64,000 bases of DNA from a virus (IMGVR_UViG_3300020578_000011), one strand, 5' to 3'; positions 1-64,000 are shown, counted from the first letter of the stretch. A program made the numbers and translations. The notes: generated from the letters alone by a model not told the origin.

Positions 1-1746
1 GTAGGCCCTCAAGGTCCTCAAGGTCCTCAAGGCCTTCAAGGCCCTCAAGGTACCCAAGGTGCCCAGGGTGCCAAGGGCGACCAAGGAGAAGTAGGTCCTC
101 AAGGTCCTCAAGGTCCTCAAGGTACTAAGGGAGATCAGGGCGACACAGGTCCTCAAGGTGCTCAAGGCGACACAGGCCCTCAAGGCCCTCAAGGTACCCA
201 GGGTGCCCAGGGCGATAAGGGCGACCAAGGAGAAGTAGGTCCTCAAGGTCCTCAAGGTCCTCAAGGTCCTCAAGGTCCTCAAGGTCCTCAAGGTCCTCAA
301 GGTCCTCAAGGCGCTCAAGGTGCCCAGGGTGCCAAGGGCGACCAAGGAGAAGTAGGTCCTCAAGGTCCTCAAGGTCCTCAAGGTACCCAGGGTGCCACTG
401 GTGATGCTGGCCCGCAAGGTCCGCAAGGTGTTACTGGTGCGCGAGCATACACTGTTACAGATGCGGGTGGAGTATTTGTAATTGATGGCACTAATAATCC
501 AGTCTTAAATTTGCTTCTGGGTTTCACTTATACTTTTAATATCACAGCTACGAATCATCCCTTCTATATTCAAACAAGCAGTGGATCTTTTAATTCAGGA
601 AATTTATATGACACCGGCGTAACAGGTAACGGCACACAGAACGGAACTCTTACCTTTGCAGTTCCGTATAATGCTCCTTCCACGCTCTATTATACTTGCG
701 GCATTCATAGTGGAATGGGGAATACAATTAATATAACCAGTGTGGGTCCTCAAGGCGACACAGGTCCTTCTGGGTTGGGCGGAGAAGAATTAGGAAGTCC
801 GGTTGGGTTTTTTAAAGCAAGTGACACATCGATATCTATAGATGAATCTTCAAGAATTTTTACAATAACACCAAATTTTTCATCATATGTATTTTATTCA
901 GCTGGTAAAAAGTTTGAAAAAACAACATCACTTTCAATATCATGGGCAAATAATCACGGTATTCACTTTTTTTATTTTGATGATAATGGAATTCTTTCTA
1001 CAACTGAAACGTTTGTAGAAGAATTAATAACAAAATATACTTTTATATCAATATTATATTGGGATTCTACGGCTCAAAAAGCAATATATTTTGGAGATGA
1101 AAGACATGGGATAAATATGGGAACAAGTACTCATATGTATCTCCACACGACACGAGGTGCTCAGTTTGATAAAGGTTTAAAACTTGTAAACTTTGTAGTA
1201 GATGGAGATGGTTCGCTAAGTTCGCATGCTCAATTCTCAGCTCAATCTGGAGTTATTTGGGATGAAGATATAAAAATAAATATTCCAGCACAATCTGTTT
1301 TTCCAGTTTTTTATAGATCTGGTTTGGTCTGGAAATCAAAAAATCCAGATTCTTTTCCATTGATATATTCAGGTCAAGAAGGATATTCTGGATTAACAAT
1401 TGCTTACAACATGCAGAGCGAGGGATCCTGGTCTCTTCAGCCGGTTGATTCAAACAAATTTGCACTGGTTCATGTATTTGCAACAAACAACATACAGTAT
1501 CCATTTGTTGCAATTTTAGGGATAAGTCAATACGCAAACAAAACCGCTGCAAGACAAGGTATTAAAATAGAAACTCAACAATTGGGTGGATTGCCTTTTT
1601 CTGAATTTGCGCCTGTTGGATCTATTATATTTGAAACTAGAAATGGTTTTACTAATATACCAAAGGCAGCTATAGTCTCAACAGATCTTGGCATGAATTA
1701 TCAAGATGAAAGAGGCGAGTCTTTTAGACCAGGTACTTTAGATTAA
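1..1746 (+). CDS. Collagen-like virion fibre protein with a cupredoxin-like domain (5' end outside window)
   Basis: Frame 1 is open from base 1 ([10 protein letters not shown]..., G-X-Y repeats to ~435) and continuous with ORF 511..1746. Contains HPFYIQ...[12 protein letters not shown]. Confidence 0.85.
238..309 (+). repeat. Tandem 9-mer GGTCCTCAA x8 (GPQ collagen repeat)
   Basis: Eight perfect copies read directly; degenerate copies span 1-430. Confidence 0.95.
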
Positions 1747-1772
1747 AAGACCCATCCATAGGTCTTGTTTTA
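1747..1772. terminator. Putative bidirectional terminator between convergent genes
   Basis: AAGACC-N8-GGTCTT stem flanked by A-rich and T-rich tracts. Confidence 0.5.
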
Positions 1773-2291
1773 TTAACCAAGAAGAGCTTTAAGTTCTTCT
1801 GGCAAAAGTGTTACATTAACTTGAGTTTTAGGTTTCTTCTTTTGTCCTAATTCTTGTTGACGTGTTTCAATTGCCTCGTCTACAGATGCAATTGATTGAG
1901 AATCAGCGTTGCGCTCAACAAGGGCCTTACGAAGTAATTTTAGTTCTTTTAGTTGAGCATCACTTGCATTTTGTCGCGAACCTGGACTCTTAGCTTGATA
2001 CGCAGCGCCGGCGTTTAATGCTTTGTCTTTATTGTGCCAATTACTAACCAGTCCGCTTACATATTTACGAAGCTCTGACTTGTCAGACAGCTTTTTGCGA
2101 TTTGATTCTGTATCTGAAAAAACAACTTGACCTTTTTGAAACATAGAAGTTACAACTTCTAAAATCTGAGCTCGATATTCTTTAGTCATAACAGAATGAA
2201 TATCTGTTTGATTTGCGACAAACTCAATTCCAGCTTCTTGCAAAACTTGAATTGTTGCATTAAAAACGGCCTCACGTTGAGAAATAGTCAT
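1773..2291 (-). CDS. Unknown early protein, paralogue A (AT-rich copy)
   Basis: Shares YVxGxVxNW..K..LN.G..Y..K.PG.RQ..D.QLKELKLL.KAL.ERNA with 8486..8977 and 9732..10226; AAGGAG RBS. Confidence 0.9.
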   Translation of the reverse strand: MTISQREAVFNATIQVLQEAGIEFVANQTDIHSVMTKEYRAQILEVVTSMFQKGQVVFSDTESNRKKLSDKSELRKYVSGLVSNWHNKDKALNAGAAYQAKSPGSRQNASDAQLKELKLLRKALVERNADSQSIASVDEAIETRQQELGQKKKPKTQVNVTLLPEELKALLG

Positions 2292-2345
2292 AACCTGACT
2301 CCTTATAACAAGTATTGAAAAGAGAAACCACTCCTCTTTTCAAAT

Positions 2346-2750
2346 TCAATTAGAATCGGATATTGTTAGTGAATTGGCATTTGTTGTAAAGTCTGAAAAA
2401 GACATTGTACTTCTACCTAGCCAAGCTAAACATTCGAGCGTTTTTTCATATATTACATTTTTAGGGTTTTTATTTTTAAGCAAACCTGGACTTACGGCAA
2501 TTCCAATTTTTTCCACATTGGGTTCTGCTGTGTAGATTGCAGTCCAACAAATCCAACCATAATGATTCTCGTTTGGATCTAATAACTTAGCAACATAGGG
2601 TTTTGGCATCTGAGTTGCACAATTTGTTTTTTCGCAAAGCAATGCAAATTCCTTAAACCCGTCATTCAACTCATCTTGTAATCTGTCTTCTTCGGTTTCG
2701 TGTCCGCAGCTAGATATTAAAAACAAAGCAAACAATAAACTTTTTTTCAT
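2346..2750 (-). CDS. Predicted lipoprotein
   Basis: MKKSLLFALFLISS-C signal II/lipobox. Confidence 0.75.
   Translation of the reverse strand: MKKSLLFALFLISSCGHETEEDRLQDELNDGFKEFALLCEKTNCATQMPKPYVAKLLDPNENHYGWICWTAIYTAEPNVEKIGIAVSPGLLKNKNPKNVIYEKTLECLAWLGRSTMSFSDFTTNANSLTISDSN
2353..2360 (-). promoter_or_regulatory. TCCGATTC early promoter-like motif upstream of paralogue A
   Basis: Copy of the recurrent motif; followed by a TTGAAAAGAG/CTCTTTTCAA hairpin and the RBS. Confidence 0.7.
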
Positions 2751-2759
2751 ACAACACCC

Positions 2760-2924
2760 TCAATGAAGAATCTCCGGAATCGACTCTGTCATACTTTCAT
2801 TTGCAATGATTACATAATCAATGTATTCATCTATCATTGTTACAAGCATCTCATCTGGAGTTGTTACTATTTTTGTTTTATCTTTTACATTGTTTAAAAG
2901 AGCAATGAGTTGTTCAACAGTCAT
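2760..2924 (-). CDS. Small hypothetical protein (54 aa, MTVEQLIALL...)
   Basis: Hand-translated; AGGGG RBS and TCCGATTC motif 21 nt upstream. Confidence 0.7.
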   Translation of the reverse strand: MTVEQLIALLNNVKDKTKIVTTPDEMLVTMIDEYIDYVIIANESMTESIPEILH

Positions 2925-2945
2925 GTATTTCCCCTGATTTTAATA

Positions 2946-2953
2946 GAATCGGA
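2946..2953 (-). promoter_or_regulatory. TCCGATTC early promoter-like motif
   Basis: 21 nt upstream of the ATG at 2924. Confidence 0.7.
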
Positions 2954-2955
2954 AA

Positions 2956-3222
2956 TCAATGATAAACTCTGCCACAGGTAGCTTTTTTAACAATTAGTGG
3001 ATTATGACCTGCTTTTTCTAATTCTTTAGCCAGTTTTTTAACAGCCTCGCATTTGTTTTTTCCGTGCGCAGCAAAATCATCATTATCTATTTTTAACAGA
3101 CAAAGATGAGGATCCACTACAGTAACGCACAGCTCTGGTAGTTTTGGTTCTTGTTTTGGTTCTTGTTTTGGAATTGTACTGCATGAACTCAATACAAATG
3201 ATAACAATAGTATTTTTTTCAT
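2956..3222 (-). CDS. Predicted small lipoprotein
   Basis: MKKILLLSFVLSS-C lipobox; PKQE repeat; four further Cys. Confidence 0.75.
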   Translation of the reverse strand: MKKILLLSFVLSSCSTIPKQEPKQEPKLPELCVTVVDPHLCLLKIDNDDFAAHGKNKCEAVKKLAKELEKAGHNPLIVKKATCGRVYH

Positions 3223-3305
3223 TTGACACCTTCAAAATATCCACTTATAACTAATATTAAAAAACTAATCATAATAAATACAACTATATAATCAATGTAA
3301 ATCAT
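3219..3305 (-). CDS. 28-aa single-TM peptide
   Basis: Hand-translated MIYIDYIVVFIMISFLILVISGYFEGVK; ATGA overlap with the next gene. Confidence 0.5.
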   Translation of the reverse strand: MIYIDYIVVFIMISFLILVISGYFEGVK

Positions 3306-3605
3306 ATCTACGAAAATCCCCTGTTGATAATATTTTTAAACCATGGTTGGTGTTTTATGTTTTTGATATTTTTATTAAAAACATAAACAATATGACCATA
3401 AAATGAAATTTTATGACTGGGGCAATACCTAAATATAACGTAATATACCTTTTTTAGTTATTTTATATTAATTATACAAAAGTTCATCGAGTACGGGGGT
3501 GTGTTAATCATCCTTCAGTATTTGATTCAAGTCGTAAACATCCACATCCATTCCGTGCTTGATGATTTTTGTGTCATAATCGAAATGCTGCTTTTTATAA
3601 AAATA

Positions 3606-3740
3606 TTAGAATTCATCTTTAAGTTCTTTACTAATATCATTTAATGTTTTTTTAGGTTTTATAAAAAAGTTAATTATTAAATCAGTAATAGTTAAAAACA
3701 ACACGACTGAAATTGTAATTATTAGTAAATTTAATAACAT
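3606..3740 (-). CDS. 44-aa membrane peptide, similar to 9572..9670
   Basis: Hand-translated MLLNLLIITISVVLFLTITDLIINFFIKPKK... Confidence 0.55.
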   Translation of the reverse strand: MLLNLLIITISVVLFLTITDLIINFFIKPKKTLNDISKELKDEF

Positions 3741-3955
3741 ATTTCACTACTTTCAATAAACTTATTAAAAATCTCGGGATATCTGCCTACATAACCATTG
3801 TCTTCAAAGAAATAATAAAGAGCCTCACCAGGACGAAGACCGTCTTCAAAACTATCACGCCAGTGATAATCTTCAAAACTATTGGCATCAAGTCCCACTG
3901 CCTCAACGCAGAGACGATTAACTTCTTTCATCCAGATTTTGAAATTCATCTTCAT
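3731..3955 (-). CDS. Hypothetical protein
   Basis: GGGAG RBS; co-oriented in the early cluster. Confidence 0.7.
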   Translation of the reverse strand: MKMNFKIWMKEVNRLCVEAVGLDANSFEDYHWRDSFEDGLRPGEALYYFFEDNGYVGRYPEIFNKFIESSEICY

Positions 3956-4061
3956 TAGCTTCTCCCAAAAGATTTACTTAATCATCACTCTCGGCTTTAG
4001 CTTCACCAAAATCGCGTTGTTCTTGGGCTTGATTGGTAACCGCGCTTCCGGTATCGAGTTT

Positions 4062-4247
4062 TTAAGAATTTCTTTTTTGATTCACTTCTTGCAGCTGCGC
4101 AAGAAGACCATTGATTCTTTGAATGCTTTGCTTAATTTTCTCATGTCTTTCTTCAAGAGTGATTTCTCGTTTCTCGTTTTGAGGTTGCTTTTGCTGCACT
4201 TGTTGTTTGTTTCGAAAGCTGTTGATATCGATGACGTTGTCATTCAT
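4062..4247 (-). CDS. Small coiled-coil hypothetical protein
   Basis: AAGGAG RBS; MNDNVIDINSFR start. Confidence 0.7.
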   Translation of the reverse strand: MNDNVIDINSFRNKQQVQQKQPQNEKREITLEERHEKIKQSIQRINGLLAQLQEVNQKRNS

Positions 4248-4258
4248 AACGATCTCCT

Positions 4259-4594
4259 TTAGGGTTTGAGAGCATCGAACAAAACCTTAGCATACGGAGA
4301 CATTTCTTCTTTTTCATATGAAGCCTCATAGGCTTTGTAAAACTCTTTATCTAAAGCTTCTTTCTCGTCTTCATCTTCATCGTGATAAGTTCCGTCTTGA
4401 TGTTCAAAGATGCGGAAATCTCCTATTTCATAATCAAGCCATTCATTAAATCCTTGATTATATGCAACTTTATCTAATTCTTTTAAGGCATATGAGGTAG
4501 AGAAAGAATAAGTTGCCACCTTTACTTGCTCGGGATACACTTCATCAAGAAATTCGTCATACATCTTTTCAAGATCTTGCATATCTAGTTCCAT
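4259..4594 (-). CDS. Highly acidic hypothetical protein
   Basis: GAGGAGG RBS; D/E- and aromatic-rich; own TCCGATTC motif upstream. Confidence 0.8.
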   Translation of the reverse strand: MELDMQDLEKMYDEFLDEVYPEQVKVATYSFSTSYALKELDKVAYNQGFNEWLDYEIGDFRIFEHQDGTYHDEDEDEKEALDKEFYKAYEASYEKEEMSPYAKVLFDALKP

Positions 4595-4620
4595 GTTGTC
4601 CTCCTCTTTGTAATAAATAA

Positions 4621-4628
4621 GAATCGGA
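4621..4628 (-). promoter_or_regulatory. TCCGATTC early promoter-like motif
   Basis: Intergenic, 26 nt upstream of the ATG at 4594. Confidence 0.7.
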
Positions 4629-4638
4629 TTTAACCATT

Positions 4639-4884
4639 TTAGTCTTCAATAAAACCAATATATACATCTATTTGATATCCGTATGCCCAGCATTGATTAT
4701 CTAGAGTAAAGATAGCATCTTTTTTATCAACAATAGAAATAGTATCAACAGGTTGACGTTGACCATGTCTCAAACCTAACCCTATGTTTTTTTCAATAGA
4801 TACTATTTTTGCCTTTTCTGGCGGCAAGCTTCCCCAACAACCGCTCCACAGTACGTCATCTCCAATGCTTAAAAAAGCTGTCAT
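4639..4884 (-). CDS. Hypothetical protein
   Basis: GAGG RBS; ORF track. Confidence 0.7.
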   Translation of the reverse strand: MTAFLSIGDDVLWSGCWGSLPPEKAKIVSIEKNIGLGLRHGQRQPVDTISIVDKKDAIFTLDNQCWAYGYQIDVYIGFIED

Positions 4885-5006
4885 AACAACCTCTTATTTG
4901 TCATACGACAATCTTTACAAATCGACATCAATAATGTCACAATCCGAATCTGTAGTTTTTCTAAAGGTCGCATAGTCCATTTAAGAATCCCTTATTGCTG
5001 ATTTGT

Positions 5007-5174
5007 TTACTCAGTGCGAGTTCTTTTGGTCAAGGCATATTTCTTTTTCATCCTACATATTCCTGTCCAAGACATATCGTTCTGAATACATAACTTATAA
5101 AGAACATAGTGTAAGTCGTTTAAAGCTTTAAATTTTTTCTCTATCTTTAAATCGCATACTCGTATGTCTCTCAT
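5007..5174 (-). CDS. Hypothetical protein
   Basis: ORF track 5007..5216; probable ATG start at 5174. Confidence 0.45.
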   Translation of the reverse strand: MRDIRVCDLKIEKKFKALNDLHYVLYKLCIQNDMSWTGICRMKKKYALTKRTRTE

Positions 5175-5230
5175 GCAATTCTCGCTCTGTGTAGCAGTGT
5201 CAGCGGTCATGACCACTTAATATTAGTGAT

Positions 5231-5452
5231 TTACTTCTTAAGTAAAGAATATTTTATTTTAAGAAACACTAATAAGATACTAAACCTTGTTATGCTAATG
5301 AAAGAAGTCTCTTTTAGAGATGGGTTCCAAGCTAATAGATTGTCTATCTGCCGTTGTTGGTGGTGTGTTTTTTGCAAATCTACCCCAGGCATTTTTTCCT
5401 GCAAGTCCGCGATTCGAAGATTTCTTCTTCTTCTCAAATCGTCGTGCATCAT
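5231..5452 (-). CDS. Hypothetical protein
   Basis: Abuts the stop of the upstream gene. Confidence 0.55.
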   Translation of the reverse strand: MMHDDLRRRRNLRIADLQEKMPGVDLQKTHHQQRQIDNLLAWNPSLKETSFISITRFSILLVFLKIKYSLLKK

Positions 5453-5454
5453 TG

Positions 5455-5952
5455 CTATACAATCCTGTAAGTATCAAATTGACTAAAATATGGATAAACA
5501 AGCTCATATCCAAGTTGATTAACTATATCTTCGACAACTGAGACTAGCATATAATAACCATGGCATTGATAGCCCGTTTTTTGATCTATAAACGCTATCT
5601 CAATGGTATGTGGAAATACTTCATTCATTGCACTTGTTCCACTTGACCAAGGGCCTTTAATGTTGCAGGTCGAACCGTCCGTCATTGTTAGATTAAACGT
5701 GTGGCCATAGAAACCACTTGAATCATTAAGTCGTTTGTAATAAAACTGAACAAAGCCAATTTCATTCTTTCCCCAGTATAGATCACCAACATGCTTGCCG
5801 TTGTCGCGATCATGGTCTTCTATCTTTTGAAATAAGATATCACTCGGCTCTCTTCCTCTAATATAAAGACGAAGTTTGTTAGTTGAGACCGTATCGATCC
5901 AGAATTCATAGCCATTAGAATATAATCTGTTTGGTTTTGCGACTTGTTCCAT
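5455..5952 (-). CDS. Hypothetical protein
   Basis: GAGGTGA RBS; 165 aa. Confidence 0.8.
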   Translation of the reverse strand: MEQVAKPNRLYSNGYEFWIDTVSTNKLRLYIRGREPSDILFQKIEDHDRDNGKHVGDLYWGKNEIGFVQFYYKRLNDSSGFYGHTFNLTMTDGSTCNIKGPWSSGTSAMNEVFPHTIEIAFIDQKTGYQCHGYYMLVSVVEDIVNQLGYELVYPYFSQFDTYRIV

Positions 5953-6136
5953 GGCTCACCTCGTGAATGGATTTTAGGATTTCATCGAAATAATGATTCT
6001 TATTTGTTACTTTTGCTATTCGCAAAATACCTAATAGCATTTTAAATCTCTGTTTACTTCTTAAACCTTCAACGGTTACAACTAGTTTGTCAAATTCATC
6101 GTACTTATTTTCAGAAACAGATTTGTTAGATTTCAT
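5915..6136 (-). CDS. Hypothetical protein
   Basis: Abuts the upstream stop. Confidence 0.6.
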   Translation of the reverse strand: MKSNKSVSENKYDEFDKLVVTVEGLRSKQRFKMLLGILRIAKVTNKNHYFDEILKSIHEVSHGTSRKTKQIIF

Positions 6137-6574
6137 TTATAAAACTTTTTCTTCAATAGTTTCAAACTCAATTAATTGATTTAGATAATTGAGAATATCT
6201 TGCTCATCCACACCTGCTATTATTGCGAACTTTATACAATTAGAAATATCAGACACATGTCCGCATTTCATTTCAGTAATCAAAAAAAACCTATCTGTTC
6301 CCATGTGTGCATCTTGAGCACAACTTGAAATTGCCCCAGAGGCAAAATAAAACGCATGATTGAGAATATTTGCATCTGCAATTTTACGTGCTAAATTACT
6401 TGCTATCTCACATTCTTTTTTTGAAGAAAGACCATTGATATAATTATCTATAACTTTAATAACATTAGTTAAATCATCATCAGGGCATATTTTACTTGCC
6501 AAAATGGCAGAAAATAAATTAAGTCTATTGATTTGTTTATTAGTAAGCTTGCGGCCACAATAGTAAATATTCAT
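6137..6574 (-). CDS. Hypothetical protein
   Basis: GGGAG RBS; 145 aa. Confidence 0.75.
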   Translation of the reverse strand: MNIYYCGRKLTNKQINRLNLFSAILASKICPDDDLTNVIKVIDNYINGLSSKKECEIASNLARKIADANILNHAFYFASGAISSCAQDAHMGTDRFFLITEMKCGHVSDISNCIKFAIIAGVDEQDILNYLNQLIEFETIEEKVL

Positions 6575-6595
6575 AATAAATCTCCCTAAGATTTA

Positions 6596-7000
6596 CTATA
6601 GATTCGAATTTAATTGCTTTTCAACAGCGCAACGAAACAAGTAATTCATAGCTAACATTTTTATTTGCTCTCGTTCTACTACTCTCGCCCCGTCGAGCGA
6701 CCAGCTAAATGTAGAATAGGGTTCTGGATAGAATCGGATCTGACAATAGCCCGCACTTCTATCTGAGATAAGTTTACCATTGGTTTGTTTAAGAAGACGT
6801 TTTAACTTAAATGAATGCTTATTCAAATCATGTCGAAGTTTGTTGTGCGCTTCGAATTCACGTTTTAATTTGTTAATTATTTCAATAGGTTTTCTATTAT
6901 CAACTGCATACATAAGTTTATAACGCAATGAGCTACGTTTGCGAGCCCATTCGTTTCTAGCATTAACTATGAAGCAGATCTCTTCATATACAGAGTTCAT
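6596..7000 (-). CDS. Basic hypothetical protein
   Basis: GAGG RBS; TCCGAATC motif at 7028-7035 upstream. Confidence 0.75.
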   Translation of the reverse strand: MNSVYEEICFIVNARNEWARKRSSLRYKLMYAVDNRKPIEIINKLKREFEAHNKLRHDLNKHSFKLKRLLKQTNGKLISDRSAGYCQIRFYPEPYSTFSWSLDGARVVEREQIKMLAMNYLFRCAVEKQLNSNL

Positions 7001-7221
7001 AAAACCTCTGACCTACACGTTGAAATAGATTCGGATAATACTTTATTTTATAAAATCCTCAACATCTACAAAGGATAGGTTTACTTTACTGTTTTTTATA
7101 ACTACTAATCTCATCAACACCCAAGTTAGGTGTATTCTAGTTGTAGTTCTATTGTTCCACTCTATTGGTCTAAAGTAACTCATTTAATCATGTATTCGAA
7201 GTTGGGATTGATCAACGTGGT

Positions 7222-7443
7222 TCATAAATCACATACCTCTTCTAAAGTCATCTCTTCTGTCGTGACTAATTCTAGTTCGTCTATTGCATAGAAGTGAGAA
7301 TAGCTTTTTGCATGGGCATCTGCTGCCTGGGCGTCAGTTGCATTTATCAGTCTTTGCATATCTTTTTCCGCCTGAGCGCGAACGGTATAGACCTTATCCA
7401 CGGCGATTTCGACGTCATTAAATACTATGATATAGACTTTCAT
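7222..7443 (-). CDS. Hypothetical protein
   Basis: Likely start MKVYII at 7443 after AAGGA. Confidence 0.7.
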   Translation of the reverse strand: MKVYIIVFNDVEIAVDKVYTVRAQAEKDMQRLINATDAQAADAHAKSYSHFYAIDELELVTTEEMTLEEVCDL

Positions 7444-7519
7444 CTGTCTTCCTTGAGACGACCTGAGTCCGCGCCGACACTGTTCACACAATGAAGAAAA
7501 AAACTATGAAGCATGTTGT

Positions 7520-7723
7520 TCATTCAGAGCTCCAAAAGAACTTGGAGATGCTCTGCAGCATCCCCATCTTCAAGGCTTCGGCTTTCTCTATCGCTACCAA
7601 CAAAGCTCTGCTGGCTGCTTTGAGGGAGTCTATGTCCTTGTAATCAGAGGAACTTAGTAAGTTTTCAGCTTCCCATATCAAGGTTCTAATAGTTTCTATT
7701 TCGTCTGAATTGTTAGGTTTCAC
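7520..7723 (-). CDS. Hypothetical protein
   Basis: AAGGAG RBS, GTG start. Confidence 0.65.
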   Translation of the reverse strand: MKPNNSDEIETIRTLIWEAENLLSSSDYKDIDSLKAASRALLVAIEKAEALKMGMLQSISKFFWSSE

Positions 7724-7866
7724 ACCTTATCTCCTTTAAACTCACCACAAGCGCATCCTCAAAAAAAAACGCGTTTGCAACTCAAAATATGATTACGAAT
7801 AGACGGTACTCTCCAAAAAACAGTTACACACCAAACCAAAGAACCACAATTGAAATCAACGGAGTA

Positions 7867-8112
7867 TTAAACGGGGTTGTCTTCTAGCAAGAACTCAATC
7901 AATCCATTGAGCTGTCTCTCATTAAGACGGCCAATGATTGAAGTCCGATAGTCATCTGCATCATAAGAGCAACCGTAAGTGTATTCGATCACACCCAGTT
8001 CCAAAAGCATCTCTAAGCCCTTCTCGCCAGGGAATCTAGCACTAAACATTCTATCAACCATACGAGCAACAGGAGTAAGCTCACGATCACCAGAGACCAT
8101 AAGTACTGTCAT
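7867..8112 (-). CDS. Hypothetical protein
   Basis: GGAGGT RBS before the ATG at 8112. Confidence 0.7.
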   Translation of the reverse strand: MTVLMVSGDRELTPVARMVDRMFSARFPGEKGLEMLLELGVIEYTYGCSYDADDYRTSIIGRLNERQLNGLIEFLLEDNPV

Positions 8113-8124
8113 ACCCACCTCCAA

Positions 8125-8310
8125 TCATCTACGTAGTTTAATAATTGGATGACCTTCGTCTGTTACGTCAGATGTAGCGTCTGACAACTCAAGATCTACA
8201 CAGCCAGCACCAAAGTATTCATCTTGCTCTAGATCAAGAATGGTTACATGATTGTTTAACTGATTTTCACTTAAAAGACTAAGGGCTTCTAGCAGTTCTT
8301 TATAGGTCAT
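8125..8310 (-). CDS. Small acidic hypothetical protein (MTYKELLEAL...)
   Basis: GGAGGT RBS; TCCGATTC at 8338-8345. Confidence 0.75.
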   Translation of the reverse strand: MTYKELLEALSLLSENQLNNHVTILDLEQDEYFGAGCVDLELSDATSDVTDEGHPIIKLRR

Positions 8311-8485
8311 AGTGACACCTCCATCTATGGATGTAGAGAATCGGATGGAACGCTTCGCTGTCCCAGATTGCCCCAGTGAAAATGGGATAAAATGAGTTAA
8401 AAGTGGGTGGGTGGTGGCCGCGCACTCTCTCACTCAACTTTCCACTTAAATTTTATTAGTGCACTTCCATGTGCACCTATCTCAC

Positions 8486-8977
8486 TCAGAGCAAGTCTCT
8501 TAGGTGCTCTGGGATTTTACTAAGATCCACTTCGATTTTGCTTTGTGGCTTGATCTCGCTGAGACGCTGCGCAATTGCTTCATCGACCTTGGCAACTGCT
8601 TCAGGCTGGGCATTGCGCTCGATGAGAGCCTTGCGCAGTAGCTTTAGCTCTTTCAGCTGTGGATCACTTGAACCCTGGCGAACACCCGGGTTTTTGGGTG
8701 CATACTTTGTTCCACCATTGAGCTCGGTCGACTTGCGGAACCAGTTGTTCACCATACCTACTACGTAGGTACGGACCTTAGATGGTGAGTCGTACTTGAT
8801 TCGAGCACCTGGACTAAAATCAGTCCCATGCTCGAGGATCGACTGGGTCACTAGATCGACCACCTGCTTAGTCTGATCCTTGGTGATGTACTCCAAGACT
8901 GGAGTACCGGGTTTGAACGACTCACCGAGAACTTCTTGAGTAGCTGCAACAACTGACGCTGACTGTGACATAGTCAT
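8486..8977 (-). CDS. Unknown early protein, paralogue B
   Basis: Aligns end-to-end with 9732..10226; GGAGGT RBS; CCCGATCC motif at 9022-9029. Confidence 0.9.
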   Translation of the reverse strand: MTMSQSASVVAATQEVLGESFKPGTPVLEYITKDQTKQVVDLVTQSILEHGTDFSPGARIKYDSPSKVRTYVVGMVNNWFRKSTELNGGTKYAPKNPGVRQGSSDPQLKELKLLRKALIERNAQPEAVAKVDEAIAQRLSEIKPQSKIEVDLSKIPEHLRDLL

Positions 8978-9075
8978 AAAACACCTCCAATAGTTGAGCT
9001 CAGGCCCAACATATATATAAAGGATCGGGAGAGACTGGGACCGTCCCAGCGTTCGCAGTGCTTCGGGTGCCGCTA

Positions 9076-9471
9076 CTACCGTTGGCCCGCGAACAATATA
9101 TTATAGAGTCGGTTGACGGCGTAGCGGTGTCGGAGCTGTTGGCTCCGACTGGGGGAGCTAGCGAGGACTAAGTCCTCGCTTTCCCCTGGTGTTCTCACTA
9201 TGCTCTCGGCTCGCCAGCGGACTGGAGAGCCGTCGTGTGGCTTGTGCCAGTTGGCCGTGTATTCCACGGTCTCGAACTCGTCTTCGAGTTCGACCAAGTT
9301 CGAGAGCATTTGGAGATGCTCTGCGAGTTCTGGATCGTGGTTGCCAACTAGTTCGTCGCTATCTTGGTACCTGAAGGCGCCGCCATCGATGGCGTAGTAC
9401 TCGGTGTACTCGCTGTCTGTGATGTCAGTGATGAATGCATTTACCGCGCCTTCGAGTCTTACATTGTACAT
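9076..9471 (-). CDS. Acidic hypothetical protein
   Basis: GAGGTGA RBS; 131 aa. Confidence 0.75.
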   Translation of the reverse strand: MYNVRLEGAVNAFITDITDSEYTEYYAIDGGAFRYQDSDELVGNHDPELAEHLQMLSNLVELEDEFETVEYTANWHKPHDGSPVRWRAESIVRTPGESEDLVLASSPSRSQQLRHRYAVNRLYNILFAGQR

Positions 9472-9606
9472 AAGTCACCTCATTGTTAATATATAAGCTA
9501 TATTTAATTATATAGCTTATTATTAACAATATATTATAGAGTCGATTGACGGCGTAGCAGTGTCGGAGCATTCAGCGCCGACTGATTCTCTCTAGAACGA
9601 AGTCCT
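9092..9606. repeat. Imperfect ~85-bp direct repeat (9092-9176 and 9525-9606) carrying a hairpin and promoter-like motif
   Basis: AACAATATATTATAGAGTCGRTTGACGGCGTAGCRGTGTCGGAGC...CCGACTG...AAGTCCT in both copies. Confidence 0.9.
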
Positions 9607-9670
9607 TTATTACATCGGAGATAGTTAGTAAGATATATCCGAACACGAAGATAATAAGTAAACTAGTCAT
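9572..9670 (-). CDS. 32-aa membrane peptide
   Basis: GGAGGA RBS; MTSLLIIFVFGYILLTISDVIKDFVLERISRR. Confidence 0.7.
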   Translation of the reverse strand: MTSLLIIFVFGYILLTISDVIKDFVLERISRR

Positions 9671-9693
9671 GATCGTATCCTCCTAGTTTAGGG

Positions 9694-9720
9694 AAAGGTT
9701 GGGCTCAGAAGAGCCCAACC
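9694..9720 (-). terminator. Hairpin downstream of paralogue C (terminator or processing site)
   Basis: GGTTGGGCTC-N4-GAGCCCAACC perfect 10-bp stem followed by only TTT on the minus strand. Confidence 0.6.
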
Positions 9721-9731
9721 GGAACGGAACC

Positions 9732-10226
9732 TCAGACGAGGTCCCGGAGGTGATCTGGGATCAGATCCAGATTCACTTCGACCTTCTTGGCTGCGGGTTG
9801 GATCTCGGAGATTCGCTGGTCGATCGCTTCCTGCACCTTGGCCAGAGCATCTGGTGCTGCGTTCCGCTCGGTCAAGGCCTTCATCAGGAGCTTGAGCTCC
9901 TTGAGCTGGGGGTCGGTCGAACCTTGGCGAGATCCTGGGTTCTTGATCTCGTACTTGGTTCCACCGTTCAACTCCTTGCCTTTGCGGAACCAGTTGTTGA
10001 CCATACCAACCACGTAGCTTCTCAGCTTCTTGGGATCGGCGAACTTCTCACGAGCCTGAGCGGAGAGATCGGTCTCGAACTCTTGGATCGACTGAGTCAC
10101 AAGGTCAACAACCGAGGCAGTCTCGTCCTTCGAGATGTACTCGAGGATCGGAGCACCTGGACGGAAGGATTCACCGAGAACTTGCTTGGTATAGAACACT
10201 ACTGATTCGGATTGTGACATAACCAT
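9732..10226 (-). CDS. Unknown early protein, paralogue C (GC-rich copy, first gene of the leftward unit)
   Basis: AGGAGGT RBS; homologous to 1773..2291 and 8486..8977. Confidence 0.9.
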   Translation of the reverse strand: MVMSQSESVVFYTKQVLGESFRPGAPILEYISKDETASVVDLVTQSIQEFETDLSAQAREKFADPKKLRSYVVGMVNNWFRKGKELNGGTKYEIKNPGSRQGSTDPQLKELKLLMKALTERNAAPDALAKVQEAIDQRISEIQPAAKKVEVNLDLIPDHLRDLV

Positions 10227-10257
10227 ATAACACCTCCTGGTTGAACAAACAGATAGA

Positions 10258-10431
10258 GTATCGGATCAAACGCCGTACACTATCGATAACAGAATCGTAA
10301 GACAAAGATAGAATAGTATCGGAATCTCCACATTCACCTCCAGTTTCGGGTGGGTGCTTTCCATAATACTTTATAGAATCGGATACCCGGTAGCCTTTCC
10401 TTTTTAGGGGACCTCTTATTATAGTATCGGT
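10258..10431 (-). promoter_or_regulatory. Four tandem (T/A)CCGATWC promoter-like motifs
   Basis: Copies at 10258-10265, 10316-10323, 10376-10383 and 10424-10431, all facing paralogue C. Confidence 0.75.
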
Positions 10432-11060
10432 ACCGCGGCGCAAATAATCCCTAGCTGGGGCATTGCAAATACAAGGGCCCGGGCCCTCAATACAGAAACA
10501 GGCCCGGTAGCTTGTAGAAAAAAGTCAGGTACCAGTACTTGATTTGCACACAATAGTATAGTGTGATTTATAGAGCGTGCATTTTAAAAACACATTGTAT
10601 ATTCATACAATTAATCAGTTTTGCTTATTCTATACTTCCTGTAACCTACAACTGCCACCACATAGGGTGCATATAGTCGCCACAACTGCCACCATATAGG
10701 GTGCACATTCTCCTATTCCCTTGTCAAAGATCCACTCCTATTATACCCGCCCAGGGCCTGCGCGGACGCCCACTACATCGTTGACATCATTGAAATAAGT
10801 GAGAAAGTTATAGTTAAATTACGTCGTTTACTTCGCTGATATAAAGCGCGATATCGCGCTAGGATCTTCAGCGAATAGACTCGACGAGGATAGGTGGTGC
10901 TTTAGTTGTAGGTTAGGCGCGGCATCATAGGTGCAGTGGATTACAGGCGCTGGCATAAGGCATGATTGATAAAAAATATGGGTTGATTTAAAATTAGTGA
11001 AAGTTAAGTGTGTGCACTTAAAAAAGCATAGTGTTTTCATGGGGTTCTAAAAAAACTTAA
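10432..11060. other. Non-coding palindrome/repeat-rich junction (candidate genome end or packaging site)
   Basis: Palindromes 10474-10487 and 10845-10860; 24-bp direct repeat at 10648/10682; 12-bp inverted repeat at 10642/10904. Confidence 0.45.
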
Positions 11061-11064
11061 AAAA

Positions 11065-11856
11065 TCAAGAAAGAAACAATCTTCGTTCAGCTTCTCTACG
11101 ACGAGTTAAACCAGCCATAACTTGACCACGGGACTTGTTGTATTTTAAAAACTCTTCTGCGGCAAGAACAAAGTTACGTTGATTAACGAGCTTAAGAAGA
11201 GTCGATTGCTTTAGATTACCAGCACCGACGTTGTAGGTAAACGAAACTAGAGCGGCAAATTGATTGTCATTGACTTCTACTTTTAGAAGCTTGCTTACTT
11301 GATCGCAAAAGCTTTGAAGATGATGGACGAGTGCTTGCTCAGCTTGCTCCTGTGTCCATACTGTCTTTGGACCAATTGGTGAGTGTTTTCCGTCTACCAG
11401 CGGAGAGAATTGATCAAGACCAGTTGCACCGTAGCCAATTGTCCAAGGATCACCTGGAAGAGATTTCCAACCTTCTTTTCTGGCGTTTTGTGTTTTTAAC
11501 AACTCTTTACCTAGAGGAGAGGCAGGATCGGCATATGCCTTTAACTTACAACCTTCGAAAGATTTTATTAGGTCAACACCATCTTTGTTTATCTTTTTCA
11601 TATTTTCTTCTCCAAATTTTTGTTCTATAGCAAAATCTAAAATTTTTTGCTTAGCTGCTTGTTTGTAGATTTCTGCAACTTCATATTCTGATCTTGCACG
11701 AAGAGCTCCGGTGGCTTCCCAACAACTCATCCAACCAGTTCCATCTTGCCTTTCTGTTAATTTAGCAAGAGGACAAATTTTACATGGATTATTTCTGAGA
11801 TCTTCACAATCACCAGTCGAAGCTATATGCTCTAATATCTTAGAGACGCGATTCAT
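11065..11856 (-). CDS. GH24 lysozyme (endolysin) with a Cys-rich N-terminal extension; probable internal start at 11601
   Basis: LIKSFEG..KAY.D...WTIGYG...NQFAALVSFTYNVG...GLTRRREAERRLF. Confidence 0.9.
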   Translation of the reverse strand: MNRVSKILEHIASTGDCEDLRNNPCKICPLAKLTERQDGTGWMSCWEATGALRARSEYEVAEIYKQAAKQKILDFAIEQKFGEENMKKINKDGVDLIKSFEGCKLKAYADPASPLGKELLKTQNARKEGWKSLPGDPWTIGYGATGLDQFSPLVDGKHSPIGPKTVWTQEQAEQALVHHLQSFCDQVSKLLKVEVNDNQFAALVSFTYNVGAGNLKQSTLLKLVNQRNFVLAAEEFLKYNKSRGQVMAGLTRRREAERRLFLS

Positions 11857-11903
11857 CGCAATACTCCATGTATAATAGGTTATACCTAGGAGAGGATTTT
11901 ATC

Positions 11904-12710
11904 ATGTCACAAAAGATGACCAAACCTTCAGCCACTTTTCCAAATAGCTCTACTTCTTCAAGTAGTCAGTTTCCAATAAACTTACCCGATCCAAGTATGT
12001 TTGGACAAAACTTTGATCAACTAATTCAAAGACGCGGAATCAGATTTGTTCATCATAGGGCTTTGCCATGTCCTAACATGAACTCTCTTAATGACAATTC
12101 ACATTCTCCAATTTGCCCACACTGTGATGGATCTGGTATCTTTTACTATGAGCCAAGAGAGATAGTTGGCGTATTTATTTCTAATTCTGTAGAGAAAAAC
12201 TTTGAATATCAAGGAGTGTGGGAAGTTGGAACTGCCACTATTACTTTTCCAGTTGAATACGACAATGGAGATCAGGCTGAATTTTCTATGTATGATAAAT
12301 TAGTAATAACTGATTATACAGTGAGAATGTGGGAAAAGAAAGAATACGAACCCAGACCAGGCGACACTCAACAGCTTAGGTATCCAATTGAAAAAGTAGA
12401 ATATATGATAACAGCAACCGATACACTTGTTAAAGAATATAAACAAGGTGAAGATTTTACTGTAGAAAATGGATTAATAAAATGGATTTCTGGAAAAACT
12501 CCACCTTACGATACTCTTAACGAAATCGGTGATACTTTTGCTGTTAGTTATTTTGCAAATCCAGTTTATATTGTTCTTCAACCATTAAGAGAACTGCGTG
12601 TATCTCAACAAATGGTTGACGGTGTTAAGACAACCAAAAGACTACCTCAACATATAGTAGTTAAAAGAGACTTTTTTGTTAACAAACCAGAAAAAATATC
12701 TGGAATGTGA
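11904..12710 (+). CDS. Head-tail joining/neck protein
   Basis: AGGAG RBS; CP...CPHCDGSG motif; first gene of the structural operon. Confidence 0.6.
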   Translation: MSQKMTKPSATFPNSSTSSSSQFPINLPDPSMFGQNFDQLIQRRGIRFVHHRALPCPNMNSLNDNSHSPICPHCDGSGIFYYEPREIVGVFISNSVEKNFEYQGVWEVGTATITFPVEYDNGDQAEFSMYDKLVITDYTVRMWEKKEYEPRPGDTQQLRYPIEKVEYMITATDTLVKEYKQGEDFTVENGLIKWISGKTPPYDTLNEIGDTFAVSYFANPVYIVLQPLRELRVSQQMVDGVKTTKRLPQHIVVKRDFFVNKPEKISGM

Positions 12711-12768
12711 TTCACTAAGCTAATAGAGGGCTTATAATTGATATTGTGTGATTTTAAGAGGATAGAAA

Positions 12769-14280
12769 ATGCCACATTTTGCAAGTAAAAAACAATATCG
12801 CATGATGATGGCCATTTTGCATGGAAAGAAAAAAGGCTCTACTGCAAGAGGAGACAGTGGTCCTCCAAAAAGTGTTGCCGAAGAATATTCAGGTGATAGT
12901 AAAAACATCCCAGACAGTAAAGGCAAAGAACACAAAGGTGGAAAATGGGATGAACATAAGCAAAAAAAGCATAGTGAAGCAAAAGAATATAAAAATAAAA
13001 TTAAAGAAAAATTAGAACAACAAACTAAAAAATCAGAAAATAAACCTGGTTTTGGTGTGGTTGTAGTAGATGAAAACAATCATGTGCTAATGGGCAGGCA
13101 TACTAAAACAAATGAACTTGCTTTTCCAGGCGGCTCTGCAGAAGATGGAGAAAAACCAGAACAAACAGCAGCAAGAGAACTTGAAGAAGAATCTGGTTTA
13201 AAAATACACCCATCTAAACTTCAACCTTTAGATGACAGAACTTTTTATATAAAAATAAACTCTAAAGATCCAGATGTCTATTTGTCAAATACTTCTGAGT
13301 TGTCAGATGTTGGTTTTAAAGATCCATATAGTATAGATATGTCAGAAGTAAGAGATTGCTGTATTCCATCTTTAAAGTCATGGATAAAATCATCACACCA
13401 AGATGATATTAAAAAATCTGAAATAATAGATAGAATACACAAAGAAGAAGATCAACTTAAACTTCATCCAGTTTTTGATATGCCAATTAGAGATTGTTTA
13501 ACTTTAATTGCAAACGCTTTACACAGACACATAGATCCGCATGTTTCAGGTCTTGATGAAAATGATGTTGCTAAAATTCCATTAAGTTCTTATGTTGTAA
13601 CTATTAGAAAACACAAAGATGGAAAGAAGTCTGGACACATAGATGATGGTGGAAAAACAATACATAGATTTATGGGGTTGGAAGACAATGAAATGACAAA
13701 AGACATAATGAGTCTTTTTGAATGGTTTGATTCTAAACATATGCATAAGATAAAAATAATATCACCAGAAAAATTATCTGATGACACAATAGAAGATGGA
13801 ATGTCAAAAATGATCGATAACTATCGTTCCTATAATATAGGCGATATTTATGATGAGATGGAGAATATTCGTCAAGAGATACGGCAGGGAAACGCTGTAG
13901 ATTTACAGCAAGCAGAAGCTAAAATTTTATCTATATTTGATAAAATGGAAGATAGACTTTTAAATGTAGAAAAAAAACATAATTCTTTAGCAGGAAGAGC
14001 TGGAGATGAAATAGATCAAATTGAAGCCAAGTTAAGAGAACTTCAATCAAAAATAGAATCTATAAACAAAAAACCCTCAGTAATAGAAGCAATATCATCA
14101 GATAACATAAATCCTAGTAAGATATCAAAAGAATTTTACCCTTACTTATCAAAGCCGATGGTTACAATAAAACCAAATGGTCATATTACAATCCATTTTA
14201 AAGAAGATTGGACAGATGATGAGAAGTCTAATTTTCTTACAGATCTTAAAGCAAAGACTTTAAAGAAAAAGAAAAAATGA
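12769..14280 (+). CDS. Nudix hydrolase domain protein with coiled coil
   Basis: Intact Nudix box G-SAEDG-E-KPEQTAA-RELEEESGL. Confidence 0.85.
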   Translation: MPHFASKKQYRMMMAILHGKKKGSTARGDSGPPKSVAEEYSGDSKNIPDSKGKEHKGGKWDEHKQKKHSEAKEYKNKIKEKLEQQTKKSENKPGFGVVVVDENNHVLMGRHTKTNELAFPGGSAEDGEKPEQTAARELEEESGLKIHPSKLQPLDDRTFYIKINSKDPDVYLSNTSELSDVGFKDPYSIDMSEVRDCCIPSLKSWIKSSHQDDIKKSEIIDRIHKEEDQLKLHPVFDMPIRDCLTLIANALHRHIDPHVSGLDENDVAKIPLSSYVVTIRKHKDGKKSGHIDDGGKTIHRFMGLEDNEMTKDIMSLFEWFDSKHMHKIKIISPEKLSDDTIEDGMSKMIDNYRSYNIGDIYDEMENIRQEIRQGNAVDLQQAEAKILSIFDKMEDRLLNVEKKHNSLAGRAGDEIDQIEAKLRELQSKIESINKKPSVIEAISSDNINPSKISKEFYPYLSKPMVTIKPNGHITIHFKEDWTDDEKSNFLTDLKAKTLKKKKK

Positions 14281-14981
14281 TAGATAGAGGATTGGACACA
14301 TTAAAATGGAGTCTCTCATCAAGAGGCTATGACGACGACGATGTTCGCACCATATTGCTGCTTGCAAAAGATGAAATGACAGATGGAATTAAAGCACTTA
14401 TTGAGTCTTGTGTTCAAGAAATAGTTGATAATGCAAATTCTATGGAATCTGATGATTTCTTATCTCAAGTTAAATTAATATCAGAAAATGGATATGTTCA
14501 GATATCTACAGATAGTGGATTAACTGATTTTAGTAAACCAGCTATTCCAATGCTTTCATCTATATTGAAAAATGGAAAAACATCAAAAGATGGTTCTATA
14601 TACAAAGTTGTTCCAATAGGAAAAAATCCTTTTAATAAACAAGATAATAAATTAATAAAAAATACTGATGCAGGTATAAAAGCATTATCTTCCGTATCTA
14701 GAGAAGGAAAATCTTTAGAGCAGACAACAGTAGACATGGCTGTTTCTTTTGGCATGGCCGCAAGTAGTATGATCTCTTCTAAAAAAGATAGTTCATCTTT
14801 ACAAGATAATTCTATTAGTTTTAGAACAGCATCTAGTAATCAAGATCCAAATTCTAGCTGGGTGATTCCTAGAAAAGAAGAAAATATGACAAACTTAGTA
14901 TATGAAATTAATAATAAAATTAGATACGGCACAGATGATATAATAGAAAATGTTGTAAGAAAATACGAAAGAGAATATTAA
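14277..14981 (+). CDS. Putative neck/virion morphogenesis protein
   Basis: Operon position, overlapping start/stop. Confidence 0.5.
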   Translation: MIDRGLDTLKWSLSSRGYDDDDVRTILLLAKDEMTDGIKALIESCVQEIVDNANSMESDDFLSQVKLISENGYVQISTDSGLTDFSKPAIPMLSSILKNGKTSKDGSIYKVVPIGKNPFNKQDNKLIKNTDAGIKALSSVSREGKSLEQTTVDMAVSFGMAASSMISSKKDSSSLQDNSISFRTASSNQDPNSSWVIPRKEENMTNLVYEINNKIRYGTDDIIENVVRKYEREY

Positions 14982-15619
14982 TGTCGCAAGTGATGCCAGA
15001 AATAGCTGTTCAAAGAATAATTCAACATGGTCTAAAGCAACTTAGATTAAGTAAACCTATGTTTGATGATATTTTTGCATATGTTAAAGAGCATCCGTTA
15101 ATGGTTGGGGCATATGGACCAACATACGTTGATCGTATATGGCAATGGTTTACTACAGAAAAACTACCAGTGGTTCAAGCTTTTTTACTCACGCCAGAAC
15201 GTATTCCTTGTTATAGTGTTCATCTATCGGCAGAAAGTGAAGATGAATCAAAAGCCTCTATTGGTGATTTTTATGGAGAAGAATTAGAATCTGAATTAAG
15301 CATATCTAGTTTTAGTGTAACTTTAGACATAGGCATACACGGCAGCAAGACAGCAGATCAAGTTTTGTGGATGTATTATATTCTTTCATACATATTGTTT
15401 AAAAATAAACTATTAGCTCAAGATCTTGGGATTGAGATGCAGACTTTTTCTGCTACTGATTGGCAAAAAGATACAGCAAAAATGCCTGAAAACATATATA
15501 CTCGCTGGGTTAAGATGCGATGTACAGTATTTAATACATGGTCAACTGAGCCGTTTTCCGGTCCATACGATATGGAAACTGAGCTTAATTTCGAAAGGGT
15601 GGTAGACACAGATGGCTAA
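14981..15619 (+). CDS. Putative tail terminator/completion protein
   Basis: Position two genes before the sheath; size and beta-rich pattern. Confidence 0.55.
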   Translation: MSQVMPEIAVQRIIQHGLKQLRLSKPMFDDIFAYVKEHPLMVGAYGPTYVDRIWQWFTTEKLPVVQAFLLTPERIPCYSVHLSAESEDESKASIGDFYGEELESELSISSFSVTLDIGIHGSKTADQVLWMYYILSYILFKNKLLAQDLGIEMQTFSATDWQKDTAKMPENIYTRWVKMRCTVFNTWSTEPFSGPYDMETELNFERVVDTDG

Positions 15620-15890
15620 AAGTAGGCAAATTGAAAAAGAAAGTATAGAACCAGATCTCAAAGCGATAGCTGATTTTGAAAAATCACAAAGAAAAAATAA
15701 TGTTAAAAAAGAAGTAGATTCTTTAGTTGATTTTGATAAATGGTGGGCCGAAAGATCATCGGTCCTTTGTCAGCCAGCTCATATGAAAGAAATTTTAAGA
15801 GCTGATGCAAAAGGCAGGGGACTTGCAAACAAAGAATCAATGGAAAGATGGGATTGGGCCGCTAAGATGTTTGGATTAGTTGTTAAATAA
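15612..15890 (+). CDS. Hypothetical protein
   Basis: Overlaps the upstream gene. Confidence 0.7.
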   Translation: MAKSRQIEKESIEPDLKAIADFEKSQRKNNVKKEVDSLVDFDKWWAERSSVLCQPAHMKEILRADAKGRGLANKESMERWDWAAKMFGLVVK

Positions 15891-15961
15891 AATATTAAGC
15901 TATAGGCACGTGTTATAATTACTAATGACATTTTCTGAACTCGCACTGGAGGTTATTTACA

Positions 15962-18133
15962 ATGGCAATAAGCGTCAGCTTTAACGGAGCGACAATAAAA
16001 AAGCCAGGTAGTTATTCAAAAACAGAAGTGGACGTGGGTGGGAATTTGCCACTTGGCCCAGCTGGATTAGTTGTCATTGTTGGAGAGGCAGATGCAGGCG
16101 CTCCAGTTACGGCTGAGATTGATGCTTCTAGAAATGTATACACAGCAGATCAATTAAGTGAAATTAGAGCTAAATATCGCTCAGGTCCTATTGTTGATGC
16201 TGCTAATTTTTTATTTTCTCCATCTATCGATGGCGCTATTCCCAATGGAGCACAGGCTGTTTGGGTTCTTAAAACAAATGCTTCTGTAAAAGCATCTTTG
16301 GCTCTTGCTTCTTCTTATGGAACTCTTAGAGCTAGAGAATGGGGCGTTGGTGGAAATCAAGTAAGTGCAAAAATTGTCTCTTCTTCAGAGGTTCCTCCTG
16401 CTAAACTTGGAACACCTCTTGCTTTTGGGGCTTCTTTAAATGCAGCTTCTTTTAGTGTAAGAGTAAATGGCGGAGCTGCTTCAGTTGTTACTCTTAGTTC
16501 AACTTCGGATGATCATTCAGATTTAACTTCTTTAGTTTCTGAATTAGAAACTAAACTACCTGCAGGAGTTTCCGCTTTTGTTTCCTCTGGTTCTTTAAAA
16601 ATAGAACTAGATACACAATCAAATCAACATCTTCTTGGTTTTGGTCGATCATTAGAATTAGTTGATTCTACTATTGGTGATTTAGCAAAACTAGGCATGA
16701 CGGCTGGATTAGCTTCTAGCTCTGCAGAGCCTTCTGTTACAGTATCTTTTTCACAAAAAAGAGATCTTTTAGTAGAAGAAGATGCAATTGGTGGCAATGT
16801 TGTCTTAACAATAGGTCATGATGGTTCTGGGGGCGTTTCTTCTGCTTCTGTTTCAATAAATGAAACTTCTATTGTCTTAAATACTTCAGCTGGTTCTGTT
16901 AGTATTCAGAAATCAGAATATTTAACATTAGGAAAAATCGCTGAAGCAATCGACTTTCAACCTGGATGGTCTGCATCTGTGTCAAATGTGCTTTATGCAA
17001 ATCTATCTCCTTCTTGTCTAGATCATGTTTCGTCAGCTGGAGCTTTGTCATCAGTTGCAGCAAAACCTGCTCGTATTAAAAAAGATTCTTTTGAAATGTC
17101 TAAACTGGTATCGGAGTCTCTGCTTGTTCAATTTGTAAATCAATCAAAAGTAGGATTGCCTGCAGCAATGTCTGAAATGATGTTGTCAAATGGAGCTAAG
17201 GGCGCAACTACTTCTTTAAGTTTTGTTGAAGCTCTTGCCAAGGCTGAGAAGTTTCATTGCAATTTTGTAATTCCTCTTTTTTCTAGAGACGCATCTGCAG
17301 ATGTTGCAGATTCATTAACAGATGCTGGTTCTACATATACAATAGATGGTATTCATCAAGCTGTTAAAACACATATTAGTTTAATGAAAACTACTCTTAA
17401 AAAGAGTGAGCGACAAGGATTCTTATCTCTTAAGGCAAGTTTTGATACTTGTAAAGAAAAAGCAGCTTCAGTTTCAGATGCACGTATGCAACTTGTTGTT
17501 CAAGATGTTCGCCAAGCAGATGCTCAAGGAAATATAAAATGGTTTCAACCATGGGCATTAGCTTGTCTTCTTGCTGGGTCTAGAAGTGGAGCGCCAATAG
17601 GTCTTCCTATGACATTTAAATTTATGAACTGTGCTGGAATTCGTCATACAGCTCAGTCCATGACAACAGCTGAACAAGATATTGCTATAGATTTTGATCC
17701 AGATGTTGAATTTGCAGAAGCCATTGATGCGGGTATTACTTTCTTAGAATCGCCAAGAACAGGTGGCTTTAGAGTAGTTGTTGACAACACCACATATGGG
17801 CTTGATAGTAACTGGGTTTACAATCGTGCAAATGTTATATATTCTGGCGATATCGTTTCTTATAATTTCAGAAACACGATGGAACTTCGTTATGTTGGTG
17901 TTAAGAATAATATTAGAGCAGCAGAAGTAAAATCTACAGCTGAATCTGTTCTTAATACATTCTTAGCCCAGGGAATAACCGTATCTACATCAGATGCTCC
18001 GCAAGGATTTAAGGATCTAAGCGTGAGAATGGAAGGAAATGTTATTTATATTAGCGTGACGGTTAAACTTGTTGAAGGTATTGATTTCATCTTGTCTGAG
18101 ATCACTCTACAAAGAGCAACTCAATCGGCTTAA
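15962..18133 (+). CDS. Tail sheath protein
   Basis: MAISVSFNG..IKKPGSYS N-terminus; C-terminal AGIT.LE...RVVVDNTTY...ISVTVKLVEGIDFI. Confidence 0.9.
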   Translation: MAISVSFNGATIKKPGSYSKTEVDVGGNLPLGPAGLVVIVGEADAGAPVTAEIDASRNVYTADQLSEIRAKYRSGPIVDAANFLFSPSIDGAIPNGAQAVWVLKTNASVKASLALASSYGTLRAREWGVGGNQVSAKIVSSSEVPPAKLGTPLAFGASLNAASFSVRVNGGAASVVTLSSTSDDHSDLTSLVSELETKLPAGVSAFVSSGSLKIELDTQSNQHLLGFGRSLELVDSTIGDLAKLGMTAGLASSSAEPSVTVSFSQKRDLLVEEDAIGGNVVLTIGHDGSGGVSSASVSINETSIVLNTSAGSVSIQKSEYLTLGKIAEAIDFQPGWSASVSNVLYANLSPSCLDHVSSAGALSSVAAKPARIKKDSFEMSKLVSESLLVQFVNQSKVGLPAAMSEMMLSNGAKGATTSLSFVEALAKAEKFHCNFVIPLFSRDASADVADSLTDAGSTYTIDGIHQAVKTHISLMKTTLKKSERQGFLSLKASFDTCKEKAASVSDARMQLVVQDVRQADAQGNIKWFQPWALACLLAGSRSGAPIGLPMTFKFMNCAGIRHTAQSMTTAEQDIAIDFDPDVEFAEAIDAGITFLESPRTGGFRVVVDNTTYGLDSNWVYNRANVIYSGDIVSYNFRNTMELRYVGVKNNIRAAEVKSTAESVLNTFLAQGITVSTSDAPQGFKDLSVRMEGNVIYISVTVKLVEGIDFILSEITLQRATQSA

Positions 18134-18154
18134 AATCAATATATATAACACTTA

Positions 18155-18185
18155 AAGGACTGAATAATTATTCAGTCCTTTTTTA
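18155..18185 (+). terminator. Rho-independent terminator after the sheath gene
   Basis: AAAGGACTGAAT/ATTCAGTCCTTT stem followed by a T run. Confidence 0.85.
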
Positions 18186-18286
18186 TTAATGTATTTTGTT
18201 TTATAACTATATTTATGATAATATAAAAACAGCTCTCATAGTGAGAGTCTCTAACGTAGTGGGTTCTAGAGCCCTAGGAGAAGAAG

Positions 18287-18835
18287 ATGGCAGATAAGAA
18301 GACTAGTTTAATAACAGGTAGTAATGCTAAAATCAAGATCAACGGCGTTACTCTTGCATACGCAACAGATGTTCAGTACGATGTTTCGGTTCAAACAATT
18401 CCAATCGAAACAATGGGACGCTACGAAGTGCTGGCAAATGAGCCAATCGCAACTATCGTAAGTGGTTCGTTTTCTGTTGTTCGCTATACTAAGGCAGCAG
18501 CAGATGGAAAAATATCTGGAGCAGCTGCCAGTGGCAACGGTGTTGGAAATTGGAAAGCAGGTACTGGAGTTGGCTTACATACACACTTCAATCCTGCTGA
18601 CATACTGAAATCTGCAACAGTTGATATCGAACTTTTTAGAAAAACACAGAACGAACCAACCGCAGCAGAAGGCGTAGAATCTTTTAAGAAAATACTAGAT
18701 GCTAGATTGACTAGGATGGGTGGAAGTGTTAACAAGCGCGGTATTCTTATGGAATCTTTCGCCTTTGTTGCTGAAGCAATTCAGGACGATTCATTTACTC
18801 ACGGCAAGTCCGGTGAAAACGATCTTTCAGATTAA
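18287..18835 (+). CDS. Tail tube protein 1
   Basis: Follows the sheath; ITGSNAKIKINGVTLAYATD; strong RBS. Confidence 0.8.
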   Translation: MADKKTSLITGSNAKIKINGVTLAYATDVQYDVSVQTIPIETMGRYEVLANEPIATIVSGSFSVVRYTKAAADGKISGAAASGNGVGNWKAGTGVGLHTHFNPADILKSATVDIELFRKTQNEPTAAEGVESFKKILDARLTRMGGSVNKRGILMESFAFVAEAIQDDSFTHGKSGENDLSD

Positions 18836-18845
18836 GAGGCAATAG

Positions 18846-19412
18846 GTGGCAGGTAAGAAGCCGTTTTTTATAACAGGTTCTAACTGTAAAATAAAAGTAA
18901 ACGGCGTAACTCTTGCTTATGCTACTGATCTTTCTTATACTGTTACTATAAATCACGCACCAGTTAAGGTTCTTGGCGTTTATGAATCAGACACTATAGA
19001 ACCATTGTCCTATTCCGTATCTGGCAGTTTTACATTAATTAGATATATAGACAGTGCCATTGACAGTCTTGGATATGTAAATGGAGCAAATGGATACGGC
19101 AACGGTGTTGGTTCTTTTGCTCAACCTTATCAATTCACAAGACCCGATTTATTAAGAACAGATGGTAAAGCTGATCAAAGCGCCAACCCAGCAAAACTTG
19201 GAGATGCAACTGGTTTTGATATAGAGATGTATCAAAAAGTACCAAACAATTCACTAGGAATTGCAAAAATAAGAAATTGTAGAATTGTTGCTATAAATTC
19301 TCAAATATCTAAAAGATCTCCAATGATACAACAATTTCAATTTGTTGCAAATTACCTAGATGAAGATAGTTATATAGCAGAAACTTCGGGCCAGGGGCAG
19401 CAGTTCTCTTGA
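18846..19412 (+). CDS. Tail tube-like protein 2
   Basis: Paralogue of tube 1 (ITGSNCKIKVNGVTLAYATD). Confidence 0.75.
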   Translation: MAGKKPFFITGSNCKIKVNGVTLAYATDLSYTVTINHAPVKVLGVYESDTIEPLSYSVSGSFTLIRYIDSAIDSLGYVNGANGYGNGVGSFAQPYQFTRPDLLRTDGKADQSANPAKLGDATGFDIEMYQKVPNNSLGIAKIRNCRIVAINSQISKRSPMIQQFQFVANYLDEDSYIAETSGQGQQFS

Positions 19413-19420
19413 GGTGTTAG

Positions 19421-20041
19421 ATGAGTAAAAGACGGGGATTTGATAGGGGCACTGGTTTTTCGGGATTTGCATCTCGAACTGCTGAGAATTTGGTATCTTC
19501 AGTAGGTACTATTAATTCTTTAAAACCTACTGCTAAATACATGTCAGGCGCAAGAGCTGTTTTAAAAGTTAATGGAAGCATTGTTGGTTTTGCTATGCAA
19601 ATATCTTGGACAATTAACACAGAGCAAGTAGAAATAAATACAATAGATGATTATATGCCATATGAAATAGCACCAAGAAGAATTTCCGTAAATGGAACAA
19701 TTGGAACATTTGTAATTCCTGGCAGATCACCAACTGCTGAATTAATACAATCTGATAGTCTTAGTTTTTTATTTAATAAATACATAACTATAGAAATAAG
19801 AGATTCAGTAACGGACAATATGCTATTTAAAACAAATAAAGCAGTCATCACATCCTCATCGTCTGATCTAAGGGCTGAACAACTTGGATCTACTACTTTA
19901 CAATGGAAGGCAATAGGTTGGGTTAATGAATCTGCTCCAGGTTTACCAAGTGGATATAACGATGCATCTGATAAGGCATCTGCCGATCCAAGTGGGATTA
20001 TAGATAAATTAAAAAAGAAAATTCCAAAACTTCCATTTTAA
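19421..20041 (+). CDS. Tail tube-like protein 3
   Basis: MSGARAVLKVNGSIVGFA...EIAPRRISVNGTI aligns with tubes 1 and 2. Confidence 0.7.
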   Translation: MSKRRGFDRGTGFSGFASRTAENLVSSVGTINSLKPTAKYMSGARAVLKVNGSIVGFAMQISWTINTEQVEINTIDDYMPYEIAPRRISVNGTIGTFVIPGRSPTAELIQSDSLSFLFNKYITIEIRDSVTDNMLFKTNKAVITSSSSDLRAEQLGSTTLQWKAIGWVNESAPGLPSGYNDASDKASADPSGIIDKLKKKIPKLPF

Positions 20042-20078
20042 ATTGGTATAATTATTTAGTAAATTACGGAGGCTTGTT

Positions 20079-20447
20079 ATGGATCTTCCAAAGCGTGAAA
20101 AAACTTTTTATTTTGATTACGAAGGCGAATCTGGCTTTAGATATGAAGGCAGTTTCACTGTTAAGTGTAGATTGACAGTTGCTGAAAAATATGCATCTGA
20201 ATTAGAAAAAACTCGCTTACAAGGCGACACTTCAAATCCATCTGCTGGATTGTCTGGTATGGCAATTGCAATATCCACTCTTCGATCTCGTGTTGTAGAT
20301 GGTCCAAACTGGTGGAAACAAGGACTTGGATTAGGTATAGAAGACGAGGACGCATTGGTTGAACTATATTCAAAAGTTGAAGAAATAGCCGCAGAATGGG
20401 CTTTAGATGTCAAAAAAACATCTAAAGAAGAAAAATTGGGAAACTAA
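20079..20447 (+). CDS. Tail assembly chaperone (G-like)
   Basis: Between the tubes and tape measure; ends in slippery G GGA AAC TAA. Confidence 0.8.
   Translation: MDLPKREKTFYFDYEGESGFRYEGSFTVKCRLTVAEKYASELEKTRLQGDTSNPSAGLSGMAIAISTLRSRVVDGPNWWKQGLGLGIEDEDALVELYSKVEEIAAEWALDVKKTSKEEKLGN
20438..20444 (+). other. Programmed -1 ribosomal frameshift site GGGAAAC
   Basis: X XXY YYZ heptamer in frame before the stop; the -1 frame is open into ORF 20552..20893. Confidence 0.85.
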
Positions 20448-20893
20448 CTGACGGAGATCTTGACGAAATCTCCGTTTATCAAGCAATAGACAATTTAATA
20501 GCTAAAAATGCTAGAGATGTCGATTCTGAAAAGGGTCGACTATTATTTTTAATGTCCTGGTGGAGTAAGACCTATAATCGCCCATTAAAAGATCCAATTT
20601 TACAAACATATACATTAGAAGAACTTTATTATGAATATCGCGATAAAATAGAAAGAGATATCGCAGTAAGAGAAATGTCAGAAAAAGAAACTGATAAGAT
20701 AGAACAAGATAAGATAGATGATGCAATGGCATGGGCAGACGCTGAAGAACAAAAAGAAAAAGAGCAAACAGGGGAATATTCTGTATCTGAAAATGACATA
20801 GAATGGATGAATGCTCAAATGAAAAAAGCCAAAGAAGAATTTGGTGAAGATTTTGGTGAAGATATAAACGAGGATTTTGGAAATGGCAGATGA
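20444..20893 (+). CDS. Tail assembly chaperone frameshift extension (T-like)
   Basis: The -1 frame reads LTDGDLDEISVYQ...LLFLMSWWSKTY... without stops. Confidence 0.8.
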   Translation, partial: LTDGDLDEISVYQAIDNLIAKNARDVDSEKGRLLFLMSWWSKTYNRPLKDPILQTYTLEELYYEYRDKIERDIAVREMSEKETDKIEQDKIDDAMAWADAEEQKEKEQTGEYSVSENDIEWMNAQMKKAKEEFGEDFGEDINEDFGNGR

Positions 20894-23678
20894 TAATGAC
20901 ATTAAAAATAAACTAAGATCAAGACTTCAAGATGTCAATACTCTGCCATCTAGATTAGCATCTGGTGTTGAAAGCATATTTGAAAGATCACAAGTAAAAA
21001 CAAAGGCTCAATTAGATCTTGAGGCTGGTCTTGAAAGAACTAGACAACAAAGAGCACAAGTAAATTCATTAGCATCATCTACATATGATGCAGATGAAAG
21101 AGAATCATTAAGAAGAAGACAGGTGGCATTAGTAAGGAGAGAAGCTAGGGCAAATGAAAGAATAGAAACTGAAGAATTTAATAGAACAAGTGCTGCAAGA
21201 CGCGAGGCATTTCAAAAAACTTCTTCAATGCTTTCTTCAGAAAGGCTTGAAAGAGAAACTGGCAGAATTGGAAGAGCACCCGAGGCAAGGTTTCTAGCTG
21301 GACAATATGCTCAAGGTATGGCTCAATCTGAATTAGAAAATCGTAGATTTCAAAACTTAAAACATCAAGAAGAAACTGCAGCACAGATAACTGGATTATC
21401 TGCAAATATTGACGACCCTAGATCTGCAGCAAGAATGAGATATCTTACTGGTAAATTATCTAGACAACAAATATATGGCGGTCAGATTTCTGCAGCTCTT
21501 TCTCTTCAGAGAGAAATGGGAATAGATGATATAAGTGTAAGAAGACAATCCGCGTCTATATCTGAGAGAATAAATAAAGAAACAATGCGAGAAGGAATTT
21601 CTTCTGATATTCAATCTGGTCAAACTAGATCCTTTAAAGAAGAATTAGATACATATAGAAAATTACGAGATGTAGTAAAAGAAACTGCAGAAAAAATATC
21701 TTCTCTTGGCGAAGTTAGTGCTGATTTAAGACAAACTCAGCAAGATCAAGTTAGAGAACTTGAAAAACAGGGTGAAAAAGTTAGACAAATGAAAGCCGCT
21801 GGAATGGGTGGAGACGGCGGTGGTTTAAGTACTATTGAAAAAATTCAACTTGGCGCTGCAGGTTTTAAAGCAGCAGCAGGCATCGCTGGTTATGCAGCTG
21901 TCGGTTCTGAAATAGAGCAAATGAGAGCAAGAGCAGGAATTGCCGCTGTAATGAATCAGCAATTTTTTGATCAAAAAGCAGCATTATCTGGAGATATGAG
22001 CGCGCTATTAATGACAAGTGGCGGAATAAATGCAGCTGTCCTAAGTGAAGCTGAAAATTTCAGAATCTCAGCTCGTCTTGCTGCTGGCGCTGATATTGCC
22101 GGCAGTGCAGTCGGAACAGTGGCAGATGTTGTAGGAAACGCAAGGACAGGAAACGCTGGTGCTGCTGTTAGCTCAGCTATATCTGGAGTAAGTGATGCTG
22201 CAAAGGGAACTATTGCATTATCAAAAGGAATAACTCAAACAAATGCTGCCTTAGAGGCATACTCAGCAAGAAGACAACTGTCTCAAGAAGAAATAAGAAT
22301 AAGATCTCAATCTATGCAGGATTTTTACAATGATAGAGTTTCTGCATATAGAGCCTCTATTGGAGCGGGTGGCCTTTCTTCTAGTCTAATGGACGAAATG
22401 ACTAATGCTCAATTTGCTGCTGGAATTGGACATATAGATTTAAATAGACAAAAATCATTATTTTCAATGGGTATGGGGGCTGGAGGAAGAGCCTTTAGAT
22501 CTGGTGCACAAGAAAGAGCTGCAACTATAAAAGCAGCAGCAGAATTTGAAAGAACTGGTATTGGAACAGCAGAACAATACATGAGCGGTCTTGATAGAAT
22601 GGTCTCAGCTGGTGGATCTAGAAAAGATTTAGAAGACATAATGAGAAACGCAATAGCAGCTGGCGTTGGAGATGCTGAGAATATAAACAAAATGGTTGAA
22701 TCTACTGCTAATTTAGCAGAATTAATAAACCAGGGTAGAGGAATAGGTGGAGCTGCGACCGCAGCCCAAGCGTTGACATTGGGTCTTCAATCTTATCAAG
22801 GTACATCTTTAGAAGAAGAGCAAAAAAGACAAGGTGTTGCATATGGTCTTCAAAACCTTCAATCATTAACTGGTGGATCTGGGTTGAATCTAGAAACAGT
22901 ATCTCAAATTGCTTATTTAAACAAAGCAATTCCAGGTCTTAAAGGAATGGGGCTTCAAAATGTTGTAAAACTTGGAGCAACAGGTGCAGCTGATGTTCTT
23001 AGTTTAATAAGAAGTAATAAAGATACTAAAACAAAAGCCAGATTATTGGAAGAAAGAGGGCTTTCTAGTGCTTTTATAAATGAAAGTGGAGATATTAGAC
23101 CAGATGCTGAAGATACGGCATTTAAGATTTTTCAATCTGAAATTGCAGGCGTTGCAGGAGGAGCAGGGGCTGTAATAAGTGCACCAGCTAGTACGGCAAT
23201 TTATAAATTATTAAATGCTAAAGATTTTAATCAATTTAAAAACATGTATCGCAAAATGCCAGGCGAAGCAAAAGATTATTTAACTGGTGCTGGAGTTAAT
23301 AGAGCAGCAATGGAAGGTGTGTTTGGGGTTGGTTTTGGAGCAACAGGTCCAATAGGTGAGTCTCCAACTCCATCTGGTAATTTTGCACAAGCTCAAGAGA
23401 TATTATCAAAAAGCACTCAAATGTCTATAAAAAACATGGAAGCTTTTGGTAATTCTTTGCAAGAAATAAATGAAAGAATGAAAAAAGTTTTAAGTGAATT
23501 TAATCCAGAGCAATCTTTTTCTAAAACACAACAAGCAAAAGAAGCCATGCATCTTGATGTTAAAGAGTTTAATAATTCTGTAATTGATTTTAAAACTGCT
23601 GTTAGTGTTTTTGCTAAAACCGTTGGATCTAAAGGCACTGAACAACCAGATTCAGACAATCCTGCTAACTGGAGATAA
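20877..23678 (+). CDS. Tape measure protein
   Basis: 933 aa, Ala/Gly-rich helical, directly after the chaperone pair. Confidence 0.8.
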   Translation: MEMADDNDIKNKLRSRLQDVNTLPSRLASGVESIFERSQVKTKAQLDLEAGLERTRQQRAQVNSLASSTYDADERESLRRRQVALVRREARANERIETEEFNRTSAARREAFQKTSSMLSSERLERETGRIGRAPEARFLAGQYAQGMAQSELENRRFQNLKHQEETAAQITGLSANIDDPRSAARMRYLTGKLSRQQIYGGQISAALSLQREMGIDDISVRRQSASISERINKETMREGISSDIQSGQTRSFKEELDTYRKLRDVVKETAEKISSLGEVSADLRQTQQDQVRELEKQGEKVRQMKAAGMGGDGGGLSTIEKIQLGAAGFKAAAGIAGYAAVGSEIEQMRARAGIAAVMNQQFFDQKAALSGDMSALLMTSGGINAAVLSEAENFRISARLAAGADIAGSAVGTVADVVGNARTGNAGAAVSSAISGVSDAAKGTIALSKGITQTNAALEAYSARRQLSQEEIRIRSQSMQDFYNDRVSAYRASIGAGGLSSSLMDEMTNAQFAAGIGHIDLNRQKSLFSMGMGAGGRAFRSGAQERAATIKAAAEFERTGIGTAEQYMSGLDRMVSAGGSRKDLEDIMRNAIAAGVGDAENINKMVESTANLAELINQGRGIGGAATAAQALTLGLQSYQGTSLEEEQKRQGVAYGLQNLQSLTGGSGLNLETVSQIAYLNKAIPGLKGMGLQNVVKLGATGAADVLSLIRSNKDTKTKARLLEERGLSSAFINESGDIRPDAEDTAFKIFQSEIAGVAGGAGAVISAPASTAIYKLLNAKDFNQFKNMYRKMPGEAKDYLTGAGVNRAAMEGVFGVGFGATGPIGESPTPSGNFAQAQEILSKSTQMSIKNMEAFGNSLQEINERMKKVLSEFNPEQSFSKTQQAKEAMHLDVKEFNNSVIDFKTAVSVFAKTVGSKGTEQPDSDNPANWR

Positions 23679-23680
23679 AA

Positions 23681-25297
23681 GTGATTAAACAACCACAGGC
23701 AGGAATAAAAATTTATAACTACGAAGATAGACTTGGTAGTAGTTTTTATAATGGTAAAAAAGAAACACAAAATATAGAAAAAATAATAAAAATAAAAAGT
23801 GAAATAATATCTATATCTACTTTAAAACACAAAGCGCAACCTGCTGGAGAGTTTCAAATAACATTAGCTCCAACTAAAAATTGGATAGCAACAATATCTC
23901 CCGGCAGTTGGTTGTCAATTCACATGACCTCAGATAAGACAACTGATGATATTCTTTTTTCATTTAATGAAAAATCTTTAAAAATGATTGGACGTATAGA
24001 TACAATTAGAATGAGTATGCGTGTAGATCAAACAACAGGCGCAAGACAAACTGTTTATACAATATCTGGAAAAGATTGGGGTCAGATTTTTGAGTCAATA
24101 TTATACATAGACCCAATGGTATACGAGACCCTGAGTAATAATCAAACTGCTATATTTTCATCGGTAGATACGCTTCTTGGTAGCGTATTAGAAACTTCAA
24201 AAAATGGAGCATCTTCTACTACGAATTTAATTAGAGCAATGTTGCAAGTTTGGGGATCTGTTCCACTAATTCCACAAGGCCAAACTGGTGGATTATCTAG
24301 TGGTAGTTTTATAAATACACAAGTTCCATTTGAAATACCAAAAGAATTATCTCAAGATTTAAATTTAAAAACAAGCAGCTTATCTAAGTCAATTAATTTA
24401 AAAACAGGTAGATTAATTGCAAATAATATATACGATGAAAGTAGACCTGAGGCTTATGGCGGGATTATTCCACAAAGTCTTTTTGGATCTAATGCTATTT
24501 GGCAAGTTATGTCTGCACATAGTTGTGAGCAGGTTAATGAAATGCTATGTGATATAATATGGGAATCCGATATTCCTAAATTGACTCTTTTTAAAAGAAT
24601 AAAACCTTTTGCTTTAAACTGTGTATCTTACAAAGATAATAGAATTGAATCTAAATTTGTAAATTTATTTAAAACTGAAATAAAAAAAGAATCGATAATA
24701 TCAATAGACTGTGGTGATAACTGGAGAGATAAGATAAATGCTGTAGAAATATTACCGGCTTTTCCTCCTGGCTCCCCTGTAACTCAAGGACTCCAAGTGA
24801 TTGCAAAACCAAGAGCGCAAAAAGCAGATCATACGGCAATTAAAAGAGAGGGAATAAGACCTTTACTAATGCAATCTTATTTTTTTCCATATGCTGGAAA
24901 ATCAGAAGATGTTGTTAATTGGATACCTGCTTTTATTGATTGGTATTTTAATACTCACAAAATGTTAAATGGAAATATATCTTTTTTAGGTTGTTCTAAT
25001 TATATACCAGTTGGTAGTAATATAGTTTTAGATTCTTCTGTTTTTGCAAAAGCTAAATACGTATCGAATCAGACAGAGCAAAACAAACTACTTGCGCACG
25101 TCGAATCTGTTTCTCATAATTTTTCAGTAGAAATTAACGGAGCTAGGTCTTTTGTAACTGGAATTAATTTTGTTCGTGGTGTTTTTGTTGATTCGCAAAT
25201 AAAAGATTTAATAAACAAAGAATCTTTTGCAATAGATTCATCTGCCACATCAATGTCAGATAGTGATGAGATTGTAAAAGGAATATACGAGATTTAG
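23681..25297 (+). CDS. Baseplate hub-like protein
   Basis: Position after the TMP; ISGKDWGQIF and HVESVSHNF motifs typical of hub proteins. Confidence 0.65.
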   Translation: MIKQPQAGIKIYNYEDRLGSSFYNGKKETQNIEKIIKIKSEIISISTLKHKAQPAGEFQITLAPTKNWIATISPGSWLSIHMTSDKTTDDILFSFNEKSLKMIGRIDTIRMSMRVDQTTGARQTVYTISGKDWGQIFESILYIDPMVYETLSNNQTAIFSSVDTLLGSVLETSKNGASSTTNLIRAMLQVWGSVPLIPQGQTGGLSSGSFINTQVPFEIPKELSQDLNLKTSSLSKSINLKTGRLIANNIYDESRPEAYGGIIPQSLFGSNAIWQVMSAHSCEQVNEMLCDIIWESDIPKLTLFKRIKPFALNCVSYKDNRIESKFVNLFKTEIKKESIISIDCGDNWRDKINAVEILPAFPPGSPVTQGLQVIAKPRAQKADHTAIKREGIRPLLMQSYFFPYAGKSEDVVNWIPAFIDWYFNTHKMLNGNISFLGCSNYIPVGSNIVLDSSVFAKAKYVSNQTEQNKLLAHVESVSHNFSVEINGARSFVTGINFVRGVFVDSQIKDLINKESFAIDSSATSMSDSDEIVKGIYEI

Positions 25298-25298
25298 T

Positions 25299-26285
25299 AT
25301 GGTTGGAATAATAAAAGACTCATCAATATGGAAGACTCCAATATCTAATTTAAAAGAAAAAGAAATAAATAGAGTAGATATTGGAACTGTAATAAATGAA
25401 AGATATTCTAAAGAATTAGATTCAATTATTTACTCTGTTGAAGTATACTCTGGACAACGAAGATCAGTTGTTGAATGTATACAAATGGTTAAAAACGGAG
25501 ACATTTATAATTATGAAGAAATAAAATTAAGATATCAATTAAATAGAAATAACAAAAACACTAACATGTCAATGAAAACTCGATTTGGAGAAATGGTATT
25601 GGTAACATATGTTAGTGGGATTGGATCTTTTGGAGTGATAATTGGCTCTATAAAACACTCTGCTAGAAAAAGTAAATTAATTTCAAAAGATATTGCATAT
25701 GTATCTGAATATAATGGAATAGAAACATCAATAGATAAAGATGGTGCGTATAAATTAAAGTTTCAGGGAACACCTATAAATATTAAAAATGCAAAAGATG
25801 GTTTTCCGCTTCCTTCACCAAAATACGATGGCTCTATTGCTGGATCTTTTTTATCATTTGATAAAATTGGTAATTTTACTTTAACTGATGCTAATAAAGA
25901 AAAACCACAAACTATTAAAATAGATAAAAAAAATGGATCAATACATGTAATATCTGGCGATGTGTCTTTGACAATAGAGAAAAATTCAAAAAAAATATCA
26001 ATAAAAAGCGAAGACATAAACATCGATTCTAAAAAGAAAGTTTCAATAAAAACACCAGAATACTCTATAGATTCATCTAAAGCTATTAAAATAAAAGGTC
26101 AAAAAATAGCCATAGGATATGGCGGAAATGAATTATTAGATATATTGACAAATTTAATAGACGAAATTGGTCTTTTGGTAATAACTTCTCCTGTAGGGCC
26201 TTGCACTCCTATTCAAGGCTCTCCTACTTGGGTTAAGATTTTAGCACTTAAAACTAAGATATCCACTATAAAAGGTAGTCTCTAA
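25299..26285 (+). CDS. Baseplate spike (gpV/gp5-like) protein
   Basis: OB-like GEMVLVTYVSG...VIIG, then short beta repeats. Confidence 0.65.
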   Translation: MVGIIKDSSIWKTPISNLKEKEINRVDIGTVINERYSKELDSIIYSVEVYSGQRRSVVECIQMVKNGDIYNYEEIKLRYQLNRNNKNTNMSMKTRFGEMVLVTYVSGIGSFGVIIGSIKHSARKSKLISKDIAYVSEYNGIETSIDKDGAYKLKFQGTPINIKNAKDGFPLPSPKYDGSIAGSFLSFDKIGNFTLTDANKEKPQTIKIDKKNGSIHVISGDVSLTIEKNSKKISIKSEDINIDSKKKVSIKTPEYSIDSSKAIKIKGQKIAIGYGGNELLDILTNLIDEIGLLVITSPVGPCTPIQGSPTWVKILALKTKISTIKGSL

Positions 26286-26334
26286 TGTTTTTAATGATAA
26301 AATATTAAAATAAACTAATATAACGGATTTTATC

Positions 26335-27279
26335 ATGTCAATACCTTCTCTTTCTAGTATTAAAAACAATGCTACAGATTTAGCAAGATCAGCTATTTCT
26401 CAAGTTTTGCCTAGTAAGAAAAAAGAAGAAAATAAAAATGATAAAAATTCAAATGCTTATTATCCAATAGAGGAAAACTGGTATAAAGCGCTTCCTTATG
26501 CCTTTAAGACAAATAATGGCATAATATATCTTCCAATATCGCCACAGAATATATCAATCAATACTTATTTTGCAACAAATACAATAACAACTTTATACTC
26601 AACTGTAGAAGAACATTCTGAAGTTAGATATTTTGATATTGTAATACAAGGAACAACGGGCTTCTCTCCAAAATATATAGGAACACAGTCCAAACAAGAT
26701 CCCACTAAAAAACCACCAGATGGAAGAATCTCATATGGATCTGGTGCCATAATAGACACCGGTATATTAGGTGGTTTTGGTTCTAGTACTATAAATAAAA
26801 TAAATGCTAGTTTAAATAAAATAACAGATGCAATTAGACTTGGTGAAAACAGACCTCATGAGTCTGGTGTTTTTAAAGACAGAACAGGTTATATGGCATT
26901 TCATAAATTATATCTTTTTTTACTAAAATATAAAAAAGACACTGCAAGTGGCTTGTTTAAAGAAGAAGCTAATCAAAAATCTCCACTTATTTTTATAAAT
27001 TATAAAGATAATAATCAATATTCATGTACTGTTCAGCGGTTTTCTTTAGAAAAAAGCGCAGACAATCCAATGTTATATAATTATATTATTCAATTAAGAG
27101 CATATAATTTAAGTTCAATATCTACAAAGGCACCTGCAGAAGAACTTTTGAATAGATTAAATCAACTTGGTTTAGATAAAGAAAAAGCCTCTGTACTGGC
27201 AAGAGCAAGAAATACAATATCAAATGCTAGATCAGCAGTTAATTCAACCGTATCTGCTGTCTCAGGAGCAGGAAGATGA
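26335..27279 (+). CDS. Baseplate/tube-initiator-like protein
   Basis: LPISPQNISI...IQGTTG...YNYIIQLRA pattern and position. Confidence 0.55.
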   Translation: MSIPSLSSIKNNATDLARSAISQVLPSKKKEENKNDKNSNAYYPIEENWYKALPYAFKTNNGIIYLPISPQNISINTYFATNTITTLYSTVEEHSEVRYFDIVIQGTTGFSPKYIGTQSKQDPTKKPPDGRISYGSGAIIDTGILGGFGSSTINKINASLNKITDAIRLGENRPHESGVFKDRTGYMAFHKLYLFLLKYKKDTASGLFKEEANQKSPLIFINYKDNNQYSCTVQRFSLEKSADNPMLYNYIIQLRAYNLSSISTKAPAEELLNRLNQLGLDKEKASVLARARNTISNARSAVNSTVSAVSGAGR

Positions 27280-28868
27280 GTGTATTAACAACTGCCTATG
27301 TTGCATTAGCAGATTTAAATCTATGGGTAAAGTCTGGCCTTAATGAAGAATTAAGTTTAGCGGATGTTCCCTCTATAATTCCTAGTCGTTTTTATTATAT
27401 AGTTGAAAACTGGTCTGTGTTTAAAAATAAATTATTAAATATATCTGAAAATTATTCTAATCCATCTAGGCTTAGGGATGAAATGGATTCGTTTGTTGAA
27501 ATTGTTAATATATATAAAACAGATACTACTAAAAGAATTCCAAATATATCTAATTTAATGTCTAATTATTTTACTGTGTTTGATTCCATTTTAATAAACG
27601 ACATACCAACATCTTTAATTGAACAAAAACAAATAGATGCTGAAATAAAAAGAGTAACATCTTTTAATAAAAATGATTTTATAGCTATACGAAAAAGATT
27701 GCAAGATGGAAGAGATGCCGTTGCAGATTCTATTGGAGCATCTGATAAAGACTATAATAGAATATATACAAGATCGTCTCTTCCGACTTTGTTAAGCAGA
27801 TCGATACCGCAGATTCAAGTATCTTTGGCTTTTCATCAGGGTGCTCAGATCGTTGACGATATACTTGCTAATCAAAATATTCTAAAAACAGAAGCCTTCA
27901 TAGATCCATTTGCCTTCGCAAGATCAAATGCCAACAATCCAGATATAGATATAAGATCATACTCATCTGGAAGATTGGTTAAGTTAAATTACGGCGAGAC
28001 CTTGCAAACACTTGCATATAGAACAATGGGTGATCAAAATAGATGGATTGAAATTGCGATATCAAATGGTCTAAAACCCCCATATATAGATGAAACGGGA
28101 GAAAAAGTTCCTTTATTAGTAAATGCTAAAAATAACATTATAAATTTATCTAAAACTGATACAAATGGAAATGCTAATAAAGAAAAAATATATGTAAATC
28201 AAATAGTTATATTGCAATCAAATATAGAAAGAACTCCAGATCAAAGAGTTGTTGTCAGTATCAAAGAAGTTCCTGTTTCGGGTGAGCTTATAATAGAATT
28301 AAGTGGAAAATCTGATTTAGAAAAATATAAAATAACAGATCAAGCTCATGTTAGAGTTTTTAAACCAAATACAATAAATAGTAATTTTTATATATTAATA
28401 CCATCTACAGATGCTGTTCAGCAAAAATTTAAAGAAGATCCTTGGTTTTTAAAAAGCAATGCAGAAGATGAAAAAAGAGCTGGTGTTGATTTGTTAATAG
28501 ATAACGACTCAGACATTGTACTCACTCCACTGGGTGAGATATTGTTAAGTTATGGTGTTAACAATGCTAGTCAAGCTGTTAAAATACTTATGAGTACTAT
28601 TAAGGGTTCTTTAACTAAATATCAAGATTACGGTGTTCCTGCCTTAATAGGCACAAGAAATCAAGAACCTGAGTTGATAAAACAACAACTATCAGAAGAT
28701 ATAGCAAATCAAATATTAAATGACAATCGTTTTGAAAGATTAGACTCTTTATCGGTAGAATATATAGGTAACCAAGATGCAGCTAGTGCATATAGAATAA
28801 CAATGAGTGTTGTCTTGTCAGGTGGCTCTGTTGTTATTCCGATAAGCTTTAGTGTAAACATCTCGTAA
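27276..28868 (+). CDS. Baseplate wedge protein with LysM-like and gp25-like domains
   Basis: GETLQTLAYRTMGDQNRWIEIAISNGL; C-terminal STIKGSL..YQDYG...ILNDNRF. Confidence 0.7.
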   Translation: MSVLTTAYVALADLNLWVKSGLNEELSLADVPSIIPSRFYYIVENWSVFKNKLLNISENYSNPSRLRDEMDSFVEIVNIYKTDTTKRIPNISNLMSNYFTVFDSILINDIPTSLIEQKQIDAEIKRVTSFNKNDFIAIRKRLQDGRDAVADSIGASDKDYNRIYTRSSLPTLLSRSIPQIQVSLAFHQGAQIVDDILANQNILKTEAFIDPFAFARSNANNPDIDIRSYSSGRLVKLNYGETLQTLAYRTMGDQNRWIEIAISNGLKPPYIDETGEKVPLLVNAKNNIINLSKTDTNGNANKEKIYVNQIVILQSNIERTPDQRVVVSIKEVPVSGELIIELSGKSDLEKYKITDQAHVRVFKPNTINSNFYILIPSTDAVQQKFKEDPWFLKSNAEDEKRAGVDLLIDNDSDIVLTPLGEILLSYGVNNASQAVKILMSTIKGSLTKYQDYGVPALIGTRNQEPELIKQQLSEDIANQILNDNRFERLDSLSVEYIGNQDAASAYRITMSVVLSGGSVVIPISFSVNIS

Positions 28869-28880
28869 TAAAGGTGAGAT

Positions 28881-31800
28881 ATGGCTGTTACTATTAGTTC
28901 ATACAACGAGATACTAGGCAAATTAGTTCGTAAAATAATAGCAGATACACCAGTGAATGATTTAAACCGGGGATCTGTTCTTTTAACATTGCTTGAAGCT
29001 GTGGCGTCTCAAGATTTTGAAAATAGCGCCAACATTCTTGGCGTACTAGAGTCTCTTAGTATAGATGCGTTAAAAAATTCAGATTTAGATCAAAGAGCTG
29101 CAGATTATGGTTTGACTAGGATTCCAGCTGGAAAAGCAACTGGATTTGTAAATATTAAAGATACATCCATAACAAAAAGATCTACATCATTGTATGCTGT
29201 AAAACAAGCACCAATAGCAGGTTCTACTGTTATATATGTTAACGATGCTTCAGATTGGGACGCCTCTGGAGGTAGTCTTTATATAGGTAGAGGCACTCAA
29301 CAGTTTGAGGGGCCGATTAATTATTCTTCTATAACTAATAATACTAGTTTTTATACTATAAATTTATCTTCATCTCTTCAATACGATCATTTGATATCTG
29401 ATTCTGTTGTCGATGCACAAGGAACAGTTGATCGTGAAATATCATCTGGAACACTTGTAAAAATTCCAGCAAATAATCAAAATCCAGAAATATTATATTC
29501 AATACTCAGGGATGCGGTATTGCCAGCAGGTGAAGATGTCGTAAACAATATATTAATTATTGCCAATCAAGTTGGCTCATCTAGCAACACTGGTATCAAT
29601 ACAATTGTAGAGTTCTCATCTCCGCCTTTTACAAATGCTGCAGTTAGCAACTCAAATTCACTAACAGATGGAGTGGATACCGAATCTGATGATGATTTTA
29701 GAGAAAGAATTAAATCATACACTTCAACACTTGCAAGAGGAACAAGAGAAGCTATACTTAGTTCTGTTGTAGGAATTTCGGATTCAACAGATGGAAAGCA
29801 AGTATCATCTGCAACGATCACAGAGCCAGCAGTAATAAGTGATCCTTCTATAGTTTATGTAGATGATGGAAGCGGATTTCAGCCTACATATAAAGGACAA
29901 AGTGTTGACGTTATTCTATCATCTGCAACTGGTGATGAAGAATTTCTTCAATTAGCAAATTTTCCATTACCAAGACCGCAAGTAATAAACCAAGCAGATG
30001 GTCCTTATTCGTTAATTGACCAATGTGCTCTTTCTGTTGTTGTGGACAATTCTGAAGAAGAAATTTTATTTAAATCTTCTCAATTTAAAAATATAGCATC
30101 TGCAACATTACAAGAAATAGCTACTGTAATAAATGATAATTCTATTAATTTTAAATGTAGACTTACTGAAAACTCAACTCGTTTATTACTATATCCAACT
30201 GCACATGATACAGAGTTTATTCAAGTATCATTATCTAATTCTAATTTAGATGCAAATACTTATTTAAAATTTCCAACTAACAAATATTCATATATAACTT
30301 TATATAAAAACAATACTCTTTTGTCTGAAAAAGAATTTTCAGCAACACTTAGAACAATACCAAAATCTTCGTGGGGAATAACTTCGATAGGTAGTCTTAT
30401 AATAGAGGTAGATGGAACGCCAGCTCAGAGTCGTACTTTTTCAAGTTTAGATTTTGACGGTCAATCTTTTGATGTGCTAACATCTTCTGATTGGGCTTCT
30501 GCTTTTAATAAAAAATTTGCCGGAATACGAGCATTAGCAACTTCTTCTGATCAAATAGAAATATCATCAAACTTAATTGGATATGAATCTTCTTTAAAGA
30601 TATCTGGAGGAACTTATTTAAATAACATGTTCTCTGGTGTCGATACCTATGCAGAGGGCAAAACTTCTGACTTTGCATTAAATAGACAAACTGGCAATCT
30701 TCAAATGAAAACTCAAATTTCTTCTGGAGACACAATAACAGCGGGATCTGTTGATGCAAAGGGAAATATAATATCAAATGCAGCAAGCGGAGTTTATAAT
30801 CTAAATTTAGATGCTTTTGGCAGATCAGCAGAGATTGTAGTTGTTGCAGATGGCAATGATTCTGTTTTTAGAAATGAAGTAAACCCCATAGTTGGAACAA
30901 CTCTTTTAATAACAGCATCATCTAATAAGATGAAAGTTATTTCAAATGTAAATACTTTATTTGAAAAAGCTCAAATTGGGGATTTTTTATATATTGCAAA
31001 CAGAGGCAATGATGCGGTAAATTGGTTTGATTCTAAAAATTGTGGAATATTTAAAATAAGAGCAAAAGGAAACCACACTGATATCGGCACAGCTTGGGTG
31101 GAGGTCGATAATAAAGATGCAGTTAATAGCGGATCTGTTCGTTTGATTCAGTCATCTGAAGATATACAAGTTTTCTATGCAAATGTATATCCACAGCTTT
31201 GGAAAAGTTCTTATTTATCAAGTTTAGGAGACGCTACTATAAAAGCAATAGTAGATTCTATAAATTTAAAACTTGAAAATGTAAAAAGCTCGATATATAA
31301 AACTAATTTAATAAAACTAACTAGCTCAACTGAAAATAATGGATCTATATCATTGCCCATTTCTGCTGGCCTTATGACTAATGTCTTCGATTCTGGCATA
31401 GATGCTCAATTAGGTAATCAATCTAATATTGCAACAAAAATAACTCAAAAAGATATGATTAGCTTTTTTAAGAGAACTGAACCAAGTTCTTCTAATGTCT
31501 GGCTTAATAGATATGTATACAAAGATCTTAAAGGTTCTTTATCATCTGGATCTACAGATGTTTTTGGTTACAGTGAACAATTTATATTAAATCCATCTGG
31601 TTTGTTAAATAATACGACCATTTCTAATGACAATATCTTAAGCATAACCAGTGGATCTAATAAGTCTCATTTTAGAAATATTAAAGAATTCAATTCTGAG
31701 TTTGATCTTGGAACTCAAACAGAGACACCTTTTACTATTTTTGATTATTTACCTAATGATGAGTTGAATATTGTAGAATCACTTGACATCTCATCTGATG

Positions 31801-34800
31801 ACTCAATTGTTTTTATATTAGATGGAGACTCTGTAAATAAAACTATAAATGTTAATTTTTGGAGAACTGGAAAAGTAAATACCAATCATTCTGCTTCGAA
31901 TACATCTTTCTCTGCAGATGACATGGATAACGAAGCTGGGATTGATTTTAGTAATTTACAAATATGGAATAAAGAAAACAATTATACAGAATTTAAAGAT
32001 TATGCAATTTGGTTTAGAAGTAGAAATTGGTATAGAACAGGTGGAACATTAGGTTCTGGTGCTACTCTTTTATTAAGAGCAAAAGAATATGGTCCCAATG
32101 GAGATAAGTTATTTTTTAACATTGAATATCCAACAGCTCCAAATCAAGATTTTAATATAGATCACATAACCTCACCAGATGGATCTTTGTCTACCTATAC
32201 GTTAGCAAGTGGCGATACGATTCCTACTGGAATAACTAGTGGAAATACTTTTTCTATAACAAAAAATGGAAACGAATGTACTTTAGATTTTAAAGAATCA
32301 AACATAGATTTGTCTGCATTAAATCCGGCCGGTGGAGATATCATATCAATAACAGATCAGAGTGTGTCTGCTTCAAATAGAGGTTCTTTTAGAATCAATT
32401 CATTTAATTCTATTAATAAAACTTTAACAATAACCAATGCAGCAGGATTTGCTACAACTCAAGGTTCTCCTGAGATATACAATATACAAACAATAGCAGA
32501 TGTGGTGGGTACGCAAGGAAACATAACGATAACTTGTACTTCCGAAGGAAATACTTCTAATAAAGTTGGCAGCGGTGATTATTTAATATTAAAAGATAAT
32601 CAAGGAAATAAAATTGTATATTGGTATGCAGTTAATAATAGTGGATCTGCTCCATCTTTAACTGGAATTTATCAATATATAAAAATAGCAACAATAGTAA
32701 CTGGAGACACTGCAGCAGATGTTGCATCTAAAACCGCTGCTGTAATAAATGGTTCATATTCAGATTTTACAGCAAATTATTCTTCTGGAAATTCTGGAAA
32801 TTCGTTTACTGTATTTAATACTTTTAATGGACCTGTTGTGTTGGATGAAAGTGGAAACTCTGGTACTGGTTTTGTTTATTCAAAAATAGATGGAAATCCT
32901 AATCAAACACTTGGTGGAAAATATTTTACAATACACGACACAAATGGAAGCGTTGCGGTTTGGATGAATGTATATTCAAACACAGAGCCTGCACATGGTG
33001 CTGATAGGTCGATTCAAGTAGTGATTCCTTCTGGTAGTAGTTCTAATAATGTTGCTGATTTAATTGCTTCTGCTTTAGATTTAGATACTCAATTCTCTTG
33101 TACATATCTAAGCAATGTTGTCACTATAACAAACATATATAATGGAAGTCTTGAAAACGCGAACACTAACACAAGTGGCTTTACTATACAGACAGGAACA
33201 AATGGACAAAACGATGGAGTAGAAACAATAAATTCAGCTGAAGGTATTAAAGTATTTCCATTAATAGAAAATGATGCACAAACAATAGCTGAAAATATTA
33301 ATAATAATTCATTAATAATGACAGCTGTTTCAATTGGTGATTCCTCTAAACTTTTCACAAGATCTACTAAAGAAGAAACATCATCTATTGCATATGATCA
33401 TGCTTCGATCGATGGAAAAGTAAAAATGTTTGATGGTGAATCTTTTATAAAAATATTTGATAACGTAAATCCAAATTTTATACTTAAAAAAGATTTAGAA
33501 TTACAAAACGTTCAACCATCAATATATAATATGTCAAATTGTCCAAATCCAAACTCTTCTGAACTTGGTGAGTTTTTTAAATTAATTCCAAAAACAATTA
33601 AAAATGTAAAACATCACTTAAATCATAGAGCTCTTTCTCAACTTCCCATCGTAGCAGATGTTGATATTTGTAATAATTTTAGAAGAATTCAAATTAAATC
33701 TAAAAAACTTGGAACAGCTGGATCTGTTGAAGTCGTTGGTGGTCGAGCTAATTTAGGTGAATTTAGTATTTTTGGAGATAGTCAAATTTCAAGTAGTTCT
33801 TCTTCCAATATGTTAGAAACTAAAATATCAGCATATCCATCTACTATAAATTCAAATGATATAATTAAAGTTTATAATGAAAAATCTGCAAAAAGACTTT
33901 CTCGTTTAAAATCAACAGATACAGTAGATGTTGCTGTAGTTTCTAATACCGAGTCTGAGTATTATTTTAATAAAAAAGATATTAATTCTTATTTCTTTGT
34001 ACCATGGACAGTTACTGATGTTTCTTCTTTATACGGGAAGGCAAATGGGATTGTTTGGAGATGGCAACACGGTGATGCTGGAAAAACATTAAACATAACA
34101 TCTTTAACAAATGGATTAATATCAGATCTTGCTTTTGTAAATGAATACGCATCAGATGGATCCACTGGTTCTGTTTCTTTAGAAGTTTTTTCTAAAACAA
34201 ATGGAACTTTTTCTACTAAATTAAGTTTTAGTTTATCTACTAATTCAACACCTACAAATGGTGATTATTTTACTTTTAGAAATGCAGATAATGATACGTT
34301 TGCTGTGTGGTTTAAAATAGGGAGTGGATTTAGTCCCAGTGGTACTACTTATACAGATGCTTCATATAAAATACAAGTAGATATATTAAACACAGATTCT
34401 GCAAATCAAGTAATAGAAAAACTTAAATCAACACTTTTATCAAATCCTGAATTTGCATTGAAATTCTCATCATCAGATCTTCCTGCGACTTCGTTAGAGA
34501 ATGTCTACGCCGGTGACTCATTGGGTGTTTGGGGAACTGAAAATTTTACTCAATGCAATATGAAAAACCAATCACAATCAACAGGCGAGGGAGAGATCTC
34601 TAATTTTCCTATAATAGCAGTAAATGCATTAAATAGATATATAGATGTAGTAAATCCTAATGGTGTTGCTACATCTTTTAGACCTTTAGAAAATATAGGT
34701 AATATAGAAATCTTTCCTTCTCTTGGAATAAGATGGAGATTGAAACATTCTGCTTATTTTTCAATAACAAGTATTCAAGTTGTATCAGGAATAGCTAAAG

Positions 34801-36323
34801 TAATAACTTCTTCTTCACACGGTCTTGGACTTGGTGACACTGTTACAATTGCAAATACGGGTATTGTAGGATTAAATGGTGATAAAGTTATTCAATTAAC
34901 ACCTGATTCCAATTCTTTTACTTTTAATACGACAGTGAGCGACGGTATCTATGCAGGTGGTATTGCAATTGCCCAAGGAAGGCAAAGAACTCGATATAAA
35001 ATAGAAAGTTTAGGTTTTAATAATTTAGTTAGAATAAGTAGAAAAAATGGAGATTCTCCATATTTTACAGACTGCGGTGTTGCAGTTGATGATTTTGTAA
35101 AAATAAGTGGATTTACTTTTTCATCTGTTAATAATGGTTTTTTTAGAATTTTAGCAGTTGATAATGACTCTTTTGTTATTGAAAATCCAAACTTTAAAGA
35201 AGAATTAGATACCTATGTAAAATTTAACAACTTAGATAATGTTGTGACATGGGTTGCCAATGACACTAAGATAACAGGAATTGCTGGATCTTTTGCGAAC
35301 TTAAGTAATGGCATTTGGGTAAAGAAAAAAGAAGACTCAAATGAATATTTAGTACAAGTTATATCTTGCGACACTGGCAACTACTCAACTGCAACTATTG
35401 TAAATCTTGGATCTAGATATCTTGGTTCTGATTCTTTATCTGCTGGTCTTGCTATAGATCAAGAGCTTTCAATAGATCAAGGTGTCTATTTACAAGATGT
35501 TAATGATATTATTTTTTATGAAGCAGACTCTATTATTGCTGGAGATTATTTAGTAATAGATAATATATCAAATCCATATTGGTTTAATTCCTCAAACTCT
35601 GGTGTGTTTAAGGTTCAAAAATTTGGAACAAATTCAAGTTCAAAATCTCAATATATAAGAATTCAAAATAATGCAGCAGTTGCACAGTCTTCTGTTCAAA
35701 TGTCTGTTAGCTTAAATGGATTGTATTTACTTGAAAATGAAAATTACAAATATGAATCAATAAGAAAAGTAGAATATGCTTGTATAAATGAGTCAAATCC
35801 AAATCAAAGACTTGTTTATTTAACACCAGATCATCAGCTTAATAAAATAACAAGTCTATATGGTTCTAAAATAAAATCACTTGGAAAATTAGGCTTTGAT
35901 GTTGGTGTTACTTCTGGGGTGGATGGCTATATCTATTACACTGGATTAATGCAAACTGTTCAGAGAATAATTGACGGATATGAGCCAGATCCCACAAACT
36001 ATCCTGGAAGAAGAGCCGTTGGATCTGCGATAGAGGTTCTTCCTCCTCTTATTAGACAAATAAGTATAACGCTTGATATAACTACTAAAGATGGTGTCAA
36101 CTTAACAGATGTTACTAATGACATCAAGTCTATCGTAATTAATTATGTAAACTCACTGGGAGTTGGAGATGATGTTGTTCTTTCAGAAATAATATCAAGA
36201 GTCATGTCTATAAATGGAGTATATTCAGCCACTTTTACAAACCCAGTTCCTTCTGAACAAACCATACCTATATATGATGATCAGAAGGCTTTCATATCTC
36301 CAGAGTTAATAAGCTTGTCTTGA
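28881..36323 (+). CDS. Giant baseplate J-like (gp6-like) wedge protein
   Basis: DLDQRAADYGLTR; DGVDTESDDDFRER; C-terminal YVNSLGVGDDVVLSEIISRVMSINGVYS. Confidence 0.85.
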   Translation: MAVTISSYNEILGKLVRKIIADTPVNDLNRGSVLLTLLEAVASQDFENSANILGVLESLSIDALKNSDLDQRAADYGLTRIPAGKATGFVNIKDTSITKRSTSLYAVKQAPIAGSTVIYVNDASDWDASGGSLYIGRGTQQFEGPINYSSITNNTSFYTINLSSSLQYDHLISDSVVDAQGTVDREISSGTLVKIPANNQNPEILYSILRDAVLPAGEDVVNNILIIANQVGSSSNTGINTIVEFSSPPFTNAAVSNSNSLTDGVDTESDDDFRERIKSYTSTLARGTREAILSSVVGISDSTDGKQVSSATITEPAVISDPSIVYVDDGSGFQPTYKGQSVDVILSSATGDEEFLQLANFPLPRPQVINQADGPYSLIDQCALSVVVDNSEEEILFKSSQFKNIASATLQEIATVINDNSINFKCRLTENSTRLLLYPTAHDTEFIQVSLSNSNLDANTYLKFPTNKYSYITLYKNNTLLSEKEFSATLRTIPKSSWGITSIGSLIIEVDGTPAQSRTFSSLDFDGQSFDVLTSSDWASAFNKKFAGIRALATSSDQIEISSNLIGYESSLKISGGTYLNNMFSGVDTYAEGKTSDFALNRQTGNLQMKTQISSGDTITAGSVDAKGNIISNAASGVYNLNLDAFGRSAEIVVVADGNDSVFRNEVNPIVGTTLLITASSNKMKVISNVNTLFEKAQIGDFLYIANRGNDAVNWFDSKNCGIFKIRAKGNHTDIGTAWVEVDNKDAVNSGSVRLIQSSEDIQVFYANVYPQLWKSSYLSSLGDATIKAIVDSINLKLENVKSSIYKTNLIKLTSSTENNGSISLPISAGLMTNVFDSGIDAQLGNQSNIATKITQKDMISFFKRTEPSSSNVWLNRYVYKDLKGSLSSGSTDVFGYSEQFILNPSGLLNNTTISNDNILSITSGSNKSHFRNIKEFNSEFDLGTQTETPFTIFDYLPNDELNIVESLDISSDDSIVFILDGDSVNKTINVNFWRTGKVNTNHSASNTSFSADDMDNEAGIDFSNLQIWNKENNYTEFKDYAIWFRSRNWYRTGGTLGSGATLLLRAKEYGPNGDKLFFNIEYPTAPNQDFNIDHITSPDGSLSTYTLASGDTIPTGITSGNTFSITKNGNECTLDFKESNIDLSALNPAGGDIISITDQSVSASNRGSFRINSFNSINKTLTITNAAGFATTQGSPEIYNIQTIADVVGTQGNITITCTSEGNTSNKVGSGDYLILKDNQGNKIVYWYAVNNSGSAPSLTGIYQYIKIATIVTGDTAADVASKTAAVINGSYSDFTANYSSGNSGNSFTVFNTFNGPVVLDESGNSGTGFVYSKIDGNPNQTLGGKYFTIHDTNGSVAVWMNVYSNTEPAHGADRSIQVVIPSGSSSNNVADLIASALDLDTQFSCTYLSNVVTITNIYNGSLENANTNTSGFTIQTGTNGQNDGVETINSAEGIKVFPLIENDAQTIAENINNNSLIMTAVSIGDSSKLFTRSTKEETSSIAYDHASIDGKVKMFDGESFIKIFDNVNPNFILKKDLELQNVQPSIYNMSNCPNPNSSELGEFFKLIPKTIKNVKHHLNHRALSQLPIVADVDICNNFRRIQIKSKKLGTAGSVEVVGGRANLGEFSIFGDSQISSSSSSNMLETKISAYPSTINSNDIIKVYNEKSAKRLSRLKSTDTVDVAVVSNTESEYYFNKKDINSYFFVPWTVTDVSSLYGKANGIVWRWQHGDAGKTLNITSLTNGLISDLAFVNEYASDGSTGSVSLEVFSKTNGTFSTKLSFSLSTNSTPTNGDYFTFRNADNDTFAVWFKIGSGFSPSGTTYTDASYKIQVDILNTDSANQVIEKLKSTLLSNPEFALKFSSSDLPATSLENVYAGDSLGVWGTENFTQCNMKNQSQSTGEGEISNFPIIAVNALNRYIDVVNPNGVATSFRPLENIGNIEIFPSLGIRWRLKHSAYFSITSIQVVSGIAKVITSSSHGLGLGDTVTIANTGIVGLNGDKVIQLTPDSNSFTFNTTVSDGIYAGGIAIAQGRQRTRYKIESLGFNNLVRISRKNGDSPYFTDCGVAVDDFVKISGFTFSSVNNGFFRILAVDNDSFVIENPNFKEELDTYVKFNNLDNVVTWVANDTKITGIAGSFANLSNGIWVKKKEDSNEYLVQVISCDTGNYSTATIVNLGSRYLGSDSLSAGLAIDQELSIDQGVYLQDVNDIIFYEADSIIAGDYLVIDNISNPYWFNSSNSGVFKVQKFGTNSSSKSQYIRIQNNAAVAQSSVQMSVSLNGLYLLENENYKYESIRKVEYACINESNPNQRLVYLTPDHQLNKITSLYGSKIKSLGKLGFDVGVTSGVDGYIYYTGLMQTVQRIIDGYEPDPTNYPGRRAVGSAIEVLPPLIRQISITLDITTKDGVNLTDVTNDIKSIVINYVNSLGVGDDVVLSEIISRVMSINGVYSATFTNPVPSEQTIPIYDDQKAFISPELISLS

Positions 36324-36330
36324 GGTTTGT

Positions 36331-38466
36331 ATGACGAATAATCGCAAAGCAAAAGATTCAATATCAGATCAGATGAATCCATATTTTAGGGTTCAGTTGA
36401 ATCCTAATTGGAAAGCATTAATAGAAGCAATTGGAGAATCTGATCAAGAAATAGCTGATCTTGTTCAAGAAGTTAGAAAACAATTTTTTGTAAGCACATC
36501 TACTCGTCCATATATAGATAAATTAGCATCTAATGTTAAAATTAGTAGACCTAAAGTTGTTGGAATGGATGATCAAACTATGCGTAAATACATTCCAATA
36601 CTGGCATATCAACCAAAACAAGTAAAATTAGTATTAGATCAATTATTAGATATTTTCTTTTTTAAAGAATCAACTACTGCTTTTGCAGAATCTTCAGTTA
36701 GTGAGCCTTTCTTATTAAAAAACGGATGGGATCTTACTTATCTTGTTGATAATTCAATTTTAGAAGAAATATATTTTAAAAGTGAAGATTTTGCAGATAT
36801 ATCTAATGCAACTGTCGACGAGGTTGTAGCTTGCATAAATCGTCAAGCTAAAAAATCATTTGCAGTTGCATTTGATAATCGTATACAAAAAAAGAAATTT
36901 ATAAGAATATTTACAAACACAATTGGATCAAAGGGATCTGTAGAAGTCACGGGCGGAAGAGCAAATATATCTATAAATTTTCCAGGTTTTATAGAAAATG
37001 CAGGATCTGGTTCTAGTACTAAATGGCAATTTTCAAAAATAGGTGATACTATAAAAATGCAACATGTACAAGGCTCGTCTCCTAGTTTAGAGTTTGTACA
37101 AGCTGGTGATGTTGCGATATTGGATTTTCCAAATAATTTTAAAAACAGTGGAAGTTTTATTATAAAAGAAGTAAATTTAAGTGATAACTATATTAAATTT
37201 ACTAATTTATTTAGTACAGAAGGTATTTTTGATCATTCTTTAGTTCCAGGATATTTTGTAAGATTTATTTCACCTAGAAAAAGTGTTGTCTATACTAGAG
37301 ATAATAGATCAGTTGTTTGGGAAGCAGCTCCTGGTGAGATTGTTATAGAAATGCCATCCACTCCTCCGGTTGTTAGAAGAAAACTAAAAGGATCGGCCCA
37401 CATAAATGGCCTAGTTGCTCCAATGATTAATAGAATCTCAGACACATCTTTAGAGTTGGATGATGCATCTGATTGGCCTAATTCTGGCAAAATAGTAATC
37501 GAACCAACGCAAGAAATAAAAACACATATTTTAACATCAATAGAAGATGATATTATATCTAAAAAAATAGAAGGAAGATATGATTGCACTGAATTAATTT
37601 TTAATTATACTAATAAAAATGGAAATGTATTAAGTGGTATATCTCCAAATTTGCCATTTTCTGCAGACATTTTTGAATTAGATATTTCTAGTTTACAAAG
37701 AGATTCTAATAATATAGTAACAGTTACAACAACAACTAATCATAATTTATCAGCTGGAACAGCCATTAGAATATATTCTGTAACAGAAACAACAAATGCA
37801 AATAATTTTAATGGAACATGGTTAGTTGACTCTGTTGTTAATTCTAATTCATTTAAATACAAATCCCTAGGTTCTCCTTCAGTTTTAAATGATGGAAAAG
37901 TAAGAATAGAAAAAATAGGCTTATCTAATAATGGAAGTCGTATTTATTTAAATTCAGCAATTATTAATACTAAAATAATAGGCCCAATGCTATGGGACAC
38001 TGGGGCACCTTTTGTGCTTTCTTCTTATACCGGTAAGACTATTACAGATATAAAATCTGGAAATATAGTATTAAACTTATCTATTGATCCATCAAACAAC
38101 ATACCTCAAGATCAGGGTTTTTTAATTTTTGATTATGGACTAAAAACACAAGAAGGACCTGTTAGGTATCTTTACAAAGCCTCTAACTCTACCATTGTAA
38201 TGGATCCTGCATATGTTTTTCAATATAATCACCTGCCAGGATCTGAAATTGTCGCAATAAGAAGAAAAGGTGCACATGTATTAGATGGCCTTGGAAAGGA
38301 ATACGGTTTTTATGTATCTGATCCTAGTGCGGCCAGAGAGGTTTTAAAAAGCTTAATATCGTCTGTAAAAAGCGTGGGAGTATATCTTAGATACATAATA
38401 AAATATCCAAATGTTGTCTATTCGGAATACGATCTATATGGAGAAACTTCTAATTTATTAGATTGA
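36331..38466 (+). CDS. Baseplate wedge (gpI/gp7-like) protein
   Basis: Follows J; MDDQTMRKYI N-terminus, SVKSVGVYLRY C-terminus. Confidence 0.6.
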   Translation: MTNNRKAKDSISDQMNPYFRVQLNPNWKALIEAIGESDQEIADLVQEVRKQFFVSTSTRPYIDKLASNVKISRPKVVGMDDQTMRKYIPILAYQPKQVKLVLDQLLDIFFFKESTTAFAESSVSEPFLLKNGWDLTYLVDNSILEEIYFKSEDFADISNATVDEVVACINRQAKKSFAVAFDNRIQKKKFIRIFTNTIGSKGSVEVTGGRANISINFPGFIENAGSGSSTKWQFSKIGDTIKMQHVQGSSPSLEFVQAGDVAILDFPNNFKNSGSFIIKEVNLSDNYIKFTNLFSTEGIFDHSLVPGYFVRFISPRKSVVYTRDNRSVVWEAAPGEIVIEMPSTPPVVRRKLKGSAHINGLVAPMINRISDTSLELDDASDWPNSGKIVIEPTQEIKTHILTSIEDDIISKKIEGRYDCTELIFNYTNKNGNVLSGISPNLPFSADIFELDISSLQRDSNNIVTVTTTTNHNLSAGTAIRIYSVTETTNANNFNGTWLVDSVVNSNSFKYKSLGSPSVLNDGKVRIEKIGLSNNGSRIYLNSAIINTKIIGPMLWDTGAPFVLSSYTGKTITDIKSGNIVLNLSIDPSNNIPQDQGFLIFDYGLKTQEGPVRYLYKASNSTIVMDPAYVFQYNHLPGSEIVAIRRKGAHVLDGLGKEYGFYVSDPSAAREVLKSLISSVKSVGVYLRYIIKYPNVVYSEYDLYGETSNLLD

Positions 38467-38535
38467 TAGTTTACAATGTATAATTATTAAAGTTAACAGC
38501 ACAAAATATAATAAAGTGCTTAATGGAGTTTGAAT

Positions 38536-41500
38536 ATGGCTGTATTATCTCGATTGCTGGTTGGTTCTCAACAACGTCTTGATTTGCCAGATGTTTTAGC
38601 AATCGAGTCGTATGTATCATCAGATTTTAAGAATTTAATAAAATCTTTTGTTGGATCATCGCCAATGATTCTTAAAGGATTTGAAGTAATAGACGCACCG
38701 CTTAGCATAAATCAGACAAATGTATCTATACGTGTTGCAGGTTCTGTTTTATACAATTCTCAATCATCTGCTGGCAGTTTCTTTTGTGGATTGGAAGAAG
38801 GACATCCATTAGCAACTCCACTTGTCCCTGATTTAAAAAACAATTCTACAAATTATGTCTATCTAACTCTCTCATCAGAGGGCTATGCTCAAGATACAAG
38901 AGCTTTTTGGGATGTTGACTTAAACAGTGGAGAGGGTGGTGAATTTAATCAAATAGTCAATACTCAATCTGTATTAAAAGTAGATATTAATGTATCTGTT
39001 TCAACTTTTCCAGATGGGACAATACCAATAGCAAAAATAGTAAAAGACGGATCCAGCATTAAAGAAATAATAGACTGTAGAAATATGATGTTTAGACTTG
39101 GATCTGGAGGCGTGTCTCCAGATCCAACAAATAAATTTTCTTTTAGATCACTGCCATCTTTAACATATACAAGAGACGAGCCGCCTATTTCTGTGGCAGG
39201 AACATCTGCGCCATCTCCGTTTTTTGGAGGAGATAAAAACATCTTTTCATTAAAAGAATGGATGGATGTTGTAATGACTAAAATATTAGAACTTTCTGGA
39301 ACAACATATTGGTATGAATCGTCTGCTGCTATAAGTTTACTTAATCTTTTTGATGACACGGTAGGAAGTTCAATAAAATCAAAAGGTCAATGGACACATG
39401 ATTCTAGTGTAGCTGGAAAAGTAACATGGTCAGAAGATATTATTTATCGCAAAATGAACGACCCAAGAGAGATAATAATAAGATCAAACGCAACAGGTAT
39501 AACGCTCGACAATGATGAAGTTATGTTTGTGCAAATGATTAGAAATGAAAAAATAAATTCATTTAACACAAGTGTTGGTTTTGAAAATAATAAAAACTAT
39601 ATTAATGGAATACAAGGTTCTTTTTCCAATTTAAAAAAAGGTGATTGGGTAAAGAAAAATAGTGATAATGATAATTTATACTTAAGAGTAGAAGAATTTT
39701 ATACAACCGAAGATTTAGCAAGCGGAGCTGGAGAGTCTGCGAATCTAGCTAGATCTGTTAAACTTAGCTCGACATATCAAGGAACAACTGAAACCTCTGT
39801 TCCAGCTGTGTATACAAGAGGCGTGTACGAAAATCTTGATATACAAAAAGCAAATAGATCCACTTCAACAATGTGGCTTCTTGGTGGTGGTTTTTACTGG
39901 TTGGCAAATAGATCAGATACTGTGCAAAATATACAATCTATAACCCCTGTTTATTTAACAAATGTTAATATAAAAGAGTCAGATGGAAAAAGAGCAAAAT
40001 TAGAATTTGCATCTAATCATGGTTTGTCTGATGGAGATAGGATTGTAGTATCTAATGCAGCAGCATATAATGGACTATATCAAGTAGAGGTTCAATCTTC
40101 TACTGTTGTAATAATAGAAACAGCAATAACTACAAATTTATCTAATATTACAGTTAGTTGGGCTGTTGTAACTACTAAAGAAAGATACTCTGATGGACAA
40201 TCTGGTGGCATATTGCTAGAATCTGCAAATCACGGATTTGAATCAAATCAAACAATTAAAATTACATCAACCGGAACTAACTATGATAGTTATAATTCTG
40301 GTTATTATAAAATAAATGTATTAAGCAATACTCAATTTCAAATTCCATATGATTCAAATACTACATATGTCGCACCCACTATTGGAATTGTAAATCAAGG
40401 CGTGGCTTCATGTGCTAGAATTAACTTAAGAACAGAATTTGGAGCTGTTAAGGTTATCCAAGGAGAATCTATTGATATCAATGAGCCAGATAGTGTCAAT
40501 ATATTAAGATTTATTGGCATGGATTCGTTATCTCAATCTTCTCCAGTTTATTCAATTCCTACTACAGATAACACTCTTCAAGGTTTTCAAAATTTCAATT
40601 CAGAATCTACAGATAGCGTAACAAGAAGACTTTCTAGATTGACATCCATGATGGCAGATCGAGTACAAGATCGTGGATCTATAACACATGGAAGAGTTAC
40701 TTTTAGAAACGAAACATCTGGATCAGATCAAATAATAAGCTCAAATGGCAATTTATATATAGAAAAACCCGGATCACCAAAACAAATAATTGATATTCCA
40801 GATTCTTTTAATTTATCAACAAATCAAGCATTAGTTGCTTCTATTAATAGAGAGTCCAATTCTACTATAATTCCAGTTGTAGAAACCCTGTACGATCCAT
40901 TTTTGCTAGATGAAAATAAAATAATATTATTTTATAGATTCAGCGACACATCAGTGTACTCATGGCAAGGTGTTGAGATAAAAAATTCTAGCTCATGGAC
41001 ATCTAATGATCATGAGAATGCTCAGAATAAAAATATCACAGTAATAGACAAGGCTGGTGTTTCTTTTACAAAAACAACATCTAGTAGCGGTTATTTTTAT
41101 TACAACAGTTCAAGCGGCATAATTACCGTATCTATAAACGGATCTTCTTCAGATAACACCATAAATGTATCTGCTATTAATGCACTTTCACAAGCAACTA
41201 GAACATTATCAAATGGACAATGTGTCTGGTTAAGAATTAATAGAGTTAATAGTAAGACTTTCAACAATATTAATACAAGCTCAACATATCAAGACAGCGA
41301 TACAAATGGTACCTTGTATATAACAAATAAAGCAGATGTCCCTGTTGATGAGGACGTTTTTGTAATCTATGCTTTAGATAATTTAGTTCTTTCTACTCTT
41401 AATCACACATCTGCCGTTGGCAACATATATGAAGAAAAAAAGATAATAGGTATCGGCGGACTTTCTTTAGGTTCTTTAATAAAACTTCCACATGATTCTA

Positions 41501-42402
41501 GAAATAATAACGAACCTCAAGCATACTCAAAAGGAGCTGGTCAATTAGAGGTTTATTTAAATGGTCAAAAATTAGTTAGAACAATTGACTGGGACGAAGA
41601 CCCCTCGACGTCTAATTTTGATTTAGCAGACCAGATAATTATAAATCAAAACTTAGTAGAAGAAGATGTTTTAGTTTTTAGAATAGCATCTACTGGTGGT
41701 GTTTATTTCTCAAATGTAACAAATTTTACAGATTTACAAGATGCATATGATAATGAAAGATCAATAACAACAATTCCTGGTTTACCTGTTTTAATAGACG
41801 GGGGATCTGATGTTGCTCTTAAAATAGTTGGAAAAATAGAAATTGGAAACACCGATCCAGGAGAAAACTATAATTTAAATGTAAATGGAACTGCAAAATT
41901 TTATAATTCAAACGCCGGTGTGTCAATTGAAGACGGCGGTATTAGATTTAACGAAACTGGTTCTTCTCCAAACTCTGTTTTATTAAAAGCATCTGATTCA
42001 ATGCTTACTAATGTAACAATAAAACTTCCATCTACATCTGGACTTAATAATCAGATAATATCAACTGATGGACTAGGTTCTCTTGTTTGGATAGATAAAA
42101 ATCCAAATATATTAGGACAGATGTCTAGTAATTTAGCATCTGGAACAATAGCAACAATAGATCCATTGGTTTATAGGAGTTTTATAGGACAGGTATCGAT
42201 ATTTATATCTTCAGTTAATAAGGCAGAAACTTTTCATTTAGTTGGCTCTAATAATGGAGTATCTTGGAAAATGAGTCAAACAACAGCTGGAGATTCTACT
42301 AATATAACAATTGCAATTGATAATAGTGGTTCTTTAACTTTTTCTGATCCAGTTTCTCAAGATAAAAATATTAAATTTGACTTATCAACACTGTTGATTT
42401 AA
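38536..42402 (+). CDS. Baseplate/tail fibre protein
   Basis: GGAG RBS; NHGLSDGD-type repeats; LEVYLNGQKL module; fibre-type C-terminus. Confidence 0.65.
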   Translation: MAVLSRLLVGSQQRLDLPDVLAIESYVSSDFKNLIKSFVGSSPMILKGFEVIDAPLSINQTNVSIRVAGSVLYNSQSSAGSFFCGLEEGHPLATPLVPDLKNNSTNYVYLTLSSEGYAQDTRAFWDVDLNSGEGGEFNQIVNTQSVLKVDINVSVSTFPDGTIPIAKIVKDGSSIKEIIDCRNMMFRLGSGGVSPDPTNKFSFRSLPSLTYTRDEPPISVAGTSAPSPFFGGDKNIFSLKEWMDVVMTKILELSGTTYWYESSAAISLLNLFDDTVGSSIKSKGQWTHDSSVAGKVTWSEDIIYRKMNDPREIIIRSNATGITLDNDEVMFVQMIRNEKINSFNTSVGFENNKNYINGIQGSFSNLKKGDWVKKNSDNDNLYLRVEEFYTTEDLASGAGESANLARSVKLSSTYQGTTETSVPAVYTRGVYENLDIQKANRSTSTMWLLGGGFYWLANRSDTVQNIQSITPVYLTNVNIKESDGKRAKLEFASNHGLSDGDRIVVSNAAAYNGLYQVEVQSSTVVIIETAITTNLSNITVSWAVVTTKERYSDGQSGGILLESANHGFESNQTIKITSTGTNYDSYNSGYYKINVLSNTQFQIPYDSNTTYVAPTIGIVNQGVASCARINLRTEFGAVKVIQGESIDINEPDSVNILRFIGMDSLSQSSPVYSIPTTDNTLQGFQNFNSESTDSVTRRLSRLTSMMADRVQDRGSITHGRVTFRNETSGSDQIISSNGNLYIEKPGSPKQIIDIPDSFNLSTNQALVASINRESNSTIIPVVETLYDPFLLDENKIILFYRFSDTSVYSWQGVEIKNSSSWTSNDHENAQNKNITVIDKAGVSFTKTTSSSGYFYYNSSSGIITVSINGSSSDNTINVSAINALSQATRTLSNGQCVWLRINRVNSKTFNNINTSSTYQDSDTNGTLYITNKADVPVDEDVFVIYALDNLVLSTLNHTSAVGNIYEEKKIIGIGGLSLGSLIKLPHDSRNNNEPQAYSKGAGQLEVYLNGQKLVRTIDWDEDPSTSNFDLADQIIINQNLVEEDVLVFRIASTGGVYFSNVTNFTDLQDAYDNERSITTIPGLPVLIDGGSDVALKIVGKIEIGNTDPGENYNLNVNGTAKFYNSNAGVSIEDGGIRFNETGSSPNSVLLKASDSMLTNVTIKLPSTSGLNNQIISTDGLGSLVWIDKNPNILGQMSSNLASGTIATIDPLVYRSFIGQVSIFISSVNKAETFHLVGSNNGVSWKMSQTTAGDSTNITIAIDNSGSLTFSDPVSQDKNIKFDLSTLLI

Positions 42403-42414
42403 TGGAGAAAAGCG

Positions 42415-44223
42415 ATGGCTGATAATTTTATAAATATAAAAAGTGGATTAAACATACCATCGTATCCAGATTTAATTTCATTAAATGCAATTTCAAATCC
42501 AAAGCCAGGTGATTGTGCTTTAGTAAATGGTTTTTTATATATATACAACGACACAGTGTGGAATTCTATTGGAGCTGTTTATTCTGTTAATGAAAAAATT
42601 GGAAACGTAAATCTTACTACTATAGATATACCAGAAGATCCATCTGGTCTTTACTATACAGATACTAGAGCAAAAACAGCCGCGATTGTTGATTCAACAT
42701 CTGGATCACAAACAGATCAAGCTGCATCTGTTTCTGCTATGAAGAATTATATAAATAGTGAAATTGGTATTGAAACTTCCAATAGAACATTGGCAGATTC
42801 TGCTTTGGTTAGCAAAAGCGGCGATTCTATAACTGGTAATTTAACTTTTTCTAATGGATCTGGCATTGAATCTACTTCTGATAATTCTGAATTAAATATT
42901 GGAACAACTTCTTATACTCACTCTGTAAATATAGGAACAGGCTCTCATGCTAGTTCTATAAATATAGGAACGGGAACAGGAACATCTACTATAAATATCG
43001 GAGCAGCTGGCGATACTGTAAATATCAATGGAGAGCTTACGTATGTTGGTGTTTCAAATTTAAATGTAACCGATAAAGATATAAATTTAAATGTTGGTGG
43101 GCCAGTTGCCTCTGGTGAAAGTTCTGGTGTTCATGTTGAAGAGGGTGGGATTATAACTGGTTATGTTCATGTTGCAAATTCTAGAAATAGCTGGGAAATA
43201 AAATCTCCAGCTAAAACCGGAACTATTCAAATAACACCTTCTAATAATGCTTTTAATACAGAAATTGTTTCATCTTCAACTTCAAATAGAACAATAACGC
43301 TTCCAGATTTAACGGGCACGATTGCTTTAACGTCTCAATTAAATAATTATATTTTAAATTCTGAAAAAGCAACAGCATCTGGCATTGCTACACTTGGTGT
43401 TGATAGTAAATTAATATTATCTCAATTGCCAAATCTTACAACTGCAAATATACCAGAAGATCCATCTGGTCTTTACTATACAGATGCTAGAGCAAAAACA
43501 GCTGCAGTTGTTAATTCAACCTCTGGAACACAAACAGATCAATCTGCATCTGTTTCTGCTATGAAGAATTATGCAATTTCAATATCTGAAAAAGCAGCAG
43601 CATCTGGCATTGCTACACTTGATATCAATAGCAAATTAACATTATCTCAATTTCCAGATTCAATTGCAAAACCAATAATCGCAGATCCTATTGGCAGTTC
43701 TAGTGGATCTTCGGGCTCTATAAGATTAAAAGAATTAGCTGCTAATGGTAATAATTATGTTTCCTTTAAAGCACCTGATTTAATAAATGCAGATACAGCA
43801 TGGACACTTCCTTCCCAAGATGGCACAATAGGCCAGGTGCTTGCAACAGATGGTGCAGGAATATTGGAATGGAGAACAAGTGGAACCATTGCATCTACAG
43901 ATACTGTAGCAGCAGCTGGTTATGCATTGAATCCATCATCGGTTAATACAAAAACAACATCATATACTCTTACTTCTTTAGATAATGGAAAAGTAATTGT
44001 AATGGATAGTTCTTCTCCAGTAAATCTAACAATACCATCTGGTTTATCTGTTGGTTTTAATTGTATGATAATACAAACTGGAGCAGGCCAGGTTACACTT
44101 GTTGCAAGCGGTACAACGTTAAATTCTGTAAATGGTTTAAAAATAAGTGTACAACATGGTTCTGTTTCGGTAATGAGTTATGCTTTTAATGTTTTTAATA
44201 TCTCTGGAAATGTTACATTTTAA
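42415..44223 (+). CDS. Tail fibre protein with internal duplications
   Basis: IPEDPSGLYYTD.RAK repeat twice; TLPSQDGTIGQVLATDGAG.L.W; C-terminal TSYTLTSLDNGKVI domain. Confidence 0.75.
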   Translation: MADNFINIKSGLNIPSYPDLISLNAISNPKPGDCALVNGFLYIYNDTVWNSIGAVYSVNEKIGNVNLTTIDIPEDPSGLYYTDTRAKTAAIVDSTSGSQTDQAASVSAMKNYINSEIGIETSNRTLADSALVSKSGDSITGNLTFSNGSGIESTSDNSELNIGTTSYTHSVNIGTGSHASSINIGTGTGTSTINIGAAGDTVNINGELTYVGVSNLNVTDKDINLNVGGPVASGESSGVHVEEGGIITGYVHVANSRNSWEIKSPAKTGTIQITPSNNAFNTEIVSSSTSNRTITLPDLTGTIALTSQLNNYILNSEKATASGIATLGVDSKLILSQLPNLTTANIPEDPSGLYYTDARAKTAAVVNSTSGTQTDQSASVSAMKNYAISISEKAAASGIATLDINSKLTLSQFPDSIAKPIIADPIGSSSGSSGSIRLKELAANGNNYVSFKAPDLINADTAWTLPSQDGTIGQVLATDGAGILEWRTSGTIASTDTVAAAGYALNPSSVNTKTTSYTLTSLDNGKVIVMDSSSPVNLTIPSGLSVGFNCMIIQTGAGQVTLVASGTTLNSVNGLKISVQHGSVSVMSYAFNVFNISGNVTF

Positions 44224-44240
44224 TATAAAGAGAAAATATT

Positions 44241-46589
44241 ATGTTTTCTATACCAACCATGCACGGATCTTTGAGTAAATTGCTTCAAAAAGATTATAGT
44301 AATTTATTATTTAATGGAAGTATATATTGCTCGACACAAGACGATCAGCATATTTATCTTGGTGGTGATTTTACAAATATAATTAATACAACACTTACAA
44401 AATCATATAGAAATGCATTAATTAATAAATTAGATGGATCTTTAGTTAATTCTGTAGTTAGATCATATTTAAATGGAGATGTTAATTCTTACGCCATAGA
44501 TGGCGAGTATATGTATATAGGTGGAAGTTTTACTAGTTATAATAATGTAACTAGAAATCGCATAGCTAAAATTAATATCCAAACTGGAATATTAGATTCC
44601 GTTTTTGATCCTGGAGACGGCTTTAGTAATAATGTTTTTTCAATTATTTTAGATGGGAATGATTTATATATATGTGGAAGTTTTAGTAGGTATAATAATA
44701 TAATGGCACAAGGTTTGGTTAAAATAAACAAAACAACTGGTGCATATGATAGTTCTTTTAATACATCTACTGGTTTTGATTCTAGTGTTTATTCGATGTT
44801 ATTAAATGGAAATGATTTATATATTGGTGGAGCTTTTAGCAGCTATAAAGGACAAACAAGAAATCGTTTAGTTAAAATTAATAAACTCACAGCAGCAGTT
44901 GATCCTGTTTTTGATATTTCTGGTGGATTTAGTTCTAGTATATATACATTGGCTTTAGATGGCAATAATTTATATGTTGGTGGAGCTTTTAGCAGCTATA
45001 AAGGACAAACAAGAAATCGTTTAGCTAAAATTAATAAAGACACAGCTATTGAAGTGGATACAGTCGGTACTGGTTTTAGTACTACTAGTGGATTTGATTC
45101 CTCTGTTAATTCATTATTATTAGATGGAAACAATCTATATGCAGGTGGTATGTTTACAGCTTACAAAAATAAAGTAAGAGAAAGAATAGTCAAGATAGAT
45201 AAAACAACAGCCGCAGAAGTAGATGCATCTGGTACTGGTTTTAGTACTACTAGTGGATTTAGTTTTCAAATTAAAACCATGATGGTTGACGGCAATAATC
45301 TATATGTTGGTGGAGCTTTTAGCAGCTATAAAGGAAACACCAGAGGGCATATAGTTAAAATAAACAAAGACACAGCAGCAGAAGTAGATGCATCTGGTAC
45401 TGGTTTTAGTACAACTAGTGGGTTTAATAATGCTGTTTATTCAATGGCAAGCACACCATATGGTTTGTATGTTAGTGGTTCTTTTACCACTTATAAATTA
45501 GATAATTTTTTTAATCGTTCTCGTATTGTTAAAATAAATAAAAAAACATCATTAATAGATACTGATTTTAATACATCTAGTGGTTTTAATAGTAGCGTTC
45601 TTTCAATACTTGTAAATGAAAATGATCTATATGTTGGTGGTTCTTTTTCAGGTTATTCGTCAAATGATAGACAATATTTAGCTAAAATAAACAAAATTAC
45701 AGCAGCAATTGATCCTGTTTTTGATATTTCTGGTGGATTTAGTTCTAGTATATATACATTGGCTTTAGATGGCAATAATTTATATGTTGGTGGTCAGTTT
45801 ACTTTCTACAAAGAAAACGCTAGACAACGAATTGTTAAAATAGATAAAATAACAGCAGCAGAAGTAGATCCCAATGGCACTGGCTTTAGTACTACTAGTG
45901 GGTTTAACAATACAGTAAGATCGATATTGTTAGATGGAAATAATTTATATGCGGGTGGTGTGTTTACAGCTTACAAAAATAAAGTAAGAGGAAGAATAGT
46001 CAAGATAGATAAAACAACAGCAGCAGAAGTAGATGCATCTGGTACTGGTTTTAGTAAAGGCGGAGACGTTGATCTCTCGTCTCCATTCGATCCAATTGTT
46101 TCTTATGGTTTTACTGATTATGTTACAAGTTTACTTATAGATGGAAATAATATATATGTTGGCGGCGGTTTTAGCGGATACATGGATGGATTATCAACTA
46201 TCATAACAAGCAATCTTGCAAAAATAAATAAAAACACAGCTATTTTAGAATCTTTTGGTGCTAGTTCAAAATTTAATAATCCAGTTAACTTGATTGCAAT
46301 AGATGGTAATAATTTATATATTGGTGGTTTATTTACCTCATATTTATCTAACACTAGACAACGAATTGTTAAAATAGATAAAACAACAGCAGCAGAAGTA
46401 GATGCATCTGGTACTGGTTTTAGTACAACTAGTGGGTTTAGTGCTCAAGTTTCATCTATTTTATTAGATAATAATTATATTTATATAAGTGGTAGTTTTA
46501 CTACATATAAAAACAATTCAAAAACACATTTTATCGTTCTTGATAAAAATAATATTTCTACTTCATTAAAATATTTTATATTAGGTTAA
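44241..46589 (+). CDS. Beta-propeller repeat protein (candidate receptor-binding protein)
   Basis: About 13 repeats of ~51-58 aa: LDGNNLYVGG.F..Y....R..IVKI.K.T. Confidence 0.8.
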   Translation: MFSIPTMHGSLSKLLQKDYSNLLFNGSIYCSTQDDQHIYLGGDFTNIINTTLTKSYRNALINKLDGSLVNSVVRSYLNGDVNSYAIDGEYMYIGGSFTSYNNVTRNRIAKINIQTGILDSVFDPGDGFSNNVFSIILDGNDLYICGSFSRYNNIMAQGLVKINKTTGAYDSSFNTSTGFDSSVYSMLLNGNDLYIGGAFSSYKGQTRNRLVKINKLTAAVDPVFDISGGFSSSIYTLALDGNNLYVGGAFSSYKGQTRNRLAKINKDTAIEVDTVGTGFSTTSGFDSSVNSLLLDGNNLYAGGMFTAYKNKVRERIVKIDKTTAAEVDASGTGFSTTSGFSFQIKTMMVDGNNLYVGGAFSSYKGNTRGHIVKINKDTAAEVDASGTGFSTTSGFNNAVYSMASTPYGLYVSGSFTTYKLDNFFNRSRIVKINKKTSLIDTDFNTSSGFNSSVLSILVNENDLYVGGSFSGYSSNDRQYLAKINKITAAIDPVFDISGGFSSSIYTLALDGNNLYVGGQFTFYKENARQRIVKIDKITAAEVDPNGTGFSTTSGFNNTVRSILLDGNNLYAGGVFTAYKNKVRGRIVKIDKTTAAEVDASGTGFSKGGDVDLSSPFDPIVSYGFTDYVTSLLIDGNNIYVGGGFSGYMDGLSTIITSNLAKINKNTAILESFGASSKFNNPVNLIAIDGNNLYIGGLFTSYLSNTRQRIVKIDKTTAAEVDASGTGFSTTSGFSAQVSSILLDNNYIYISGSFTTYKNNSKTHFIVLDKNNISTSLKYFILG

Positions 46590-46591
46590 AA

Positions 46592-46792
46592 ATGTTAAAA
46601 ATATTATACTCAAGAAGAACATTAATAGCAATTGTATCAATGACTTATTTATTAATATTAGGATTGGTTGTAAAGGCAGATGTTGTTGGAGCAATGGTTA
46701 TGATTGCAACATCTTTGGCTCTTGGTAATGCTGCAGAAGGTATTTTTAGTCAAGTTGGTATCAAACAAAAAAATAAGTCCGATATGGAATAA
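46592..46792 (+). CDS. Small two-TM protein (holin-like)
   Basis: Two hydrophobic segments and a basic C-terminus. Confidence 0.5.
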   Translation: MLKILYSRRTLIAIVSMTYLLILGLVVKADVVGAMVMIATSLALGNAAEGIFSQVGIKQKNKSDME

Positions 46793-46901
46793 ACTATTAT
46801 TGTGATATGATAATAAAGACACACACTTGGGGAGTTAACAAGTTGTGATATTAGTGCCATAAGTACTTGTCGTCTCCCTTTGGTTATAATAAGAGGTTGA
46901 G

Positions 46902-49409
46902 ATGACTATAAATAATAAATTAGATAATCGCCAATCGAGACAGAGAGCAGCATTAGATCAGGTTAGTAATGAGACAGATCTTCGTCTTGATACTATATTA
47001 AATCTTGTTAATGATGAACTAACTCCACCTCTAAGATTAAGAGCTGATATTCCAGGAACAAGATATGTTTACATAGATTCATATCAAGTACAAACCGCAG
47101 ATGGATCAAGTGGTCATAAAAGAAACAAATCAATACCACCCTTACAAGACAAGATTCCATCTTTCACTGGTGGAAACTTTCAATTGCCAAGCACAAGTGG
47201 TGGAAATATAACGGGTAGTGTTTTTCCAGTTGGTGTAACTTATACACTAAATATAACATCTGGTTTTTTTAGAAAAATGATTGTATCATTAGACTCTGAT
47301 GGTAAGATTGTTCTTTCTTTTGGAACAACGGAGTCTGTGACGGAAAGTTTAGCATCCATTCCGGCATCTGATTCTTCTACCTTTCCAATTGGAATTGTTG
47401 TTTTAAAAAATGAAGGTGGAACAATTAGAAATGTCTCTAGTGAACACATATATCAATTTACTGGAAACACTAATGCAGGCGCAGATGCAAATATAGTTAG
47501 AGTTAATAAATCAAATCATAATTTTGTAATTGGCGATGTTCTGTATTATAGCGGTTCTCAATATGAGAAAGCATTAGCTACTGTTTCTAACACATCTAAT
47601 GTTGTCGGAATGGTTTCTAAAATAGTAGATACTAATAATTTTGAATTAACAACCGATGGAAGGGTTGTTGGAAGCATACTAGCTGAAAATGCAGGAGTTG
47701 CATTGACTCCGGGTTCAAAATATTTTTTAAGCGATTCTACTGCAGGTAGGGTAACTACAACTGCTCCAACTGTTGTTGGAAGAATGAGGGTAGAGCTAGG
47801 TCAGGCACTTGGTGCAACTTCATTTGCAATATCTCCTAAACTTGGAATCGTTGTTGGAAGTGTTTATGACAGTCCAAATTTAAGAACACAAGTGAACTTA
47901 ACAGGTTCTTCGTCTGTTGAATCTACAACTGTTATTCAAAATGTAAGTGGATATGATGGAGGCGAATTAGTTGGATTTGTAACTTTAGACGCCAATACGG
48001 ATTATAAGTTTTATGTACAAGCTCAATTCATTAAAAATAGTTCAAATATTTATGACATGGCTCGTCAAGTAACGGGCGATACTCCTCCACTAGGTTTTTC
48101 TATAACCATCACACCCGCAGGTGTTATTCAAATAATACTTCCTACAATGGATGGATGGGTAAGTGGAAATATAGTTTATGCATTAAATGCACCCGCAATA
48201 GGAACAAGTTTTCCTTTAACAGTAAACACCTCTAATATAACAACTAATTATAGAGAAGTAACATCTGCATACTCGTTGACTATTAATGATTATATGGTTG
48301 TAGCATCCGGAAGCAGTACCTATTCTCTTACTCTTCCCATTATTTCTGGTTCGGGTGTTTCTTATATCATTAAATCAAACATGAATTCTGGTATTGGTTT
48401 AACAGTCAATAGAAGCGGAAGCGATACTTTTGGAGATGGGACCATATCTAAAGCCCTGTCAGCTGGAGAGGTTTTAAAGATAACAAGTAGTTCTAACAAA
48501 TGGATAATTACTGATTTTTCACAAGACATTGCTGCGGTGTCTAGTCCATCTTTAACTGGAGCAAAGATAACTGGATTAACCGCATCCAGAGCTGTTCAGG
48601 CGGATGCTAGTAAAAATTTAGTAAGTGCACCCTTTGCTCTTCCTGTTGGAGCAGGTTCTCTTTTACAGATTTTATCCTCTGGCGGAGATGGGACTTCTTC
48701 TTGGGTAACTCGTCCAAAAATAAGAACTCAGACTTTCACATCTAATGGAAATTGGACGTGTCCTGCTGGTGTTGATACTGTATTAGTTTTTGGATGCGGA
48801 GGAGGGGGAGGTGGAGGTGGAGCTCAGTCAAGTTCACAAGGTCCACAGGGAGGAGGAGGATCTGGTTTTCAATCATATATTTCCTCTACCATACCGGGTC
48901 AGCTCTACTCGATCATAATAGGGGTGGGGGGAAGTGGAGGTGGAGCTAGTGGTTTTAATGCTTCGTCTAATGGAGGTAACGGAGGATCTTCTTCATTTGG
49001 GTCTTCTGTTACTTTTCTAGGAGGAAAAGGTGGACGATATGTATTATGGATTCCAAATGGAACAGCAGGAGGAGGAGATGGCGGTGCTGGTTCTGATTGG
49101 GAGCCTATGTACAATGTAAGTTCATGGAACACTAGGGCTCAAGATGGGCAAAGAGGTTTTAATTCTGAAGGCGGTAGTGGTGGAGCAAATTATTCTTCGG
49201 CAAGCGGTGGCGGCGGCGGTGGCGGCTATACTGGAAGCGGTGGACATGGAGCTTATACCGTTTATACAGGATATCCTAATTATAATTATTTTTACTATCC
49301 AGCTACCAATGGAACCGGATACGGAAGCGGCGGAGGCGGTGGTGGAACTAATTATTCTACAGGCGGAAATGGCTCCTCTGGAATAGTAATAGTATGTTGG
49401 GTTGAATAA
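46902..49409 (+). CDS. Tail fibre/adhesin with Gly-rich C-terminal domain
   Basis: TFTSNGNWTCPAGV..V..CGGGGGG...GGNGSSGIVIV. Confidence 0.75.
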   Translation: MTINNKLDNRQSRQRAALDQVSNETDLRLDTILNLVNDELTPPLRLRADIPGTRYVYIDSYQVQTADGSSGHKRNKSIPPLQDKIPSFTGGNFQLPSTSGGNITGSVFPVGVTYTLNITSGFFRKMIVSLDSDGKIVLSFGTTESVTESLASIPASDSSTFPIGIVVLKNEGGTIRNVSSEHIYQFTGNTNAGADANIVRVNKSNHNFVIGDVLYYSGSQYEKALATVSNTSNVVGMVSKIVDTNNFELTTDGRVVGSILAENAGVALTPGSKYFLSDSTAGRVTTTAPTVVGRMRVELGQALGATSFAISPKLGIVVGSVYDSPNLRTQVNLTGSSSVESTTVIQNVSGYDGGELVGFVTLDANTDYKFYVQAQFIKNSSNIYDMARQVTGDTPPLGFSITITPAGVIQIILPTMDGWVSGNIVYALNAPAIGTSFPLTVNTSNITTNYREVTSAYSLTINDYMVVASGSSTYSLTLPIISGSGVSYIIKSNMNSGIGLTVNRSGSDTFGDGTISKALSAGEVLKITSSSNKWIITDFSQDIAAVSSPSLTGAKITGLTASRAVQADASKNLVSAPFALPVGAGSLLQILSSGGDGTSSWVTRPKIRTQTFTSNGNWTCPAGVDTVLVFGCGGGGGGGGAQSSSQGPQGGGGSGFQSYISSTIPGQLYSIIIGVGGSGGGASGFNASSNGGNGGSSSFGSSVTFLGGKGGRYVLWIPNGTAGGGDGGAGSDWEPMYNVSSWNTRAQDGQRGFNSEGGSGGANYSSASGGGGGGGYTGSGGHGAYTVYTGYPNYNYFYYPATNGTGYGSGGGGGGTNYSTGGNGSSGIVIVCWVE

Positions 49410-49420
49410 GGAGAAATAAA

Positions 49421-50074
49421 ATGGCAGATAAATCTTTATTAGGTAGTTATAGCGATCCAACTGGTACATATACTTTTACGGGTCTTGGTCTTGTTCCAAT
49501 TGGAACAATTTTGGCTATTGGTGATGCGGGAGCATGGGCGTTGCCGGCGAATGGTGCAATCAAAGATGGCTATGCACTATGCAATGGTCAAGAAAAACCC
49601 GCAGGAAGTGCGGCTGGGCTTGCGGCAAACTTGCCCAACTTAACCGACGATCGTTTTTTGCATGGATCAACGGCTATAGGAGGCACGGGCGGTTCCACGT
49701 CAAAAACGACCACGGGAATTGCCGCAAGTTTCGATAAAAACGTAATGAATACGAATCAAAACGCACATTTTCATAAATTGCCGTTCTGGGGATACACAAA
49801 CGAGAGTGGTACGTTTGGTCAACTAAACTTTACTATGAATACAAACCAAAATGGTCGTGGATATTATGGTGAAACTAATGTTGGTGGAAGTGCGGGTGCT
49901 ATTGCATCTACTTCTTCTGTTATTATCACACCTGCTAATGTAACTAATGTTAACTCGTCATCAGAATCAATTACATGGAACTCAGCCACCGTAACTACGA
50001 CAATTACGCAAGGTACAATCGCCGATATTCGTCCCAACTATTTCAATGTTGTTTATGTCATGCGGGTTGCATAA
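49421..50074 (+). CDS. Tail collar domain protein
   Basis: PIGTILA...GYALCNGQ...LPNLTDDRFLHG...IRPNYFNVVYVMRV. Confidence 0.8.
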   Translation: MADKSLLGSYSDPTGTYTFTGLGLVPIGTILAIGDAGAWALPANGAIKDGYALCNGQEKPAGSAAGLAANLPNLTDDRFLHGSTAIGGTGGSTSKTTTGIAASFDKNVMNTNQNAHFHKLPFWGYTNESGTFGQLNFTMNTNQNGRGYYGETNVGGSAGAIASTSSVIITPANVTNVNSSSESITWNSATVTTTITQGTIADIRPNYFNVVYVMRVA

Positions 50075-50310
50075 TGGAATATAAAATTAAGTTTAAGCAT
50101 ATGACATCTTGGTTTTGGAAAAAAATACAAGCAGCTGGTCATTCTTATAATAAAGAAATTGATAAGTTAATTATCTTTAAAAAAGATGGATCTATTGAAG
50201 AGATACCAGAATGGTCTAAATGCTATGTGAAACTTGATACTGATTTTATCTTAGCTCAAAAAAAGGATATGGAAAAAGAATCTGGCATTGATATTAAATT
50301 AAATGTTTAA
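50074..50310 (+). CDS. Hypothetical protein
   Basis: TAATG coupling with the upstream gene (start corrected from 49975). Confidence 0.7.
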   Translation: MEYKIKFKHMTSWFWKKIQAAGHSYNKEIDKLIIFKKDGSIEEIPEWSKCYVKLDTDFILAQKKDMEKESGIDIKLNV

Positions 50311-50375
50311 TTATTTACAATATGTTTAATGTGTTTATTTGTTAGTATAACAATACTAATCAATGGAGAACTTTC

Positions 50376-50489
50376 ATGAGTAATATTATAGTCAAAGATA
50401 CAACAACTGCTGTTTCTAATATACTTGAAACAATCAGACCCATGTCTGTGATTAAAAAAGAAGATCAACAGTTTTTAGTTGCTCAGTAG
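50376..50489 (+). CDS. 37-aa hypothetical peptide
   Basis: GGAG RBS and upstream TATAAC; hand-translated MSNIIVKDTT... Confidence 0.4.
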   Translation: MSNIIVKDTTTAVSNILETIRPMSVIKKEDQQFLVAQ

Positions 50490-50884
50490 CTTTTTAACAA
50501 TCCCCAAGTTATATCAATATACAGATTTTCTTCTATATTGTTTTTTTCAACATAATCTCTTCCCCAGATTATATTTATGCCTTTAAGTCTCATATCATAT
50601 ATTATTTCTGATTCTGTAAAATCTAAAACCATCTTAGATTCATAATCAATCACATGTAGTCTTCTTTCAAGATCTTTGCAAAACTCATATATCCCTTGTC
50701 TAATTATCCAAAGACTGTTTGGTTGTATTCTGTTACTTTTTATTAAAAGATCGTTTATATGATTTATTGTTTGATATATATGACTTTCAATATCTTCATT
50801 TTTAGTATTTTCTTTAGCGATTTTATTTCTTTCCATCTTTCTTTTTATCATTCTATTTACAGAGTCTCTGCTTGTCCAACTCAT
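50483..50884 (-). CDS. Hypothetical protein in the replication operon
   Basis: ATGA overlap with the helicase gene. Confidence 0.7.
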   Translation of the reverse strand: MSWTSRDSVNRMIKRKMERNKIAKENTKNEDIESHIYQTINHINDLLIKSNRIQPNSLWIIRQGIYEFCKDLERRLHVIDYESKMVLDFTESEIIYDMRLKGINIIWGRDYVEKNNIEENLYIDITWGLLKSY

Positions 50885-51957
50885 ATAATATCCTCTGTGT
50901 TTGATATTTTATCTTCAATACTTGAAGTTAATTCTTTTAACTTATCTAGATTCATCTTATCTCGAAGATCCTTTAACTCTTCCTTTGTAACATGTGAGAA
51001 CATGCCGTTCTCGTATTTACATGATATAGTAACTTCATTCTTAAAGAATCGACCTTTTGCAAGATAGAAATTAGAAACAGGCATACCTTTGACCTTTATT
51101 ACTTCTATGACAGCTGCTGCTGCTTCATATAGACCTCTTGCCCATTTAACACGTTGTTCAAAGTTTCTTTCGGTCTCGTCTGAATTTAATGGAACCAATT
51201 GTGTCATCAATACTACGGGTGTTTTTGCATGTTGTGCGTAATCAGTTATCATGTCTTTAAAATTATATAAAGCCATAGTTCTTTCTATAGTTGGATTTTT
51301 AACTGATTTAACAATTCGTTGAGCAAAATCTATAACTATACAAGAATACGAACCGGACCTATCTATTTCATGCAATAGTTTTTCTATTGCTTCTATTGTC
51401 GTAGATCCAACAGGATCATCTGCAATAGTTATATTTGGTTCTATTTTTATAATTTCCATAGCTACCATTTTGCGAATAGATGCTGGCAACTTATCTTGAA
51501 CATATTGATTAAAATCAATACCTAATTCTGCACATGCAATTCGTGCATATATTTTTGCAGCTGTCTCTTCGTTTGAGATTACGAATGTTTTCTTTCCCTG
51601 CTTCATCAAGGCGTGCGCAATCGCTGCTGTTGTTGTTGATTTACCAGTACCAGATGCTGCACCTATTAAATACAAAGCACCGGGACATAATGGACAAACT
51701 GCTGACAAAGTTGGATTAATAAAAGTTACACTCTGCCTAATTAGAGCAGCGTCTCTCTCTAGAACGCCGATCATCTTTTTCGCATGTTCAGCACCTTTAT
51801 TTGCCTCTATCTCTGAGAGAGAAAAATCTCTCAATCTTTTATTTCTCTTCTCTGCTTCTTCAAATTTATTTACTTCAGCTTCTATTTTAGCTTGTTTAAT
51901 TTTTTGTTCTTTTTCATATAACTCAGCACGAGACATTAGTTTAACAGCATCAGTCAT
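50881..51957 (-). CDS. DnaB-like replicative helicase
   Basis: Walker A GAASGTGKS; ISNEE; IVIDFAQ; VLMTQL. Confidence 0.8.
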   Translation of the reverse strand: MTDAVKLMSRAELYEKEQKIKQAKIEAEVNKFEEAEKRNKRLRDFSLSEIEANKGAEHAKKMIGVLERDAALIRQSVTFINPTLSAVCPLCPGALYLIGAASGTGKSTTTAAIAHALMKQGKKTFVISNEETAAKIYARIACAELGIDFNQYVQDKLPASIRKMVAMEIIKIEPNITIADDPVGSTTIEAIEKLLHEIDRSGSYSCIVIDFAQRIVKSVKNPTIERTMALYNFKDMITDYAQHAKTPVVLMTQLVPLNSDETERNFEQRVKWARGLYEAAAAVIEVIKVKGMPVSNFYLAKGRFFKNEVTISCKYENGMFSHVTKEELKDLRDKMNLDKLKELTSSIEDKISNTEDII

Positions 51958-52870
51958 TGTTGTCTCCCGTCAACTTCTTAAACTCGCGCATTATAGACTC
52001 AATAGCTGAATCTTCTGACAACATTGATATCGCGGCATCCAAAGATAATTCTCCGTTCTTCTGAGGCTGTCTCTGTGATTCTTTTGATGCTTTCTTCTCA
52101 GGAGCATGTTTGATTTCTACGGGTGTTAACACGGCCATCGCAATTTCATAATCATCTGTTGCGAGTTTTACCGCAATGTCCTTACTCTTAGGTCCTATCC
52201 AAGGAGATAGGGCATCTTCTCTAAATTTTCTAGGAAGATCGTTCTCTCCATATCCATGTGTGCGAATTGTTTCTAATAAATCTTCTAACAAAGATCTTCT
52301 TAAGTCAAAAGGTGGTCGCGGCGGAAGATTTGATTTCCAAGAAGCTAAAATCGCCCTAATTGACGGTTTGTCTTCTTTTGAATTTTTATTTTCTTCTCTC
52401 TCCTCTCTATTCTTATTCTCTTTATTCTTATTAGAGGCTGCTTTTTCAGCCCAGTACTGGGCGTCTTTTTCATCCCTGTACTGGGCTGCTTTTTCAGCCC
52501 ACTGAAAATTATTAGACTTTTTATCATCTCCTAGCATCTCTAAAATCTTAGAGTCTTGAATATAATAGAAATTTTTTGAAGGAAGACCTTTTTTCACTAT
52601 ATGAACAAGATTCATGGTCTGAAGTAGTTTGGTAGCTTGCTGTCTCATTTCCTTAGATAGATTAAGATCCATTTCTATTTGATCAGAAAGAACAAAAAAA
52701 CCGCCATCTGAATCTAATTCATTATGGTTTTTAAAATAGTCTCTTCTTGAAAGAAGATCGGCTAATAAAAGAGCTGCGTCATTACTTTTTAATAATTTTG
52801 CTATTTTTTTATTAACCATCCAAAAAGCACCTTGATTTAAGGTGCTTGTTACAATATTAAAATCAATCAT
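51950..52870 (-). CDS. Replication initiator (lambda O/replisome-organiser-like)
   Basis: N-terminal wHTH-like region (..KKGLPSKNFY), central repeat plus NKNKENKN linker, upstream of the helicase. Confidence 0.75.
   Translation of the reverse strand: MIDFNIVTSTLNQGAFWMVNKKIAKLLKSNDAALLLADLLSRRDYFKNHNELDSDGGFFVLSDQIEMDLNLSKEMRQQATKLLQTMNLVHIVKKGLPSKNFYYIQDSKILEMLGDDKKSNNFQWAEKAAQYRDEKDAQYWAEKAASNKNKENKNREEREENKNSKEDKPSIRAILASWKSNLPPRPPFDLRRSLLEDLLETIRTHGYGENDLPRKFREDALSPWIGPKSKDIAVKLATDDYEIAMAVLTPVEIKHAPEKKASKESQRQPQKNGELSLDAAISMLSEDSAIESIMREFKKLTGDNND
52437..52508. repeat. Three 24-bp iterons, probable replication origin
   Basis: GCTGCTTTTTCAGCCCAGTACTGG / GCGTCTTTTTCATCCCTGTACTGG / GCTGCTTTTTCAGCCCACTGAAAA next to a pyrimidine tract at 52370-52432. 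Confidence 0.75.
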
Positions 52871-52878
52871 AAAAACCT

Positions 52879-53766
52879 CTATGATCTTTTAACTTTTTCT
52901 AAAAAGAATTTAGCTAATTCTTCTTCGCCATTTTTTAAAAGATCGTTCCAATCTTTGTTATCTTCATCAATTAAAGCATAATGAGTACAGCAATTTTTAT
53001 TTCTCATTTTATCAAGCATTTTAAAACCAGCTTGATCACTATCGGGTGCGGCAATTACCTTATAACCAAGGTTTATAAGTTCTTTAAGTTTATCTGATTG
53101 ATGTTCACTTAATCCAGAGCCACTTGTAGCTATACATTTAAAAGGATTTTTTAAAAAACCACCATATAATTGGTTTAATGACTGCTGAAGACTTATTGAA
53201 TTAAAAGCACCTTCGGTGATAACTATAGCTTTTATATTTGACAAAAACTGTCCTTGATTCCAACCATAAAAAAGATAACCGAGTCTTGTGCCTGGTAATG
53301 TTGTTATTTTTACCTCACTACCATCTTCCATTGTCCATGGAGATATTAAACGTATTTGTGCGCCTACAAAAGTGTTTTCATAATAATATGGAAAAACTAT
53401 TCCATTCCATTCTTTATCATAATAAAGATCATTTGTAGGTTTAATTTTTCTCTTATTAAGATAAATTAAACCGTCATTTGATGACGGATCTGATAGACTA
53501 ACAAATCTTTTTGGCCACGAAATAGCATTAACTTCGTTGTTGCCAGCTTCTTCGAAATTTAGATCTGCTTTTAATAGCTCTGATAAAGAAACGCCAGAAA
53601 CATGACAATACTCAAATATAGAGTAGCCTCTTTGACATACGCCTTGACACCACACCCATATTTCTTGAGTGTCTTTGTCTTTATGCCAATAAAGAGTTCT
53701 GTTGGCGTTTTTCTTATGAGCCTTGCAGATCAGACATATTCGTCCGAGTCTTGCAAGATTTTCCAT
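52879..53766 (-). CDS. DNA primase (Zn finger + TOPRIM)
   Basis: CLIC...CQGVC; ITEGAFN; APDSDQAG. Confidence 0.85.
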   Translation of the reverse strand: MENLARLGRICLICKAHKKNANRTLYWHKDKDTQEIWVWCQGVCQRGYSIFEYCHVSGVSLSELLKADLNFEEAGNNEVNAISWPKRFVSLSDPSSNDGLIYLNKRKIKPTNDLYYDKEWNGIVFPYYYENTFVGAQIRLISPWTMEDGSEVKITTLPGTRLGYLFYGWNQGQFLSNIKAIVITEGAFNSISLQQSLNQLYGGFLKNPFKCIATSGSGLSEHQSDKLKELINLGYKVIAAPDSDQAGFKMLDKMRNKNCCTHYALIDEDNKDWNDLLKNGEEELAKFFLEKVKRS

Positions 53767-53960
53767 TATTTATTCTCTTCTTGAGTCTGAGAGATTTCTT
53801 CTTGCTTGCCTGTTTTTAGATTTGTAATTAAGATTCGAACACATCCAGTGTTTTTGTCCATAGCTTGAAGTTCGATTTTATATTCATCGCCAATGAAAAA
53901 TGGACGACGCTTACTTAGCCACCAGTACATTGCGGTTTCTATTTTACGATCTGTAGACAT
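53766..53960 (-). CDS. Hypothetical protein
   Basis: GGAGG RBS; TAATG coupling to the primase gene. Confidence 0.75.
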   Translation of the reverse strand: MSTDRKIETAMYWWLSKRRPFFIGDEYKIELQAMDKNTGCVRILITNLKTGKQEEISQTQEENK

Positions 53961-54015
53961 TTCGTATAACCTCCATTATAAAAACATAATTAAATTATAC
54001 CACGAGATTTAATCC

Positions 54016-55419
54016 ATGAGAATAGAAATCCTTAATCATGTAATAAGGATAGACGATCCAGATAAAGAAATAGAATCGGATTTAATTAAAAAATTAACCT
54101 ATACAGATAAGTCAAAACAATATCAAATAAAAAAAATGCAAAAAAATCCATTTTCAATAAAATCTAAACTTTATCAAAAGTTAATAAATGAAGTTAATGG
54201 ATCTTTAATTGAAAAAGTTGATAATACTATTTTTGTCCCATCTGGTTTTGCTAAATATGTTATTGACTTAGTATCTAAAATTAAATCTGTTGAAATTATT
54301 GATTCAAGATACGAAACAGGTTCAAACATTGCCCTACCGTGGGCAAGTGGTTCTTATTTACTTGAATTGAGAGATTATCAAAAAGAAGCCATCGACATAG
54401 CAGTATCAAATTGGCGAGGCATAATAAACTTTGCAACAGGTCTTGGAAAAACTAAAACAGCAATATCTTTAATACGAACACTAAAAAAAAAGACACTTAT
54501 AATATGTCCATCAAACTCTGTTGCAAATCAATTTAAAGACGAATTAATTCTTGCATTTGGTCAGAATAGAATTGGTTTTATAGGCGATAGTAAATTTAAA
54601 CCTTCAGATATAACCGTATGTATAGCTGCATCTGCTAATAATCACATAGATAAAATAAAGAAATTTGATTTAGGTTTAGTTATATTTGACGAATGTCATC
54701 ATTGTCCTGCCAATACCTTTTATTCTATATCACAGGGATTGTCGCATGTTGGACGTATGTACGGATTAACTGCCACTTCTTTTAGATCTGATGGTAAAGA
54801 TGTCATGATAACAGCAGATTGTGGAGACATATTGGTTAAAAGAGATGCAGCATGGGGAATTGCAAATAACTGGTTAGCTCAACCATATTTTATAGTTAGA
54901 AAAGTAAATACAACAGGTTTTGATTTTAAAGATGACAAATTAAAATCATATAAAAATCATGTTTTAAATTCAAAAGAAATGACATCAAGAATAGAATCAG
55001 ATGCTAAAAACTTTATACAAGCAAACAAATCAGTACTTATATTAGTAGATGAGGTTGAGCATGGAGAATCTTTATCAAAAGCTCTAAAAATTCCTTTTGC
55101 TCAAGGTGAAGATAAACAATCAAATGAATATGTCGATCAATTAAACAAAGGTCTTATTCCTGGTCTTGTTGGAACAGATGGAAAAATATCAGAAGGAACA
55201 GATACTAGAAATGTAGATATTCTTATATTAGCTAATTTTAGTGCATCTAAAGGAGCCGTTTTACAAGCCGTAGGTAGAGGTCTGAGAAAAACAGATACAA
55301 AAAATCATGTTATAATTTTAGATTATATCCCAGCTGGATCTACTATGTTAAGTAGACATGCTAATCAACGTATTTCTTTTTATCAAGAAATTACGTCTAA
55401 TATAAAATTGGTAGAATAA
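54016..55419 (+). CDS. Superfamily 2 DNA helicase (UvsW-like)
   Basis: LRDYQ; ATGLGKT; DECHH; GLTAT; QAVGRGLR. Confidence 0.9.
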   Translation: MRIEILNHVIRIDDPDKEIESDLIKKLTYTDKSKQYQIKKMQKNPFSIKSKLYQKLINEVNGSLIEKVDNTIFVPSGFAKYVIDLVSKIKSVEIIDSRYETGSNIALPWASGSYLLELRDYQKEAIDIAVSNWRGIINFATGLGKTKTAISLIRTLKKKTLIICPSNSVANQFKDELILAFGQNRIGFIGDSKFKPSDITVCIAASANNHIDKIKKFDLGLVIFDECHHCPANTFYSISQGLSHVGRMYGLTATSFRSDGKDVMITADCGDILVKRDAAWGIANNWLAQPYFIVRKVNTTGFDFKDDKLKSYKNHVLNSKEMTSRIESDAKNFIQANKSVLILVDEVEHGESLSKALKIPFAQGEDKQSNEYVDQLNKGLIPGLVGTDGKISEGTDTRNVDILILANFSASKGAVLQAVGRGLRKTDTKNHVIILDYIPAGSTMLSRHANQRISFYQEITSNIKLVE

Positions 55420-55430
55420 CATTTATCAAG

Positions 55431-55680
55431 ATACATCCCTCTTGGTGGCTTCCGTCGTCTTGGAGCTAGAAAAAAATGTTAGAGACATGGGGCATCGGTG
55501 CTCCAATGAAAGCTGATAGGTTATGTGTGTTCTGGTCTTTTCATCGCAAGATCCGTTGGCTTGGATATGTTTTAGGACCTTGTTATGGGTTTGGTCAGGC
55601 TTAAAAGCGGACCTCAGACGCAGCAACCGAGCACAAATAGAAAAGACGTGCACACAAGGGTAAGTGTATAAAATGCCCAT
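55431..55680 (+). ncRNA. Candidate structured non-coding RNA
   Basis: 46% GC by hand count (55441-55680) in an AT-rich context; 5'/3' ends complementary; internal stems and a possible pseudoknot. Confidence 0.5.
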
Positions 55681-55703
55681 TATATTTACTTAGGAGATTT
55701 TAA

Positions 55704-56132
55704 ATGAATCCAGAAAACAAATGTGCTAAACTTTGGAATCAAGAAGTCCCTAAATTAGAACACGATCAACAATCTTTAAATAAGATTTTTGAAATGCAAA
55801 AATCTCTACAACTTCGTCTTGGTCAAGATTTTTCTAAAATGACTCTTCATGAAAAAGTATCTTTAATAAAGGACAATTGGACTTCTTTAACATCAGAATA
55901 TGTTGAATTATTAGAACGTCTTCCATGGAAAGCATGGAAAAAATACTCTGATGAACAAAAAACAGATTGGATTTCCGAAGAACAAAAATTAGAAACATAT
56001 TATGAAGTATGCGATATGATGCATTTTATGATAAATATTTGTTTATTAGTAGGCGTAGATGCAGATACAATGTGGAAGCTTTACTATACAAAGAATGCAG
56101 AAAATTTTGCTAGACAAGACAGAGGTTATTAA
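55704..56132 (+). CDS. Dimeric dUTPase/dCTPase (all-alpha NTP pyrophosphatase)
   Basis: EYVELLERLPWKAWK; EVCDMMHF; KNAENFARQDRGY. Confidence 0.85.
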   Translation: MNPENKCAKLWNQEVPKLEHDQQSLNKIFEMQKSLQLRLGQDFSKMTLHEKVSLIKDNWTSLTSEYVELLERLPWKAWKKYSDEQKTDWISEEQKLETYYEVCDMMHFMINICLLVGVDADTMWKLYYTKNAENFARQDRGY

Positions 56133-56156
56133 TTTTTACTTTATTGAGGTAAATGA

Positions 56157-56870
56157 ATGTCTTGTCTTTTTAATTCATCAATTAAAATATTTAACACAGA
56201 TCCTATGGACAATTCTTCTATATGGCCTCATTCAGTTGAAATCTGCATAACTAGAGTACCTATAAGAAAAAGAGATGGGTATTCAGTAGATTTTATGAAA
56301 AATTTAGCCAATAAATTAAAAAATTCTATGGCACCAAATGGAATAGTTTTTCTTATATGCTACGCTCCGATGGAATGTAAATTTAGACCTTTTGAAATTG
56401 GAAGCGAAATGGCAAAAGTTGGTTTTAATCATATTGATAATATTGTTATAGAAAAAACTTGGTTACCTGGAAAAAGATCAGAAAATAATTTAGTAAATTC
56501 TCATGATTATGTTTTGTTTTTTTGTAATGGTGATGTTTGGAAGATAGACAGATCTCCAATAAAACAATATTTAATGCTAGATGACTCAACTTCCTGTGTT
56601 GGGAATACGTGGCTGGTCGAAACAGGATCTTTAGATGAAAGTTGCTCAGATGATCTCGCTACTTTGCTAATTAGAATGTCAGATCTTCTTCCAGGCAGTT
56701 CTGTTTTTGATCCATTTATGGGCAATTCTGCAATATTAAAAGCCTGTCTTACAATGGGTCATTCTTTAATTGGATTTGAAACTGATAAAAGAAAAACAAA
56801 ACAATATCAAAAAATAGTTGATGATTTTAAGAGAAAGGAACAAGATGCTATACGTGAAGTCCAAGACTAA
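56157..56870 (+). CDS. Beta-class N4/N6 DNA methyltransferase-like protein, catalytic motif degenerate
   Basis: PGSSVFDPFMGNS...IGFE; TRVPI where (D/S/N)PP(Y/F) is expected. Confidence 0.7.
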   Translation: MSCLFNSSIKIFNTDPMDNSSIWPHSVEICITRVPIRKRDGYSVDFMKNLANKLKNSMAPNGIVFLICYAPMECKFRPFEIGSEMAKVGFNHIDNIVIEKTWLPGKRSENNLVNSHDYVLFFCNGDVWKIDRSPIKQYLMLDDSTSCVGNTWLVETGSLDESCSDDLATLLIRMSDLLPGSSVFDPFMGNSAILKACLTMGHSLIGFETDKRKTKQYQKIVDDFKRKEQDAIREVQD

Positions 56871-58545
56871 GGATATTATTTCTTCATCAAATGATCTAGA
56901 AAAAATAGTTTTAGAAACTATTTCTAAAATAGCAGAAATAGCTGGAAGAACCTTAGGACCAGGAGGAAGACCAGTCTTGATTGAAAGAGAAGGTCTTCCT
57001 CCTCTAGTGACCAAGGATGGAGTAACTGTTGTTAAAGCATTAGGATTGCCTAGTGCTTCTCATAATATAGTTTTAGATACATGTAAAGAAATCTCTTTAA
57101 ATACAGCAAGAGATGCGGGAGATGGTACTACAACTGCAATTGTTTTAGCTGATGCATTAGTTAAAGCTGGCAAGCAATTTATGAAAGAAAACCCTAAATA
57201 TAATCCCCAGAGATTTGTAAATGAATTAAAAGAATGTTATAAAAAAGTAGTTATTCCATATTTAAAAAATGTAGCAATATCTGTTAAAGACGAAGATCTT
57301 AAAAAGGTCGCGATGATCTCTGCAAACGGAGATGATGAGATTGCAGACGTTGTTGTTAAAGCAGTATTGGCAGCTGGAGACGATGGGACAGTCTTAATAC
57401 AAGAAGATCAAGGCGGAGGGATGAGAGTAGAGACAATAGATGGATATATAGTAACATCTGGCCTTCGTGATGTTGGTTCTATTGGTACTTCTTTTATAAA
57501 CGACAGAGCAGGACAACGAGTAAGAATGGATGAGGGTCTCGTTGTCTTGTTTGATGGAACATTAAATGACTTAGTTCTTCCTGCAGCAATTCAAACAGCT
57601 ATAGAAAATGATCCATCTTATTTTGGAAGGCCAATAATAGTAATGGCTCATGGTTTTGCCGATCCTGTTATTGAGAAGTTTTTAGTTACATCAAAAGGCG
57701 GGGTTTCAGTTGTTCCCGTAATAGTTCCAAAATCTTCATTGGCAAATTCAAGAACAATGTTTTTATTTGACATGGCAGCGTATACGTCGGCCATGGTTAT
57801 GAATCCCGCAACTGCTAATTCATTTGATGTAAATAATTTTGGACACTTTACATCTGCTCGTATAAATACTTATGAAACATTTTTACAATGTGATTCTGAT
57901 TCTGAACTTCTTGAAAATAGAGTAAATGAATTAAAAGCCATATTAAATGATGCACACTCAGAGCATGATAGGTCTCATTTAAGGGCATCTATTGGCAAAT
58001 TAACAGGTGGAATATCAACTGTATGGGTAGGAGGAATGACCGATGCAGAAGTTAGAGAAAGAAGAGATCGTGTTCAAGATGCTGTCGAAGCTGTTAGATC
58101 AGCCGTCGCAGAAGGAATTGTCGCTGGAGGAGCAGGTACGCATTTGGGGATTGTGGTGTGTATTTCTTCGATTAAAGATAGACCCAATTCCTGGAATGTA
58201 ATGAGTCAAGCTTTGATGGCTCCATTTAAATTACTCATGCAAAATTGCGGAGAAGAAGATCAACTTGAAAAAGCTATAGAAAAAATAAAACAAAACATGG
58301 ACTCTCAATGCAAGCCTTCTATTATCTTTGACGCCTCTGATCATAAATATACAAATCCGTATTCTTCGGGGATAATAGAGCCTGCAAAAGTTCACCGTGT
58401 GGCAATTGGAAATGCTATATCTGTGGCGTCTTTGCTTACAACACTAGGTGGATTGGTAGTCTCTCCTAGAGATTATAATTTGGAAACTCAATTAGAAGTA
58501 TCTAGAGCAGCTTTTAAAGACATGATTTCAGATACTGGAGAATAA
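56845..58545 (+). CDS. groEL: Phage-encoded GroEL-like chaperonin
   Basis: TLGPGGRPV; TKDGVTV; AGDGTTTA; ISANGD; EGIVAGGAG; GIIEPAKV. Confidence 0.92.
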   Translation: MLYVKSKTKDIISSSNDLEKIVLETISKIAEIAGRTLGPGGRPVLIEREGLPPLVTKDGVTVVKALGLPSASHNIVLDTCKEISLNTARDAGDGTTTAIVLADALVKAGKQFMKENPKYNPQRFVNELKECYKKVVIPYLKNVAISVKDEDLKKVAMISANGDDEIADVVVKAVLAAGDDGTVLIQEDQGGGMRVETIDGYIVTSGLRDVGSIGTSFINDRAGQRVRMDEGLVVLFDGTLNDLVLPAAIQTAIENDPSYFGRPIIVMAHGFADPVIEKFLVTSKGGVSVVPVIVPKSSLANSRTMFLFDMAAYTSAMVMNPATANSFDVNNFGHFTSARINTYETFLQCDSDSELLENRVNELKAILNDAHSEHDRSHLRASIGKLTGGISTVWVGGMTDAEVRERRDRVQDAVEAVRSAVAEGIVAGGAGTHLGIVVCISSIKDRPNSWNVMSQALMAPFKLLMQNCGEEDQLEKAIEKIKQNMDSQCKPSIIFDASDHKYTNPYSSGIIEPAKVHRVAIGNAISVASLLTTLGGLVVSPRDYNLETQLEVSRAAFKDMISDTGE

Positions 58546-58546
58546 A

Positions 58547-59233
58547 ATGACATTAGAATTTTTAAAATATATATTATCAAATCAATACATAAGATCTGCT
58601 TTATTGGTATTTTCTGGCATCCTAATTGGATTAGCTTTTTATCCATCTAATGATAAAGTGGTTGAACTTGAATCTAAACTTTTACAAAAACAAACAGAAA
58701 TAGCAAATCTTAAAATAGTAAATCAAGAAAAATTAGATGAATTAGAATCAAAACATAGACAAATAGAAACAATGTCTCAAGAAAGAATAAGAACATTAGA
58801 ATCAGAAAATCAAAAATTAATAAAGAAAAAAAGATTCAAAAAAGTAGTAACTACTTTACCAGATGGTACTAAAAAAGAAGAAATTATAATAATAACAGAT
58901 GAAATTGAAATAACAGAAAAACTTAAAAAATTAGAACAAGATTTATTTGAGAAACATCAAGAAGAGGTTTTTGTTTTAAAATCAAAACATAGACAAGCTA
59001 TTTCTGAATTAAATAAATCGCATAGAAAAGAACTAGAAAAAAATATAGAAGAAAAAAATAAACAAATATCATCTTCTAAAAAAATAGGTCTTGGTTTGAG
59101 ATATTCTTCTGATAATGCAATTGGTGGACACGTTCATTATCATGTGCTTGGTAATATATTCATGATGTCTGGACTTGATCTTGTTGATAAAACAAAACTT
59201 AGATATTCAATAGGTGTGGGATTGAGTTTATAA
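58547..59233 (+). CDS. Membrane-anchored coiled-coil protein (possibly spanin-like)
   Basis: N-terminal TM, long coiled coil, amphipathic beta C-terminus YSIGVGLSL. Confidence 0.5.
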   Translation: MTLEFLKYILSNQYIRSALLVFSGILIGLAFYPSNDKVVELESKLLQKQTEIANLKIVNQEKLDELESKHRQIETMSQERIRTLESENQKLIKKKRFKKVVTTLPDGTKKEEIIIITDEIEITEKLKKLEQDLFEKHQEEVFVLKSKHRQAISELNKSHRKELEKNIEEKNKQISSSKKIGLGLRYSSDNAIGGHVHYHVLGNIFMMSGLDLVDKTKLRYSIGVGLSL

Positions 59234-59580
59234 TGCCTAAGTACACATATAAATGTGATGATTGTAAAAATAAAAAACAATTATATAAAAAATCTAATGT
59301 TCTAAATATAGAATGCAACTGCGGAGGTCTTATGAACAGAGATGTTCCTATGACAACCTCTGCTTCTGTTAAAGAAAAAATAGATGATTATACAAATATA
59401 TCAGTAGATCCAAATAATAAAGAAATACTTAACGAAAGATCTTTAGAGCACTTTTGGACTGTGTTGGTTCCAAGGCTATGCCAAGAGCATTCAATGGAAC
59501 ATTGTTTAAAAGAAGGATGGATGTATATAGACGAAAAAGGTCATGTTCAAATGCATACAAAACCTCCCCATAGGAGATGA
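59233..59580 (+). CDS. FmdB-like zinc ribbon protein
   Basis: MPKYTYKCDDC...CNCGG.M.R. Confidence 0.75.
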   Translation: MPKYTYKCDDCKNKKQLYKKSNVLNIECNCGGLMNRDVPMTTSASVKEKIDDYTNISVDPNNKEILNERSLEHFWTVLVPRLCQEHSMEHCLKEGWMYIDEKGHVQMHTKPPHRR

Positions 59581-59581
59581 T

Positions 59582-61327
59582 ATGCGAATCGTTTCTATTG
59601 ATATTGAAAATTTTTTAAGTATAGAAAAAGCACATATTGACTTTAAAAATAATGGAACTCTTTTAATAGAAGGATGGAATCACGATACAAATTCCGCAAA
59701 TGGAGCAGGTAAGACATCTATTGTTACTGCTATATCTTTTATTTTATATGGCAAATCTCCTAGAATATCTGGATCTGGCTTTGTACGTAAAAACTGTAAA
59801 AATTCAACATGTAGTGCCATATTGCATAAGAAAAATGATATTTATTTTGTTAAAAGAACAAAACCAGGTAGGTTTTTTGCTACAAAAAACAATTTAGAAA
59901 TATCTGAAGAAGAATTTTATAAAGATTTAATTTTAGATTATGATACTTTTTTATTGGTTCAATACTTTGCTCAAGGTCTTGGTCAACGCTTCTTAGATCT
60001 AAATGATACAGATCGTAAGGATCTTTTTATTAGGTTAACTAATTCATATAATTTTTCTAAAATAAAAGAAAACATAGACTTAGAGATAAAAGACTTAAAT
60101 ATAAAAAATAATGATCTTATTATTAAAGAGTCTTCTATATTGGCAAAAATTAATACATATAAAGAATCTGAGCAAAACATTGATGCATTATTGAAAGCAC
60201 AGCAAAAAAATACGACATGCATAGATGAAACTTTGATAAAAATAAAAGATTTAGAAAAAATAAAGAAACCAGATATTTCTAAAATAATAGATCTTCAAAA
60301 CAAAACTCAATTAGAAATTGATAAAATAACTCAAAACAAAGGAGCTTCTCAGCTTCTACGTAGAAAATTAAAACAAATAGAATTAGAACAACCACCAGAA
60401 GACCTGTGCGATGGTATTTGTCCATCTTGTTCGCAGGCAATAGATATAGTTAATGGAGATTTCTACAGACACGATTCCTCGTCCTTTGAGGCAAAAATAA
60501 AATCTTGGAACTTAAATAAAAAAAATAAACTATTAGAAATGACAGAATCTATAAAAGAATTAGAATCTTCATTAAGCAAAGAAGAAGATTATAAAAACAT
60601 AATAGACAAATGCCAAGATAAGATAAAAGAATTAAAAGATAGTTATATTAAAACAGAATCAAGACTTTTAGAATTAAAAAGTTTTATAAAATTAAAATAC
60701 CAAGAACTTGAATCTATTAAGTCATCCATAGATTTTCAAAACAATTTATTAAACAATATTACTAAAAATCAAAATATTTTATTAAAAATATCAGAAGAAA
60801 AAAATGAAACAACAAATAAAATCAATATATTACAGACAGTTTCTCAAATAGTATCGCCAACTGGTATTCAGGCATATATACTTGATTCTGTTGTTGATAC
60901 TTTTAATGATAAAATCAATTCAAATTTACAAGTTTCGTGGCCAAACTGCTCGTATGAGCTTAAAACATTTAAGGAAAACAAATCTGGCTCTGTTGTTGCA
61001 AAAATGTCGGATAATTTAACAATAAACGGCGAATCTATGTCAGTAGGTGCTCTATCAGGAGGAGAGAGAAGAAACCTAGCACTTTCTATAGATCTTGCTT
61101 TATTAGATACTTATATTTCTTATTCTGGATTAGATTTAAATCCAATAATACTAGACGAACCATTTGATCATTTAGATTTTTCAAATAGATCAAGAATATT
61201 CGAGCTTTTGCAAGAGTCTTCAAAGAATAGACAAATAATAGTAATAGACCATTCCTCTGAATTTAAAGCTCTTTTTGATAATATAATAACTGTTTCTAAG
61301 AAAAATGATATATCAACCCTATTGTGA
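59582..61327 (+). CDS. SbcC/Rad50-like ATPase (gp46-like)
   Basis: IENFLS; NGAGKT; CPSC zinc hook; LSGGE; ILDEPF; VIDH. Confidence 0.92.
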   Translation: MRIVSIDIENFLSIEKAHIDFKNNGTLLIEGWNHDTNSANGAGKTSIVTAISFILYGKSPRISGSGFVRKNCKNSTCSAILHKKNDIYFVKRTKPGRFFATKNNLEISEEEFYKDLILDYDTFLLVQYFAQGLGQRFLDLNDTDRKDLFIRLTNSYNFSKIKENIDLEIKDLNIKNNDLIIKESSILAKINTYKESEQNIDALLKAQQKNTTCIDETLIKIKDLEKIKKPDISKIIDLQNKTQLEIDKITQNKGASQLLRRKLKQIELEQPPEDLCDGICPSCSQAIDIVNGDFYRHDSSSFEAKIKSWNLNKKNKLLEMTESIKELESSLSKEEDYKNIIDKCQDKIKELKDSYIKTESRLLELKSFIKLKYQELESIKSSIDFQNNLLNNITKNQNILLKISEEKNETTNKINILQTVSQIVSPTGIQAYILDSVVDTFNDKINSNLQVSWPNCSYELKTFKENKSGSVVAKMSDNLTINGESMSVGALSGGERRNLALSIDLALLDTYISYSGLDLNPIILDEPFDHLDFSNRSRIFELLQESSKNRQIIVIDHSSEFKALFDNIITVSKKNDISTLL

Positions 61328-61340
61328 TATAATAAACACT

Positions 61341-61769
61341 ATGAACAAGCTAGATGAAATTAAAGAAAAATTAAATTTATTAAAAGCAAACCTAATGCCA
61401 AGTCTGCGCATGCCCGGCCCTTCTATTCCAAAACCTAAAACACCATCAATGGCTGCGTCTAGTAAAAAAAATCCAATAAAAGTAGCAGAGCAAATAAAAT
61501 CACCAGAGGCAAAGCAATTTGCAATGAGAAGTGCTATTGCCCAAGTAAAATCTCAAACAAATCAATTAGCATTTAAATCTGAAGATTCAAATCAAAAATT
61601 TCATGTACTTATTGATAATCAACTAGTAAATCAAGAACCTATTAGTCAAGATGAAATAAAATCTAAGTATAAACCTGAAATAGAAACAGGCAGAATACAA
61701 ATTGTTCCAATCGTACAGGAACAATTAAGCATGTCTCCTAGTGGACAGTGGCGGCTTAAAAAGGTGTAA
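61341..61769 (+). CDS. Hypothetical protein
   Basis: ATG at 61341 after TGATATAAT. Confidence 0.65.
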   Translation: MNKLDEIKEKLNLLKANLMPSLRMPGPSIPKPKTPSMAASSKKNPIKVAEQIKSPEAKQFAMRSAIAQVKSQTNQLAFKSEDSNQKFHVLIDNQLVNQEPISQDEIKSKYKPEIETGRIQIVPIVQEQLSMSPSGQWRLKKV

Positions 61770-61770
61770 T

Positions 61771-62409
61771 TTGAAAATAATATTAAGCTTTGATCCTGCA
61801 GAGTCAACTGGATTTGCTGTTGCTCATGTAGATCAAAATGTTTGTAACATTGTAGAATATGGTTTTATCGATATAGACACCTCTTCCGTCTATATGGGAG
61901 ATTGGTGCATCGATTTACAAAATAAAATAGAAGAAATATCAAATAGAATCAAGCCAGATCAAATAGTTGTAGAGGATTATTTTTTTGGCAGTAGATTTTC
62001 TTCAGGGGCAAATGTAAACCCAGCGTATAGAGCAGCTATACATATATGGTGTAGAAAAAAGAATCTTCATTATGAAATTTTAAACATATCTAATTGGAAA
62101 ATTTTTATAGCAGGAAGAACGACTCCAACTAAAGAGCAAAAACAAAAATGGGGAAAAGAACCTGCAAAAAAACTAATGATTGTAGAATCTCTTTGGAAGA
62201 GATGGGGAATTAGATTTCCAAATCATTCAATATCTTCAAGAACAAATAAACCAATAATTTTTAGATATGATATAGCAGATGCTGTTTCTCAAGCAATGTA
62301 TGGAGCTTTTTTATTATATAAAACAAATGTTTTTAATTGTCTAGTTGATGTCCCACAAGATATCGAGTTTAAGAAAAATAGCAAAAGAACATACACATAT
62401 ATTGAATAG
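61771..62409 (+). CDS. RuvC-like Holliday junction resolvase
   Basis: ILSFDPAESTGFA; IVVED; DIADAV. Confidence 0.8.
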   Translation: MKIILSFDPAESTGFAVAHVDQNVCNIVEYGFIDIDTSSVYMGDWCIDLQNKIEEISNRIKPDQIVVEDYFFGSRFSSGANVNPAYRAAIHIWCRKKNLHYEILNISNWKIFIAGRTTPTKEQKQKWGKEPAKKLMIVESLWKRWGIRFPNHSISSRTNKPIIFRYDIADAVSQAMYGAFLLYKTNVFNCLVDVPQDIEFKKNSKRTYTYIE

Positions 62410-62447
62410 GTATAACAAAAATAGATCTTAAAAGGAGGATTTGTGAA

Positions 62448-62762
62448 ATGGCTAAGGAAAAGAAAATCAATTTAGGTAAAGCAGAACAGGTTCTTAGTAA
62501 AACCTTTTGTGATAATCACAAAGACGTAACCGAGGACGAGGCCGCGGATCTTGTTGTAAAAGCAGAGATGCGAGTTAAGGCATTAAAAGAAGAACGAGAC
62601 AATGATGAAAAGCTAAAAGCCGCAAAGCAAATTGTCGCAGATCTGGGCTCTGGATACAAAGCTGCTATTGATTATGAAAAGGCAAAGATAGATTTCTTGT
62701 TAGAAAGAATTAGTGAAATTCAGAATGATGAAGCAAATCCATCTTCTAGTTTAAAAGGATAA
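62448..62762 (+). CDS. Hypothetical coiled-coil protein
   Basis: AGGAGG RBS. Confidence 0.8.
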   Translation: MAKEKKINLGKAEQVLSKTFCDNHKDVTEDEAADLVVKAEMRVKALKEERDNDEKLKAAKQIVADLGSGYKAAIDYEKAKIDFLLERISEIQNDEANPSSSLKG

Positions 62763-62765
62763 TCT

Positions 62766-63002
62766 ATGTTTTATAGATTTTTTTTAATATATTTATTATT
62801 ATTGTCTTCTAATGTTTTTGCAAAACCTGTAAAAGAAACACCAAACAATTCCAAACCAACAGATTTACATTGCTATTATTCTTCATATAAATTAAAAAAG
62901 AATGAAGAAATGAAAGATGTAAAAGTGAAAATTTGTAGTACAGGTTCTGTTAAAACAGAAAAAAGTAAAAAATCATCACTTTCAGATAGAAAATCTAAAT
63001 AG
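62766..63002 (+). CDS. Small exported protein
   Basis: Signal peptide ending VFA. Confidence 0.6.
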   Translation: MFYRFFLIYLLLLSSNVFAKPVKETPNNSKPTDLHCYYSSYKLKKNEEMKDVKVKICSTGSVKTEKSKKSSLSDRKSK

Positions 63003-63051
63003 TTTTTGTTTTACTTTTAAATACTTAAAAACATTTATTTGATGTATAATG

Positions 63052-63078
63052 ACCCTGTATGTAAAATACAGGGTTTTT
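63052..63078 (+). terminator. Rho-independent terminator
   Basis: ACCCTGTAT-GTAAA-ATACAGGGT followed by TTTT. Confidence 0.8.
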
Positions 63079-63132
63079 AATTTTGTTTATTATATAATAA
63101 ATATAATATTGTATGTTATTAAGGAAAAATAA

Positions 63133-64000
63133 ATGAAAAAAGCAGATAAAAAAATTTCTATAATAAAATGTTATGCAAAATTAGCAAAACAATTAAAAAG
63201 ACATGTACAAAATGAAGATTTAAATTCTGTTGGAATAACCAGAGATATGGTTTCCCATCATTTTGGATCTCTGTCGAATTTAGAAAAAATAGCAAGAGAA
63301 AAACATCCAGGATATTTTTTTGATGTAACAGTAGAGTCTCTTCATTCACCAAAGGCTCTGCAAGATCTTAGAGATATAGTTAAAAATAAAAAGAAATTTA
63401 TAATAACAACGGCTGTCCAAGGGTGCGAAGTTCATAAAGACTTTTATAAGTCAATAAAACAATACTGCAATATGAACGATGCTCATTTATTAGTTATCGT
63501 TGCCTCTGACCCAGCAGCCTCTCATGGAGGAAAATGGGGAACAATATCTGCTCAGTTAGCAAATGAAACTATAATAATAGAAGATACTAGATTAAATTCC
63601 AATGTTTTTATTAGTACCATAAAACTATCTGCAAAGCATATAGATCCCACAACCGGGCTTGGACGAATAGGTCAGAGAAATGGAACTTTCATATATGCTT
63701 CTCCTAAACAAAGGCTTAAACCCGTTCCCGTTAGTAATTCTAAACTACCTCATTTTATGATGACCACAGGGGCCATAACTTCTCCGGATTACAATACAGA
63801 ATCATACATGTCACAACGCACTGCGTATATCGCACAACATGATCATGTAATGGGTGCTGTTGTTTTTGAGATAGAAGACGATGAAACATATCACTTTACT
63901 CAAATACAAGCAGATTCAAGAGGTCATTTTATAGATCGTGGTTATATATATAGACCAACAGGAAGATCCATAGTAAGACCAGAAGGTTTTGTGCTTGGAG
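63133..64000 (+). CDS. T5 A1-like protein (3' end outside window)
   Basis: Hand-translated open frame: FIITTAVQGCEVH..F..SIKQYC...SPKQRLKPVP...MMTTGAIT...HDHVMGAVVFE. Confidence 0.65.
   Translation, partial: MKKADKKISIIKCYAKLAKQLKRHVQNEDLNSVGITRDMVSHHFGSLSNLEKIAREKHPGYFFDVTVESLHSPKALQDLRDIVKNKKKFIITTAVQGCEVHKDFYKSIKQYCNMNDAHLLVIVASDPAASHGGKWGTISAQLANETIIIEDTRLNSNVFISTIKLSAKHIDPTTGLGRIGQRNGTFIYASPKQRLKPVPVSNSKLPHFMMTTGAITSPDYNTESYMSQRTAYIAQHDHVMGAVVFEIEDDETYHFTQIQADSRGHFIDRGYIYRPTGRSIVRPEGFVLG

What the first reader, a model, noticed from the sequence alone, without database searches (positions are those of the whole stretch)
55431..55680. Candidate novel ~250-nt structured RNA between the helicase and dUTPase genes
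Seen: a long gap in an otherwise tightly packed stretch, 110/240 GC. Closing helix: ATACA 55431-35 with TGTAT 55665-69, CCCtCTTG with CAAGGG 55655-60, GTG with CAC, CGTCTT 55456-61 with AAGACG 55643-48. Internal stems: TTGGAGC 55460-66 with GCTCCAA 55500-06, ATGAAAG with TTTTCAT, ATC-GCAA-GAT, GGTC..GCT-TAAA-AGC..GACC. Loop GGGCAT 55490-95 can pair with ATGCCC 55673-78 beyond the closing helix (pseudoknot). GTGCTC/GAGCAC offers an alternative fold. I see no tRNA, tmRNA, RNase P or group I core motifs. Inference: a phage ncRNA, ribozyme or regulatory leader of the nucleotide-metabolism gene.
Basis: partly seen in the sequence, partly recalled or inferred. Interest (0 to 1): 0.7.

Follow-up and report, generated by a model that had tools for sequence, protein, structure and literature searches.

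The report
Phage structured RNA ending in widespread pseudoknot
The 284-base gap between a lake phage's helicase and dUTPase genes holds a conserved, folded non-coding RNA, and its last 28 bases are one copy of a small pseudoknot found in many unrelated phages, usually just before tRNA genes or gene starts, that matches no catalogued RNA family.

Summary
The gap is real: window 55420-55703, non-coding, 42.6% GC against 34% for the window. It is conserved in seven sequence variants from three lineages of freshwater-phage contigs, always between the helicase stop and the dUTPase start.

Its closing helix, its TTGGAGC/GCTCCAA stem and its long-range pseudoknot are not kept in homologues. A different plus-strand structure is supported:
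- The alignment folds far better than column-shuffled controls (z -6.7, 0 of 200 shuffles as good).
- Compensatory changes occur in five helices.
- No ORF is conserved on either strand.

The element has two parts.
- **5' domain (about 215 nt).** Several hairpins plus a four-way junction. It was found only in this clade.
- **3' pseudoknot module (55652-55679).** An H-type pseudoknot: 4-bp S1, 2-nt L1, 5-bp S2, A-rich L3 (AUAAAA). It occurs in at least 74 IMG/VR contigs, in cultured Lentibacter (ICBM1, ICBM2), Celeribacter and Vibrio phages, and in a few bacterial MAGs. Covariation in both stems is strong. It lies 3-10 nt before tRNAs or shortly before gene starts. Nothing in Rfam 15 matched it.

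Related phages have nothing, or unrelated ORFs, at this position, so the element is accessory cargo. Its function is untested. My best guess is an accessory ncRNA bounded by a portable RNA-end or boundary module. This scan had flagged the same stretch before as "6S-like"; that reading is not supported.

The parts
54016..55419 (+). Upstream gene: SF2 helicase (ResIII/DEAD). Its stop codon ends at 55419.
55425..55446 (+). H1: 7-bp hairpin (AUCAAGA/UCUUGGU) starting 6 nt after the helicase stop codon.
   Evidence: Alignment A7: 98% of cells paired and 3 pairs changed on both sides; 1 of 500 shuffles reaches this.
55457..55486 (+). Pa: hairpin with an internal loop (55457-66 pairs with 55478-86). 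CUAGA and UGUUA in the loop are invariant.
   Evidence: All cells paired, 2 pairs changed on both sides, 3 changed on one side.
55488..55505 (+). Pb: short hairpin, UGGG with CCCA in most variants (UCCA in the window).
   Evidence: Pairing kept in all 7 variants, but almost invariant, so untested by covariation.
55535..55647 (+). Multi-branch domain. It is closed by Pc (GUCUUUUC 55535-42 with GAAAAGAC 55640-47, both strands invariant). Pc encloses Pd (55551-55/55562-66), Pe (55577-80/55587-91), Pf (55594-601/55606-12) and a variable linker of about 27 nt.
   Evidence: Pd has 3 of 5 pairs changed on both sides, with an invariant G.U pair and a UUGGNU loop. Pf has 2 covarying pairs. Pc has no variation, so its pairing is inferred only. 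The 5' domain alone gives z -6.0 on the plus strand and -4.1 on the minus strand.
55652..55679 (+). Portable H-type pseudoknot module: S1 ACAC 55652-55 with GUGU 55664-67; L1 AA 55656-57; S2 GGGUA 55658-62 with UGCCC 55674-78; L2 A 55663; L3 AUAAAA 55668-73; then a conserved A at 55679.
   Evidence: S2 covaries within the clade: L321 has G->A with C->U, and other variants show G.U, A-U or G-C. The family-wide pattern scan left S1 unconstrained, and S1 covaries in it: ACAC/GUGU, AGUC/GACU, CAAC/GUUG, CCAC/GUGG, GCAC/GUGC, CGAC/GUCG, AGAC/GUCU, AGAU/AUCU. It is the only hit of a structural descriptor on both strands of the 64-kb window.
55680..55703 (+). U-rich spacer and Shine-Dalgarno sequence (AGGAG 55692-55696) of the dUTPase gene.
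   Evidence: Sequence; conserved in all variants.
55704..56132 (+). Downstream gene: dUTPase_2 / dCTPase-like all-alpha NTP pyrophosphatase, followed by an N6/N4 methyltransferase and a Cpn60-like chaperonin.

Best explanation
The gap encodes a plus-strand structured non-coding RNA made of two modules.
- **Module 1** is a clade-specific domain of about 215 nt: a post-stop hairpin H1, hairpins Pa and Pb, and a junction closed by Pc that carries Pd, Pe and Pf.
- **Module 2** is a 28-nt H-type pseudoknot belonging to a large, uncatalogued family of phage RNA elements.

**Shown**
- The region is non-coding and conserved in three lineages.
- It has a covariation-supported consensus structure that is stronger on the plus strand.
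- It occupies a variable accessory slot.
- The pseudoknot is a portable unit with strong covariation in both stems.

**Inferred**
- The element is transcribed as part of the helicase-to-dUTPase message, because relatives without it have only an 11-nt junction and no promoter or terminator is evident.
- The compact pseudoknot, with its A-rich L3, acts as a gene-independent boundary device. It could be a nuclease-resistant or processing cap, or a signal read by the transcribing polymerase. It would mark the 3' end of the upstream RNA and the start of the next unit.
- The 215-nt domain is accessory cargo: a stable RNA that works by binding a partner through its invariant loops (CUAGA, UGUUA, UUGGNU, AUGUUU, CCUUGUU).

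I put about 0.75 on 'real plus-strand structured RNA in two modules' and about 0.35 on the boundary-plus-cargo mechanism specifically.
For: **Non-coding**
- There are stops and frameshifts in every frame of the homologues.

**Homologues**
- Seven variants sit at the same position: window, L001, L084/86/85/87, L321, L322, L323 and L324/325.
- The three deep lineages are 59-68% identical to each other.

**Consensus structure**
- RNAalifold predicts 48 pairs, 97.9% of cells paired, and 9 pairs with double changes.
- Consensus energy is -44.9 against -20.2 +/- 3.7 kcal/mol for column-shuffled alignments. That is z -6.7, with 0 of 200 shuffles as good; at least 9 compensatory pairs arise in 4 of 200 shuffles.
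- The 5' domain alone gives z -6.0.

**Strand**
- Consensus energy is -44.9 on the plus strand and -31.8 on the minus strand. Several invariant G.U pairs exist.
- In other phages the pseudoknot always lies on the same strand as the adjacent tRNA.

**Accessory slot**
- Relatives have an 11-nt spacer (L075-78), one or two 100-aa ORFs (L091-94), or a 189-aa ORF with an HNH-like motif (by eye) plus a 71-aa ORF (L074). None resembles the gap.

**Pseudoknot family**
- 14 and 74 IMG/VR loci matched two patterns.
- S1 covaries in a scan that left it free.
- Central S1 pairs are C-G 34 / G-C 24 / A-U 2 and A-U 39 / U-A 21, with none unpaired.
- S2 variants within a single genome are UGAGC/GCUCA, UAAGC/GCUUA and UGAAC/GUUCA.

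**Context of 47 unique copies**
- 16 have a tRNA starting 3-10 nt downstream, 21 have an ORF start within 90 nt, and many lie 3-22 nt after an upstream stop codon.

**Cultured examples**
- Lentibacter phages ICBM1 and ICBM2 carry it between the RNR and glutaredoxin genes.
- Celeribacter phage P12053L and Vibrio phage CHOED carry it in stretches with no annotated feature.
Against: - There is no expression evidence. No RNA run is listed for this DNA.
- The sample is only seven variants in three lineages.
- Pb, Pc and the long-range pairs never vary, so their pairing is untested.
- RNAalifold chose the structure on the same alignment on which the pairs were counted.
- Overall identity between lineages (59-68%) is not much above third-codon-position identity in the flanking genes (48-65%). 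Constraint is therefore confined to blocks.
- The single-sequence fold is not better than shuffles.
- The minus strand also scores well (z -5.5 for the whole element).
- The boundary or cap function is an inference from position alone.
- Some copies sit in 5' leaders with no co-directional upstream gene (L415, L417), or downstream of a canonical promoter (L353). Those fit a leader or co-transcriptional role better than 3'-end protection.
Confidence: 0.55

Rival explanations
1. The whole element is a cis-regulatory 5' leader (a riboswitch or protein-binding attenuator) controlling the dUTPase, methyltransferase and chaperonin genes. The pseudoknot and the U-rich tract would act as the expression platform.
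For: - It abuts the Shine-Dalgarno sequence. The spacer is conserved, and the tract after the pseudoknot is U-rich in the window clade.
- Complex junctions with invariant unpaired bases resemble aptamers.
- The pseudoknot topology (short L1, A-rich L3) resembles the preQ1-I aptamer; that comparison is from my own knowledge.
- A 4-bp UUCC/GGAG pairing with the Shine-Dalgarno sequence is predicted.
Against: - Relatives express the same genes from an 11-nt helicase-dUTPase junction with no leader.
- The same pseudoknot precedes tRNAs (Ile, Arg, Glu, Lys, Met) and unrelated ORFs, so it is gene-agnostic.
- No Rfam riboswitch matched even at E<=10.
- No promoter was found upstream of the element.
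- The terminator scan found nothing here.
Confidence: 0.2
2. The 3' module is a DNA-level promoter. TATAAA in the 'loop' would be the -10 element and the conserved CA the start site, with flanking inverted repeats acting as an operator. The rest of the gap would be upstream regulatory DNA or spacer.
For: - The module ends 3-10 nt before tRNA 5' ends and 10-60 nt before start codons, which is the geometry of a start site.
- It contains a TATAAA or TAAAAT hexamer followed by a GC-rich discriminator and CA.
- Weak -35-like hexamers (TAGACA, TGGACA, TTGACC) occur upstream in some copies.
Against: - Both stems covary, including wobble-type states (U.G, G.U) that break DNA symmetry.
- Three different stem versions coexist in one genome, which argues for base pairing rather than co-evolution with a protein.
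- Several copies read CUAAA(A/C), which puts C at the key -11 position (L339, L328:2207, L328:4115, L329:5995).
- The -35-like hexamers sit 19-20 bp away, too far for sigma-70 by my own count.
- In the tRNA-Ile group a canonical TTGACA-17-TATAAT lies about 70 nt upstream of the module (L353).
- There are only 1-4 copies per contig, and the sigma-70 scan gave no hit here.
Confidence: 0.1
3. The gap is a decaying remnant of a lost gene or tRNA cluster, or otherwise neutral spacer, and has no function of its own.
For: - The slot is variable, and its length (284 nt) is close to that of the 100-aa ORF found in relatives.
- Overall divergence is near the synonymous-site level.
- Raised GC content and the similarity of the 3' ~60 nt to a tRNA-array spacer in L065/L067 hint at tRNA-region ancestry.
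Against: - There is no similarity to the ORFs that relatives carry in this slot.
- No consistent tRNA-like calls appear, even at low ARAGORN thresholds.
- Invariant blocks and compensatory changes persist in lineages whose synonymous sites are near saturation.
Confidence: 0.07
4. It is a 6S-like rod RNA that decoys RNA polymerase. This is how another first-stage reader of this scan read the same stretch.
For: The size class of about 200-260 nt is similar, and phage takeover of polymerase is plausible in principle.
Against: - No match to any Rfam family, which includes 6S, even at E<=10.
- The consensus structure is multi-branched with local hairpins. It is not a rod with a central bubble.
- The end-to-end closing helix is not conserved.
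Confidence: 0.03

Closest known systems
preQ1-I riboswitch aptamer and luteovirus-type (BWYV) frameshift pseudoknots: compact H-type pseudoknots with an A-rich loop lying in a stem groove (comparison from my own knowledge)
   Same: The strand order is the same (S1-S2-S1'-S2'). Total size is about 28-34 nt, L1 is 2-3 nt, the junction is 1-2 nt, and L3 is 6-7 nt and A-rich (AUAAAA). One stem is variable and covarying and the other is conserved.
   Different: No match to Rfam preQ1 or any other family. The base 5' of S1' is variable, where preQ1-I has an invariant ligand-pairing C. It is not placed after slippery sites, and its distance from upstream stop codons varies. Downstream genes are unrelated to queuosine, and a third of copies precede tRNAs.
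Theta (minimal HDV-like) ribozymes next to phage tRNAs (PMC10879173)
   Same: Both are small pseudoknotted RNAs enriched in phage genomes and placed within a few nucleotides of tRNA genes.
   Different: Theta ribozymes have their cleavage site within +/-5 nt of a tRNA and are proposed to process 3' trailers. This module lies 3-10 nt upstream of tRNA 5' ends. It has only two stems and lacks the P3/P1.1/P4 elements of the HDV fold. Self-cleavage was not tested.
Cis-acting phage leader RNAs that act on the transcribing polymerase (lambda nut boxB, HK022 put) (from my own knowledge)
   Same: There are few copies per genome, all in the direction of transcription. They lie in leaders or between genes of early or metabolic operons, have covarying stems and invariant loops, and are independent of the downstream gene's identity.
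   Different: There is no sequence or structural similarity to boxA/boxB or put, and no evidence of antitermination. The family spans phages of very different hosts and some bacterial MAGs.
PeSL 'promoter-early stem-loop' mobile regulatory cassettes of T4-type phages (from my own knowledge)
   Same: Both are short, highly conserved intergenic cassettes recurring between small ORFs in plastic regions. Three copies lie within 3.5 kb in the 135-kb phage G005.
   Different: PeSLs are a sigma-70 promoter followed by a hairpin. Here the A/T-rich hexamer lies inside a covarying pseudoknot, and several copies lack a usable -10 element.
Large orphan phage-associated ncRNAs (GOLLD, ROOL, HEARO) and 6S RNA
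   Same: Like these, the 215-nt domain is a multi-stem non-coding RNA carried as phage cargo with unknown function.
   Different: It matches none of them in Rfam 15. It is much smaller than GOLLD or ROOL, and it was found only in one clade of lake-phage contigs.

Membership tests
Any Rfam 15 family (4227 models) | Covariance-model match at the gathering score, or at least E<=10 | tested here: not met
   No hits in the window at gathering score. No hits in 55300-55800 at E<=10. Canonical copies of the pseudoknot in L337-L341 also gave no match at their positions.
tRNA / tmRNA / tRNA-like | Cloverleaf detected by ARAGORN or RF00005, consistent across homologues | tested here: not met
   None found at normal settings. 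At very low thresholds the calls differ between homologues, so they are noise.
6S RNA | Long rod with a central bubble, closed by pairing of the 5' and 3' ends; match to the 6S covariance model | tested here: not met
   The consensus is multi-branched. The end-to-end closing helix is not conserved. There is no Rfam match.
preQ1-I riboswitch | H-type pseudoknot with an A-rich L3 | tested here: met
   The S1/S2 topology with L3 AUAAAA is supported by covariation.
preQ1-I riboswitch | Invariant ligand-pairing C in L2, match to RF00522, queuosine-related downstream genes | tested here: not met
   The L2 position is variable (column 16 of A8). There is no Rfam match. Downstream are tRNAs, dUTPase, glutaredoxin and assorted ORFs.
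Group I intron | Match to RF00028; P3-P7 core; insertion within a gene's exons | tested here: not met
   There is no Rfam match at E<=10 and the element is intergenic. By eye, no P7-type partner exists for the CUAGA block. A full manual core search was not done.
Intrinsic terminator | GC-rich stem with a 3-8 nt loop, directly followed by a U run | tested here: not met
   The scan found no terminator in the gap. S2 has an 11-nt 'loop'. The tail is U-rich in some copies but absent before tRNAs.
Sigma-70 promoter | -35 and -10 hexamers at 16-18 bp spacing | tested here: not met
   There is no hit inside the gap. Several module variants have C at the -11 position.
HDV-like / theta ribozyme | Nested double pseudoknot with P1, P1.1, P2, P3 (and P4); cleavage at its own 5' end next to a tRNA 3' end | tested here: not met
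   Only two stems are present, with 1-2 nt where P3 would lie. The module is upstream of tRNA 5' ends. Catalysis was not testable.
Phage pseudoknot module defined here (N4-CU-GAGCA-N-N4'-AUAAAA-G-GCUC-A) | 4-bp S1 between the 5' flank and the 'loop'; 5-bp S2; L3 [A/C]UAAA[A/C]; same strand as flanking genes; intergenic | tested here: met
   The window copy at 55652-55679 pairs 4 of 4 in S1 and 5 of 5 in S2. It is the only descriptor hit in 64 kb on both strands. It lies on the gene strand, 24 nt before the dUTPase ATG.

The most novel reading that the evidence does not exclude
The 28-nt pseudoknot is a previously unrecognised, widely portable phage RNA device that works on a universal host machine. 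It might, for example, be a put-like signal that makes RNA polymerase resistant to termination or to Rho, or a mechanical stop for exonucleases that fixes RNA ends. Phages would place it in front of tRNAs and genes regardless of host. The 215-nt domain attached to it here would be a new class of phage cargo RNA: a protein sponge, anti-defence decoy or ribozyme.
Probability: 0.2. Interest if true: 0.85.

Novelty: new variant of a known kind. Interest (0 to 1): 0.62.

Why it matters
Structured RNAs of phages are poorly catalogued.

This finding yields a clade-specific multi-stem RNA. More importantly, it yields a tiny pseudoknot with very clear covariation that recurs across podoviruses, large phages, several cultured marine phages and some candidate-phyla bacterial bins, yet matches nothing in Rfam 15.

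Its fixed position just ahead of tRNAs and gene starts suggests a general, gene-independent way for phages to set RNA boundaries or to control transcription or decay. Cultured phages carry it (Lentibacter phages ICBM1 and ICBM2, Vibrio phage CHOED, Celeribacter phage P12053L), so the question can be tested directly at the bench.

Tried and rejected
- **Known RNA families.** Rfam at gathering score and at E<=10 gave nothing. ARAGORN at normal and relaxed settings gave nothing consistent.
- **Single-sequence folding.** It does not discriminate.
- **Cultured phages.** No DNA homologue of the whole gap was found. The helicase and dUTPase have only distant relatives, below 40% identity.
- **Decayed-gene hypothesis.** tblastn and blastn of the ORFs that relatives carry in this slot against the gap found nothing.
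- **Coding hypothesis.** Six-frame comparison shows no conserved ORF.
- **Repeated promoter hypothesis.** The 23-mer is single-copy in the window and in related contigs.
- **Promoter and terminator scan.** No sites in the gap.
- **Pattern scans for the 5' domain in IMG/VR.** Hits other than the known L001 contig (L055) did not extend on blastn re-check. The covariance model R1 finds the 5' domain nowhere else.
- **Metagenome scan with the 3' motif.** It found the known lineages plus two apparent chance hits in GC-rich DNA.
- **Sequencing runs.** No RNA holder is listed; only lake-water DNA runs hold the stretch.
- **Literature.** The cobavirus papers do not mention the motif. A text search for the loop sequence found only unrelated papers.
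- **BLAST of the tRNA-Ile-linked variant against cultured phages.** No match.
- **Group I intron, hammerhead and HDV-like readings.** I considered these by inspection and rejected them. There is no P7 partner, the CUGAUA block lacks the G of the hammerhead core, and there is no P3 or P1.1.
- **Replication origin or single-strand initiation signal.** I considered this because the primase and helicase genes are adjacent, but did not pursue it. The plus-strand-specific G.U pairs and the module's link to tRNAs and gene starts fit RNA better.

Full report
**What is there**

Window 55420-55703 is a 284-nt gap. It lies between an SF2 helicase (54016-55419, +; ResIII/DEAD) and a dUTPase_2-family gene (55704-56132, +). 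An N6/N4 methyltransferase and a Cpn60-like chaperonin follow. GC is 42.6% against 34.1% for the window. The DNA comes from a freshwater-lake phage with no close cultured relative.

Rfam finds nothing at gathering score, and nothing at E<=10. ARAGORN finds no tRNA or tmRNA. On its own the sequence does not fold better than shuffles: z is -1.17 on the plus strand and -0.71 on the minus strand.

**Homologues and the slot**

I followed the flanking proteins into IMG/VR and the large protein collection. This gave seven distinct variants of the gap: window; L001; L084 (=L086, ~L087, ~L085); L321; L322; L323; L324 (=L325). All lie between the helicase stop and the dUTPase start. They form three lineages that are 59-68% identical to each other.

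More distant relatives with the same gene order have something else at this position:
- an 11-nt spacer (L075-78);
- one or two 100-aa ORFs (L091-94);
- a 189-aa ORF with an HNH-like motif (judged by eye; no Pfam hit) plus a 71-aa ORF (L074).

None of these inserts resembles the gap. The position is therefore a cargo slot, and here the cargo is non-coding. No reading frame survives in the homologues, including the minus-strand 84-aa ORF.

**Structure**

RNAalifold on the seven variants gives 48 pairs, with 97.9% of cells paired and nine pairs carrying double changes. The elements, in window coordinates, are:
- Pa: 55457-66 with 55478-86.
- Pb: 55488-91 with 55502-05.
- Pc: a long-range 8-bp helix, GUCUUUUC 55535-42 with GAAAAGAC 55640-47. 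Both strands are invariant.
- Pd: 55551-55 with 55562-66. Three of five pairs covary, and the G.U pair and UUGGNU loop are invariant.
- Pe: 55577-80 with 55587-91.
- Pf: 55594-601 with 55606-12. Two pairs covary.
- A 3' hairpin: 55658-62 with 55674-78.
- H1: a 7-bp hairpin directly after the stop codon, 55425-31 with 55440-46. It covaries at three pairs.

Against alignments with shuffled columns, the consensus energy is -44.9 versus -20.2 +/- 3.7 kcal/mol. That is z -6.7, with 0 of 200 shuffles as good. At least nine compensatory pairs arise in only 4 of 200 shuffles. The 5' domain alone gives z -6.0.

The plus strand is favoured. Consensus energy is -44.9 against -31.8, and several G.U pairs are invariant. 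The minus strand also scores well (z -5.5), as partly symmetric helices must.

The caveats are these:
- There are only seven sequences in three lineages.
- The structure was chosen on the same alignment on which the pairs were counted.
- Pb, Pc and the predicted UUCC/GGAG pairing with the Shine-Dalgarno sequence never vary.
- Overall divergence is close to that of third codon positions in the flanking genes (48-65% identity). Constraint is therefore concentrated in blocks.

I tested its helices on the homologues. The closing helix, TTGGAGC/GCTCCAA and the long-range GGGCAT/ATGCCC pseudoknot are only partly kept and show no compensation. Only the GGTC..GCT-TAAA-AGC..GACC stem (Pf) holds.

**The 3' end is a portable pseudoknot**

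The last ~30 nt matched, at 29 of 32 positions, a spacer between tRNA-Lys and tRNA-Met in an unrelated phage lineage (L065, L067, L080, L081). Two broader pattern scans were then run:
- ACACNNGNGNNAGTGTATAAAANGC hit 14 IMG/VR contigs and no prokaryote genome.
- CTGAGCANNNNNATAAAAGGCTCA leaves the 5' flank and five 'loop' bases free. It hit 74 IMG/VR loci and 10 prokaryote contigs. By my count eight of those ten show the S1 pairing, and all eight are MAGs: Nomurabacteria, Saccharibacteria, Magasanikbacteria, Cloacimonadota, Geopsychrobacter and Bacillota.

In that unconstrained scan, the four bases before CU are complementary to four bases in the 'loop'. They covary freely: ACAC/GUGU, AGUC/GACU, CAAC/GUUG, CCAC/GUGG, GCAC/GUGC, CGAC/GUCG, AGAC/GUCU, AGAU/AUCU, CGUC/GACG.

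On a 60-sequence alignment the two central S1 pairs are C-G 34 / G-C 24 / A-U 2 and A-U 39 / U-A 21, with none unpaired. That alignment was filtered for at least 3 of 4 S1 pairs, so one search is the unbiased evidence.

The second stem covaries too:
- GGG/CCC against GAG/CUC between lineages.
- UGAGC/GCUCA, UAAGC/GCUUA and UGAAC/GUUCA within a single 135-kb genome.

The two stems interleave, so the module is an H-type pseudoknot. Its order is S1 (4 bp), L1 (CU; AA in the window), S2 (5 bp), a 1-2 nt junction, S1', L3 (AUAAAA), then S2' followed by A. The window copy is at 55652-55679. It is the only hit of a structural descriptor in the whole window, on both strands.

**Where the module sits**

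Of 47 unique copies with enough flanking DNA:
- 16 have a same-strand tRNA starting 3-10 nt downstream;
- 21 have an ORF start within 90 nt;
- many lie 3-22 nt after an upstream stop codon.

Other observations on placement:
- Contigs carry one to four copies, all in the same direction, sometimes among small ORFs.
- In one group a canonical TTGACA-17-TATAAT promoter lies about 70 nt upstream, so the module is inside a tRNA leader (L353).
- In two Bacillota MAGs it lies in a divergent intergenic region.
- Cultured examples are Lentibacter phages ICBM1 and ICBM2 (between the RNR and glutaredoxin genes), Celeribacter phage P12053L and Vibrio phage CHOED.
- The cobavirus papers I checked do not mention it.
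- Rfam has no matching family, even for canonical copies.
- The 5' 215-nt domain occurs nowhere else.

**Interpretation**

*Shown.* The gap holds a conserved, plus-strand, two-module structured RNA in an accessory slot. Its 3' module belongs to a widespread pseudoknot family enriched in phage contigs.

*Inferred.*
- It is transcribed within the helicase-to-dUTPase message.
- The pseudoknot is a gene-independent boundary device, acting either as an end-protecting or processing cap or as a signal read by the transcribing polymerase.
- The 215-nt domain is a cargo RNA that acts through its invariant loops.

*The promoter reading of the module.* It is attractive because of the module's position and its TATAAA hexamer. 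It is disfavoured for three reasons:
- Both stems covary, with wobble states, and the stems differ between copies within one genome.
- Some copies have C at the -11 position.
- One group has an independent promoter upstream.

*Other readings.*
- A dedicated dUTPase leader is disfavoured because relatives need none and because the module is gene-agnostic.
- The 6S-like rod reading, made earlier in this scan for the same stretch, does not fit the consensus structure.

**Comparison with known systems**

- **Topology.** The module resembles the preQ1-I aptamer and the compact luteoviral frameshift pseudoknots. It lacks their defining sequence features and contexts.
- **Context.** It recalls the theta ribozymes found next to phage tRNAs (PMC10879173). 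It sits on the other side of the tRNA and lacks the HDV fold.
- **Logic.** It recalls nut and put leader RNAs and PeSL cassettes. These comparisons are from my own knowledge.

It is a member of none of these.

**Verdict**

This is a real feature. The most valuable result is the portable pseudoknot. Function remains untested, and cultured phages now exist in which to test it.

Noticed in passing
L001:1555-4008 (+); also L009: The helicase orthologue in L001 carries an in-frame insertion of about 350 aa at residue ~132. The insertion has Hint and LAGLIDADG homing-endonuclease domains, so it is an intein. The window's helicase lacks it. L009 shows the same split in the helicase match.
   Followed up: partly
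L074:2210-2991; L092:2137-2439; L094:1810-2477: The helicase-dUTPase slot holds other cargo in relatives. One variant is a 189-aa ORF with an HNH-like motif (judged by eye; no Pfam hit) plus a 71-aa ORF. Another is one or two 100-aa ORFs with no Pfam family. This phage family also spans about 34% to 53% GC.
   Followed up: partly
L067:2750-3080 compared with L065:13370-13444: In L067 an ORF with an HNH-endonuclease-like motif, followed by about 90 nt of unrelated sequence, replaces the 5' half of the tRNA-Lys that is intact in L065. The two sequences are identical from the variable-loop/T-arm region onward. This could be a homing-endonuclease insertion or an intron in a phage tRNA.
   Followed up: no
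L340:1806-1879 (Vibrio phage CHOED, KJ192399.2, about 56641-56714): Rfam finds a strong tRNA (60.9 bits) that is not among the features annotated in the record for this stretch.
   Followed up: no
L348:3780-3863 and 4460-4541; L374 upstream of 1275: In these contigs the pseudoknot module is preceded by long G-rich tandem repeats of the GGCAUGGCAGGC type. Their meaning is unknown.
   Followed up: no
L337:1320-1371 and 4745-4794; L327/L371/L336 upstream of the module: Several copies of the module directly follow a strong 8-9 bp hairpin, or a two-hairpin region of about 85 nt, just before a tRNA-Arg. 'Structured RNA plus pseudoknot' may therefore be a recurring arrangement, not only the window's.
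   Followed up: partly
L410:2219-3168 (Candidatus Nomurabacteria MAG, 278-kb contig); L411, L416, L418: The pseudoknot module also occurs in candidate-phyla-radiation bacterial bins, with two copies about 900 nt apart in one of them. I did not check whether these are prophages, mis-binned phage contigs or cellular loci.
   Followed up: no
window 1-510: This stretch is unusually GC-rich (57% against 34% for the window). It lies inside a 5'-open plus-strand ORF (1-1746).
   Followed up: no
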